NCBI GenBank assembly: GCA_024704765.1
Contig: JAKMXF010000343.1
Location: forward strand, 911,095 to 975,094
Origin: Oopsacas minuta
Taxonomy: Eukaryota > Animalia > Porifera
Length of the DNA stretch: 64,000 bases
Direction of reading: 5' to 3'
Within the stretch, counting starts at the first letter, position 1, and the number at the start of each line of letters is the position of its first letter. The notes below the pieces were generated by a model, which made no database searches, was not told the DNA's origin, and was given only the letters and a program-made list of their open reading frames with translations. Below, one piece after another: positions 1 through 64,000 of this stretch. Made by a program: the position numbers and the translations under genes.

Positions 1-464
1 CCCTTGGCTGTCCGCTGGTATTCTGCAGGTAGAACCAACTCTGCTAGGGCGGTAGGCTGCACTGGAGCTGATAATACACTTGCACGCTGACGCTGTATCG
101 TCCGCTTCAGGCTGTCCAGCTTAGGTAGTTTAGCGGCAGTACCCTCTGATGCTGTTAGCATACCCTCACCGATTATGTGGTGTGAGTTATCCTGTGTGTC
201 TCGTGCTTTCCTCTTGATGCTGGCCTTTATCTCACAGCAGGCCGTAGCCTGCACATCAGGTACATGCAGATGCTCATTCGTACGCTTCACTATCTCTATT
301 CCCTTCGTATGAACCCTTGCTTTACACTCTCCTCTCTGCTCACACTGCCAATGTGTCATTTCTCCAACTCTCCTATGCATCAAGTATACGTATCCTCCTT
401 CTAACAGCTTTTGTCCTCCCTTATTTGTTCTGATCAGCCTGAAGGAGGGCTGATCAGGGTCCAT
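1..464 (-). CDS. 5' part of a FLYWCH-MULE (Mutator-like) transposase, running off the window start
   Basis: Manual translation from ATG at 464 is open to base 1: MDPDQPSFRLIRTNKGGQKLLEGGYVYLMHRRVGEMTHWQCEQRGECKARVHTKG...LPKLDSLKRTIQRQRAS. FLYWCH-like motif; close paralog of the 21313 ORF. Confidence 0.85.
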   Translation of the reverse strand, partial: MDPDQPSFRLIRTNKGGQKLLEGGYVYLMHRRVGEMTHWQCEQRGECKARVHTKGIEIVKRTNEHLHVPDVQATACCEIKASIKRKARDTQDNSHHIIGEGMLTASEGTAAKLPKLDSLKRTIQRQRASVLSAPVQPTALAELVLPAEYQRTAK

Positions 465-570
465 TGATAAATCACGAGTTGTTAAAAAGATATAAAAATA
501 TGGCAAATAATATTTAGCTGATAGTGCAAGCTGAAAATAATACAATTGCAACATTTAAATAGAACTACAA

Positions 571-716
571 AGGTGACTCCATGTTTACTGGCAAACAACA
601 ATTAATTTCGCATCTTCTCCTTCAAAGGAATTAATTTCGCATCTTATAAAGGTGACTCCATGTTTGCTGGCAAATATACAATTAATTTCGCATCTTCTCC
701 ATCAAAGGAATTAATT
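571..716. repeat. Imperfect ~78-bp tandem duplication inside the MULE 5' region
   Basis: AAGGTGACTCCATGTTT..GGCAAA..CAATTAATTTCGCATCTTCTCC.TCAAAGGAATTAATT at 571 and 649. Confidence 0.8.
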
Positions 717-939
717 ACTACGTGTGCATTCCTAATATAAATTCGTTACCTTTACTATAAATCATCTTACCTCACTTTGCTAACACAGAACTTCTATATT
801 TAGGTTTACGCTATCAAAACTGTAACATTAGATTCTTCTGAAATCATTCATCCCAAATTAATTGATTATATTTGCAATATTATTTAGCCATTTAAAACCT
901 GTTAAATTATTAACAAAAAAAATTGACCAATCAAAAGTG

Positions 940-1410
940 GAGCGAAATGTCGTGGAACGTTTTGTCGCTGGAACATTTTGTCGTGGGACATTTTGTCGCT
1001 GGAACATTTTGTCTGGAACATTTTGTCGTGGAACATTTTGTCGTGGAACGTTTTGTCGGTATCCGNAGGAATTAATTACTACGTGTGCATTCCTAATATA
1101 AATTCGTTACCTTTACTATAAATCATCTTACCTCACTTTGCTAACACAGAACTTCTATATTTAGGTTTACGCTATCAAAACTGTAACATCAGATTCTTCT
1201 GAAATCATTCATCCCAAATTAATTGATTATATTTGCAATATTATTTAGCCATTTAAAACCTGTTAAATTATTAACAAAAAAAATTGACCAATCAAAAGTG
1301 GAGCGAAATGTCGTGGAACGTTTTGTCGCTGGAACATTTTGTCGTGGAACATTTTGTCTGGAACATTTTGTCGTGGAACATTTTGTCGTGGAACGTTTTG
1401 TCGGTATCCG
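940..1410. repeat. MULE terminal/subterminal repeat array (GGAACATTTTGTCG(T/C)T units) ending TTGTCGGTATCCG; present twice because 706-1065 is duplicated across the N
   Basis: Tandem ~14-16 bp units at 948-1065 and 1305-1410. The terminal motif resembles the MULE ends at 20930 and 25256. Confidence 0.75.
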
Positions 1411-1840
1411 TCCAACACGACGGTGCTCCTGCCCATACAGCAAACAGTACTCAGGAATGGCTTCAGACAAATATTCCTGACTTTATCTCAAATGTAGAAT
1501 GGCCGCCGTCTAGCCCAGACCTCAACCCTCTAGATTTCTCAGTGTGGTCCATTTAGAGTCAAGTGCTTTCTCGAAGTCCCATAACAGTATTCAGTCTCTA
1601 AAGCAATCTCTGACAAGAAAATGGGCAAAAATCCCACAGGAGATGCTGCGTACCGCAGTGTGGGCAGTCTCCAGGCGTCTGAAGGTTGTTATCAAAAAGA
1701 AAGGCGGATACATAGAATAGAGATTATGCACAATAAACTCATAATGCCTAACTCCTCATGCTATAATATCAACTCTATATAATGAATATTGGTTAAATTA
1801 TAATAGTTTTTCTATGTGCCAGAACTTATTGGCCACCATG
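1411..1840 (+). mobile_element. 3' fragment of a DD37D (maT) Tc1/mariner element, truncated at the MULE end
   Basis: QHDGAPAH...WPPSSPDLNPLDFSVW has 37 residues between the 2nd and 3rd Asp. Right TIR ...AGAACTTATTGGCCACCATG followed by TA at 1841. Confidence 0.85.
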
Positions 1841-1857
1841 TATATTGTGTATTTAAC

Positions 1858-2555
1858 TCTATAATACTAAATCTCAATTGTACTCTGTCTGTCTGTTTAT
1901 CGGTTGTCAAGGAAAGGATTTACGGTATGCAAAGTTGTTATAGTCGCATAAGTATGTATTTATCGTGTTTATCAAGGAAGTAAATAGAATTCAATAAAAC
2001 TTCACAAAATATATTGAACATGCTGAATCCGATTTTCACACTTTTGGATTAATCATATGTAAATTTATTGTTGTTTTTATGAATATATAGTAAACAAATT
2101 ATCTAAATCTCAAAAGATACATACTGGCTTGCTCTAAACAGCTATACATTGGTAACACAGTGCGCTGAATCCGAAGATCGTATTTTCAAGTTTCTATTTG
2201 TAAATTTTTGGTTGTTTTATGAATATAAAGTAAACAAATTTCAAATTTGAGGTAGAATCATACTTTCAACGACTATCCTGGGGTATTCGAGTATGCTGAG
2301 TCCGAATATGATATGGTAAACAATATATTGTGAATATTTGTTTACTTTTAGGTACATAAAGTGAACAATTTTATAATTGAGGTAGAATCATACTTTTAGC
2401 GACTATACTGGCATACTCGATTATGCTGAGTCCGAGAATTGTAAACAACATCAATATTTTTAAATCTCAATTGTTTTTTGTCTGTTTATTTGTCTGTTGA
2501 ATACCTCGAGGCGCAATGCGCTGAATTCATCTCGAAGTGACGAGCCAAAGGCTAG
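1858..2555 (+). mobile_element. Non-autonomous Helitron-like element with internal ~130-bp tandem units
   Basis: 5' TCTATAATACTAAA followed by (TCTG)n; 3' hairpin GCGCAATGCGC (2511-2521) and CTAG|T end at 2552-2556. GCTGA(A/G)TCCGA units recur at ~2022, 2163, 2294 and 2424. Homologous to 44083-44465. Confidence 0.6.
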
Positions 2556-2908
2556 TTATAGATAAATTAATATTGGAGAAACGACGGAAATGATGAAGTT
2601 CTAGGCTCTTATGACAAAAGCGAATATCTGATCCAGTGATACCAGAAATAGCCTGTTCTACAGACAATTGGATGCGAAAACTTACAAATTACCTTGTATT
2701 TGAGATTATGATGCAATATTTTTGTTATACCAAATATATATCTGGAATATAATAAAGTAAATATATACTTTTTCCAGGCCTAATGGGTCGTTTACATCGC
2801 ATGCCACCCATTTTACTACCAGCTGTTATCCGCCCAAAAATTGAATATATATCACACAATGTAAGGTCATAATATACTTGACAATTTACAATACTATAAT
2901 GGATAATA

Positions 2909-3600
2909 TTATACGACAACTAGGCGAAAATATTTTGAATTTTCTTCCAATATATTTATGTGAATCTTAATTATCAATAGTTGTCTGTTTAATGATATTA
3001 GGCATGGCTGAACGTACACTTTGAAAAGATAGGCTGAACAGGGGGACTTGGAGCGGGTATCTGAGTTAACCTCCCCTGGGAACTTATTTAGGAATCTTAC
3101 TCGTGAGTGGGAATTATTTAAATATAGTAGTATTGACATTTAGTCTGAATCAATTTTTAGGAATAGTCGATTAGCAGAATACCTGATAACTGGTGCTCTA
3201 GCCGCCGCTGCAGTTGCGCAGCGTGCTAAGGTCTGAGCAGTAGCATTGCTGGAGAGGGAGAGACACTCCAGAGAAATTTATGAGGAGATCCCGGTCAACG
3301 TGACACTGGTAGAGGCGGATCTAAGTATGTCAGGGTCCAAACCTTAGACTGCGGGCTTGGGTATGGCCTAAGTGCTCATCCGCTAAGTCTTGTTGCCGTT
3401 TGTGGGAGGGAGGACTGCTTTCAGGTCCTTAATAGACAGATTAGGTCCATTACTTGATGTATCTATGTTTTAGGAGTATTATGACTTCCAGACACGAGGA
3501 AAACCTTTTGATTTGCTCATAGTGCATTGACTTCTGGGCGAGGCATCTCAAAAAATATTATCGATAGAGGGTGGATCTTGAATTAGAATTATTCTATATC
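2909..3600 (-). pseudogene. Possible highly decayed non-LTR retrotransposon RT remnant
   Basis: RVRFLNKFPGEVNSDTRSKSPCSAYLFKVYVQP loosely resembles the RT QG.PLSP.LF..Y motif. Upstream LRPYPSPQSKVW loosely resembles RPISL..SKV. Weak. Confidence 0.3.
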
Positions 3601-3893
3601 ATTGAGGGATTCTAGTGTATGAAACAGGTTATCATAAATAATCCAAACTGAGTGATATAAAATCAATGTACTAAAAAGAAGTTAGTATAGTTGAAAAATA
3701 CTGAATATAATTGAAAATGTGTGATACCAAAAATTGTATTTGCTAAAATCATTGTATTTTATACACTATTATCTTCTAGTAGTCTTAGTCAAAGATACAA
3801 TATTTGGCACCAACCTTCTAAGATAATATAGATATGCTCTACAATAATTGTATAGGATTCATATATAGCCCATTTTTAACTTGGTAATAACTA

Positions 3894-5205
3894 CAGGGTG
3901 TCTAGTAAGTTCTGTTATATGTCAATTCCCCAATAATTTCAAATTTATCCATTATAAACCCATGAAACCTTCTATTTTCTTAGGACTTATGTTCCTAATT
4001 ACACATTACAAATATCATTCAATATAGCCTCCCTTTTTATGAATTACGGAAGTTAGTCTGCTCCGAAACTGATGGACAGCTTTTCGCAGTTCCTCCCGTG
4101 GGATTTTCTGCCATCCACTCAACACACTAACTTTGAGGGACTCCAAACTCTTGTGAGATTTCGCACAGGCCCTTCTCTCCAAGTTTGCCCAAACAGAATA
4201 GTGGAGTGGGTTTAAATCTGGGCTTGATGGTGACCATTCATCCTTACTTATGAAATCGATATTTTGCTCTCGGAACCAACCCTGGGATACTTTTGAAGCA
4301 TGTGCAGGCGCAAGGCTTGTTGGTAAATCCAAGGATGGTTTTGAAAGAGCTTCTCACCAGCAGACGCAATTTCAGGCTCCAAGACCAGCTCTCTGTAGGT
4401 CTGGGAGTTTATTTTCATTCCTTGGGGGACAAAAATCAGGTTTGTCCGTGAGTCTGCCGACACTCCCGCCCATACCATCAGAGAAAGAGGCTTCTGGACT
4501 CTATCAATGTACTTGATGCTAACTGGGATATCCTGACTTCGAGAAGCAAGTATACGGTCGTTTTGACGATTGCTTGCCTCCTCAAAAGTGAACAGCTTCT
4601 CATCTGAGAAGAGAATCTGATCTTCAGTCCCAGAAGCGAATCGGGCTTTTAGTTGTATGCATCTTTTGAGTCGCTTACGATATATGGAGTCGTTAAGATG
4701 GTGTGCGTTTTTCCTCTTATAGGACTTCATTCCTAGGTCCTCTACAACCAATTTCCGTATCGTTTCGTGATTGAACACAGAATTCACGAGACATTTTTCG
4801 CATTGAACGCCGGGGATTTCTCAGGATTCGACATCTAACACTATTCTTCAGGGCTGATGTGCGAGCGGATCTTGGACGACCAATTCGCTTCCTGTCAGAC
4901 ACGCTCCCAGTCTCAATATATCGTTTTATTGTGCGATAGATCAACGTGGGATTGACTTTATCATTTTTTAGCCTTTTTAGAATTTCACTGTTGCTAAACC
5001 CAGATTCGTGGAAAGTGGCAATTTTTGAACGAATTTCTTCTAACATGATTTTCTGGGAAATCATCAACTTGAATGATATATACTTGGTATAATTCGAAAG
5101 AGCGCCAAAAATGCTACAAGAAATTCTAGAAGATTACTTCATAAGTATATTAATAGCTACTGTCTAAGGCGCCAAAATGTATAACAGAACTTATTAGACA
5201 CCCTG
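3894..5205 (-). mobile_element. Full-length DD37D (maT) element, catalytically dead
   Basis: TIRs CAGGGTGTCTAGTAAGTTCTGTTATA / TATAACAGAACTTATTAGACACCCTG; TA TSD at 3892 and 5206. Transposase split over ORFs 4717-5067, 4248-4787 and 4015-4332; 2nd Asp appears mutated to Ala and 3rd Asp to His (NPLHY). Confidence 0.93.
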
Positions 5206-5422
5206 TACATAGATACATGACATCAAGAGAAAAATCTTAATGAGATAAATTATTCCCACACTGAATAATGTGCAAAAACACCATAAAAATATGGGGTTAT
5301 CGGATGTTAATTTTCGCTAGTGAATCTCCTGAAGTTTATTTCCTGAGAGACACGTCATATCCGAGTTCTACAGTAATTTGCACTCTCTGTTTTAATATTA
5401 TTCCACTTGCTACTATTGAAAC

Positions 5423-5563
5423 TACAGTCTATCTTGGCTAAAACTATAATCAGGACGCTGGCTAAAATGTGGCCCTTATGTGTAGGTGTCTCCAATAGAG
5501 GTCGCTACTATTGAAAATTGTTCCTGCTGGACTCTAAGTAGCCGTTCAGCAGGTTTCGCTGTA
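5423..5563. mobile_element. Tigger/pogo-like MITE
   Basis: TACAGTC...AGGTTTCGCTGTA termini; similar architecture at 53458-53564. Confidence 0.45.
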
Positions 5564-6350
5564 CTGCACTGTAAGTCAACTAATAGTGGAGAACGAAGAA
5601 TATACAATTGCAATCAAGTCAAACAATTAATATAATCATTTATGTTCTTAATCTATAAATTATGTACATCTAGTACTGGATTGCTAATGAATTGTGGATT
5701 TACCATTAAAATATAAAAATGTGTTAATTTTGTTTCGGCATGATTGTCCTTTATCATCAATGTATAAAAATGAGAGATTAGACACTTAGAATGCTTTAGA
5801 ATATCACAAAATATCAAATAATTGTATATAAGGTAATATACCAATTATTGAAATTTTATTAGTCCAGGGTAATTGCTATCCGTGTTCCAAAATTTGAATA
5901 GAATGCCACTGCCTTAATGTATAGAATTCTATGGTATATATAAGTTTATATGTCCATAATTTACTGAAGAAACTGGAAGTCCCTCCAGTGCCGATTTAGC
6001 ATACGAGCGAATTTTGGCAATTGTTTGGACTAGTTCGTTGCTTGGAGCAGAGTTCAGACCTATACGAAATATAACGTAATTGTTACCTTTTTTTGGAATT
6101 TCGAAAATCACATTATTAGCCACCCCTCAAAATCATAAATGTCCTCTCTTCGTCACTTTGACCAAATGCTACAAATCTTGGAATATAACGTCATCATGAA
6201 TTTACAAAAAACAAAAGTATTCCAAATTCGCAAATTTTGAGAATTTCTTAATATCTGAGTTACGAAGTGCCGAGATTACTAACCATAAGCCACGAACTAG
6301 CTCTAGTAACCTAAATATGACTCCCTGACTCCCTGTATAGATGCCGCAAT

Positions 6351-6761
6351 CAGGTTTGTTAAAAGGTCCTACATAGTCTGATCAAGTCTGGTCTCAAGAT
6401 TGATCAGATTATTTTCTGGTCATTTTCAAGTTATTTCTCAATCAATTGAGCGCAATTAATCAACTTAGGAATGGAGAAACAATCACTAATAGATGGATGG
6501 ATATACTGTCAGTTATACTCAGTATGTATTTTGAAGACAGCCTATAACATTGAAGATATATCATACTCGAAACTAGTTGACCGTATTATAGAAGTACTCC
6601 AATTCAATTTACGAATAGATAAATGATGGGATTAGCAAGGTAAGATTATCAGAGGAGAAAGAATACCGCAAATTCCCTGAATCCCGAGCTGAATATACTA
6701 TGAATGACCTGCAAATGACCTGTAAATGACGAAAAACTGACCTGGCCATTTGACAAGCCTG
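6351..6761. mobile_element. hAT-derived MITE (family shared with 36173-36592)
   Basis: TIRs CAGGTTTGTTAAA / TTTGACAAGCCTG; 8-bp TSD GCCGCAAT / GCTGCAAT (7/8). Internal sequence is similar to the 36173 copy. Confidence 0.8.
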
Positions 6762-6779
6762 GCTGCAATGCACCAGAAC

Positions 6780-8895
6780 CCGACTGAATTTGGGCTTCTG
6801 GATCAAATAAATATTTCCGGATATTTCAATGTTTATCGTCCCCTACTGAAATTCATGTTTTTCCTCAAATCTAAAGGATAAAATGTTAAATAATTATCAT
6901 TGAATAACATCAGAAACGAAATCTCTAGCATCAATTTGAAATAATCGCAAAAAGTGTGAAAATAAGATTAATCAGATGATATGTCATTTATAGGGTGGCC
7001 CATAAGTTCTGTCCCACAGATAAAAGGCCATAATTTTGGCAAAACTCAATGAAATGACTTAAAATCTTAACACAATAACGTACACATTATTTGGATAATA
7101 ATTTATTATGCTTATTCAATATATCCACCTTTTTCTTAATTACACCCTAAGTCGTGAAAGAACCGCCTCTACTGCCATTCACATGGTTTCCTGGAGGATT
7201 TCACTTCAAGTACGTATTATTGATCGCTTCAGGGCCTCCAAATTTTCTGGGATTTACAACAAGCCTTTGTTTGTAATATAGACTAAATTGAGAAGTCTAG
7301 AGGGTTAAGGTCCGGACTAGATAGAGGCCATTCCTGTTTGGAAATACAGTCAGGAATTTCGGAGTGAAGCCAGGTTTAGTGGTATTTGCTGTATGAGCAG
7401 GGGCACCGTCTTGTTGGAACAAAAAGGATTCATTGTTAAACATATACTTGCTAGGATCTTTGACTATAGGCTTTAGAACAAGGTTTTGGTATGTTTGATC
7501 ATACATTATTACCCTAGTTGGGATGAAAACTATCGGACTCCGGCTAAGTGAGGATATTCCATCCCAAACCATAACAGAAAATAGTTTCTGTAGTCTTTTT
7601 ACATATCTGTACTCCTCAGGGATGGTAGACGCTGTAGGAGACAATATTCTGTCGTTTTGTTGATTATAAGCTTCCTCTATCGTAAATAATTTCTCATCTG
7701 AGAACAGGACATGATCAATACCTTGGATATCGAACCTGTCAATGAGGCCTTTGCTCTCCTCAGCCTCTTCTCCTTCATTACCTTTGACCTATAGTGTACT
7801 TTACATTTTGTAAATGAGGATAAAACCAGCTCTCTTTTGGCAATTCTTTGGAGGGAAGAACGAGATACTTTGAGCTCTGCAGCCATTTTTTAACCGATCA
7901 ACTGGGATTTCGCCATACACGACCTCTTACGATCTTCCTCATCCTTGGTGTCATGACAAATGCGGTACGACCAGATCTGGGCTTGTCAGAGACGCTGTCA
8001 GTATCCTTATACCTATTAATGGTACGGTATACAACTTTCGCCTCGTTTTAGGAATATTGAGAATCTCGTAATTTCACTTTGATCTTTCCTTTTTTGAAAT
8101 ATTTCGATAATTGTCAACCTTTCCGTTCCCATCGAGGAATTTGTCTAGATAAACTGAGATGTTAAGATGAACAGTTTAGAATACTTATAAGACTATATAG
8201 AAGCTTGAAAAGCAAAACCAATTTCCTAGCTTTACCATAAAATCTATAGTCATGTATTAAAGTATGGGACAGAACTTATGGGCCACCCTGTAGATATGGA
8301 ATTGAAAGTGTGAAATTTGAAATCTACATACTCAACCACGCCTGAGTAGTTAATAAAACGAAATATTTAGCATGATTTGAAAAATATACAAAAAGGTGTA
8401 AAATATGATTAATCATATGATCAATCTATCAAACATAGATTTGAAAATGTCAGGATTGAAATCTACATACTCGATTACCTCTGAATAGCAGTTAAATAGA
8501 AATCTCCAGCGTCATTAGAATAGTAAGCCAAAATGTGTGAAATTTGATTATTGATATGATAAATCTGTGAATTTTCAACTTTCATACTCTGAATATCTCA
8601 AAATCGGAATCTACGTACCAATTTCCCTCTAACAGCATGTTGAAACCTAATTTCTTGCTTGTTTTGTATGTCATAGAAAGTTTTGAAAATATGGTTGATC
8701 ACCAAAAGGGTGTGAAATATTCACTTAGCAAGAAATCTTATTTGAGGTGCTAATCTCCGACTTAAAATGTATATGTATACAAATTTTCATAAAAATCTTT
8801 AAGATTTCGTACGGCAGGGCAAACGTACGTACATAAGGACGTCAAACAGCGTCCATGCAATTACTGCATCTCCCTATCGTAGCTGCACTAAAAAT
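6780..8895. repeat. Non-autonomous element with 120-140 bp tandem units (HINE/Helentron-like), interrupted by the 6991-8290 maT
   Basis: The same unit (GAAATCTACATACTC; AAAAGGTGTAAAATAT..TTAATCA.ATGAT) occurs on both sides of the maT (6905-6990, 8293-8720) and at 27890-28040. Terminal hairpin TGCATCT...AGCTGCA near 8865-8890. Confidence 0.45.
6991..8290 (-). mobile_element. Full-length DD37D (maT) element, frameshifted
   Basis: TIRs (T)AGGGTGGCCCATAAGTTCTGTCCCA / TGGGACAGAACTTATGGGCCACCCTG; TA TSD. FQQDGAPAH and WPLSSPDLNPLDF motifs; ORFs 7297-7644 and 7677-7886. Confidence 0.92.
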
Positions 8896-9799
8896 GTAAA
8901 TATAATAAATATTCTGGGATCCAAATGCTGAGAATTTCACGCGCTGAATGGAATCTGGCAGCCATTAATGAAATTTTTGGCCGTCTGGGGCGGTATTAAA
9001 AATCATATCTTAAAGACAAAACTATGAGGTATCATAAAATATCGCTAAACACCTGCACATACTGCACACTATAATTTTATGCGCTAAATTGGCAGTTTTC
9101 ATTATGTCCGATCATATTTCTTTCTGAAGTAGTGTCACAATAAAAATTCAGCTTTTAGAGTTATGTAAGTTCGCAATTTTGGAATAATAGGTTACAGCTG
9201 GCATATTCTAAAAGGGAACACCATTATCAAGTTTAAAACACTATGTAGTAATACTGTTTCAGATTTTGAATAGAATGGAAATTTCGTGGCTGAAACTTTC
9301 AATAATATTATTCAATATTGATTATATAATTTCGTTACGCACTATTTGAATAATTTTAGTCCTATACCATATAAATTTTGATTTCTAGATTCTAAACAAG
9401 AATGAATTTGAACAATAATATCATAGATTTCCAAAAACCATGAAAAATATACCTGCTTCCCTCATTATCCATAGTGATATATGCATCCACCTCAATAGAG
9501 ATTCATATTGGCAGCATAAATCAGGTAGGGGTCTATATTATCCTTGATAAAATCTATTGGGGTGCAGAATATTATCATCGTGGAATAAAATTCAGTCAAA
9601 TCATTATTTATAGGGTTTTAATCTTCAGCACCACATTAGATATAAATAGAGGGTGTAATATAATCCCCTCAATTAATCTAACATGGCTAATTAATTGTAC
9701 TACAAGTATGCCCAGTGAAAGATCAGATATAAGTTTCGTTTCAGTCAGACAATTTAGGCAATACAAATCAAAGTAATTAAGTGCTATAACCCAGTGGGT

Positions 9800-11450
9800 A
9801 ATTATTTGAAATCAACAATTTTCAAATATTGATTCGAGCAATAAGGCGTGCATCTTCGTATGTAAAGATACTATTGTCAGTAGTCCGATCAACTAGCACG
9901 GAAAGCAATACATACTACCTATTGGTAACAGACCACAGTTAGTATTCTCAGTTTACTAGGTTCTACTTAACAATAGTTAGATTGTCACTTATTGTTCACT
10001 TTTCAATTGTGGTACTTATCTGTTCCTATCTTGTAGCTTATTAGAATCCTAAATCTTTTCTTGGGGTCACTTAATCAGACTAATAGGCTAATCGCACCTT
10101 AACAATATACTTGATAAACCTGTGAGACCAAGTTAAGTGACATCATTGGGTCTACATCCATTAATTTTTACCAATCATATATTTCTAGCAACACCTACCA
10201 AATTTATCGAATTCTTTCTAGCAAGAATTTACATTGAGATGAGTAATTCTGATTCAATTTCGTAATTCTACGGGTCTGAACTACCCTGGGATAAAATTTT
10301 CGTGATAAACCAAAGTCGCTGAATTATTGAAAAATTCATTTATGTGATTTGAGCTGCACAAATTAATATGCCATACTTTATATCAAATCACAATGTTGCA
10401 AAATTTGATGTATTCACAGCAATGCAAATGTTTCTAACTCCGTTTAGACGAGGCTCAAACAATTTTCACATTTCTCCCCTGGTGGTCCCAATATTCTATT
10501 GATGTTATCCTACTTATGCTACATGTAGCACAATAAGTAATATGTTTTTATCGGAAACACCTTTGTTCCTAAACTTTCGAAATATTAATCCTTGGGTATT
10601 TCAGACCAGTAGAATTCAGAAATTACATCAGAATTAGTCAATCCCATTTGAGATTCGTTTTGGAACCTATTTGATAATTAATGAGGCTACTACTTATTCG
10701 ATTAGCCATATGGTGGAAAAAATATTGATAAATTTAGCCCAATGATGTCTAATAAATGATCAAATGAAGAGAAATTTCATGGTGCTACAAATTTGATTGA
10801 TGACAAGACTTTTAAATATTTGTCAATTAATAGATGTACTATTGAACTTGAACGCATTCTCATCGGAACAATTATTTTCGTTTTGATTCCTTGAAAGGAA
10901 TTCAGACATTTCGAATTTTCGATAATATTTTCAGGTACAGAAGTTACATAGTAAAACTACAATTATAGTAAGCTTAGTAAATACTTAGTCATTTCACGAA
11001 TACTCCGAGTAAACCTTATCTACTGCAATCATTAGTTGATAATGAGTTCCATTATGGTGAATGTATATTTACCCTTTAGAATTTACTGGGGAGACTTCCA
11101 GGGCATCTATTAGCTTCGCACCCTAACAGAAATTACCATCTTCTTACCCCCAATGTCTGAAATAACCAAATATGTTTTTAATTATAAAGCTGCAGCAAAT
11201 ATCTTCACGTCTATACCCCACAAATATACCTCCTTCTATCAGATTTGGTGATGTAGTTTGACACATTTCTATAATTCATTACACTAATTGGAAATTTATA
11301 TGCTATAAATCTATCACATACTTCCTTCATGATATCCTGGTGATATAATACTTTCATAGTCTTTGACCTCTTGTAAATTATTCTCATTACGCTAAACTGT
11401 TGCTCTTTTGAGGAATTAGCCCTGATTGTTGAAATCATTTGGCTTTTCCA
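9800..11450 (-). pseudogene. Decayed multi-domain ORF with OTU-like, PHD-like and Ulp1-like motif remnants (probably TE-borne)
   Basis: Hand translation across frameshifts gives YHQDIMKEVCD, WGIDVKIFAAAL (11185-11220) and IYIHHNGTHYQL (11030-11068), i.e. OTU-like. CDL..KVWH (PHD-like, ~10365-10400). W..INGCRPNDV (~10139-10175) and NCGLL.I (9921-9943) are Ulp1-like. Confidence 0.45.
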
Positions 11451-11968
11451 CAATCATGGTTAATTCCCTGTTAACTTTACACTCTTTACTCACAACTTCT
11501 CTATAAGAGTTTTTCCGAGACATTAAACTAGAAAATAACTTACCAAATTATAAAACTTATATATAATAAATCTACTTCTCTTACTCATATGCCATTCGTT
11601 TATACAATCTTGATTCTCAACCCGCACTCTCTTCTTGGGTTTAAATAATTTATGAGCCAGTGAAGTGAAAGCAAATTTAAATGCGATTTTATCCTTAATA
11701 TTCGAATAACTTTTCTTATACAATCCCTCGCGTCTCTAGGTTCTGAATTAATTTACTATGTTTAACAATTCGAAATCATTTCTCTTCAGTTGCATTACTA
11801 TCAATTGAAATTCTTCCGAAGGATCAGCATTAATATAATCCCACTCAACAAAGGTACTAATGGCATAGAGTATCTAAGAAGAAATTCTATGATTTAGAAC
11901 TTTAAGATATGCTCTTTGGGTGAGGTTTAAGATATTCTCCCTCGTTCAATGGTTTCAGAATTTTCTTA

Positions 11969-13267
11969 CAGGGTGACAAATAAGTTCTGTCCCATATGTT
12001 TGATGGAGTGTAGTTCCTTATTAAAGAACTAAATTGAACAGTCATAGTGTGAGATAAATAACAATCTATATACTTAAAGTATTCAAATGTAATCTGTACA
12101 TTCTAAACAAGCTAAAAGGTTCTAGGCAAAATGGAGAAAAATAGGGTGGCTATTGTTAATTTATATTTGCAAGGGAAAAGCCAGAGCGAAATATTGAAGA
12201 TTCTCAATCTCCTCAAGTCGCGCAGGAAATTGATATATCGTACTATTAAAAGATATAAGGACACTGGTAGTACCTCAGACAGGCAAAGAAGTGGATGTCC
12301 AACATCTGCGACCACTACCCAGGAGAGAAAGGTTATCCGTAGTCGGATTCAGCGAAATCCGCAACGTTCGATGCGAAAAATGGCGCTAGAACTCAAAATG
12401 TCAAGAGAATCGGTCTGAACAATTGTGAAGAGCGATATGGCCTATTTCCTTACAAAAAGAGGAAGGTTCACCTTATTTCAGCACTGATTAAAGAAAAGAG
12501 ACTAGCCAGGAGCAATGCCTTACTCGCCCGGTTCGCAAGTTTTGGCCTTGATGAAATTTTATCCTCGGATGAGAAATTATTCACGGTCGAGCAGGCGTAC
12601 AATCGTCAAAACGATCGAGTATTGTCCTCTTCTCTATCTTCCATACCACAAGAGTATCGATGCGTCCAAGGAGTTGAGCATCCTCAGTCAGTGATGGTTT
12701 GGGTGGGGGTGTCCGCACCCCACTGGTTTTCATCCCACCGGGCGTAAAATAAACGCAGTCATGTATTAGGAGCTCGTTTTAGACCCAATAGTGAGAGGCC
12801 TTGGTAAGACCATGTTCAATAATCGTCCATTTTTATTCCAGCAAGACGGTGCGTCATCCCACACAGCGAAAGTCAAGCAACAGTGGTTATGAAACAATAC
12901 CTCAGACTTCATCTCCAAGGAGGAATGGCCTCCTTCCAGCCCAGATCTCAACCCGATGGATTTCTCGTAGTGATCGATATTGGAGAGTAATGCATGCTCT
13001 ATTTCCCACAGGAGTATCAAGTCTCTAAAATTGTCTTTATCTCGAGAATGGGCAAAAACCCTCAGGAAAAGTTGCGTGTCGCTATCGAGTCCGTCCCCAA
13101 GCGGCTAAGAGCTGTCATCAGAAAGAAAGGGGGTTATATTGAACAATTGAACATATTATGAATCTATTTTAAGTTTGCTAAGTTATAGCATAATTTCAAG
13201 TCAATATCTTAGTTCATGGTTTAGTTATATTAAATTTTCAATGGAACTGAACTTATTTGTGACCCTA
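11969..13267 (+). mobile_element. Full-length DD37D (maT) element, inactivated
   Basis: TIRs CAGGGTGACAAATAAGTTC / GAACTTATTTGTGACCCTA; TA TSD. ORF 12131-12418 (paired-like HTH, RSGCP), SSDEKLF, FQQDGASSH and WPPSSPDLNPMDF; stops and frameshifts. Confidence 0.92.
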
Positions 13268-13386
13268 TATAATCTATTTCGAAATGTCCATTGAATGACG
13301 ACTTCTCTTTATAAGATATCCAATAAAATGGACACCAGTCTCATCCACAAATTCCACTGGTGTATCACTAGGAATAATTAGATCGC

Positions 13387-15717
13387 CAGGGTGACCAGAT
13401 GTCTTCGTTATAAAAAAAGAACACTTTTCTATGGTATACAGTGTATACGTAAATCACTGAACATTGAACGATAACCGTATATAATAATCTATGAAATTTA
13501 ATTCTAGATCAATAGAGTAGGGAAATAAAACAGAATTAGTAATATTTTTCATTGAGCTAATCTTCTTTAATACTGCTTGGATATTCAGTAATTTCGTGTG
13601 CATTTCTTTGCAACTCAAATTGAAATTTGTCAAAACTTTAAGGATAGAACCAACAGTAGTACCATCTAACCTGTTTCGTTCATCGCTCCATTGAACCTTA
13701 GATAAACTGAACACCCGCTCGCAACAAACGTCGATGCAGGATAGCAAAAATAATAGACACCAATTTTCTTATGCAGAAAAATCTATCTTTTGTTAAGGTA
13801 GCCAACGCTGATCCAGACTTATTGATTCGAATGATGACATAGACGATTCCGGAATGATTCGTTGAAGACAACATACTTCATCAAATAAATCGTCATTAAA
13901 GCTATTTCTGGGAACAAGAATTCAGCAGATTGTCTTACACATTGAGTAATTAATTAACTCAAGATTTTCTAATAATAACCAATCTAAATTCTGTGGTAAT
14001 CTATCCAGATGTAGCCACTTATCGAGATATTCTAATGAAATTTGATAGAATGCCTAGCATTCGGATTTGAAATTTTTGGCTTGATGAGTATTGTAGTGTT
14101 TTTTCAGTTCGATTTCGGTAAGTGCTCCCAAAAATTCACTTTTATATCTATCACGCAGAGTTAATTCTAATTTTCTGACTGTATGAATAATTTCGGGCAA
14201 CAAAAGGTTGCTTTTTTGGAGAATTACATTGGTGTTATTAAATACTTTAAGAGCACCATGCAAGAAAAGGAAATAGCATTGGGAGAGATCAGAACTAAAA
14301 AAAGTTTCTAACATCCTCGGACAGATTTCATTGGATAGAAAATAAGATTTCAAAGCTTCCCAAAGTTGCAAAATCCTCTCAATCAAGGGTATAATGTGAG
14401 CCATCTAGTTTTACCATGATTTGGAAGCTTCAAGTATTGTATCTCCAAGAAATCACAAAATTCAATTAAATTTTGGTGTCGTTGAAGTACTCCACTTCTT
14501 TCTCCCGAAAAGAAAGAGGAAATCTTTACAAGAATTGATTCGACGTCTACAGATAGACCCCGTTCTGCGGCAATCTGAGCAGATTTATGTACAAGGTGTG
14601 ATGGACACCCCAAAGGAATTAACCTGGGATTAATCTGTTTTAACTTTGTAAAAACATTCTCACCTTCTGATCAGTTAGCACCACCGAAGTTAACAGGTGC
14701 ATTATCCGCACAAAATGCTATCATGTTCTCTGTATTAATTGATAATTCGAATTAACCTCCAAAAGCATGTCTGTAACCTGTTGAGCTTTTTCACCTTCTA
14801 GATGAATAAATCCAAGAGCTTATCCTGAATGCCGTCTTGGTTGAAATAGCGTATAATAACAGGAAATGTCTTTAATTCAGCATGACTTGAAGCATCAGTT
14901 GATAATGAAAATTTTATACCGGATTTTAATTCAACTAATAGCTCTTCAATGCTTAGAGGTGCTAAAACGCCAGTTAAAATGCTTTCAGTTTTGGTTCTAG
15001 CAGAATGAAAGTTCTTGGCAATTTCAGAATCAGAAACACACACTGAGAGCAAGCGAGATGTGCAAACCATTATCCTGAAGGAATGGTGGTACTTTACAGT
15101 ATGAAATGCAAACGCACCCTCTGCTGCAGCAATCTTTAAACTAATTGGAGAATTTTGATCTCTAATAAATACTCCGATGGTGTGTGTGGTGCATATGTCA
15201 TGTTCACAAGACACGTGCTTTGTTGAACATAGATGCTGTTTAATCGAACAAATTCCGCCATGTCGATATTAACGTCTGTATTACAAATACGGCAGTACGC
15301 GAAATTGGCACCTTTGTTACTAGATTTGATAAATTGATATTGCTCTGTGAGATTTTCTTGGTAAATACATTTTCTTTCCGCCATACAGACAATTGCTAAA
15401 AAGAATAAGAGTAAAAGTTCTTAGAAATTTTTTCAAAATGGACAAACAATGTAGGGAAAATAATATTATCCAATATGTAATAAAGTATGTAAGAATAATC
15501 AACCCGACTTATGAATTATGGTGATTCTGAAGAGAGAATCAATAAGGGTATACAATAAGTTACAATCCACTCTATGTATTCCTTGTTAATTAAAGAGTCA
15601 TTAAAATCTAGAGTAAAAAAAAGACAAAAAAGAACAAAAAAGGACAGATTGAAAAATAAGGACAGGTTGTCCAAAAACAGGACTGTCCTTCGTAAAAAAG
15701 GACGTCTGGTCACCCTG
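13387..15717 (-). mobile_element. hAT-superfamily transposon with a fragmented transposase
   Basis: TIRs CAGGGTGACCAGATGTC / GACGTCTGGTCACCCTG. BED-like CRIC, STDASSH (D1), GCPSHLVH (CxxH), KTRWL and CERVFSL motifs in ORFs 13454-15384. Flanks AGATCGC / ATATCGC. Confidence 0.9.
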
Positions 15718-15772
15718 ATATCGCCCATCATATATTCTTTAATTGATATATCATATTTCAGTAACACATTAT

Positions 15773-16704
15773 CACAGTGTGGAAAAAATGGCGATTATGG
15801 GGTAATAGGTACTTACACTGAAGATACATGTTAAATTGTTGTAATAGATAGTAAACCGACTCTGTAGATTTCAAAAATGGAACCAGACTTTTAGTTGCAC
15901 TTCTGGAAATGGGACTATGACGTAATCTGTGGTATTTTGATTTAATTAATAATTATGGTTCAAGAATGTATGAGTTCTAATTTTTTGAGTGTTTCATATC
16001 AGCCAGCCCTATTTATTGATAAATTTAAATAACAATGCATATACTGGATTCAATTCTGCATTGGATACTTCATAAAATGATACTAATTAATTAGAAATAC
16101 AGTAATTATCAATTGTATAATGAAAATGAAAATTTTTCTGAAAATACATTTCATCCGAATCTGTGTGAACTATACACTCAATGTCCAGAAAAGTATGAAT
16201 ATGCGCCTTTGGGCGGGCCTAGAAATTATTGAGAATCAAGATGAGAAAGATATATTATGCGAGATTGTCGACTATCCAATTCGCAATTATATATATGCAT
16301 TGTAAGATCGGGGACTTAAAATGTAGCTCAAGGAGCTGAAATATGAATAAAAATAAACTGATAAAACTACTTGAGAATGAAAAAATAAATAAATTTATTC
16401 TGCAAACGAGTTAAAATTAATCACATACGAATACTGATAGATCCCATTGAATTACAGAAAATCCAGTGATGCAAAAAATATCGCAAGTGTATTTGAAGAA
16501 ATCGCAAGGGTATTTGATTTGTGGTTTTCAGGTTTTCAAATTTCAAATTTTAGCTAAAGATTAAGACTTTGGTTAGACATGTTATAAGTTCATTAACTAA
16601 TAGTATATTTCTAGGTTGGAAATAATGTAAAATCGAATGCAGACATGAATTTTGGTAAATAGCGAAGTCAAATTTCACCTATTACCGCAATATTCCAAAC
16701 TGTG
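15773..16704. mobile_element. Non-autonomous Transib/RAG-like element (CACAGT termini, 5-bp TSD)
   Basis: Left end CACAGTGTGGAA...GGTAATAGG; right end (reverse complement) CACAGTTTGGAA...GGTAATAGG. Flanks ATTAT / ATTAG (4/5). Confidence 0.6.
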
Positions 16705-16730
16705 ATTAGTCTGTTTATTAGAACCATAGC

Positions 16731-16818
16731 TAGGGCGTAACTAACTTTGAGTCAGAGGAAGCAGATGCTTCCTCGCTTGTTAGGGCGTTGCCTCATCCTC
16801 CTATTGTAATCGCCACTA
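16731..16818. mobile_element. Small hAT-like MITE with an internal perfect hairpin
   Basis: TAGGGCGTAAC ... GTAATCGCCACTA termini; GAGGAAGCA-GA-TGCTTCCTC palindrome. Confidence 0.45.
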
Positions 16819-17950
16819 TATGAAGGCAAATATCCATTCTTGCCTCCTCGCTCTTGGAACTCTACCTACCCCAGCATAGACAGACCCTTTTAAATAATGA
16901 CTGTAGGCGCTTAAACTCGAGTCTTGAAACTTGGGTCCATTTTTAAATATTTGAAGTACTATATTTCAAAAGTGTCACCTTTTTGTCCGAATAAATGTAT
17001 TACATATATAAAGAAATGATTTTGTCGAAACGTTTGAAATTTTGGGCGTAAATGTGTTCACCATTGAAACACCGTAGAACGATAAATACCACAGATAAAA
17101 TTACAGAATCCATACGCAATGATCTAATGATATTTTTCTACAAAATATTCAAATTTGACATGTTAAAGTTTGCAAATTCATGAGGTACCATGGATGGGGT
17201 ATTTAATAATAATACAGCTTAACTCAAAGATTTTAAATGTTTCGCCAAATAGGTCAGTCCAATGCCTTGTATATGGCCGACAACCTATTCCTTAATAATA
17301 CATTTTGATATAATATCTCTACTCACTATGACGTAATCTATATTGTACCCATTTGTGGTCATATTCAAATTTCGTCATAGGAAGTAGAGATATCATATCA
17401 AAATGTATTATTACAATGCCAGTAGAAACTAGATTGGAGTCCCAATTCTTAATGTTCGAAAGTATCATTAACCTCTCCAATCATATTGATTTATCGCTAT
17501 TGGCCTAATAGTAAATATCCCTTGCGCCAGGGTGAGTTGTCAATAATTAAAGACTATGTGCAATATTGAATCATTAAGAAACTTGAATATATTTCGTTAA
17601 TCTGGCGAATTTGGAACGGTTGTTAAGGTTTACACTTCTATTAGGTAGACGGCGGAAGCAATCGTTGAGAAATCGCAGAGTAGTGATCTCGGCAACCAGC
17701 TTTCATCGATATTAATGAGCAGATTCAGTCATATGTTAATAGAATGTACAGATGTATTTAGGCTCTATGCTATATCAACTTATCTGGATCCCAGAAATTC
17801 ACCATGTAAGATTAGATTAGATTAGAAGCCTAAATTTTAGGAAGATAGTCCATTCACATTACGTAATCTTACACGGGGTCCTCCACCCAATAATAAATAC
17901 AAATAGAGAGAGCAACACAACATCAAAATAATATCAAATAAGCAGAGTTA

Positions 17951-19283
17951 CAGTATGTCCCATAAAAATCTGGAAATTGGCCAATTATCTTACATCTAGC
18001 ATTTTATGAGTTTGATAGTTTGTATTAGACATATCTACTTAAAATTTTATATTCCATTAAGTCATGTTTTCATTGGGAATACATTTCTCTTATATTATAA
18101 AAAATTTTTGCGCATATTTATTGTTGCATCATCATGACACAAACACTTTTTGCTATAATCATTTATATCTGTATTTTCATTCTGATTTAATAGCATTTAT
18201 TATTCACCATGTGTCAGACTGAGAAAAGGAAACACGCAATTATACTTCTAAAGGGGAATAAACGCTCAGTTAAGGAAATATCTAGAATTGTAGGGGTCTC
18301 ATTATCAACGGTTTAGAACCTAAAATCCCGAATAAGTGAATGTTTGCCAATTGAACGAAAAAAAGGGAATGGGAGGCCAGGGAAATTACTCCCATTAATA
18401 ACAAACAGTATCGCACAACAAATTCGGAGAACCCCTTACATTTCTCTTAGAGCTATGGCAAATAAGTGTCCAGTTACCACCTCAAAGAATACGGTTGCAC
18501 GTGCTTTGAAGAAGCTAAGGTATACGAAGCCCTACCCTAGCCCCATTCCTCTACTATCTGAGAAAAATCGTATATCACGAATTGAATGGGCAGAGAAAAA
18601 TCTTAGTAATGATTGGCAACATGCTATATCCGCCGATGAGGCTTCGATTTGGATCGCACGTGGGAGAATTCGCATGTGGACCAAGGAAGGTACTGAGAGG
18701 CTGCGAACAACAGTGAAACATACCCAAAAAGTCAACATTTGTGCAGCTTTTTCGTCTGTAGGAACGTTTCCACTATGTATTTTCCAAGAAATACTCACAG
18801 CAGCTCTCTTTGTGAATATACTAGAGGGGCACTTGATACACAAGCAACTGTTTTTCATGGGTCTGAGTGGTTTTTGGTACAGGATAACGACCCAAAACAC
18901 ACAGCTAAACTAACCAAGGCATGGATTGACAAAAATATGAAACAAAACAGAATAGACTGGCCAAGTCAAATTCCAGATGTTAACTCTATTGAAACTTGTT
19001 CGCCTGGATTAAGTTAGAACTAATCAAACGCAACCCTAAAAATATTCGAGACCTCAAATTACAACTATTGAAAATTTGGGCTGGGATAGATGCAGATTTT
19101 CTTCGACCTTATTGGGCTTCCATGCCCAAAAGATGTCAGCTGATTCAGGAAAGTAGCGGTTATAAGATAAAATACTGAAGAACTACTAAATTACTTTAGA
19201 TATTTCGGAAAACATTGGAAAATCTTCGATAATAATATTCTTTGAAATGATTTACCTATTCCAGTTTTTTATGGGACACACTG
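17951..19283 (+). mobile_element. Full-length Tc1 element (DD35E spacing in this copy), frameshifted
   Basis: TIRs CAGTATGTCCCATAAAAA / TTTTTATGGGACACACTG; TA TSD. ISADEAS, then QDNDPKH...WPSQIPDVNSIE with 35 residues between D and E. ORFs 18344-18913, 18739-19017, 18996-19178. Confidence 0.92.
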
Positions 19284-21312
19284 TAGGTTACAAATATAAA
19301 ATATAAGCAAATCAGATAAGGCAAGTGTTGGAAGGTTGTGTACTGTGTAACCAGTGAAGGTGAGTCTGAGAGTAAGAAAATTGACATTTGAATGAAAATT
19401 TGATGATTTAAAGATTATCTCAATTATATAGGAAGAGAGAAATAATAGGCAAACAGAGGAAGGATAGGAATTAAGTGTTAGAGTTGGAGAAAATATTGAA
19501 ATGCGAGTCTTTAAATAATGTAATAGAAGAGGCAAGTTTAACTGAGAGAGGAATGGAATTAAAACTATAACAGCATTGTAGGGCTGCGAACTTGATTTCA
19601 ATAAATTTATCAGTAAACACATTAGTCCAATTACTTAATAAGGACATTTACCATTTGAATTGTGTATACAAATACCATCCAATTCAGCTATTCAAAGATA
19701 AAACTCTCCAGATTCAATATTACACACATTCAAATTACACTTTGGCTTAACAAGAGATGGGAATAGACAAATCAATGCGCTATTTCATTATAAATATATA
19801 ACGTATATGGGAAAATATTATTAATTACCTTGTTAGTGATGTGTCCTGGATTAATCCCAATATTAGAAGAGAATAGATGACAGAAGCCGGGCGAATAGAA
19901 AATAGTACCTCGAAATAAGTAGTCGAGTTTAGAGAGAAACAAATGTTACGGAAGAGGATTTGAGGAGTGAGTGCAGGTCGATAAGAGCAGGCCACTGTCA
20001 CAGTTTAAGAAAATATGATTAAGGTGAATATATGAATTAGCAGATTTGAACCATCTATTAGATTGACTCAAATCACAGTTACTAATCGGTATATATATTT
20101 ACAAGTATGGACAAACAAATAATGAGTGGTGTCAAGAGAGATAATTTTTCAAGCACGTAGAATGACGAGATTTAAAGCTAGCCTTGCACTGAACGATTTT
20201 AGACATAACATCCTTCCAGTAAGATTTTCGGATTAAGCATATAAGGTTGCGGGAGGCTCCTTTTGAGCCAACATTATTAGGATCTAGTTGGTCGCCATGG
20301 GGCCTCAAAGGGGATTCATAGCATTTTATACACTATGGCAATGGCACACTATTAAATTCTGAACCATGTATAGCAATTACCCTGGGACTATTCCGATCGA
20401 TATCATGATGAGTTAAACTTATAATGATTTATAAGCAAATTATTCATATACTCATTATAGAAAATATTTTGAAGAATCTTATTAAACTGATAACTAAGAT
20501 ATTCACATAATCAATATATGAGTGAAAATCATCAGAAATCTCCGCGTACAATGCTTGGAGATTGATATCTTCAGCTTTAGGATCAGGAAATAGATCCTAT
20601 GGTGCAAACACATCAAGATATACATGTGAATATTCGATTATTTCTTACATTCTGCCGAAAAAAAGTGATTAGACATAGAAATTTAGTACACACATATTGA
20701 CCAACTATACTTACTGAAAGAAATTTTCTATAACATTCATAATGTCTTCAAAGTATTATCACTCACTCAATTCACCTATCTATACATCAATACTCAATTC
20801 AATATCTAGTTTCACATTGTATCTGCTCTATTCTACCTCTAGTTTCACTATTATCTGAATCTACATCTAGAATATCTGACATCCTAGAACAAAGTTTGCT
20901 TATTCCGATAAAAATCAATATTCAATATCGGATACCGACAATTCGCACCTAATTTAATATGATATTAGTTAATTAATTTAATCAAAGTACACGTTAATAA
21001 TCAATTTTCTAATAATTATTTCTGCACACGGAAAGTCTTAATTGGATAAATAATTCTAATTTTAGATGACATGACTCCATGAATCCATTTAATGATATGA
21101 ATTCCAAATATTGTTATAGTAAGTATTAAGTAAACACACACAAAGTAAATACTCTTAGGGCTATATTTGGTAAAGAGGAATGTAGCAAACAGGGTGTGAT
21201 CACCTGTGATATTTGCAATCCTCGGACATAAATAGAAAATGATCTAGTTCTAACCCAGATTCGTTTTCTCATTACAATCATCACAATATATCTTTGAAAT
21301 TATAACTTCACA

Positions 21313-22579
21313 ATGACGGAACCTCTTGATCAGCCAACCTTTAAGCTGATCAAGTCACAAAGAGGAGGAGACAAGCTGTTGGAGGATGGATATTTATTTG
21401 GAGTGCAGAGGACAGTTGGAGATGTGACGCATTGGTTGTGTGAGCAAAGAGGGGTGTGCAAAGCTAGAGTTCATACCAAAGGGATGGTGATAGTCAAGCG
21501 CACGAATGAGCACTCCCATGGGCCTGACGAGCAGGCAGCGGACTGTTGTGAAGCGAAGGTAGGCATGAAGAGGAAAGCACGGGAGTCCCAGGATAGCACA
21601 CACCACATAGTGGGCGAGAGTCTGCTAACAGCATCAGAGGGTACTGCTGCTAAACTCCCCAAACTGGACAGCCTGAAGCGGACGATACAACACCAACGTG
21701 CTAGTGTACTTGCAGCTCCAGCACAGCCTACCACTCTAGCAGAGCTAGCTCTACCAGCAGTCTACCAGCAGACAGCCAAGGGAGAACAGTTCTTATTCTA
21801 CGACTCTGGTGCAGACGATGTACACAGATTCCTCATCTTCGGGACACAACACAACCTCGGGATGCTACGGCGAAGCAAGATCTGGCTAGCTGATGGCACC
21901 TTCACTCTTCGCCCAGGTGTATGTGGTGCATGGACTTCGTGGAGGAGATGATCCTATGAAGGCCGACCATCTGTTACCGAGCCTATTCGTGCTACTGCCC
22001 AACAAGACGGAGGCTGCCTACCTGAGGATGTGGGAACAGATCCGCCTACTGTGTCCACTTGCCCAGCCTCAACAGATGCTCCTGGACTTTGAGAAGGGCG
22101 CGATTACCAGCTTTGAGCATGTCTGGCCTAACACAGTAATGAAGTGCTGCTTCTTCCACCTCACACAGAATATCTGGCGACATGTGCAGTCTGTGGGGCT
22201 GTAGTCTGCCTACACGCATGACGAAGAGTTGGCTATGCGCATCCCGAGGATACCAGCCCTTGCTTTTGCCCGACCAGCAGACGTACCCGATCTGTTTGAT
22301 CAAGTGGCAATGGACCTCCTCCTTACGCCTGAAATAGGCGAACTAGTCGACTACTTTGAGAGGACGTATATCGGCCGCACAGTTGCCAGCGGATACCATG
22401 TAGCGGCGACGTACGACATACTAACTACCTCGTTGGCAAGCCACCAACCCAAGCGAAGGCGGTCCCAACAGAGTGAGGAAGCGTTGAAGACTCTAGTTCA
22501 TGAATATTATTCTCCAGATCGTTCTAAAATGGAGTTCTTGCAGGGTGTAGCACATTATTTCAGCCTAGGAGCCGATTAA
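21313..22579 (+). pseudogene. FLYWCH-MULE transposase pseudogene (left arm)
   Basis: FLYWCH motif (THWLCEQRGVCKARVH), WLADGTF, LLDFEKGA and CCFFHLTQ. Frameshift after DGTF, stop after VGL, and a 169-bp deletion that removes RTTNAVEAWH. Confidence 0.92.
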
Positions 22580-23975
22580 CATGTTAATCTAAAGGATTAT
22601 CTCTAATCGATGTATTTGAGGGCTAGATAATCCTTTAGATTAACATGTTAATCGGCTCCCAGGCTGAAATAATGTGCTACACCCTGCAAGAACTCCATTT
22701 TAGAACGATCTGGAGAATAATATTCATGAACTAGAGTCTTCAACGCTTCCTCACTCTGTTGGGACCGCCTTCGCTTGGGTTGGTGGCTTGCCAACGAGGT
22801 AGTTAGTATGTCGTACCTCCACTAGGCCCTGCTCACGCTTGAGGGCTAGGATGAACTTCCATATGGTAGGGTGATGGCAGCCGACAGTGGCATTGAAGCT
22901 GCGGTGCCATGCCTCTACGGCGTTGGTTGTACGGGGGAGTCCTAAGAGCGTGCTGATGTGGTTGTTCCACAGGTGAATAGGGTACGTCGCCGCTACATGG
23001 TATCCGCTGGCAACTGTGCGGCCGATATACGTCCTCTCAAAGTAGTCGACTAGTTCGCCTATTTCAGGCGTAAGGAGGAGGTCCATTGCCACTTGATCAA
23101 ACAGATCGGGTACGTCTGCTGGTCGGGCAAAAGCAAGGGCTGGTATCCTCGGGATGCGCATAGCCAACTCTTCGTCATGCGTGTAGGCAGACTACAGCCC
23201 CACAGACTGCACATGTCGCCAGATATTCTGTGTGAGGTGGAAGAAGCAGCACTTCATTACTGTGTTAGGCCAGACATGCTCAAAGCTGGTAATCGCGCCC
23301 TTCTCAAAGTCCAGGAGCATCTGTTGAGGCTGGGCAAGTGGACACAGTAGGCGGATCTGTTCCCACATCCTCAGGTAGGCAGCCTCCGTCTTGTTGGGCA
23401 GTAGCACGAATAGGCTCGGTAACAGATGGTCGGCCTTCATAGGATCATCTCCTCCACGAAGTCCATGCACCACATACACCTGGGCGAAGAGTGAAGGTGC
23501 CATCAGCTAGCCAGATCTTGCTTCGCCGTAGCATCCCGAGGTTGTGTTGTGTCCCGAAGATGAGGAATCTGTGTACATCGTCTGCACCAGAGTCGTAGAA
23601 TAAGAACTGTTCTCCCTTGGCTGTCTGCTGGTAGACTGCTGGTAGAGCTAGCTCTGCTAGAGTGGTAGGCTGTGCTGGAGCTGCAAGTACACTAGCACGT
23701 TGGTGTTGTATCGTCCGCTTCAGGCTGTCCAGTTTGGGGAGTTTAGCAGCAGTACCCTCTGATGCTGTTAGCAGACTCTCGCCCACTATGTGGTGTGTGC
23801 TATCCTGGGACTCCCGTGCTTTCCTCTTCATGCCTACCTTCGCTTCACAACAGTCCGCTGCCTGCTCGTCAGGCCCATGGGAGTGCTCATTCGTGCGCTT
23901 GACTATCACCCCCTTTGGTATGAACTCTAGCTTTGCACACCCCTCTTTGCTCACACAACCAATGCGTCACATCTC
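21419..23975. repeat. Long near-perfect palindrome: arms 21419-22602 and 22625-23975, 22-nt spacer
   Basis: Direct reverse-complement comparison. Differences noted: 169-bp deletion in the left arm, 2-bp indel (GGGATGGTG vs GGGGGTG), and one A/G substitution near 22567/22660. Confidence 0.95.
22638..23975 (-). pseudogene. FLYWCH-MULE transposase pseudogene (right arm, inverted copy lacking the N-terminus)
   Basis: ORFs 23445-23954, 23192-23503 and 22751-23167 match the left arm and share its frameshift and stop; retains RTTNAVEAWHRSFN. Confidence 0.92.
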
Positions 23976-24088
23976 TTTCTCTTCTCACTCCACTCCTCTC
24001 CTCTCCTCTCTTCTCCTCTCCTCTCCTCTCCTCTCCTCTCCTCTCCTCTCCTCTCCTCTCCTCTCCTCTCCTCTCCTCTATCCTCTCC
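23976..24088. repeat. (CTCCT)n polypyrimidine microsatellite, ~20 units
   Basis: Seen directly; abuts the distal end of the right palindrome arm. Confidence 0.97.
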
Positions 24089-25376
24089 ATTGAGGTGCAG
24101 CTACCATGGAAGAAGGACAGTGGTTGTGATACGGTAGCTTCACCTCACTTGATCTTTCTACAACTCTCTCTTATATATATTATTTTAAGTTATCATAATT
24201 ATTTATTTCTTATTTTTATTATATTTATCATTATTTTTATTCAATTAGTTTGTACACACATGCATATTAGACATTAAATATAGTTTATTTATGACTTGAC
24301 TTGATTCATCTGACTTGTTATCGAATAGGAACCTAAAGGGTTAATTTCCTGGCACGAACGGGATGATTCAAACTTTACGTAACACTTAATGCCTGAATTG
24401 GATGTCCTATTGGCAAGTATCCTTGCGTCCCCATTTTGTAGAATAATTGTGTAGGGGTATGAAGTTCATTTAATCATGACCTACGTGATATCATGATTAT
24501 AAGTTAAATGAACAAAATATCTGTTACAAATATCATTCCGATCTATCCCAGCAAGGCCAATATTTAAAAATGGATGGCTAGTTTACTTAACCGAAACAGT
24601 ACCCATCCAGAGATTAAATTATCACCTATATTTATTGGATAAAGGGGTTGGCCAGATTAACCGGTGGCTCTATTAAGCGGAGTCCACCGTATTATTAAAG
24701 AAATTTAAGTAGCAATTTTGAGTTAGGCCAGCTCAATGTGGGAAATATAAGAAAGATTTTCCATAGAAGAACAGCTTCAAATTGTACTATGATAAATCCG
24801 GAATGATTTTATTTATATTTTTTCCAAATGTATGGATAAATTCTTTGATCACAGATTGTGCAATCCATACTTTACTACTTGTATAGTTCAAAAATTCAAC
24901 ATATACAAGTAAGCTACTCTTCCTTGCGGTACGCGGTTGCGGACACGAAGCGTCCTCATTAGGCACCTTTCGGGCGCCTAGGTTACTCCTAATCAACCGA
25001 TAATTTGTGTTATGTATTACTAAGTATCCTATGTATGCTTTGAAAGTCACTCTCTAAGTCGAATATTCACGATATGCTATTCGAACACTCGATTATCTCT
25101 TTAGCCGTTAAAAGTATACGAACTTTTTGAAATTTCTTTACTTTATGTACATAAATAACAACAAAAATTGATCATACAATGCTAAAAATCATATTCAGAA
25201 TCAATTGACCAATCAAATCAGGTGCGAATTGTCGTGGTGCGAATTGTCGGTATTCCCCCACCCTGACATAACATTGAGTGGATAATTTGCATAATTACTA
25301 GAATAAATCCAATATTATATTTCGTAATGCAAGTTATTGCTACAATTGCTGGTCACTTGGGATATGTACTCCAGTG

Positions 25377-25524
25377 CAGTGGTTCCCAACCTGGGGTCAT
25401 GGACATCTAGGCAGTACGGGCGAGTGCAGCACGTCCATTGGATCCCAAATTTGTTTTAGCATTTAAGGGAGGGTATCCACTGGGTATGTTAAAATTCGTA
25501 AGGTAGTCCAGGTTAAGACTGCTG
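25377..25524. mobile_element. hAT (Charlie-like) MITE
   Basis: Left TIR CAGTGGTTCCCAACCTGGGG; degenerate right end AGGTTAAGACTGCTG; no TSD. Confidence 0.5.
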
Positions 25525-26069
25525 CACTACACGACTCGAAGTGACCTACGTGGGCTACGAACTCCAATTATGTGTATTGTAAGATGCAGTAACTACCCTT
25601 ATACGCAACTCTGATATCACGAAACTATCGTTTAATGAAGGGATTCCGACCCCTATCACTCCTAAGTAATTGATTTTAATCAGCTAATAACTAAATGAAC
25701 CGGGTCCCGAATACTATGGTATATCGAGAGTTTACTTTGTACAAAACTATAATACAATTACGAACCTTAAATATGTACCCATAAGTTCATTATTACGAAG
25801 TTCGAAGAATGCAACGAAACTATATGTGATCTTAACACTAATGTGATATACTTCGCCGTATGCCCTGCAGCAATAAGTATTTACCTCCTACATGCCTATC
25901 GATATAAACTAGTATTTCTTTATATCCGTGTTCGAGGTAACCCGGGTTGACATTATACGATTTAAGGATGATATTTCAGGTCCAATTTACGCCTCTAATT
26001 TCATTAAATATTAGTTATCTCTTTCTTGAATTCTGGTTAATATAGGACAAATTATACCAGGTCCCTGAA

Positions 26070-28158
26070 TGGTACTTTAATTGCGTTGACGGAAAATGGT
26101 CGCGGAAATTTCATTGTGAGGAAAATTGGTCGCAAAATCATAGTGTTAAAGATAAATTGGTCTTATATTCGTCTCGTTATTATTATTATGTCACTTTTGT
26201 TTAACTTCGTTATTATCTCAACGACCACATATTTAGTTTAGACACCATACCATTTGGTTATTAAAAGAAAACATAACGGGTTTTTGTACTTAGAATTCGC
26301 ATTATCATATTAACTTTACCTTACTTCGATTCCACTTATGGCGTCTGAATTGATTATTGAACGGATCAAGAGTAACAAAAATTAAGATAAAGCTTCCCTA
26401 ATGGGTTACATTGATGGCTTAAACCGAGTATCTGATGATCTTTCATTTTGGATATGTGTAAAGTGGTACATGCAAAGCAAGAATACAAACGGGGAATGAT
26501 TTATAATCAAGCCTATGGTAGTATCTGAAATTCAGCAAGCTCATACACATACGCCCTCACATGAACGTGACAGATAGCATCTAATTCTGAGCAAAGCACT
26601 AGAGGTATATTAGCCACAGGTATAGGAGAAATGAATCCATGTACTGTAAACAAATTACCAAAAATTGGACCTGTGAAACAAACAATTCGAAATTATAAAA
26701 GCATAAGTATTGAAAAATGTGGCAATCCTACTTGTGCAACTGAAATTGTCATTCCTGAAAAGTACACAAAATCTTTGAAGGACGAACATTTTTTACTGTA
26801 TGGCTCAGGGTTTGGAGATGAGGGATCATTATATTTGGCACACTTAAATTTATTGATTTACTAAAAACTGCGACAGCTGTTTTGCGACGGAACATTTAGT
26901 GTCGTTCCAGCTATGTTTACACAATTATATACTATCCATGCAGAAAAAGATGGAGTAATTTCCCTTGCATTTATGCGCTGCTTCCAAATAAAACCGAAGA
27001 AATTTATGACAAACTGTTTGAGATATTATCAAAATAGAGCTATCTTTAAACCCTTGTACGACTATGATCGATTTTGAAAAGGTCGCATTTTATTTCTATA
27101 TCACGGGATGCTTTTTTCAAGTAGAATTTTATTTCTGTATCACGGGATGCTTTTTTCACCTCTCACAACAAAATATATTCACACACGTTCAAGAACAAGG
27201 ATAGATTGTACGATATCACGAGGATAATGATTTCGCTATTAGAATTAGAATGCTTGCTAGTTTGGCGTTTGTTCCAGAAATCGACGTTATCGATTGTTTG
27301 ATTATTTTAAAGCAACAATTTCCTTAAGAGGGTATTGAAATAGCTAAGTATTTTGAAAAAGCATATATAGGAAAAGTATTGCCCGATATGACCAGAAGAA
27401 CGCCAATATTCCCAATTAGAATATGGAATCTTCACACAAGAATTAAGTCGTCTTGCGAGGACGAATATTAGCCTTGAGGGTTGGCACAATGCCTTCAAAT
27501 CAATGATAGTTGTCTCGCATCCAAGTTTTTGCAAACTCTCTATGTTTCTTCAAAGGGAACAGTCTATGCAAGAAGCAGATTTTGCGAAATGGGAATGTGG
27601 AGAAGTAAAGAAAAATTTTAAATCTACTATTGCACGTATTAATCACATATTATCCCTTCTCGCAGATTATGAATTTCGGGAAACTTGGGATTTCTGAAGG
27701 GAATTGCATATAATTGCGAATTTTAAGGCATATTATGTTTAACTTTGTTTTTTTCTTCATCGTTTACTTCATGCATTATTCTACTCTCTATTATGTTGTA
27801 TTCAAGACAAAAAACAAATCTCAAATCACCATCTGTGCCGACATAAATATTTCCAAATTAATTTTAGTGGATTATTAAAACAATAGTGTTCAACTAAATA
27901 TCCATTAAGCAAAGAAATAGAAAATTGAATGAATATAGTTAGACATTTTTGAAATGTTCACCAAAAGGTGTAAAATATAATTGATTAAATGATAAATCAG
28001 TACATAAATATATAATAGAATGTATTGACCAATAGAATTACAGTCTACAATCAATACAAATAAATTACAGTGCTAATGAAGTTACATTCCCCACGACCAA
28101 TTTTCCTTGCGACGAAATTTCCGCGACCTTTTTTCAACGACCAATTATCCCCGTACCA
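26070..28158 (+). mobile_element. Decayed FLYWCH-MULE element
   Basis: Inverted terminal arrays (GGAAAATTGGTCGC / GCGACGAAATTTCC, CGACCAATT). Remnant motifs LFCDGTF, MIDFEK, GCFFHLSQ, TNISLEGWHNAFK and GIAYNCEF. Confidence 0.85.
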
Positions 28159-28433
28159 TCTTTCCACCATTCCTTTAATTGATTTAATGGATAGTGGTCC
28201 AGTGTTTCGCACAGACAATTTTTTCGAAGATTATATTTGGCTCCAGTTTGGATTAGCAACGTTTCAGATTAATGGGGTTAGGATTAGCTAGAGTTTACTG
28301 TATATATTTTTCTCATGAGTTTCCTCTTTTCTGCAATATTTCCTCCAATTGCAATATTAGAGCAATGCGATAACATGGATGATATTTATATCCTTTTCTC
28401 AATCTTTTCTCTTTAACCTATATTTCAATTATA

Positions 28434-31103
28434 CAACGGGCGTTCAAAAAGTTCCCAACTCTACCCATTTTTTGTACTATACAGAATACACATGTACCAT
28501 TGTTAAATTTTCTCGAAATAATCACCATTAACGTCTATGACTCGTTGTAAACGATCTAGCCATTAAAAAAAAATACATTTTTATAGTCTTCCGGCGAGAT
28601 GTCTTTAGGGATTTCCAAATTGTGTTCCCTAGCTCAATTCTGGTTTCAAGATGCCTACCTGCAAGTTCCTTTTTCAAATTTGCAAAGAGCTAGAAACCAC
28701 AAGGAGCGAGGTCATGTGGGTGATTTAGGATAACAACTCTCATTCTATCTAACTCTGACTTTATGAGTTTTGTTTTTTGTGGCCGTGCATTACCGTGCAA
28801 TAATCACATGGCCCGCGGTCCAGACATTGGCCTCCGCTCCCAGTGATGTTTTTCTACTCCTGACAGGCACTTGTTGGCGTAAATGTCCTCGGTAATTGTT
28901 TTCCTTTTGGTATTATAATCTTAGGAACAGGGCTATGGGCATCAAAGAAAATTGAGTACAGGACCTTCTGATCTCTGAAGTCCAGCCTAGAATTGAGAGG
29001 AGGCGCCTCACCTTTTGCGACCCATACCTTATTTCTTTCTTTGGATAGTGGCTCGTCGTATCTTATCCAAGTCTCGTCACCAGTAGTGATTTCTGCCAGC
29101 CTTCTTGGATCCGAGTCTTTATACTCGGAGAGAATTTTTCTTGCACAAGTTACCCGAGGGTTCTTCTGGTCCTTTGTAAGGAAATGTGGGATCCACCTCG
29201 AACAAAATTTGGTAGCTTTCAGCTCATCGATAAGTATGGAATGAACAGCTCCCGTTGAGATCCCTACACTCACAGCTAACTCCTCAACAGTGATATGAGG
29301 ATCTTCTTCCACTCTTCAGCGAATTTCAGAGCTGTTGCTGCTAGTGACGGCGGATCTGGGACGCCCTATTCGTTCCTTATCCTCCAGTGACTCTCGTCCT
29401 TCACGAACGCACTTGGCCCACTCCTTCACAGTAGTATATGAAAGACTAGCATCTCCATAAATGACTTCCAAGTCAATGAGATTATCCTTCGGGCCAACAC
29501 CAAGAAGCGTACGAATTTTGATGTAGGATCTTTGCTCACATTGCAAATTCGAAGCCATAAATACTGAAAAATACAAGTAAGTATAGTCAAAACTGAAAAA
29601 TTTGAAATTATCGTAGCTAGAAAACTATTGACGACATGGTGAAAGTTAAACTACAAAGGATATTCAGTTAATTCGTACTCTTAGAATATTTGTATTATAT
29701 ACGTGAGATAAGCGTCAAATTCTACTATAAATCCTCATAGTAGTCTCACTTGAGCTCTCAACCTCAAGCTTTAAACGCTCTATCCACTTGAAAAATGTTT
29801 TCTTGTAGTCTTCTTGTGGTATGTCTCTGATTTACCGTTGGATGGCCTTTCCAATTTGCAACCGTTCTCCAACAACTATACCTGCTAGGTACTTTTTGAG
29901 CCCGTCGTGCAGCCAAAAGTCGCACGGTGATAGGTCAGCACTATAGGGTGGATGCTCCAATTCCTCAAGAACTATGTATGGGAACAATTTTTCCTTGACT
30001 TCCTTAGATTTGTCCGGTCTGGCATTATCATGCAAGATTTTGATTGCTCTAAGACTCGTCGCTGGCCGACGCTCAATAAAATGTTTTCGATTTCCGGAAG
30101 AACAACTGTTGCATAAAAGTGCCCAGTAACTGTTTGCCCCTTAGGAGTACAGATTTGGCAGATTGGACCATGTGCATCGAATAATATGGTGTACATTACT
30201 TTGGTGGCCCAATTTTCGGTGTTGGTAGTGCTAGGGAGAACTCCCTTTTACAATCCATACCTTGTTCTGTTCTTTGCGAGTTAGCTCTGAATATCTTATC
30301 CACTTCTCATCACCGGTACATATTTCAAATAGTCGCCTCTCATCACATTGGTCATACTTTTCAAGCAGTTTTCTTGCAATTCTCACCCGGATCTTCTTTT
30401 GTGTCTGATTCAACAAATGTGGGACCAACGTGAGCAAACCTTGGACATACTAAGATGCTTGGTCAGAATTGCATGAACACTTCCCGTTGATAAGGTTAGG
30501 CTGGTAGCTAACTGCTCAATCGTAATATGGGGATCAGAGTCACACATTTCAACTACAAGAGTAATATGGTTTGCGGTGGTAGCAATTATAGGTTGCCCCA
30601 TCCGAGGGTCATCTTTAACAGACAACCTACCTCCTCGAAAACGAAGACTCCACTTCTTAACGGTTGATTCCGAACAGACCTCCCCACATATACCTGTACT
30701 AAATCTTAGTGGATATCTCTTGGCGTATCGCCGAGTAATGAGCGGATTTTGATTTACGCTCTTTGTTCAAGTAGAAATTCATTAGATTTTGAAGCGATAA
30801 ATTCCTCTGAGGATGCTATAACCTATTTTCAAAAGGGTGTATCTCAAAAAATATTGAATCAATCTCCACAAAGTAAAGTGCGCTAACTAGACGAAACTCT
30901 AAGCTATAAATTACATGCAAATAGTAAATACATGTGGTTAAACAATAATAGCGATAGCTAGGGTTACGACCTCATTGAAATCCCTTCGTAGTTCAGAATA
31001 GATAATAGAATACGTAGGGTTCATTATGAATCATATACGTAATATTATATCTTATATCTTAGAATTCTATGACCAAAGTCGGGAACTTTTTGAACGCCCA
31101 TTG
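28434..31103 (-). mobile_element. Composite mariner (DD34D): one TIR pair enclosing two tandem, diverged transposase remnants
   Basis: TIRs CAACGGGCGTTCAAAAAGTTCCCAACT / AGTCGGGAACTTTTTGAACGCCCATTG; TA TSD. Copy A ~28540-29576 (TTGDETW, DLAPCGF); copy B ~29770-30785 (CTGDEKW, MHDNARP, HPPYSADLSPCDF). Confidence 0.85.
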
Positions 31104-31887
31104 TACTATACGAATTTTTTATCTTTTCGTACATAGATGGTAATGGGGTGGCAAAATAATTCTACATATTACTTCTGCTGCTTTCGTTCCCCATTTTCTA
31201 TTGAGGCGGATGCATTAGTCAGACATTAGATATTTGTTATTATTTTATCAAAACAATTTTCATCAATAATTAATAGATAATTAGTCTACAGGCGTTATGA
31301 GTATACATATACACTTTAAATTTTGTCTAATCATAACAAAACTCCAAGAATCACTTTACTCTACGCACTTATTTGGATATTTGCTTAGCGGTTAGATTGA
31401 CGATTCTAGGTACACATGGAAATTATTCGAGAAAGTTACAAGAGCAAGTGTAGAAATGTTTACACAACAGAAGATGGATATGAAATACATTCTCAAAGAT
31501 CTTGAGTTAAAAAGATAACTCAAATGTATGCTGTTTCGACAGGAAATCTCAAGTACGGCTAAGCTAAACAAATTCACTAATAATATGACAATTTCATGGC
31601 AGCACAATCACCCATTGGAAGATTATCGTGGGGAAAAGTTTACATTACCTGCCAAGTGTAAAATAGAAGCAAAATATTCCCCTACCAGCTTAAGAGCCGT
31701 GTTTAACGATGCTACGAGAATCTAACAGTAAGCTAAAGATACCTCTATTAATGTTGTGAATTGATTATGAATCTTGCACGTGGTGAACTCAGCCAAAAAT
31801 ACCAAAAATCTGACCATGAATTTTCCGCAATCATTCTAGACTGTCTCCCATTCAATCAATATTTCAAAGATACTGTTCCGTATTCTT

Positions 31888-34800
31888 TGATTAGCGGAGA
31901 ATTCGTTCCCTGGACATTTTGTTCCCGGACATTTAGTTCCCTGGACATTTCGTTCCCTGGACATTTCTTGAATGAAGTTTCCTCCTTTTCAAATTGTAGG
32001 GTGGATTTCATAACATTGGAATTAGATTTCAATAAACAGTTATTACTAATACGCCTAGCCTATTGTTGGCAGCTCATTGTTCTTTTCGGAACAAATTAAT
32101 TTTGTTCTAAGGTATCAAATTGCGTAAATTGATTACATTGTAGAAATAGAACGTAGCACATAGAATTTTATATGCACTACAATTCCCATGGCCACTCCAA
32201 ATGTTGTGATTGAAATTCTGAAATTAAGTAGAGGCAAAGAAAAGGCTTACATAGATGGTTTTTGTATACTCTAACTAAGTCTTGTTATCCGTACTTACAT
32301 TGGTTCTGTGAAAAACGTGCAACCTGTAAAGCCCGTATTTCTACTAAAGAGGGAGTTGTGATAAAACCTGAGAGCAGATCTGATATCTACTCAACCACAC
32401 CAGGTCCATACTTGCTAGTGGATTAGGATCAATGAATGAGTCAACTATAGCAGCACTACCAAAAATTTGATTCAATAAAACGGACAATCCGTCGCACCAG
32501 ATCTAGTGGTGAGAATTTTGATAACTCTGCTACAGCTACAGAAATTATAATCCCTGAAAAATATATACTAACCTCAAAAGTACAGCAGTTCTTGCTATAT
32601 GATTCAGGCATACATGAGACCAGGGTTGGGTTTTGCCCTGTCCAAAACTGGTTTTGGACGGACAGTGGGAAAAACCCGGTTTTTACCGGCCAAAACTGGT
32701 CAAAATCGGGCAATACTGGTCAATTCTATACCCTTCAATAATAAGAATACCTATATTACTTGTTGATATCTTATTTTGCTTTGGGAATATATTATTGACA
32801 CTGGCTTACAATGAAACAGTAAAGTGATCATAAAATGTGTGGTTTCAACCAATTAATATACTAATAAAGTATTCGTGCATATATACTTTCTAAACGGGTA
32901 TAATTATCCAAAGCATTTGTGATATTATAGAAATTGACTACTATCGTGCAGATTGTATATCTTACTTACTTAAATTGACCAGTTTGAAATGGCACAAAGA
33001 GGAAGGCCCATTGATTCAGTATGGAAATTTTTCATCAAAGTTGAAGATGGTGGAAAAATACGAGCGAAGTGTATAAAATGTAGTGCTATGATCAGTGGAA
33101 AGGCTGGGAGGCTTAGAACTCATCTTGAAAAATGCTCTCAAAGACAACTCCAAAATAATTTTCCTAAAGACAACCTTCCTGAAATATTAGTACCTTTTAA
33201 CAGTAGTGACACAACTATACCACCAGAAAAACGTGTATGTCATATGATCATTCAACCCAAGTTGAATGATTTCGCAATAAAGACCAACTCTCACCAGAAA
33301 GAAATTCTCGACAATCGAATTGCTCGCTTATTTTATGCTTGTAATCTTCAGTTTAACCTCGCTGAGAATGACGTATTCAAAAAGACAATTTCTATGCTTA
33401 GACCTGGTTATACACCTCCTACAAGGAAAAGTCTAGCTGGAGGTCTTCTTGGCAAGACATTTACTGAAGTAACCACCATAACTGCTTCAGCTCTGGAAGG
33501 CAAGGATGTTACCCTAGTACAGGATGGATGGAGTGACATACACAACTCCCCTGTAATTGCCCATTGTGTACATTCAAGAGAAAGATTTTATTTTCTGAAT
33601 TCTGTTGACACTGGATCATACAAGAAAACTGCTACTTATTGTACTTCTTTAGCTATTGAAGCGTCCAAAGAAGCAACTGATAAATTTGGGTGTAAAGTTG
33701 TTGCTGTCGTTGCTGACAATGAACAAAAAACGCAGTCAATGCGCTCAAAGTTGAAATTGCTTGATAACTCACTTTCAGTATACGACTGTGCATCGTATTT
33801 ATTGAACCTGTTGGGGAAGAATATCACCCCTTCGCAAATTATTTCTCATATTATAGAGATAAATAAATATTTTCGCAACCATCACAATCCTGGAGCCCTC
33901 CTATCTGCACAAAAGAGATCCCTTAAACCTTAATTACCAGTCGTGACATGGTGGAATAGTCAATTGGAGTGCATCAAGACATACCTGACAAATAGGCCTT
34001 TCCTTTTGAACATTCTGGCACAACATGAAGATGTTATCGACTTGTCTATTGCAAATCTAATCAACAACGTTGGCCTTTATCGTGAGGCTAAAAATCTTTA
34101 TGACCAACTCAAACCGATTGCAACATCATTGGACAAGTTACAAGGGGAAAAGTCTAACCTTGCAGATTCTTGCGAAGAGTGAATGAAATTAATCCAGTTA
34201 GACGAGCTGAAAAGTCACGTAAGCAAATTCAGAAATGATTCAAACAAGCAACCACACCTACTCACTTCCTAGCCAACATGATCAATCCGAAGTACATGGC
34301 GCAGAGGGTTTCATGTGAACAACAGGAAGAAGCGAGAGGTTTACTTATTCAACTAAATGCTTCTCTTTTTCCGCAACTTTATCAGTTTCAGACAAAAGAA
34401 GCCCCATTTCCCGCGTCTATATTTGAATGCACAGATACATTAGATCCAGTAACTTGATGGAAGGCCATAAAAAAATCGAAAAACTTTGTAGCTGATCGGT
34501 TTTGTGATTTAGCTATCAATTTATTAATCCTACCGTCAAGTCCCGCAAGTATTGAAAGGATTTTCTCGAATTTTGGTTTAATTCAAACTGAACTACGGAA
34601 CAGATTGGGAATCGATAAAGCGAGCAAGTTAGTAGCTTGTTATAGAGAATTGAGAGGATGCCAAGAATTAGAGTGGTAACGAATATAGGTTAATTAAACA
34701 TCAATGTATTGTTATATTTTTCTTGCTATCAACAAGTATTTATTCAGCATATAAAATATACAAGTAACATGCACTAGTATTAAAATTAGGTTTTGACCAG

Positions 34801-35994
34801 TTTTGACCAGTTTTATCCAGTCAGGAAGTTTTGGACAGGACGGTTTTTACTGGTTTACCACTATGGTTTTTACCACATGGACAAAACCTGCCAACCCTGC
34901 ATGAGACCAACAGACTGCTAGTATTTGGCAATCATCAATGCCCAACCTTTTACGGGATACAGGTAATTGGTATGCAGAAGGTACATTCAAAGTTGTTCCC
35001 ATTCAGTTTTTCCAGTTATACACAATTCATTGCGAGAAAGATGGATACATCATTCCATGCATATATGCACTGATGTTAAACAAGCTTCAATCTACATACA
35101 ATAAACTACTCAAAAAATTATAAGAGATCGAAACTGAATTAGATCCGTCATCCATTATGGTAGATTTCGAAAAAGCTTCAATCAATGCTGTAGAAGAAAA
35201 TTCTTAGCTGTTATCTCTGGTTGTTTTTTTTTTTCATCTGTCGCAGTGCATTTATCGTCAAATACAGTCGATAGGGTTGGCTACACTATATCTCGAAGAT
35301 GAGGAATTTGCAATAAAAATGAAGATGTTGGTAAGTCTAGCTTTTGTGCCGGAATTTGGAGTCATTGATTGCTTCACAATATTGATGGGTAATTTCGGAA
35401 TCAGGTAAAGAGGTAGCCGAATATTTTGAAGTTAATTACATCGGGAAGAGATGTGAAAATCAAAGTAGACGAAACCACGCTTTCCAATTAGAATTTGGAA
35501 TATGTTTACACGAGTAAGATCCAGATTACTCAGAACAAACAACTAAGTCGAAGGATGGCATAATGCCTTTAAATCTGGAATCACTTGTTTACACCCAAGT
35601 TTGTAAAGCTCTTAATGCACCTGCAACGTGAGCAATCTCTACAGGAGGCAACTCTAGTCAGATGGGAAACTGGTGAAGTGCCAAGAACTTCAAAGTACAG
35701 TGAATCTAGAAATCTCAGAATCCTGAGACTAATTGAAGACTACGAGAATAGAGATATTCTAACATATCTAAGAGGAATGGCGCATAACTTTGATTTCTAA
35801 TATGAACATTACACTTATTTTCATTAATACTTCACGCGTTGTCTCAAATTACAAATTATAAGATCATTAAATTATCATATTCTCTCATTACTTTTATTAA
35901 AATTCTTGAGTATTGGTTACGTGATTGGCAACGTAATATCTAGACAACGAAATGTCCAGGGAACCAAATGCCAGGGAACCAAATGTCCGTTTCC
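31888..35994 (+). mobile_element. Inner FLYWCH-MULE element, inserted in the RING-MULE and interrupted by a hAT
   Basis: Terminal arrays GTTCCCTGGACATTT / AAATGTCCAGGGAAC; candidate 9-bp TSD CGTATTCTT / CGTATTATT. The transposase reads YDSGIHET|NRLLVFG across the hAT; WYAEGTF, MVDFEKA and EGWHNAFK motifs. Confidence 0.85.
32621..34899 (+). mobile_element. Complete hAT transposon with a BED-finger transposase pseudogene
   Basis: TIRs CAGGGTTGGGTTTTG / CAAAACCTGCCAACCCTG; perfect 8-bp TSD CATGAGAC. ORF 32989-33933 (CIKC..HLEKC, QDGWSD), then TWWNSQ and SSPASIERIFS; internal stops. Confidence 0.96.
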
Positions 35995-36172
35995 CGTATT
36001 ATTTTATTCCAAAAAATTAACGATGTTTAAGTATTGCTACGAATATAATTTTGGATAGGAGGTTCAAAAAGTGTTCAAGACAATTTTTTCAGTTCTAGAC
36101 ACTATTTGTTCAATTTGGAAGAAATGTGTCAACAGCAATTCATTGCTTGATGACGTGTAAAGATGAAGCGAT

Positions 36173-36592
36173 CAGGCTTGCCAAAAGGTCCTATATAGTC
36201 AGGTCAGGTTAGGTCTCAAGATTAATGAGGCCAATTTTACGTCTCAGTTCATTTAGGGTCAATATTAGTTATTTACCCATCAATTAGCAATTAATCAACA
36301 TAGGAATGAGTAAACCATACACTAAGGAATAGATGGATATAGCACCAGTTTTAATCTGTATGTATTTTGATGAGAGCTTATTACACTGAAGATATCTCAT
36401 ACTGGAAACTAGTTGACCGTATTATGGAAGTAATTCAACTCAATTTACGAGTTAATGAAGTGACGGGAGTAGCAAGGCAAGATTATCAGAGGAGAAAGAA
36501 TACCGTACACTCCCTGAAGCCTGAAAATGACGTAAAAATAACCTGAATTAACTGATTCAGGTCAGCTCATGACCTGTCCTTTGACAAGCCTG
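36173..36592. mobile_element. hAT-derived MITE inserted in the RING-MULE
   Basis: TIRs CAGGCTTGCCAAA / TTTGACAAGCCTG; TSD GAAGCGAT / GAAGCGCT; homologous to 6351-6761. Confidence 0.85.
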
Positions 36593-38358
36593 GAAGCGCT
36601 CTACACTGCTACTTTATTTAAAATCAAAGCTATAGCTCCTCAAATGAACCTATTATTCGTAATGGGCGACTGGGAAGCTACTTCAAGAAATAGAATCACG
36701 ACTGTTTATCCAAACATTGCATTATATGGGTGTTGGTTCAATCACAATCAAGCAGTATGGAGAATGATTACCAAATTAGCATTGGTTGCTTTATTCATAC
36801 CAATACTAGTTTCCCTTACTGCCTCTGGACATATTGTGTTCATGTTTGAGTTTGTCACTACTATGTTAGAACTTTACACATATACAGAAAATTTTCAAAT
36901 TGATAAGTTTACTGATATTCCAAGCAACAGTGGTTAACAAGAATTGAACCTACGCAACTAATAATCTTCACAAGTAATGTTACTACAAACAATGAAGCAG
37001 AAAGCTATCACGCTAAAATTACATCTACTTTCAAAACCGATCATCCAGATATATGGAATCTTTGTGAAACCCTTAATGACATCATCAATGATACTGACAT
37101 TGCTATCGCTAGATTGAATAATGGCTTAGATATTTCTTCAAGTCAAAAGGGAGAACAAATTCTTAAAGATCAGCATATGAAATCGTGCAAACCAAAGCTT
37201 GCCAATAAAATATACCCCAAACGAATATATTCATAGTTAACAATCTAGTTTGAGCTCTAAACCAGTATATATTTCAATTACCAGGATATGGTATCGGATT
37301 TTGCGGACTCAGAAGATGACATATCAATAGGGGATGTTTCAATAAACACAAGGTGCTTTTGTGAATGCTTACGACCACGTGAAATTACATTTTGTTTTCG
37401 CCCATGTTCACATGCTAAGGTATATTTTCGCTGCCACCAAATTCTGATGGAAGAAAACCAAACTTGTCCAGTAGGAGAAGCGATTCAAGAGAGATTTATT
37501 ATACATCAATAGTGCTTCTTTTCATTAATTATTTCATACTTTAGCAAATGGTTGCTAATTTATAACAATTCTAATAAACTATAGTTCAATGGTGAAAGTT
37601 AGTTATTAACACATATATCTGTTTGACAATGCATAGTTCAAAAATTCTAGTAAATGCAAGTAATTTTGTATAACAAATCTGTCCAACAAACCTAAATTCA
37701 CATTAGAGTTTATTTTTCACACTCAATCCAATCTCATCGACGAATGGAAAAGATGTAGGCATCATTACAGGTGTAAATACGGGAGTAGCCATGAAAATTG
37801 CGACAATCGTGAAAATGTTAGTTTGAAATGATTTGCAGTTATATTTCTGATATGGAAATAAATTGTTTGTTTTTATAGAGATTGCTTAGATCTGTCTATT
37901 TGGAGATAATCCGCTATTGATTTGCATTTTTTTAAACCATGAAACAAGCATACTACATTAACATGCATGAAAAAGTATACACAATCCATTTAGCAATTTT
38001 AAAAATTATACAAATGCAAATTTGCATAATGAACAATTTTCCACGAGGAAACTCTAATATGGCCATACTAGGACTAAATTAGTGTGTAATCAGGAAAGTT
38101 GCCCGACACGCACTTAAATACACTCTACCTCGGGAGGGGTTGTATTTTACTGTTTGACGGGTAAACTATAGTGCTATTTCAGCAACCATGAAGGACCCGA
38201 AGTGCCGATCTCATATTAGCACAGGATCAATGTATTCTCGTCCAAACAAATGCCACCAAGTATACTGGGATCTCACAGAAACACTGACATGTGAAGAAGT
38301 GATTCTCAACCGACTTTCGCTATTATTTGGCCTTGAAGGAAATCTGTAATATATAGAA

Positions 38359-38696
38359 CAATGGTTCTCAACAAGTGTGCCGCAGCACACTTTTGTTCAA
38401 CAGAACGCACACTTGTTTCCCTGTGTGCCGCCAAATGTTTACTGACTTATGTGAAATTTATTTAAAATACTTTCATACTTTAGTTTCTAGCACTCTGGAC
38501 CTAAACTTGCTAAATGTCTAATAGAACTTCCCCCTTAACCTCAATATTACTTATGGAATATACTGTATAATTCTAGGAATTATGCACTGTGGTTATACTA
38601 AAGTGAATAATAACTTGAAATCACCTAAAAAGGTGTGCTTTGAAGAATATTGGTGGAATATTCGTTCCGCATTTCGAAAATGGTTGAGAAACAGCC
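38359..38696. mobile_element. hAT (Charlie-like) MITE
   Basis: CAATGGTTCTCAACAAGTGTGCCGC left end; GGTTGAGAAAC right end. Confidence 0.5.
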
Positions 38697-38841
38697 GTAG
38701 GATCAGAATATAGTAGATTAATTCGTGATTAAATGCTCGCGACGCATATTATAACCAAGTCGGGAAAATTCCGACGAAATCAGAGAGTTGGAAAGTATTA
38801 TATTAGGAAATATTGATTTAACAATGGATTATTGGGTCATA

Positions 38842-40050
38842 CGAGGGGGTACTCAATAACTTTTGGCGTAAGTATCAAAAACCATCAATCTATATATATT
38901 TTTACTATAATTGTTCGAAATAGCATCCCTTAGCTTGAATACACTTGTTCATTCGTTGAAATCAAGCTTGAATAGCTTCTTATAATTCCTTTTCGTTGAT
39001 GTCTCCGATCACTTCACTGAGGGCCCCCTCAAGTTCAGAATTAGATGAAATATTTCCGCCTTTAAGGTATGTTTTTATTCTAGGAAAGAGCCAGAAGTCG
39101 CAGGGTACTAGATCTGGAGAATAAAGGGCGTGGCAAAATATGTAGTCCTGATTCTTCAATGAATTGTCTTGTCATTTTTGATGTATGAGAACTGGCATTA
39201 TCGTGGTGCAAAAAGTTCCCATTAATCCTGTGCCAGGACGCTGTAAATTTATTACTTTATGACTAGAGGCAAACAACTCTCTGTATACCAGGTTGAATTA
39301 ATTGTCTTACCAGGTTCAAGAGACACAACAGTTTTAACACCCGTTGTATTAAATAATTGCATTCATTTGTTTCTTGGTGTACTGAGTTCGGCGAACCTTT
39401 GTTGGGGGACCTTCTCCAATGTCACACCATTGATGGCTCTGCTGTTTTGTTTCTGGATCCTAGTGATAAATCCATGTTTCATCACCAGTTATTATCTTGG
39501 AAACATCTCTACCGTTGCCATGGTGAATTCTTTAAGAATTTCATGGCACTATTTCACTCGATTCTGCTTCTGCTCAGGAGGAAGCTGATGTGGGATCCAG
39601 CGGGCACAAAGTTTACGTAGCTGAAGGGATTGGTGTAAAATGGTGTGCACTGCCCCGGATGACATGCCAATTTCGTGCTGAATTCTCTCATATGTAACAT
39701 TTGGGTCTGCTATTACCATGTGCTCAATTTACTCAACAATTCCCACTGTAACAGCGTATGGGGGTGGTCTTCAAGATGGAAATTCCCACACTTAAATTCT
39801 CTTTACCATCTTTTCACTGTTGCCGCAGATATGTTGTTATTTGGAAGGGCTGTACAGAAACCTTTGTGACATCTCTTATTGTTTTCAAAAGTTGCAACTG
39901 AAAAAGTATTATCGCACGAATATCACGCCTTGATAACTGTATTGAGGATTTGGTAACTAAGGAATCCATAGATAATACTACAACTACTGCTATCTGAAAA
40001 GTATACAAGATAATGTTGCAAGATTTTCAGCCGAGTATATTTATCTCATG
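38842..40050 (-). mobile_element. Decayed mariner (DD34D type)
   Basis: TA|CGAGGGGGTACTCAATAA TIR. Minus-strand remnants SWIYH.DPETKQQS, HDNASSH and PYSPDLVPCDFWLF; the other TIR is degenerate. Confidence 0.85.
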
Positions 40051-41453
40051 TTTATTCGAAAGAAGTAATGGTTTAATTATATGAGAGCTCGCAACAGGGT
40101 TAGGCCCAAAACTTATTGAGTGCCTATCGCATAGGGACATTATAGATCATATCGACATAACATAAGTCCCGATGGCAATAGCTATGGAAGGTTGGATAGT
40201 ATGTATACATTAGGCCACTCCACAAGTACAAGTAGTATTAGTATCATACATGGGCGCAAAACCCTTGTGCAAGGGGCTTGAAGGCTCCCTTTGATTCGTT
40301 ACCGCCCCATAGAGCTAATATGCAATTTATGTGTGCAGGGGTGGCGACAGGAAATCCCCGACAAGCGGGCTTAGGTCCCCAATGGGTGGTCTAAATTTGT
40401 GATATATATCCTAGATTACTACACTGTTTTACTAGATAGATATATAACCATTCTTTGTCACTTTGCTATTCAATTGCAGTAGCAGTGAATCTTTGCCACT
40501 TTGCAGTAGCATAGTAATTCTCTGACAGTATTGGCGATTGAGTGAAAGTACATTATCAAACGCATCAATAGTAAAAAGTTGAAAGGTGGAAAATATGGGC
40601 GAATATCCTTACAGAAATAAATAACTTTAGAATTCATATTCTTGTTAAATTTCTTCTAATTCCTTCCCCGATGGGGGACTGTAGCCCCTCGCCCCCCCCC
40701 TGTATGTGTGAGCCCTCCCTAGAAGGTTCAAATAGTTTCCCGCAAAGTATTACAAGATGCTTTGTTCTTTTCTTGGATCGAATAAAATAATATTTGCGCA
40801 ATGCAATTTCAAAAATATGTTTTGTCAAACATAAGGGTCAGTTTCTTTAGCTGTTGATTCTTTTGTTGCTTATCATTATATCCATTATCTACTGCAAATG
40901 AGTTTTTTACTTGATCATACGATTTATACCTATTGACAACACCATCATTGTAATTTTACACCCAATTAGCATAACCACTTCGTCTATGTTATCACTTAAA
41001 CGATCTAGATCCCGAATTTGCCAGCTCAGTTTGAATTTATTATGAGTGTAGAGTCTGAATTATGCTACTTTCGATACACCACGGTTACCTAATTGCCCAT
41101 AATTTCAGATTCCACAGAAATATAATATCTTTTATTACTGTTATTATCACATTACACCCTATCATTTATTGATTACACTCAATTAAAATTCTACTTTTTG
41201 GTTTCAGTTCCGAACTTATTTGCCAATTTTATTAGGTATTCACCAACACACTAATAATCTTCAAGTTATTTATTCCCCAACAATTCTTCCCAAAAAATCA
41301 TTTTTCATATCACTACATTCCTTATACTTATGATAAAATTGTTTGGTATCTGTGCTGATCTAGAAATATATTTCCCTTTATGGTAGTAGTCAAGATTCTT
41401 AATCATTATCTCTCTTGTACTTTGTTTACGAATCCTGAATATTTAGTTGAGTA

Positions 41454-42686
41454 ATGGCTACAATTGAATCAACTGGTTTGTTTTCTGGAAATATCATTCA
41501 AAATGATTTAACCCAACAATCCTTACTTTTTGAATCTGATTGGTATTGGGGAAACCTATCGAAAGAAGAATCCGCCATTAAGCTTAAAGATAAGAAAGAT
41601 GGATATTTTTTAGTTAGAAATTCTAGACAAATGGGAGAATATACTCTTACTGTTAGAAAACATGGAATAAACCGCCTTGTTCGTATTCTATTTGGCCAGA
41701 ACGCTTTATATGGCTTGAATGAACCACTAAGATTTTCATCAGTTGTCGAGCTTGTTGAATATTATCGTAAACACTCATTAGCTGAATTTAATTCTAAGCT
41801 CGATATTAAATTAAAATTTCCGGTTTCTAGACTAACTTCAGAGATAAATAAGGAGAATATCTATACCCGCCTCCATGATATTCAACTTGAGATAAAAGAA
41901 AAAAATAATTTATTTAAAATTGTTGAAGATGAGTTTATTAATACAAGAATATGTTATGATGAAATGTGTCTCTTGTATTCTTCTCAGTTACTTCTAACAG
42001 ATTTATTAAAGGAGCACCAGAATTGTATGAAGACTTTCATTAAAACTGGGGTCTACCCAGAGCTTTTATCTATCAATAAAGCAATTTTTGATACCCTTTT
42101 TCTCTCAGAAATTGGTTACCTTTCTGAATTAGATAGTAAACTTGATTCTCTGAAGAGGAGGGATTCCGAATATGAAATCAAAATTAGTCTGCTCCGGAGT
42201 GAATTAAATTGTTTATTTAATCAAAGGGAGGAATATACGAATTTTTTAGTAGAAAACGGCGCGTCTGAAGATGAATTGAAATCAAAATTTGTCGAGTTTA
42301 ATTTAGATGAGGAAATCTATGGTGGAACAGTTGAAGCTCTAAATCTTCTTACATGTTTACCATTTCCATCTTCTCTATGGCTTGCTACTGAAGAATTAGA
42401 TAAACTCTCGACACAACATCTTTTCGATGATCGAGGTAAATCTGATGGTTCATTCTTGGTCCGCCCCTCTAATGATGCATCAAATTTATCCCATGTTTAT
42501 ACACTTGAAGTAATGTTCAAGTCCAGAAGATATCGAATAAAAATTTTCAATATCCTAGGAGCTTATCAGTTAGAAAAAGGTCCTACATTTCCGAATTTAC
42601 AAATTCTTATTCAGCATTATTCAACGACTTCTTTGAAAGATTATAAACAAATTTTGGATACGACTCTAAAAATACCTATATTATAA
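41454..42686 (+). CDS. PIK3R: Phosphoinositide 3-kinase class IA regulatory subunit, p55/p60-type (nSH2-iSH2-cSH2), single exon, 410 aa
   Basis: nSH2 WYWGNLSKEE..KLKDKKDGYFLVRNS...RFSSVVELVEYYRKHSLAEFNSKLDIKLKFPVSR matches the p85 nSH2 signature. A helical iSH2 follows, then cSH2 with DGSFLVRPS. Uninterrupted ORF. Confidence 0.93.
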   Translation: MATIESTGLFSGNIIQNDLTQQSLLFESDWYWGNLSKEESAIKLKDKKDGYFLVRNSRQMGEYTLTVRKHGINRLVRILFGQNALYGLNEPLRFSSVVELVEYYRKHSLAEFNSKLDIKLKFPVSRLTSEINKENIYTRLHDIQLEIKEKNNLFKIVEDEFINTRICYDEMCLLYSSQLLLTDLLKEHQNCMKTFIKTGVYPELLSINKAIFDTLFLSEIGYLSELDSKLDSLKRRDSEYEIKISLLRSELNCLFNQREEYTNFLVENGASEDELKSKFVEFNLDEEIYGGTVEALNLLTCLPFPSSLWLATEELDKLSTQHLFDDRGKSDGSFLVRPSNDASNLSHVYTLEVMFKSRRYRIKIFNILGAYQLEKGPTFPNLQILIQHYSTTSLKDYKQILDTTLKIPIL

Positions 42687-44082
42687 TATCAATTGGCAGC
42701 ATTCTACAATACAATCTATTTGTAATATATTTGTAAATACTTTTTGGTTAGACTTATCCAAATTTCGAAAGATCATACATATGTGTTTGCTCAAGGAGGT
42801 ATAATATATTTTCTAATATTTCAAAACTGTTTTTTGCAACATTTTTGTTCAAATGAATCGTGAAGAAATGATAAGTCCTACTAACTTGTAATGGCTAGTG
42901 TATATGCAAAGGTTTAACTTGGGTGAGAAAATTATTGGTAAAGCAAAGGTGCATGATTCGTAATGGTGATCATTCGTAATTCCTTTCTGGGAGTATAAAT
43001 CGATTTAGTTAGCTGAAGTAAATATTTTCATTCCATTTTAATAACTAACTTAATTTCATGTATGTGATGATAGAATTGATAAGCAATCATATAAAATTGG
43101 CTTAATTCCATATTTAACGTACACTTGTTCAAAGAGATCATCGAATAATTTAGGTTTAACTATTTATAACCGTGCTTCGCTTGCTTGGTTGCTGCGCGAC
43201 GGCTGTATTCCTCAGCACTATTGAATGATTGGAATAGTTCGCGCGCTATTCAACAGTAAAATAGTAGGCTCAATTTGAAATAATTAAACTCAATTAGCAA
43301 AAATTATAAAAATGTGGAGTACTACGAATTGAACATTCGGGAAATTTCCTATTTTACTAAATAAGAGCCTAACGCATTTTCTTTTCTTTGGCATTTTTCG
43401 TATAAAATTTTATAATTTGTGAAAATTATTTAATATTTTGGGAATCTGATTATCCTAATTTGTTACATGGTCATATAGCTAGTAAATTTCATCGAAAAAT
43501 TCCACCAGGAGGGTAGTGGTAAATTTTATTCACAATTCTTGAAGCCTTATTCAAGGATAGATCAAATTGCTAATATTTGAAATATTTAAACTAGTACAGT
43601 AATGTTCGAACTGTTTTCTATTTCAAATCGCAATTTCGGAATCGTTAACTTTATAACAATAGTAAATAGTCTCTTTTGCAAAAATTGTAGATACTTCGAT
43701 CCTGCAAAATTTAGAATATATCGCCTTGCATAAATGAAATAAACTTTATCAACAATGGGGCTATTGTATTATCTATGTTTGGGAAATGATCTGGACCAAC
43801 AGTAAAGTTAAGTATTTGTTATTATCGCAGTAGATAGATTTCTTAATTTGCTATTTTAATTATTGACAGTTCTGCTTTTTCGAACTATTTCCCAAAAGTG
43901 TAATTCGAGCTACTTCCCAAAACTATTTCAAAACATTTCTCATTGTTGCTATTCGAAATATTTCCTCAGAATTCATCATTAGAAGTACAGTCGAATTTGT
44001 AATAACGGCCGCCTTGGGGAATTCCCGATCTCAATCCTGGATGATATTATATTCTTCATTTCAGGTTTCGATTAGAGATAAA

Positions 44083-44465
44083 TCTATATTATAAATTTCA
44101 ATTGTTGTTTGCCTGTTTGTCTATCAGTTTGTTTGTTTGTCCGTTTGTTTTGTCCGTTGTCAGGTTAAGGATTTATGGTATTGAATTTTTATATTGTCAC
44201 ATAACTATGTATTTATCGTGGTTATCAAGGAAATAAATAGAATTCAATAATGCTTCATTAAACTTATAAAACATCCTGAATCCGAATTTCGAATTTGACG
44301 TTTTTAAGTGAAGTTTATTGATGTTGTTATGAATATATTGTAAACAAATTTCAAAATTGAGGTAGAATCAAACTTCCAACAACTATACTGGGGTAATCGA
44401 CTATGCTGAGTCCGAATAGGAAATTGTGAATATTTGTTTACTTTTAGGTACATAAAGTAAAAAAT
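44083..44465 (+). mobile_element. 5' fragment of the Helitron-like family seen at 1858-2555
   Basis: A|TCTATATTATAAAT start, (GTTT/GTCT)n tract, and shared TATGTATTTATCGTG.TTATCAAGGAA.TAAATAGAATTCAATAA and TATGCTGAGTCCGA blocks. Confidence 0.6.
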
Positions 44466-45063
44466 TTTCGATCGTTTATTGGGGAGGTTATGCAGGTTTT
44501 ACAGCGTCTACCAATGTGTACATCAAACTATATTTTACGCGACACTTGGGGAATGAATTTTCGATTTTAGGCTAGTATTGGATTCATATCCTATATTTAT
44601 TGATTTTTCTATGGCAGCCTCTGCAATCCCAGTAATATGTTAGTCCGTATTTTGCAATTCCATCCACAATAGAAATAGAGCTGTAGCAAAAATCTGAATC
44701 GTTACTGCATAGAAATTCGATATATTCTTATAGACAATTCTATTATTTCACTAATATCACAATGGTACATACACTTTGATATTCGTTCATTTGTTTTTCC
44801 TACACACAATCCACTTCACCGAACAGTTTCCAGTTCGAAATTATGCCATAAGATTATCAGGTGTGCCGTCGGAATAGCCATGAGATTCCCTAAATCTATA
44901 TGAATCTCAATATGTAGAACTTGAGTTCTCAACTTGGGATAAATCTCACAATTCAGGGAGAAATGTTTAGGAAGCGAAAACAAATTTGGTATAGTAAATT
45001 TGTAATCCTTAGCTAAAGTATACACAAGTGACTCCGCTTAATAGTATCACATCTGGACAAGAA

Positions 45064-45160
45064 CTAAAATCTCGTTTTTGGTGCGGGATTTGGTTTAAAC
45101 AAAGTGGTAAAAATTGTTCCTTTGGAGTACGAGCGTAAAACTCAGGTCGTAATCGGTTAT
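45064..45160. repeat. ~97-bp repeat with a direct copy at 48613-48709
   Basis: CTAAAATC.CGTTTT...GGTTTAAAC.AAGTGGTAA...TACGAGCGTAAAAC...CGTAATCG is shared. Confidence 0.75.
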
Positions 45161-45999
45161 AGTAATTTTGATTATCGTTGTGTCATGATGCACTCATTTT
45201 GTCTTACCAAAATGAGTGCATTCATGACACATTGTTCCCAAATACATGAAAAAAAACTCCCACTTATAGCTAATATATTCGAAAAAATCAAGTTGACTAA
45301 ATATTCGAAATGGTTTCTTTGAATTTTAAGCATTTTCAATTTAGAAACAAAAATTAAGAGCAATTTTTTTGATTTCCAAGTAAAATATAATTCGTTACCA
45401 AAATTTGATGAATTCAATTAATATTTAATACAGACATTATTATGATGTTCGAAAACTGAGAAAAAGAACAGCGGAACGCCGGTATTCATGGCTGTTGACA
45501 GGAAGTAGAGTCAATTTTCCTAATGCCTCTTAAACCAGTGCCATTGGATATAGCATTGTCTAAAACCTAAGTAGCTGAAATTTCAGAAAATTGTTTCAAG
45601 TATAATGGGAAATATAGAGCATCAGATATTGAATTTTGAGGGATATATTTTTTAAAATTTGTGATTTGGCAATATCCCTCCAATAACTCTTTTGTTCTCA
45701 CCACGCTTCTATCAGAATGAGCTAATACCTTCACTACATGTAGTAATACATTGAATGATCATAAAACAGTTGTATACTAATCAAATATCGGATCAATTAT
45801 TTGTCTAATCTGCAATCAGGATAAAATTAGCTGTAATTGTCAGGATGCATATGTTCTAACAGTTGATGATGAATAAACTAATGGTGGTACAAAGTTGTGT
45901 TTATCCAGAACCTGACATTAAATAACTTGTAATTACAGCAACCCCAGGCAAGATAAAAAATATATATAATAGCTTTCTGATTATTAAACCAATTTGAAT

Positions 46000-48000
46000 A
46001 GTTTACTTATTCGATAACATTGTAGCATAGATTCTCAGAAATAAATAATTTGAAGTTTGTACATATGTCTCAACCAAAGAATCAAGTTGAAATTCGTTCA
46101 AGAATTTGATTTAGATGATTACGAATTCGATGCAATTCGTTATACATTCAGAAATCTAAAACCTACGAGAGATGCATCGCGAAAGTCCAAGATGATGGAG
46201 AAGGGGGGCTGAGATATTTTACACATTTCCATCAATACATCCCCTGAAACAGAATCTCGAGAAAAAGCTTATCATAGAATCTGATCTATAAATGGAAATA
46301 ATAAAAGCCCTTATCTCAACCTACTTTGAAAGCCTTGCGGACAAGACTAGGTCCGGTTTTGAATATTATCAATGATTTTTCGCTTAGAGAGGAAGGCAGT
46401 TACTCAAAAAATAACAGCTGCCTATTTATTAATGTTATCATCTAATGAATCCCGAGTTGCTAACACCACGAACGTTTACAACTAAATAATAGCGACCGGA
46501 ACATATGCAAATCTGTACAAAACCCTACCTATTGACAAGTCTACTTTCTTGCTTGACATCCTTGAAATTGGAAAGCGTAAATATACAAACTTTCGACGTC
46601 TTTACAAATCTGAAAACATCACCTTCCCCTCTTATTCTAGAGTAGATCAATATCGAAACGATGTGAATTAAGTTAATGAAGTAACATTTGTCACAAATCC
46701 AATGAATGTGACCATCGCAATCGCGATAACTTACAGAACATTTAAGACCTAGCCTGCCAAGGGTTTTTGAAACTAATCCTCCACTGACTAAATCTCGTTT
46801 TCCTTTGACAGTTAAGCTATCTGATGGTCTTGATGGGTCTGGTTGTCACCAAATTTATAATCATTATGAGCTACATCCAACTCCAAGCACAAAACCTTTA
46901 TTCTATTCGGCTTCAAACTACTGTCAATTCATGATTTAGATAATATCCAAGTTGGAAAAACAAATTCTTCCTTTGGTGTAAGGCCTGTTGTACTACTTGC
47001 TCAAAAGGAGTGTTTGGAAAGGTTTAAGTTTATGATGGAAAATATCATTAATCCTAGACTCTATTGAACCAGATGGCTTACAGCTCCCTCAAGGAATGGT
47101 GCAAGTCAATATCATTCGTAGTATGCTTGATGGCAAAATGTCTGGGATTCTAAGCAGACCTAGAGGCGCACATTGTCAATTGTACTCCAAATCTTAAAGA
47201 ACCAAAGAACTGGAAATGGTTAGGGCTGGTTTGCCAATTAATCGACAGATTTTGGACGCAATATAATTGGACCCCTTTATAGATAATGACGAGTATTTAC
47301 CCCGTCCTTCCTGTAAAAGGTTAGGCATTAATCATAAATCAGTTTCGAACAAAAATATTTTATCGGCATCACCTCTACACAGTTATGTATGTGTATTTAG
47401 ATGGTTCAAGTTCTTGGTGTACCATTTGCAATCTGGGAAAATTTGCTTTCCCTGCGACTTCGAATGTGGTCGAAGCTTCAAAGAAAATTTGCAGTGATTT
47501 CTTATAGGGAAAACTGGAATTCGGATTGACCAGCAAGTGATGTGATACTACTTCAACAAAGCTTTGGCAATAGGAATGAGTTTACTTTCTACGTTTCTTC
47601 CCTAATACCCTCAGAATATAGAGATAATGTTGCCATAATCTAAACGAATCTCTGCTATTTTACGAATATTCAAATGCAGCCAGGAGGTATATACATAAAA
47701 GTTGAAGATTTAAGTAAAACAACATACGAACATATACTAACTATACCTTTCCATGGGCCAATATAACAGCACCTTTTTACCTAACTCCTAGCTCATTGTA
47801 CCGAACTTATTCGAGATTGCAAGGAAGGATATAGACTTGAAGGATATTCAGGGCGTTATCGAGAGCATCTATCTGGAAAAATTCATTTCTCTCAACTTGA
47901 AAGATATGTTCACTCGTCTTATGAGCCAGAGTGATCCTCCCCTCTTTAGATATCGAAAAATATAATTTGCAAACATGGTGGTGAAATTCGCAATATTCGG
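46000..48000 (+). pseudogene. Transib/RAG1-like transposase pseudogene
   Basis: Frameshifted motifs in RAG1/Transib order: NBD-like TLKALRTRLGPVLNIINDFSLREEG (46317-46397); KLSDGLDGSG (D1 at 46832); RSMLDGKM..GAHCQL (D2 at 47129); SPLH (47369); LLAHCTELI; YREHLS; DMFTRLMSQSDP (~47938). The segment bearing the catalytic Glu appears deleted. Confidence 0.8.
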
Positions 48001-48295
48001 ACTGAAAATGTAAAGTTACCAATCCTGATTTTGGATCAAGACAAACTGGTCGATTCTTAATTATTCAATAAGCTTGTGTTATAGTTTTCTATTTACAAAA
48101 CTCAAACTGTGATTGTTTATCAACTGTGTGTGTGATACTGCCTCTTAAAAGCATAAATATAATTACTGAATATGATATGTCGTGATGACGTCATATAAAA
48201 TTGAAGTTATAGAAGAAAAATGAAGTTGTAATTCGATTCTATGGGTATGATAACCTATATACTTATAATACATATCATTACTCTACATAGTAAGG

Positions 48296-48336
48296 AAATG
48301 CCTACTTCCCATGAACTTCCAAATTCAACCACTGTG
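48296..48336 (-). repeat. Candidate 3' TIR of the Transib/RAG1-like element (CACAGTG heptamer on the minus strand)
   Basis: Reverse complement reads CACAGTGGTTGAATTTGGAAGTTCATGGGAAGTAGG, sharing CACAGT and ATGGG..TAGG with the 15773 MITE end; ~330 bp after the transposase end. No partner TIR found. Confidence 0.45.
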
Positions 48337-49139
48337 GGTAATAATCTAGTTATGATAAATTGGGAAACTCTGAATTTCCCTAGTTTCGTGCATAATTATC
48401 AACAATATATTTATAATAAAATTTTAACACAACGAAAATACAGGAAAATTTAAGAACAAGGTCCCAATTAGGGAGTTTTAGGTAAATATCGGGGAGGGGC
48501 CGATTCCATTCTCAGATATATTTAGAAAAACATAGCAGGGACTTTGACTCTGCATCTTCTATTAACCTAAATCGTATGCGAAAATGTGTAATTATAGGGC
48601 GTCTTAAAGGTGCTAAAATCGCGTTTTAGTCCGGGAATAGGTTTAAACGAAGTGGTAATAATATAGTGTTCTTATATTACGAGCGTAAAACGCCAACCGT
48701 AATCGTTTAACCTGAATCAGTTAACATTATTTGTATGGTTGATTCAATTAATCGGTATTTTCTGAATTTCTAATAACCTCGAATAGAATATGCCATTTCC
48801 TTAATAAACAGCCATCCCTTCCAAAATGCTCACTATAACGTCTTCCAAGGATTATAATTCGACAATACAAAGAGCCCACCCAATTTATTGAATCGGCCGT
48901 CTAACTTCCTACAAATCATTACTAGTTCATATTCTACATTCACAAGAGCATCAAGTGCTTCTATTTTCTCCCAAATTTGCTCCTGTAAAGAAATTGCGCA
49001 CTCCCGCTCCCACTCCTGAAAAGGAGCGCAATCTAATTCAAGCTCACTCTCGTTCTTCTAGAGTTACAAAGATTTTTATTATACATAGGGCATTCTAATT
49101 GTGTCCCTTCTTTTTTAATATCTTGACATTACAACATCT

Positions 49140-50170
49140 TACTAATTAAACTTCTACATAAAATGTCCGAAATACTCCCCCTCTACATCTATGCATATGT
49201 ATAGCCTTTCAACCCATTTCGAAAATATTTTTAATACTCGTCTCTGTCCGCTGAATTGAGCTAGTGGTAAATCCCGTTATTAACTCTTGCCGGGTATGAA
49301 ATAACCATCCTCCGAGATGTTTTTCAGTTCAGGGAATAGCCAGAAATCACAAGGTGATAGATCTGGGGAATACGGTGGATATTCATCGTTTCAAACCCGA
49401 TATCTTCAATGAGTAACCTAAATAATTTGAAACATGAGGCCTGGGATTATCATGGGAAGTTTGATTCCTCGAGTGCCTGTACACGGACGTCGTGTTTTAT
49501 AGACTCTCGAGTTCTCTTAGGAATTCATCTGCGTAAAATTCTCAATTTAATCGTTCTCCTATAGGCAAAGGTATTTGAGCCACTGGCCCATACGCGTCAA
49601 AAAATATGCTGCAGAGAACCCTATCGTCTCGGAACTCGGGAGGTGCCTTCCCGGGGGATAAGAACCTTTGGGAGCCCAATTTACTTTGTTACTTACGCAG
49701 ATGTTCTGAAAATATAATCCAAGTTTCGTCACCAGTAACGATTTCATATAATCTGCAAGAATTAAATCTCTATATTCTTCAAGCAATTTTTGCGCATGAA
49801 ACCCTCTTCTCCTTTTGCCTTTTTGTGAGAATTTTTCGCATCCATCGCCCTGAAATCTTTCGATATTCGAGATAATCATATATAATTGTTTGAACACTTC
49901 CCAATGAGATGTCCAGATTAGGGCAATCTCGTCAACGCTCAAATGGGAGTCAATATCCAATACTTCCGATACAACTATAGAATTGCACCCCTCGAACTTT
50001 TCATCCGAAATGTAAAACGCACTTATCCTAGCCTGATCGTACTCGCTGAATGATGAAGATTCTACTTTAGAACGTCCAAATTGGTGCACAATTGAAAAGG
50101 TTAGAGCTAAATTACACTACTAAGCCAAAGTCTATGGGCGAAATTGTATTAGTCACCAAATCAATTTATA
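49140..50170 (-). mobile_element. Decayed mariner
   Basis: YEIVTGDETWII and PPYSPDLSPCDFWLFPELK motifs; ORF 49559-50089. Confidence 0.85.
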
Positions 50171-50570
50171 CTGATTCTAGTTACTATCTATAGCCATAGC
50201 AATGTGCCTACTAACATCATTGCATAGTGACTTACATTATTGAGAATCCTGAACAGGAATGCAAACTACAAAATACCAAGTAATCATAATTATTACCCCT
50301 GCTTCAGAACAATGCTGTCAATTTCTAAACGTAAGAGTGCAAAATGAAGCTGACTAGTTCATGATTAGCATTGTTATTCTAATAACTACGTTATATAATG
50401 TTGTTTGCAACACTGCAACAACTTGCAGCCTGTTAAGAGGCCTATGAGAGGGTGGGGCAGTCGGGGTCAAATTCGACAGGTGACACTATGTTCGTACATT
50501 GTGAGAATGTAGTTATCACAATGTTGTGTTAGAAATAAAGCATTTGCTCGTATAATTATGGTGAGAGCAT
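49972..50570. repeat. 599-bp segment duplicated in inverted orientation at 54338-54469 plus 60326-60792; contains the empty Ginger target GGCC (50439-50442)
   Basis: Reverse-complement comparison by eye; one mismatch noticed (TTGCACC vs TTCCACC). The lengths add up (132+467=599). Confidence 0.95.
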
Positions 50571-50959
50571 CCGCACTTGTAATCATCCTATCATCTTGCT
50601 GTTATTTAACACTCACTAATGTATGTTACCATTGCAAAAGGGTATTGTTTGCAAGTATTGTGAGTGTATCTTTGATAATTATCAGGAAATTATTCTATTG
50701 TTCAAACATAGGTTATAGAAATAACAAGAAAATTTCGGGATCCTAAGATTGCATACCAGGATTGTGATTTGAGAAATAATCCCCGGTGTACAACAATCCC
50801 TGGATCCCGGGATTGTAACCTCTAATTGTAATATTGAAATATTGAGTTTGAATAATTACACATATAATCTAAACTTAGCACTACTTATTGTTATCACTTA
50901 ACTATAATTTGAACACAAATTAGCTAAACAAAAGGATAAGCATTTCTTATTGATTATAC

Positions 50960-51850
50960 ACTACTTATGTTCATCACACCATCAATCACTCTCACAATTT
51001 TGTGGATCCTCACACAGGAGTGCATACTCAAGGGATAGAAAGTTCTTGGGGAAGCGTGAAGAAAAGATTGAGAAAGGGGCAAACAACGAATCCTGATCTT
51101 TTGGAAACACATCTTATTGAATCATGTTGGAGAAGAAGGAATAAAGAGAATATATTTAACAACATTGTGTTGTAGGATGGCATATGAAGCCCATTCATCA
51201 GACTGTATCGTAGTTCCAGGTAGAATATATTGTTGGATTATTGGAAGCAGAGTTGTAGTAGTACGGTCAGGCACAACTACCATGACAGCTTTATTAGTAC
51301 CCGTTTCAAATATGCCAAATACCCATTGACCAGTTAGAGGTCTCCCACGATTGTATTTCCGCTTTCCAAATTTGGACTCGTTTATCTCGACAATCGTACC
51401 ATGTCCTCCGATCGGTTCGGAGTTAACAATGAGATATTCAATACAGACATCTCTCATGAAGTTCTTCCAATCTACAACTGTGTTTGGACTCCAGTCTAAC
51501 TGTTTCTCCAAGAACATGTGCACTTGTATATCTTCCGCCCAGTAATACAAAAACTTGAGCATTTTAGGAAGGGGTATATTAGAAGCCTCAAAAAATGAAC
51601 CGTGTCGAATGGAACAAGTCTTCTTACAACCTGCAACAGGACATTTCCAGATATAGCCTGGATGCCGAGGATATGGTCATTCACGCATCAACTCCCCACA
51701 AGTACAGCGCATTATACTAGCCAACAGGCCATACTTCCTCAACCAAGTTAGTGTTGCGTCATCAAGTTGTGCCGTCAGAATTACTTCATCAATTTTCAAT
51801 TTTGCTGAGACATCAGAAACCACATACAGTAACAGTTATGCGTTCATTTC
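50960..51850 (-). pseudogene. Merlin (ISXO2/IS1595-like) transposase remnant
   Basis: TVVDWKNFMRDVC, VEINESKFGKRKYNRGR..GQWVFG, ILPGTTIQSDEWASY, plus an upstream CxxC zinc ribbon. The first catalytic D appears as N. Confidence 0.88.
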
Positions 51851-52060
51851 TCAATTACTTTGCATTTTGCCTTTCGTAAATATATATTGAGTATCATAAC
51901 CTTAGCAACAATACAAGATGTTTGGAATTGGTTAAATATTTATTTGTATATAATACCACAACAACGATAATGCAGTTTAACGGTTACTGATTTGCATACC
52001 TATAACCTGTTAGAAATTTTAGGTTAATGGAAAGCCATATTGATATCTTTGAGTATGTTA

Positions 52061-53395
52061 CAGGGGCATTCAATATATATTAATCACTGTATATTTTTAA
52101 TGAAATAGCAGTTCTAAGCTAGTATTTCTCAGTGCAATTATATAGAACCATATTTCAACTTTCTAACAAAACTTAGAGAGAGTTGATCACTTAATTATTT
52201 CCTAAGTTTCAGTTATTTTTAGAAACCTACATTTTCTCCTTTACATTTTTCATGGCTTCTTGTCCAAATTTTTCGGAACTTGAACAACGAACGTACATCA
52301 AATTTCGCACCATTCTCGAAATCCCTCCAAAGTCTATTCATGACAAGTTGGCAACGATATGTGGAGAAGATACTTTATCGTATTCAACTATCAGAAGGTG
52401 GTGAGCCTATTTAGGGAAGGTAGGACCTCTGTCCAAGACGCCCCTCGTCCTGGAGCACCAAAACTGGCGACCAACAATGACAAATTGAGTGAAGTAAAGG
52501 AATATGTCGAGTCTTTTCCGCATTCTTCGGTTGAGGAGGTAGCTAACTATGTTGGCATTTCAACGGGAAGTGCACACACAATTCTGAAGGCGGATTTAGA
52601 ACTGAGGAAGGTTCAAGTGCGATGGGTACCACATTGCTTAACTTTTTCACAAAAGGCCGCGAGACTCCAAATGGCTGAGGAAAACCTTGAAATTTATGAA
52701 GGAAGTAACCCTAGGCCGTTATTAGAGATAGAAACAGGAGATGAAACATGGATACAATTTAAACCACCGATCAGAAAGCAAGATGGCAGGGTATAGCTAA
52801 AGAAGGGAGAGGTACCCCCAGCTGTTTGTGTATCCGACTTCCGTACCCCGAAGGTCTTGTACTGGATATTTTTCGATGGCCTAGGTCCTGTAGCCCAAAT
52901 CCCTGTTCCCAAAGGTCAGACACTCACAGGACAATTTTACACAGATGTGGTGTTGCCTGAGGTCGAAAAATATTATCTTAAGCGTCGTCCAAAGACTGGA
53001 ACTCGTGGTCTCAAAATTTTGCACGATAATGCTAAACCGCATAAATCTTTGGCTGTAAGGCAAAAAATTAAAGATATGGGTATGCACGAAGTTCCACATC
53101 CACCTTACTCCCCTGATATAGCCCCATGTGACTTCTGGCTGTTTAGAAAACTCAAAGATAACCTCACCGGACGCGAATTTGAGGATCGGCTCAGCCTCGG
53201 TCGGGCAATTTACAGATACCTTGAAGTAACTCCCAAGGATGAGTACAGAAAGACATTTGAAAATTGGATTAAAAGGCTAAATTCAGTTGTAGCGTATAAA
53301 GGAGACTACTTTGAACATTCATAGCAAAAATTACCAACTTTACACAAGTATCTATAGTTTTAGATGGTATGATTAGTATTTATTGAATGCCCCTG
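52061..53395 (+). mobile_element. Full-length mariner (DD34D), nearly intact
   Basis: TIRs CAGGGGCATTCAATA / TATTGAATGCCCCTG; TA TSD. ATG at 52252, frameshift ~52392, stop at 52794; ETGDETW, then HDNA...YSPDIAPCD with 34-residue spacing. Confidence 0.95.
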
Positions 53396-53457
53396 TAGTT
53401 AAGATATTTTTAGTGTGCAATTAGGAATGTGTCCAATTTGGAAACAGAAATAATGCT

Positions 53458-53564
53458 TACAGTACAAACCGCCTTAATCTAACAATTTATTGGTAACCGA
53501 AAAGGGTGTAGAAAAATCCAATAGTTAGAACAACCCGGTGTTAGAAACCCCGTGTTTGACTGTA
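53458..53564. mobile_element. Tigger/pogo-like MITE
   Basis: TACAGTACAAAC ... GTTTGACTGTA termini. Confidence 0.45.
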
Positions 53565-54650
53565 TCTAGAAGTTGTACAAATATTGTTTTTGTGATAATT
53601 ATCACAACAAAGCAAGAAGGGAAAAGTATTTCGATATTGTTGAGGAGATTAGTCGAGGAATCAGAACGCTATTACTTCAGTGCAATACAAAATATGCGCC
53701 ATTCCAAACTTCCGTAATTAATTCAAGCTGAACGGACCTGTTTCTATTTACCATTGTCTGAACATTCATAGATTTTGCTAATCCAAAAAAGGATATTAAA
53801 TTAAATGCCTTCTCAACCCCTAAGTTTCAAAGATTTCTAATTTAAAGGTTGGTGTCAAATCATTTAAAGCATTGGATGAGAGTCACAATATAAATTTCTT
53901 AATACATATAGATTCCAAAGTGACCTCAAAATAAGATGAAAATTAAAAGCCATGTACGTTCGTTTGCTCGCTTTCTATAACAGATCAATTCTATATTTAT
54001 TTGAATAGTATATTTGGTCAGCTATTATCAATACTATACATAATTATTAAAGTTATGCAGTGATAATTTAATTGAAAGTGATAGCTATTAGAGATACGTC
54101 TAATAAATAACATAAAAACACAAGAGACAAATACAATATCTCTCTCACATACTAGTTAACTGTTCCGTTTTTGGCCGAGGTGCCGATTTTTCGGACATAT
54201 GTTGGGAGTTATGTCCCGCCAAGACGTCCCAAAGGGAGAATTGTCCCGCTTTTCAGTGCATAGGACTAATATTAATATGTTATGTTCCGCTAAAATACTA
54301 CTTATTTCCCGTTGTTTTCTTGCAGAAGTTAACATGTATGCTCTCACCATAATTATACGAGCAAATGCTTTATTTCTAACACAACATTGTGATAACTACA
54401 TTCTCACAATGTACGAACATAGTGTCACCTGTCGAATTTGACCCCGACTGCCCCACCCTCTCATAGGCCTGTTGCGTAGGATTTTGACCCGCAAGTAGCA
54501 ATTGCAAATCAAGTAATATCAACATTTCATCCCTAGTCACATAGTATTCGTATTTATACATGTGTGACTTCCAGAATGCACACACTAACATTTTACTTTA
54601 TTTCTAGTTTTCAACTTCAACACTTATATTTACTTTTGACATTTTTCATT

Positions 54651-57600
54651 ATGGATGCGACAGAGTATGAAGCAATACGTGGATACCTCCAGACGAATAT
54701 TATCCCACCAGAAATCAAGAGTGATCGCTACAGAAAGAAGAATTTTGTCAGAAAGTGCAAGGGGATTTACTTTCAAGAGAATAAGCTAATGAAGGTATAT
54801 TCTTCAATGATATTTTTGATTTATACTTATTTCCGGGACATAATTAGAAATCTTGAGGCAACTACATATCTGCGAGGAGGCAGATATGTAGTTGCCTCAT
54901 TAAATTTGCGTACCATAGGGAGATGAGAAGGGTGAAAACGCTAGGGGGACTCCTCTGCCCCTCAATGCTACCTACAACCTCTGAGTTTAACTAAAATAAT
55001 TTCTTGTAGATTTTCAGAAAGAAAAATGGCTGTGTGAAATATTTGGAGATTCCACTAGTCTCAGAAATTGACAACATTATCGGATTCTATCACAATGTCA
55101 CTCATCCTGGAATCAATACTACCATTGATGGAATCCGAAATAAATATGATTGGAATGGCATATACAATGATGTTGGATCCTATGTGAGTTACTAAATTAC
55201 GTATTTCTTTCATACATGATTTTCCAAGAAAATGTGGCTGAGAACACAGACTTACCAACCCTCCAGGGATACCTGGATTACAAATTTTGAAAATCCAGGG
55301 AAATTTGCAAAAGGGGTTGTTAAGTCTGAGAACAGCATGTATTTTATAGTTTGAGGTTATTCACCTTGTAATTATTCTACTGTATACAGCTTTATTTGTG
55401 CTATTGTAAAATTAATATTGTGCGATCTGATGATATTTAGTATACCGGTATACAATTTTATCATATGGAAATCTATTTGTGCGGTACAACCAACCAACCA
55501 TGTATCTAACAACTAATGACCCTTGCGGTAGTTAGTAATTGGGATAGGTAGTGGGAGTATTTCACATAAACATATTTGCCAACCTGAGTGAAGAAAAAGC
55601 GGGACGGAATGCTAATTTAGCGGGACATCTGGAACGTAGCAAATTACATTAGACTGGACTACAAACTGACAATTAAATCATTTCCCGTTCTAGATCCGAA
55701 CTTGCCATGACTGTCAAACCTCTGCTGCTCTACCTCCTCAGCCACAACCAGAGCTTCAACCTATTCCTCCTCCTGAAGAACCATGGTGTCATTGTGGAAT
55801 TGATCTCATATGCAATATGTCTCGCACTGTACTTGGATTTCAGCACATTCTTGTCATCGTGTGCTACCTGAGTAAATTTGTAATTGCCCGACCACTCAAG
55901 ACTAAAACTTCTAAAGAAATATTGGATTGTTTACAGGAAATTTATCTCTCGTTCGGTGTACCTAACATCCTCCAACATGATCAGGGAACAGAATTCTCAA
56001 GCAAGGTAACTCATATTTTTACATACTCGAGATTAGTAATTGTAAATACACCAAGTAAATTATTCCCGATACACAATACAACCTACTATATTGGATATAC
56101 GTACGTAACATGTTGCATTGTCAATTGTCAGCGCATTGCTTCAATATATACCCTGGTAGGAAATTGTGCGTCCTGATGGCTATATTTAAGAAACCGTGTG
56201 GAAAATTGGATTTTAATTTATGTTGAATACTAATAAATAAGAATTTACGAATTGATGCAACTACCTTCGGATGGAAAATTTACCTTATTAATCGTTATAT
56301 CTTTCTAACTATTGCTGTACAAGACTAAATACATGCGCGTAGTAGATTATTATCGTTCTCTTATTTACTTTCAAGATAGGAATTTCAAGAATTTCACAAG
56401 AAGATAAATGTCAACACCAGAAGAACCACAGCATACCACCCACAAAGTAATGGACTTGTTGAGTCACACAACAAAATATTGAAAACGTGAGTATTGATGC
56501 TAATCATAAATATATATCTATTCAAAGCCTTACATATGTTTAATACACGTCGTTTATAATTAGATAGCTTTGAATTAATTTAACACTTTTACAAATAGAA
56601 AAATCAACAAGATGCAATCTGATGGGGACACTGAATGGACAGAGAAAGTACAGACAGCAGTACTAGCAGCAAATACTCAAACCAAAATCTCTACAAGCTA
56701 CACACCCTTTTATCTCATGTTTTTGGAGAGACTTTGATTCATCTAACCTTCTCAATCTTATCACTTCTCCAACTAACCCCGGATTACTAACCGAAGCTGA
56801 TATCTCAGAAGCAGAAGTATCAGAAGATGAGAATATTCAAATGGATGCAAACGAACCACGCCCATTTGACTTTCCTATAATTGATAACGAATGGATAGAA
56901 AATCTTTCTTCCACACGTAAAGCTGACAGAATGAATGCTATTGAAAACATCAAGGCAGGTCAGAAAGTTCAAAAGAAAACATATGACAGCAAAGTTAAAC
57001 ACAACAGGTAAGAAATAACGAAACACATTCTTGTGTGATGTAACATGTTGGAATTTCATGCATCATCTCTTACTAAAATTAAATTAAATTCACTGACTGT
57101 TGTATAATCCGATAAATATGAAATAGTCTTGAATCGGAACTAATTTATTGTTTCCTCAATTATATGAATTCTTAAATTCCAAAACACTTACTTTTAGTTA
57201 TATAATTAGCATCATTACAAACTGTACGTAATTGGCACATTATTTTCTTTGTATAATCATTGTGTAAACTTTAGATCAGAATTTGTGGAAGGAGATGAGG
57301 TACTTGTACATAATATAAAGAAAGCCAAGCGACTCCCAGGAACAAAAGATGCAAAGAAATATTTGGGACCATATACGATAGAGGAAGTTAAACCAAGCCA
57401 CCTAGTTGCTCGCAAAGACCCAGATAGCAAAACAACAAAATTACCTATCCATCTATCAAGAAAATATCATTCTCGCATGAACGAAAAACGGCAGGTTCGA
57501 ACGAAGACAGGCAAATCAAAGAAGCCCAAAAGATCTTGCAAATTCACTTCTAGCGGTAAATATATTAGCGAGACAATATTGTACTGAACTATAACTAATT

Positions 57601-58961
57601 GACTCACCCCATGATTAAGTACATATAAACTAGTTGTGTTTTGTATTGATTCGATTAATACGTAATAGCAATCCTACATTTCACATATTTATTTGTATTT
57701 AGATTCTTTGGATGATACATTGAACCTGGATACCATGGAAGAAACATTTGAAACACCGCAACAACACTCAATCTATGAGAATATCGATTCTGAGCTACTT
57801 CAATTGAAACCTCGAATACTATCAGCTCTTGTCAATAACACATACTTAACCCAACTACATAAGAAACTCGCTACAAAAGCTGCATCTCTAACTTCATTGA
57901 ATTTACTATATTCTTACCATCCACCCAACGAACTAAATTTTGAGATTAAGGAGAAACTTGCTGTATCAGCCGGTAATTGGTACGCAGAATATCGTTCCTC
58001 CTATCCTACTGAAATACCTGAAGAGACACGAAGAGATCTTGACTATCCAATTGCTGTTCTATTACCAGTAATAATTGAGTTAATATTCCCAACTGAGCAA
58101 GTTCATGAGATCATTGAAATACCAGAACAATCTATACAAAATGCATCAGATCTTATCCCATATCCTAAATGGGGAGGAGAGTATAACAACATCGTGCAAT
58201 CTAACACCTGTTCTATCGACAATATATTGGCTATTCTTAGTTCGAATAAAGCAACCATCATAGACTCACTGAAGTTAATCGGAAGTACACACATTGAAGC
58301 TAAATTCCACTACATATTCCAATTGGCTGCTAATTGTGAATTTGAGAAACTTCGAGAATATGTTGCTACTAAAATTGGGCTTGAAGTTATTTATGATTCC
58401 TCAGGATTGATACGGTCTTATGATTTCTTTGGATCAGAGGGTAACATCATCAAATATTTACGAACAGAAGATTTGTGTAACGACAAATATTTCGCTATCT
58501 TCCAATGCCACCAATGCACCAATATCTTTGAGACACAATCCATGATTAGTAATATAGGAGGCGTTATTACAAACCTGGAATCATCTGTTAATCGAAGTCT
58601 CGTTCCTATTAAATGCAAGTCTTGTGGATCAACTACTGTTGTCTTAGAGAGGATATCTGGTCAATTCAAGTCAATACCTGTCATGCTAACAATTGAAATC
58701 GGACATCTACCCGAATTGCCAGACATTTTTGTAAGTGATACTGACAGACACTTTACCATCAGTCACAACCAACGGACACTTCACTACCAACTTGCTGGCT
58801 TTAGCATATTGAGCAATAGACACTTCTATTCAATCCTTTACCAAAACGGGCAATTCTATAAATATGACGGAATGAGAGAACCAATTATCCAACTTTGGGA
58901 CTGTGACACTTTCATCGGATCACTCAATACTGTATTCTACCTCTTGTACTCTTCTGACTAA
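54651..58961 (+). CDS. 7-exon Ginger integrase-protease fusion gene, 894 aa after removing one extra T
   Basis: Exons 54651-54794, 55010-55183, 55694-56005, 56380-56486, 56599-57007, 57275-57555, 57703-58961; all introns GT-AG with matching phases (0,0,0,2,2,1). YPYY-like N-terminus, H2C2 finger (YHNVTHPG..CHDC), GIDL / HDQG / GLVE with DD35E spacing, and a GPY motif. Single +1 in the T-run at 56720-56724. Confidence 0.88.
58164..58961 (+). other. USP/peptidase C19-like papain-fold domain at the transposase C-terminus
   Basis: SNTCSIDNILAIL (Cys 58209), CHQC (58506) and CKSC (58614) zinc ribbon, IPVMLTIEI, YQLAGF...NRHFYSIL (His 58821), QFYKYDG (Asp 58866), LNTVFY. Same order as the USP boxes. 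Confidence 0.7.
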
Positions 58962-60137
58962 TTCTTAGCGATTCACGACTCTTTTCCATCATTCGAAAGC
59001 GCTCAAAGGCAAGGTACATCGAACCTTGTGGGGACCTCTGCCCGAGGTTATTCAGGCAACACAATCCCTATCATGGTGAGCCCAGATAATGGAAACGCGA
59101 CCTGCAACAGCACATCCCCAGTGGCGAATATCATCACTCTACCATCTAAGTATATTGCGAGAAAGGCAGCGCAACTGACGAGTCTACGCCGAGACGAAAT
59201 ACAGCATGGAATCAGATACAAGCGAGTTTCTTATCTATTTTTTATTTTTTAATGTCTCCTTGTCTATGGCCGTTCGGGGTTCGTTAGCTCCTCGTGTGTC
59301 TGTTAAATTACGATTTATTGTACGTATTCGTTTATGTTGCAGCTTAGAGTCAAATTTGGTGTGATCGCAATCACATTAAACTCGCTCCAACACTGCACAC
59401 ATAAACAAGGTGAGGTTAACGTTAAACGTTTAGCGTTAGGGGGTGGCTGTAAGGGGAAGGAGGAGGCCACCGCAGCTGACTTGTTTTGTTATAGAAATCT
59501 AGTGTTTTCCAGGAGTATGCAGCGTGCCAGAGGCTCGCAGTTTTCACCTCAACTCTATATGTGTATCAGCATTATACCAAGACTCCCTTAACAAATGCAT
59601 AGTCTACGCTTGTCCACTAGATGAACATATTTCAGTGGTTATTCCTTAAAGCTTGTCAGGAAGTATAGAAAAATGGGCAAAGATGAAATCGCCTACAATT
59701 CGTACTTAAGATATTCCGAATATTCATTATCATGCTAATGCTTGTAATATTTTTGTTATTTGATAGAATATATTGCAATATATAGATTGACATGTTAAAT
59801 TATATTATTTATTATGAGTTATTAAATACAATTATCAAATACCTACCACCTTCTGTACAAGTAATATTATTATAAAATATTTATATACACCTGTCTATAT
59901 TTGGCATTTTGGATAATTATACATATTGTAAATTTGTTATATGTAGTGGGAACATAGTTTACATGTTATCAAACAAATTCACTACTTTCTAGAATCCAAC
60001 TCTAAATTGACTTGTTTATTCAGTTATGTATACGTATGGCAAGTCTAAAGTTGAATTACATTATGTACATTTAGTGATAATTACGTAATGAAAGTGTATG
60101 GAAATCGAAAAAGTCAAATGACAGAGAAGTAAGATTA

Positions 60138-60321
60138 CTTTAGGGTCAAAATCATACGACAATAATACATTATATGCGGGTCAAAATCCTACGGCTGTAA
60201 TTAGTGTAATACATTTTGATGCGGGTCAAAATCCTACGCATTTATTACATCGTAGGATTTTGACCCGCACCATGGATATGCTATTTGGATTTTGTATTGC
60301 GGGTCAAAATCCTACGCAACA
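60138..60321. repeat. Ginger right-end subterminal repeats (GGGTCAAAATC(C/A)TACG, 5 copies, one inverted)
   Basis: Copies at ~60142, 60177, 60222, inverted at 60251-60269, and terminal at 60299-60321. Confidence 0.9.
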
Positions 60322-61639
60322 GGCCTCTTAACAGGCTGCAAGTTGTTGCAGTGTTGCAAACAACATTATATAACGTAGTTATTAGAATAACAATGCTAAT
60401 CATGAACTAGTCAGCTTCATTTTGCACTCTTACGTTTAGAAATTGACAGCATTGTTCTGAAGCAGGGGTAATAATTATGATTACTTGGTATTTTGTAGTT
60501 TGCATTCCTGTTCAGGATTCTCAATAATGTAAGTCACTATGCAATGATGTTAGTAGGCACATTGCTATGGCTATAGATAGTAACTAGAATCAGTATAAAT
60601 TGATTTGGTGACTAATACAATTTCGCCCATAGACTTTGGCTTAGTAGTGTAATTTAGCTCTAACCTTTTCAATTGTGCACCAATTTGGACGTTCTAAAGT
60701 AGAATCTTCATCATTCAGCGAGTACGATCAGGCTAGGATAAGTGCGTTTTACATTTCGGATGAAAAGTTCGAGGGGTGGAATTCTATAGTTGCACCAAAA
60801 CATTGCCGATATATCCAATTCTACTACAGATCAAAATCTAAAACTTTATTCCGCATGTTGGCCCCCATTCTATAGGTTGTACAACTTTCGCAAACAGTCC
60901 TCCCAGCTTCGATGGTATTGTTTCAATTCATTTTGCTAATCCGAAAGTATTACTTTGCAAAATACACATCCAGGAAATTGTTAAATGTACAACTTCAATC
61001 CAGTTTCAACAAATAAATACGTACGTATGATAATGTGAATTTTCAAAGATATCCCAGGCTTCTTGCGACCACCTTTCCTAGCCAGAATGTTAGACCACGA
61101 GTTCCTGTTTTTCCGGTCCATCCAAAATGAAGCGCGGTCGAGCTAATCTAATCAGTCTTGATTCATAAAGCTAGGGCGCTCCAGGTACCGCACCTTTAAT
61201 TTGCTGGCATTCACCGGCAAGCAAGGTAATCTGTAGTAAAGTATATTTTTATATGACTGTTCTTTTTACTATTCGAAGGAAATTTCACAATTGGGTATTA
61301 CAAAAGGGTAAATCAGGCAAAAAGGGTTAAGCCTCACTACTGTATAGGTAATAATCAAAATCTCTAACCTTATACATTCTTTACTTAATAATTTCTAAGC
61401 ACAGTTGAAACAAGTTTATCTGCGCCGACTAATCCTATGACATAGTATAATTGCTCAGCTCTAAAATGGTTGACTTAGTATATACTGTATTCATGTTTTC
61501 GCCCTCCAGTTCAAATCTTAAGAGATCAAGAAATTAAATTTGGAATATACACTCATAATGACATCTAGTTGTACACCTGATATTCGAAAATTTTCTAATG
61601 TGCATATTTTCACACCTTTTGATACCTCTGGATTTAGGG

Positions 61640-63307
61640 AACAAGAACACCCTACAGAGAGACATCTAGCTGAAGGACATTATGCCGAAGACATCTTACC
61701 GAAAGGATTTCATGCCGAAAATGTGATTAGGTGTGTGTACACAAACAATCTTATTGATGTCAAAAGGGGGGTCTATGTGCAAACATTGGATGAATAGTCC
61801 CTAGTTACGTTAAATCATTTTTTTGTAAACAATCCAAGAGAAAAGAGTATAAATATTTCTCAATTTATCTTGATTATAAAGTCGTGATATGAAAACGTTA
61901 AGAACTATTTTCCAAGGCAAAAAATTGACCTTTGATGGCTATGACTATATTACGGATCGACATTCGAATGAAGCAACCTACTGGGGTTGTGAGAAGAGGG
62001 GGAAATGCAATCGATGAATGACAGCATTTAGGCTAGATGGATTGATAAAAACATCCCTCTACTCATAACCATCCCACTGATCTTTCTTCTGTCGAAGCAG
62101 CACGGCAATTGAAGAGATAAAGTCTAGGGCCATATTGATAGATGAGACAACTTCTTCAGTAATCAACAAGTGTACAGAATCTATATCAATTCCCGCAGCA
62201 GTCAAACTACCTTCAAAGGAATCCCTGTCTAAAATAGTACGAAGGAAAAGGAAAGCAACAGAATTAGATATTTTTGATTCTGTTCATACAACTAGGGGAC
62301 ATAACTTTCTAATATTGAATAATCCAGAGTTGGAACTAATCGTACTTGGGACAGAAGACAACATCGTTGTGCTAATTAGCTACAAAGATTGGTTTTGTGA
62401 CGGAACATTCAATTCAGCTCCGATTGGATACCAGCTATACACAATTCACGCTTTGGTGAGTGAGAGTGCCACCATTTCATTGATTTTCTGCATCGCCAAA
62501 CAGAAATATGAAGTCCCAGAAGATAATGAAAGATTTCGAAAGAGCCGCTATAAATGCTAAGGCCAACATTTTCCATATGCTGATTTTCAGGGTGTTTTTT
62601 TATTTAGGACATGCGATTTGAAGACATATTCTATCTTTCGGGCTCCAACAACGATATCAAAATAAAGAAGAATTTGCCATAATTGTCAAGCAATTCCAGG
62701 CATTAGCTTTTGTACCGCCAATCGACGTCCTACCCTATGAACAATTAATAGATTCTTTAAGTGATCAACTCATTGCTGACCTAAGCAATTTTCTACAATA
62801 TTTTGAGAAAACCTGGATTGGAATCGAGCATCATGGGCGAAGAAGTCGTCCGCTTTTGGTATAGAATTGTGGAATGTAAGAGACAGTGTAGAGAGGTCCT
62901 TACCAAAGACAAATAATTCCGTAGAGGGCTGGCATCGAGCTTTTGACCAGAGGGTAAACATGAAGCATCTAACTACTTCAAAGCTCTTCAGAAAATTGTA
63001 GTCGAACAAAGCTCCCATGAGATAACTATGGCAAAAATTAGATACGGCCATGAGTTATCAAAGCCCAAGATGAAGTATGTTCAAATAAATCAAAATTGAA
63101 AAGTTGGTTAATCAATACGTTTACATGCCTCACATTGATTTTCTTCGTGGGATTTCACTGAATCTATCATTTAATTAATTCTTTTTATTTCTTTTCATTC
63201 AACTCTTCCAATTTATTGATATTCTTAGTTATTATATTTTCGGCATGAAATTCTTTCGGCATAATGTCCTTCGGCTAGATGTCTTTCGGCAAGGCGGGCG
63301 GACACGG
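61640..63307 (+). mobile_element. Decayed FLYWCH-MULE element
   Basis: Inverted terminal arrays AGACATCTAGC.GAAGGACATTATGCCGAA...TTTCATGCCGAAAAT; candidate TSD GATTTAGGG / TATTTAGGG. WFCDGTF, KTNNSVEGWHRAF and GISLNLSF motifs; ORF 62135-62560. Confidence 0.85.
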
Positions 63308-64000
63308 TATTTTAGGGTTCTACAATTAGGCATAAATGCATAAAATTAGTTTGGTGGAGTGTTTGTAATTTAATTAGCACTGTAATGTGTTTGTATTGTG
63401 CAGACTGCAATGCTATTGGTCAAGACATTCTATTATATCTACACTGATTATCATAGGATTAATCATATTTCATACTTTAGGTGAACACTTCAAAATTATC
63501 TTAGAGATTAGCTTCCGCTGGCAAATAGGGATAAACGGTAACATTTTAAAATGCCTAACAAAAATATAATAAATATTACTTCGAGCAAGGACAAATTTGA
63601 AATAGGACCAGGAAACCTGCGATATTAAATAGGATATTAAAATTTGAATATTTTCGGTATCGGATTAACTAAAACCATAACCAACTCCGGCTTTCTGGTA
63701 TGATAGATCAATTTACACATATCACAGGAAAATTCTTTCCCTGTTCTCAAGAACAATAACCTCGGATTGAGGATAAAAAAAGTACTATTTTCCATTTGAC
63801 TGGGTTCAACTACAACCAGAGACTTTGCGCTAAGCACTGTTGGTAGGCTTGATGATGGAAACAATCCTTATGATTACAACTACATGTGTGTAATCTTACA
63901 TCTACAATGTAATTTTTTCGTTAAGAAACACTACCTATAGATAAATAAATGGTGAAAAGTAATGGCTTAATGACACGGGCTGAAATCGAATCTTACCATT

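What the first reader, a model, noticed from the sequence alone, without database searches (positions are those of the whole stretch)
54470..60321. Ginger transposon whose integrase is fused to a USP-like (ubiquitin-specific protease fold) domain with an intact catalytic triad
Seen: a complete element (25-bp TIRs, GGCC TSD) whose seven GT-AG exons splice in phase into an H2C2-DD35E-GPY integrase plus a 420-aa final exon. That exon carries NTC (Cys box), two CxxC pairs, P.ML.I, Y.L...HF (His box) and YD..VFY in USP order. Established: Ginger1 transposases are described with C-terminal OTU, Ulp1 or PHD add-ons; I do not recall a USP/C19-type protease among them. Inference: this may be an undescribed Ginger lineage that deubiquitinates its own transpososome or target chromatin, or self-processes the polyprotein. 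The stop-free final exon suggests selection on the domain.
Basis: partly seen in the sequence, partly recalled or inferred. Interest (0 to 1): 0.9.

Follow-up and report, generated by a model that had tools for sequence, protein, structure and literature searches.

The report
Ginger transposon carrying USP-like protease
A cut-and-paste "Ginger" transposon in a glass-sponge genome encodes a retrovirus-like integrase joined to a very diverged ubiquitin-specific-protease-like domain, an add-on I could not find described for this transposon group, although this particular copy has a broken reading frame.

Summary
The element is real. [quoted passage not shown] An uninterrupted copy of the target site lies 4 kb away, 100% identical over 432 bp. 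It has seven GT-AG exons; an RNA-like public run shows joints for introns 2, 4 and 6 (exon 6-7) and loose ends for intron 1.

One claim fails: the exons do not read through. The CDS is 2686 nt, with a frameshift in exon 5 (stop at 56735). Two other copies in the same genome (probably Oopsacas minuta) are broken elsewhere.

The integrase has H2C2, DD35E and GPY. The last 270 residues fold with high confidence (pLDDT 88). The matches listed are USPs, USPL1 and the PAN2 pseudo-hydrolase (VIA-align Z 13-15.5). No Pfam or PDB sequence search finds the domain. Cys170, His374, Asp389 and a four-Cys zinc ribbon are conserved across lineages only 25-60% identical. dN/dS between lineages is 0.15-0.28.

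So this is a Ginger1-type element with a USP-like module where OTU or Ulp1 is known. Activity and substrate are untested.

Nearest structures are human C14orf28 and the Drosophila NOF protein C-terminus.

Side find: a strongly conserved 3' non-coding block ends in a candidate type III hammerhead ribozyme.

The scan had already noted the empty site (s1-218344).

The parts
54466..54469 (.). Left copy of the 4-bp target-site duplication GGCC
   Evidence: Sequence. The empty site with a single GGCC lies at 50139-50570, 100% identical over 432 bp.
54470..54494 (+). 5' terminal inverted repeat, 25 bp, starting TGTTG (the TGTNR pattern)
   Evidence: perfect match to the 3' TIR; 0 expected by chance.
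54651..54794 (+). Exon 1: start codon and a segment fitting the Y/F-P-Y/F-Y/F ('YPYY') pattern upstream of the zinc finger
   Evidence: Loose ends in run X3 join 54794 to the start of exon 2.
55010..55183 (+). Exon 2: first half of the H2C2 zinc finger (HNVTH at 55091-55105)
   Evidence: Pfam Integrase_H2C2, E 3.2e-6.
55694..56005 (+). Exon 3: CHDC of the zinc finger (55703-55714), first catalytic Asp (GIDLI, 55796-55810), second Asp (HDQGTEF, 55976-55996)
   Evidence: Pfam rve, E 1.8e-6. GT..AG joint 55183/55694 in X3. Coordinates.
56380..56486 (+). Exon 4: catalytic Glu (LVESHN, 56455-56472), 35 residues after the second Asp
   Evidence: Pfam rve_3; joint 56486/56599 in X3.
56599..57007 (+). 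Exon 5: end of the integrase core and an acidic linker; holds the frameshift
56720..56737 (+). Frame break of this copy: a T run followed by an in-frame stop at 56735-56737
   Evidence: CDS is 2686 nt, mod 3 = 1. P0004 reads through. L005 and L006 have one base fewer here. Most contigs of four runs differ from the window here.
57275..57555 (+). Exon 6: GPY motif (LGPYT, 57363-57377) and a basic cluster KSKKPKRS (57513-57536), a likely nuclear localisation signal
   Evidence: The NLS reading is inference.
57703..58961 (+). Exon 7 (419 codons plus stop): helical region followed by the USP-like domain
   Evidence: Open frame. Exon 6-7 joint 57555/57703 in X3. The same junction is in annotated proteins P0004, P0012 and P0025.
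57759..58085 (+). Five-helix region (residues 20-128 of exon 7); function unknown
   Evidence: AF2 model. dN/dS 0.18-0.28 between lineages. No lead from the protein atlas.
58149..58958 (+). USP-fold domain (residues 150-419). Candidate triad: Cys170 (58209-58211), His374 (58821-58823), Asp389 (58866-58868). Zinc-ribbon Cys at 58506, 58515, 58614 and 58623.
   Evidence: Model pLDDT 88.2. Foldseek listed hits are USP-fold proteins, probability 1.0. VIA-align Z 13-15.5 over ~235 residues. Column conservation. Coordinates.
58979..59206 (+). Non-coding block just 3' of the stop; far more conserved between lineages than the coding sequence
   Evidence: About 86% identical by BLAST with gaps counted; I estimate ~93-95% over aligned bases from the alignment. 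Exon 7 is ~74% identical. The indels of 5 and 14 nt are not multiples of 3.
59147..59205 (+). Candidate type III hammerhead ribozyme: helix III 59150-53/59199-202, cleavage-site A 59154, helix I 59155-59/59170-74, CUGACGA 59175-81, helix II 59182-85/59192-95, GAAA 59196-99
   Evidence: Rfam RF00008 at 19 bits, below the gathering score of 48.5, E 0.37. 96.9% of cells paired against 17-60% when slid; one compensatory AU->GC. The same architecture occurs in 46 metagenome sequences.
59410..59494 (+). 85-nt GT..AG intron in the 3' untranslated region
   Evidence: Joint in run X3; borders read.
60140..60269 (.). Four subterminal copies of the TIR core (18-mers at 60140-57, 60175-92 and 60220-37 on the minus strand; 60252-69 on the plus strand); likely transposase-binding sites
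   Evidence: 6 matches against 0.03 expected. The same motif is repeated in L003, L005, L006 and L007 and is similar in L001.
60297..60321 (-). 3' terminal inverted repeat
60322..60325 (.). Right copy of the GGCC target-site duplication
50139..50570 (-). Uninterrupted ('empty') copy of the insertion site, in an inverted duplication of the flanks
   Evidence: 100% identity over 432 bp, spanning the junction with one GGCC.

Best explanation
This is a copy of a Ginger1-type cut-and-paste DNA transposon of a hexactinellid sponge, probably Oopsacas minuta. Its single seven-exon gene encodes a Gypsy-like integrase (H2C2 finger, DD35E core, GPY motif, basic nuclear signal). The integrase is joined through an acidic linker to a helical region and a highly diverged USP-fold cysteine-isopeptidase domain.

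Shown here: the element's ends and 4-bp GGCC duplication, the exon structure, splicing of the family's transcripts including the integrase-to-USP exon junction, the USP fold, and conservation of Cys/His/Asp and the zinc ribbon under purifying selection across lineages.

Inferred: the integrase binds the TIR and the repeated subterminal 18-mers, excises the element and inserts it at GC-rich tetramers. The USP-like domain is an active isopeptidase that plays the role OTU or Ulp1 domains are thought to play in other Ginger1 elements. That role would be removing ubiquitin or a ubiquitin-like modifier (SUMO is a serious candidate) from the transposase itself or from chromatin or repair proteins at the transposition site.

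This copy is recently inserted but not coding-competent as assembled, because of a frameshift in exon 5.
For: - Ends and TSD. A second full copy (L005) also has GGCC.
- Exons and frames.
- Spliced joints in the RNA-like run X3, including 57555/57703. The same junctions are in annotated O. minuta proteins.
- Integrase domains.
- Fold: AF2 pLDDT 88.2, pTM 0.70. Foldseek finds 343 PDB matches at E<=0.001; the 50 listed are USPs, USPL1 and the PAN2 pseudo-hydrolase. VIA-align Z is 13-15.5 over residues 148-417. AFDB, the ESM Atlas structures and the atlas sequence features all point to USP/UCH.
- Secondary-structure context fits a papain-like site: Cys170 at the start of helix 170-181, His374 at the start of strand 374-381, Asp389 just after strand 384-388.
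- Conservation: C170 39/40, H374 21/21, D389 18/20 plus one Asn; four zinc Cys 88-100% in alignment A3, 86-95% in A4.
- dN/dS of the USP part between lineages is 0.15-0.28.
- The same integrase-then-USP-like order occurs in three diverged lineages (L003/L007, L004, L001).
- Precedent: Ginger1 elements with OTU or Ulp1, and a C19 domain fused to another transposase (PMC2836005).
Against: - No enzymatic evidence exists.
- No Pfam or PDB sequence hit above threshold. The best are Peptidase_C98 at E 0.0024 and UCH at E 0.042, each in a single family member.
- The Asn five residues before the catalytic Cys in canonical USPs (my recollection) is not conserved in the alignment.
- All three O. minuta copies examined are broken, so current activity of the family is unproven.
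- In L001 the integrase and the USP-like part lie in different, overlapping frames, so fusion there is inferred rather than seen.
- Run X3 is only inferred to be RNA, from its exon/intron depth and its joints.
Confidence: 0.78

Rival explanations
1. The USP-like domain is a catalytically dead or non-hydrolytic ubiquitin/Ubl-binding module, as in the PAN2 pseudo-hydrolase. It would tether the transposase to modified chromatin or to a host partner rather than cleaving anything.
For: - PAN2 pseudo-hydrolase structures are among the fold matches.
- The sequence is too diverged for any Pfam model.
- The canonical Asn before the Cys box is not conserved.
Against: Cys170, His374 and Asp389 are almost invariant across lineages 25-60% identical, and substitutions occur mostly in evidently decayed copies. 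To my recollection, pseudo-enzymes usually lose these residues.
Confidence: 0.12
2. The domain is a cis-acting processing protease that cuts the polyprotein, separating the integrase from the C-terminal part. This was proposed for OTU-bearing MULE transposases.
For: PMC1702500 suggests polyprotein processing for OTU fusions.
Against: USP-fold enzymes cleave after the C-terminal Gly-Gly of ubiquitin-like proteins (established knowledge). The linker (end of exon 6 to residue ~20 of exon 7) has no Gly-Gly or ubiquitin-like segment. The only GG pairs lie inside the USP-like domain itself.
Confidence: 0.05
3. Integrase and USP-like protein are made as two separate products, by alternative splicing, internal initiation or two ORFs, and are not a fusion.
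For: In family L001 the two parts lie in different frames that overlap by ~78 nt. Prokaryote-style gene calls list them as separate ORFs.
Against: The exon 6-7 GT..AG joint is seen in an RNA-like contig and is in phase. O. minuta annotations join the two exons. Exon 7 of family A has no conserved start codon at its 5' end. The L001 overlap of two open frames is what a single indel in one continuous ORF would leave.
Confidence: 0.05

Closest known systems
Ginger1 DNA transposons (Bao, Kapitonov & Jurka 2010, PMC2836005): Hydra, Aplysia, Branchiostoma, aphid
   Same: Cut-and-paste element with TIRs and TGTNR termini. It makes a 4-bp GC-rich TSD. A single intron-bearing gene encodes a Gypsy-like integrase with H2C2, DDE and GPY/F. 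A papain-superfamily isopeptidase domain sits at the C-terminus.
   Different: The C-terminal domain is USP-fold, not OTU or Ulp1(+PHD). The TSD is GGCC (GCGC/GCAC in L003), not CCGG/CCGT. The TIR is 25 bp, against the 40-270 bp described. The host is a sponge. The protein is ~895 aa, against 500-800 described.
Ubiquitin-specific proteases (MEROPS C19, Pfam UCH PF00443) and USPL1 (C98, SUMO isopeptidase)
   Same: The fold matches (Z 13-15.5 over ~235 residues). The motif order is Cys box NTC, four-Cys zinc ribbon in the 'fingers', His box, then Asp about 15 residues later.
   Different: No significant sequence match to any Pfam model or PDB chain. The loop before the Cys box is longer. The canonical Asn before the Cys is not conserved. 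The domain is attached to a transposase.
Human C14orf28 / DRIP1 (Q4W4Y0), classed as a papain-like deubiquitinase-type domain in PMC10318531
   Same: It is the best structural neighbour in Swiss-Prot AFDB (E 7e-12, TM by hit 0.57, 17% identity) and in the ESM Atlas (TM 0.63, 257 residues aligned). Both scores are better than for canonical USPs.
   Different: It is a stand-alone 310-aa vertebrate host gene with no transposase part.
Drosophila NOF-FB transposable element 120.7-kDa protein (P16320), and AFDB clusters named SWIM-type, GCM-domain or DNA-helicase proteins
   Same: A USP-like domain lies at the C-terminal end of proteins that look like transposon proteins (P16320 residues 782-1056, E 1.3e-8).
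   Different: They belong to other transposon superfamilies, judged by protein name only. The similarity is structural only and was not examined further here.
Trichomonas vaginalis XP_001314237.1: transposase_11 + Peptidase C19 (cited in PMC2836005)
   Same: A C19-type ubiquitin hydrolase domain joined to a DDE transposase.
   Different: The transposase is IS5-like, the host is a protist, and the C19 domain is recognisable by sequence.
Type III hammerhead ribozymes (Rfam RF00008)
   Same: The candidate at 59147-59205 has the CUGANGA and GAAA cores, three helices with helix III open, and an A at the cleavage site.
   Different: It scores 19 bits against a gathering score of 48.5. It lies in the 3' UTR of a DNA-transposon gene. 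Animal hammerheads in the papers found are mostly type I in retrozymes or Penelope-like elements.

Membership tests
Ginger1 DNA transposons | Cut-and-paste element bounded by terminal inverted repeats, without LTRs or reverse transcriptase | tested here: met
   Perfect 25-bp TIRs. Pfam finds only integrase domains, no RT or RNase H. The precise empty site is present.
Ginger1 DNA transposons | Termini follow TGTNR | tested here: met
   TGTTG at both ends.
Ginger1 DNA transposons | 4-bp GC-rich target-site duplication (CCGG or CCGT/ACGG in Hydra) | tested here: inconclusive
   The TSD is 4 bp and GC-only, but it is GGCC here and in L005, with GCGC/GCAC in L003. The length and GC-richness are met; the published tetramer is not.
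Ginger1 DNA transposons | Integrase-like transposase with H2C2 zinc finger and DDE core | tested here: met
   Pfam Integrase_H2C2, rve and rve_3. D, D and E with 35-residue spacing were read from the sequence.
Ginger1 DNA transposons | GPY/F motif (present in Ginger1, absent in Ginger2) | tested here: met
   LGPYT at 57363-57377. WIGPYP occurs in the L001 family.
Ginger1 DNA transposons | YPYY motif (Y/F-P-Y/F-Y/F, ~40 aa upstream of the zinc finger) | tested here: inconclusive
   Exon 1 has Y, PP, F and YF in that order and spacing. It was not aligned to reference Ginger1 sequences, because none was available to the tools.
Ginger1 DNA transposons | TIRs of about 40-270 bp | tested here: not met
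   The TIR is 25 bp, with extra subterminal copies of its core. The related L001 family has ~190-bp imperfect TIRs. This is a descriptive range rather than a defining feature.
Ginger1 DNA transposons | C-terminal OTU or Ulp1 (plus or minus PHD) domain | tested here: not met
   The C-terminal domain is USP-fold. A different O. minuta integrase, P0172 (47% identical), lacks it and has a weak OTU hit.
Ginger1 DNA transposons | Integrase groups with Ginger1 rather than Gypsy or Ginger2 in a phylogeny | not tested
   No reference Ginger1 or Ginger2 sequences were obtainable. The nearest hits outside the family, few of them named, carry RT and RNase H domains, i.e. are Gypsy-type polyproteins, at ~30% identity.
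USP / peptidase C19 (UCH, PF00443) | USP fold (thumb-palm-fingers) | tested here: met
   Foldseek probability 1.0 to 343 PDB matches at E<=0.001; the 50 listed are USP-fold proteins. Z 13-15.5.
USP / peptidase C19 (UCH, PF00443) | Significant match to the family's sequence profile | tested here: not met
   No Pfam hit for the window protein. The best in any relative is UCH at E 0.042 and C98 at E 0.0024, both under the cut-offs. PDB profile searches found nothing.
USP / peptidase C19 (UCH, PF00443) | Catalytic Cys, His and Asp/Asn in Cys-box and His-box positions | tested here: met
   The motif order and secondary-structure context fit, and the residues are conserved. Three-dimensional clustering was not measured.
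USP / peptidase C19 (UCH, PF00443) | Isopeptidase activity on ubiquitin or a ubiquitin-like protein | not testable with these tools
   Needs biochemistry.
Hammerhead ribozyme type III (RF00008) | Conserved cores CUGANGA and GAAA, helices I-III, NUH cleavage site | tested here: met
   Sequence at 59147-59205. The same layout occurs in 46 metagenome sequences.
Hammerhead ribozyme type III (RF00008) | Reaches Rfam's gathering score | tested here: not met
   19 bits against 48.5.
Hammerhead ribozyme type III (RF00008) | Self-cleavage | not testable with these tools
   Needs in-vitro transcription or mapping of RNA ends.

The most novel reading that the evidence does not exclude
The sponge domain belongs to a transposon-borne lineage of USP-like isopeptidases, distinct from cellular USPs. 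This lineage has been attached repeatedly to unrelated transposases: Ginger integrase here, the Drosophila NOF protein, and SWIM/GCM-type MULE-like and helicase proteins in AFDB. It is the source of the vertebrate gene C14orf28/DRIP1, which would then be a domesticated transposon domain. In addition, the Ginger family here processes its own mRNA 3' end with a hammerhead ribozyme.
Probability: 0.25. Interest if true: 0.8.

Novelty: new variant of a known kind. Interest (0 to 1): 0.6.

Why it matters
Ginger1 transposases were already known to carry OTU or Ulp1 isopeptidase domains. That led to the unproven idea that ubiquitin or SUMO removal is part of transposition. A third, unrelated isopeptidase fold (USP) in the same position, under purifying selection, is independent evidence that the activity itself is what these elements need.

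The domain family is invisible to Pfam, so such add-ons are probably under-counted in transposon annotation. Its closest structural neighbours are the human orphan protein C14orf28/DRIP1 and the C-terminus of the Drosophila NOF protein. This gives a testable lead on where an uncharacterised human gene came from.

The candidate hammerhead ribozyme sits in a 3' block conserved more strongly than the coding sequence. If it cleaves, it would be an unusual way for a DNA transposon to shape its own transcript.

Tried and rejected
- Single-sequence AF2 gave an unusable model (pLDDT 34). The model used came from a 64-sequence alignment.
- Sequence searches of the domain against Pfam and PDB gave only weak zinc-ribbon or chance hits (single sequence and two profiles).
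- The helical region (residues 18-135) gave no lead in the protein atlas.
- I looked for the USP-like domain in the related O. minuta integrase P0172. It is absent (hhalign probability 0.4%).
- I looked for further copies of the domain elsewhere in the window, in six frames with an HMM. There are none.
- tRNA and Rfam searches of the conserved 3' block found only the sub-threshold hammerhead.
- Thermodynamic folding of the block is not better than shuffles (z 0.34). RNAalifold found no covariation outside the hammerhead.
- The block is not found in the L001 or L004 lineages, nor next to the metagenome hammerheads.
- The upstream ORFs in L002, L003, L004 and L007 gave no Pfam hit.
- Rejected: an LTR-retrotransposon fragment (TIRs, empty site, no RT).
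- Rejected: a host gene interrupted by a transposon (the domain lies inside the TIRs in every copy and lineage).
- The organisms behind the ENA assemblies were not identified.

Full report
**1. The element and its ends**

Window 54470-60321 is bounded by perfect 25-bp inverted repeats that start TGTTG. No match is expected by chance. Both ends are flanked by GGCC. Because GGCC is a palindrome, the repeat finder reports 30-nt arms.

I settled the boundary with an empty-site test. A model made of 300 bp of left flank ending in one GGCC, joined to 300 bp of right flank, matches window 50570-50139 on the minus strand. The match is 100% identical over 432 bp and runs across the junction. So an uninterrupted copy of the target lies in an inverted duplication 4 kb upstream. 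This agrees with earlier scan note s1-218344. It fixes the ends, shows a 4-bp GGCC duplication, and argues for a recent insertion.

A second full-length copy in the same genome (L005) also has GGCC on both sides. A 5'-truncated copy (L006) has GGTC at its 3' end. A related element from another assembly (L003) has GCGC/GCAC.

Four more copies of the 18-nt TIR core lie in the last 180 bp: 6 matches in all against 0.03 expected. The same motif is repeated in all related elements. In L003 it has expanded into a long 35-bp tandem array. These repeats are plausibly transposase-binding sites, but that is inference.

**2. The gene**

Seven exons with GT-AG borders give a Gypsy-like integrase followed by a 419-codon last exon.

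- Pfam finds Integrase_H2C2 in exon 2, rve in exon 3 and rve_3 in exon 4.
- HNVTH...CHDC, the two Asp, and the Glu 35 residues after the second Asp can be read directly. So can LGPYT (the GPY motif) and a basic KSKKPKRS cluster.
The CDS is 2686 nt, frame 0 ends at a stop at 56735-56737 in exon 5, and the remainder is in the +1 frame.
- The annotated paralogue P0004 (O. minuta LOD99_1838) reads straight through this point.
- L005 and L006 have one base fewer in the T run. Most contigs of four public runs differ from the window there.

Whether the window's version is a real lesion or a homopolymer error cannot be decided, because contigs drop rare variants.

**3. Transcription and splicing**

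Four public runs of one sample hold the family. Three have flat depth. The fourth (X3) has 10-50 times less depth over introns 2, 3 and 5 than over the exons.

X3 carries GT..AG joints exactly at 55183/55694, 56486/56599 and 57555/57703. Loose ends join 54794 to the first bases of exon 2.

X3 also covers about 800 nt after the stop codon and shows an 85-nt intron at 59410-59494. These contigs come from the whole family, not necessarily from this copy. That X3 is RNA is my inference from this pattern.

**4. The genome and the copies**

The closest proteins (82-98% identical) are hypothetical proteins of Oopsacas minuta. Paralogous loci come from assembly GCA_024704765.1.

- L005 is 96.6% identical over the whole element. 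L006 is 96.3% identical from intron 3 onward.
- Exons and introns have diverged about equally, at ~1-4%.
- Window versus L005 gives dN/dS 0.41 for exon 7 and 0.38 for the integrase exons.
- L005 has a nonsense codon at window-equivalent 58455, which explains why P0004 is truncated. L006 has several stops and indels.

So each of the three copies is broken in a different place. The open last exon here reflects youth, not selection on this copy.

**5. The last exon**

Neither Pfam nor PDB sequence searches recognise it. A full HMMER scan of 1.84 billion representatives found 187 relatives. Nearly all are fragments of decayed copies.

Word-indexed searches found named relatives only in O. minuta. 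The rest come from unnamed ENA assemblies. One more distant relative, P0161 from the representative search, lies on a Logan contig.

With a 64-sequence alignment AlphaFold2 gives pLDDT 88.2 and pTM 0.70:

- a five-helix region at residues 20-128;
- a disordered stretch at 133-149;
- an alpha/beta domain at 150-419.

Fold searches on this model:

- Foldseek against the PDB returns 343 matches at E<=0.001. The 50 listed are USP1, USP12/46, USP35, USP18, USP30, USPL1, Ubp8, USP7 and similar, plus PAN2.
- VIA-align gives Z 13-15.5 over ~235 residues spanning 148-417.
- The protein-atlas feature search, run on the sequence before the model existed, also pointed to UCH/USP clusters.

Structural context and conservation:

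- Cys170 (in NTC) opens helix 170-181. His374 opens strand 374-381. Asp389 follows strand 384-388. This is the papain-like arrangement.
- The His-Asp spacing of 15 is close to that of USPs. That comparison is from my own recollection.
- Across relatives only 25-60% identical: Cys170 is kept in 39/40, His374 in 21/21 of the full-length set, and Asp389 in 18/20 plus one Asn. The four zinc-ribbon Cys are kept in 88-100%.
- Sub-threshold Pfam hits in two relatives are to Peptidase_C98 (E 0.0024) and UCH (E 0.042). Both are collinear with the C-terminal half of those profiles.

**6. Is the architecture conserved and selected?**

The order integrase-then-USP-like domain is found in three further settings:

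- L003 and L007, from other assemblies. All integrase exons are 63-85% identical and the USP part ~60%.
- L004, with a partial integrase and a USP part 36% identical.
- L001, a second O. minuta family with ~190-bp imperfect TIRs. It has an intronless 459-aa integrase ORF and a USP-like frame that is open from 7833. The two overlap by ~78 nt in different frames, as one indel in a continuous ORF would produce.

Between lineages the USP part has dN/dS 0.15 (L003-L007, dS 0.58) to 0.21-0.28 (window versus L003/L007). The helical part has 0.18-0.28. The domain has therefore been kept by selection during the family's history, about as strongly as expected for a working transposase part.

**7. What it is**

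The element has TIRs, TGTNR ends, a 4-bp GC-only TSD, H2C2 + DDE + GPY, and a pattern consistent with YPYY. It has no reverse transcriptase. This puts it with Ginger1 rather than Ginger2, which lacks GPY/F and YPYY and targets AT-rich sites (PMC2836005).

It differs from the published description in four ways:

- the TSD tetramer (GGCC, not CCGG/CCGT);
- the TIR length (25 bp, not 40-270 bp);
- the host phylum;
- the C-terminal domain.

Another O. minuta integrase, P0172, is 47% identical. It lacks the USP-like domain and has a weak OTU hit. This hints that related integrases in one genome carry different isopeptidase modules.

I found no paper describing a USP-type domain in Ginger. Bao et al. 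mention only a C19 domain fused to an IS5-like transposase in Trichomonas. Repbase and Dfam were not searchable.

**8. How it probably works**

The inference rests on the parallel with OTU- and Ulp1-bearing Ginger1, MULE and Helitron proteins.

- The integrase does the cutting and joining.
- The USP-like domain would remove ubiquitin or a ubiquitin-like modifier from the transposase, or from chromatin or repair proteins at the site.
- SUMO is a serious candidate. Ulp1 domains fill the same position elsewhere, and USPL1 is among the best matches with the highest identity, 16%.
- Self-processing is unlikely, because the linker has no Gly-Gly site.
- A non-catalytic binding role cannot be excluded, but it fits poorly with the conserved triad.

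**9. Neighbours of the fold**

The best matches are not cellular USPs.

- In Swiss-Prot AFDB the best are human and mouse C14orf28/DRIP1 (E 7e-12 and 1.4e-11), then residues 782-1056 of the Drosophila NOF-FB 120.7-kDa protein (E 1.3e-8).
- The ESM Atlas structure search also ranks the C14orf28 cluster first.
- AFDB fold clusters at the top include long proteins with the domain at or near the C-terminal end. They are named SWIM-type, GCM-domain and ATP-dependent DNA helicase, names typical of MULE and Helitron proteins.
- C14orf28 was recently classed as a papain-like deubiquitinase-type protein, with no mention of transposons (PMC10318531).

This is a lead, not a result.

**10. Side observation inside the element**

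Directly after the stop codon lies a ~230-nt block, 58979-59206.

- Conservation: I estimate ~93-95% identity over aligned bases between the window and L003/L007, or ~86% by BLAST with gaps counted. The adjoining exon is ~74% identical.
- The indels there are not multiples of three.
- Its 3' end fits a type III hammerhead ribozyme with all core nucleotides invariant.
- There is one compensatory AU-to-GC change in helix III, and 96.9% of cells are paired against 17-60% in slid controls.
- Rfam scores it only 19 bits, against a gathering score of 48.5.
- A metagenome scan with the core plus helix II returned 46 sequences with exactly this layout and unrelated helices.

I estimate about 70% that it is a genuine hammerhead. 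Cleavage would fall ~193 nt after the stop codon. What the upstream 170 nt do is unexplained. Parts of the block are also repeated elsewhere in the genome, judging by high depth and loose ends.

**Verdict**

The USP-fold reading is well supported. Function is inferred. This is a new variant of a known kind.

Noticed in passing
window 58979-59206 (+): A non-coding block directly after the transposase stop codon is much more conserved than the coding exon. By my estimate from the alignment it is ~93-95% identical over aligned bases between the window and elements of another genome (L003, L007), against ~74% for the exon. BLAST with gaps counted gives ~86%. Its upstream 170 nt show no fold signal, no Rfam hit and no tRNA. 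Parts of the block have the highest depth in one run, and loose ends at 58992 and 59128 suggest it is also repeated elsewhere in the genome.
   Followed up: partly
window 59147-59205 (+): Candidate type III hammerhead ribozyme in the 3' UTR. The CUGACGA and GAAA cores are present and three helices form. There is one compensatory change in helix III. The Rfam score is below threshold (19 bits). The same architecture occurs in 46 metagenome sequences.
   Followed up: partly
window 50139-50570 (-) versus 54338-54469 + 60322-60625: An inverted duplication of the insertion site carries the uninterrupted target with one GGCC. It is 100% identical over 432 bp, so the insertion is younger than the duplication and very recent. 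The earlier scan note s1-218344 reported the same thing.
   Followed up: yes
model of window 58149-58958; Swiss-Prot Q4W4Y0 and P16320: The nearest structural neighbours are human C14orf28/DRIP1 and the C-terminus of the Drosophila NOF-FB transposon protein, ahead of cellular USPs. AFDB clusters named SWIM-type, GCM-domain and DNA-helicase proteins also carry such a domain at or near the C-terminal end. This may be a transposon-borne USP-like lineage, and C14orf28 may be a domesticated member.
   Followed up: partly
P0172 (O. minuta LOD99_3154): A second Ginger-like integrase in the same genome is 47% identical. It lacks the USP-like domain and has a weak OTU hit (E 0.074, residues 604-642). 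Related integrases may carry different isopeptidase modules.
   Followed up: partly
L001 6203-9646 (GCA_024704765.1 JAKMXF010000299.1): A compact, intronless second family has ~190-bp imperfect TIRs and a TIR motif similar to the window's. The integrase and USP-like frames overlap by ~78 nt in different frames. The flanking tetramers (GCGT / GCCG) do not match.
   Followed up: partly
L003 10258-11185: In a related element of another assembly the subterminal TIR-core motif has expanded into about 25 tandem 35-bp repeats.
   Followed up: no
window 55182/59654, 57863/59378 and 59489/60094 (joints): Contigs in DNA-like runs skip large internal parts of the element. These are probably internally deleted, non-autonomous derivatives of the family.
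   Followed up: no
window 59410-59494: An 85-nt GT..AG intron lies in the 3' untranslated region. It is seen as a joint in the RNA-like run.
   Followed up: no
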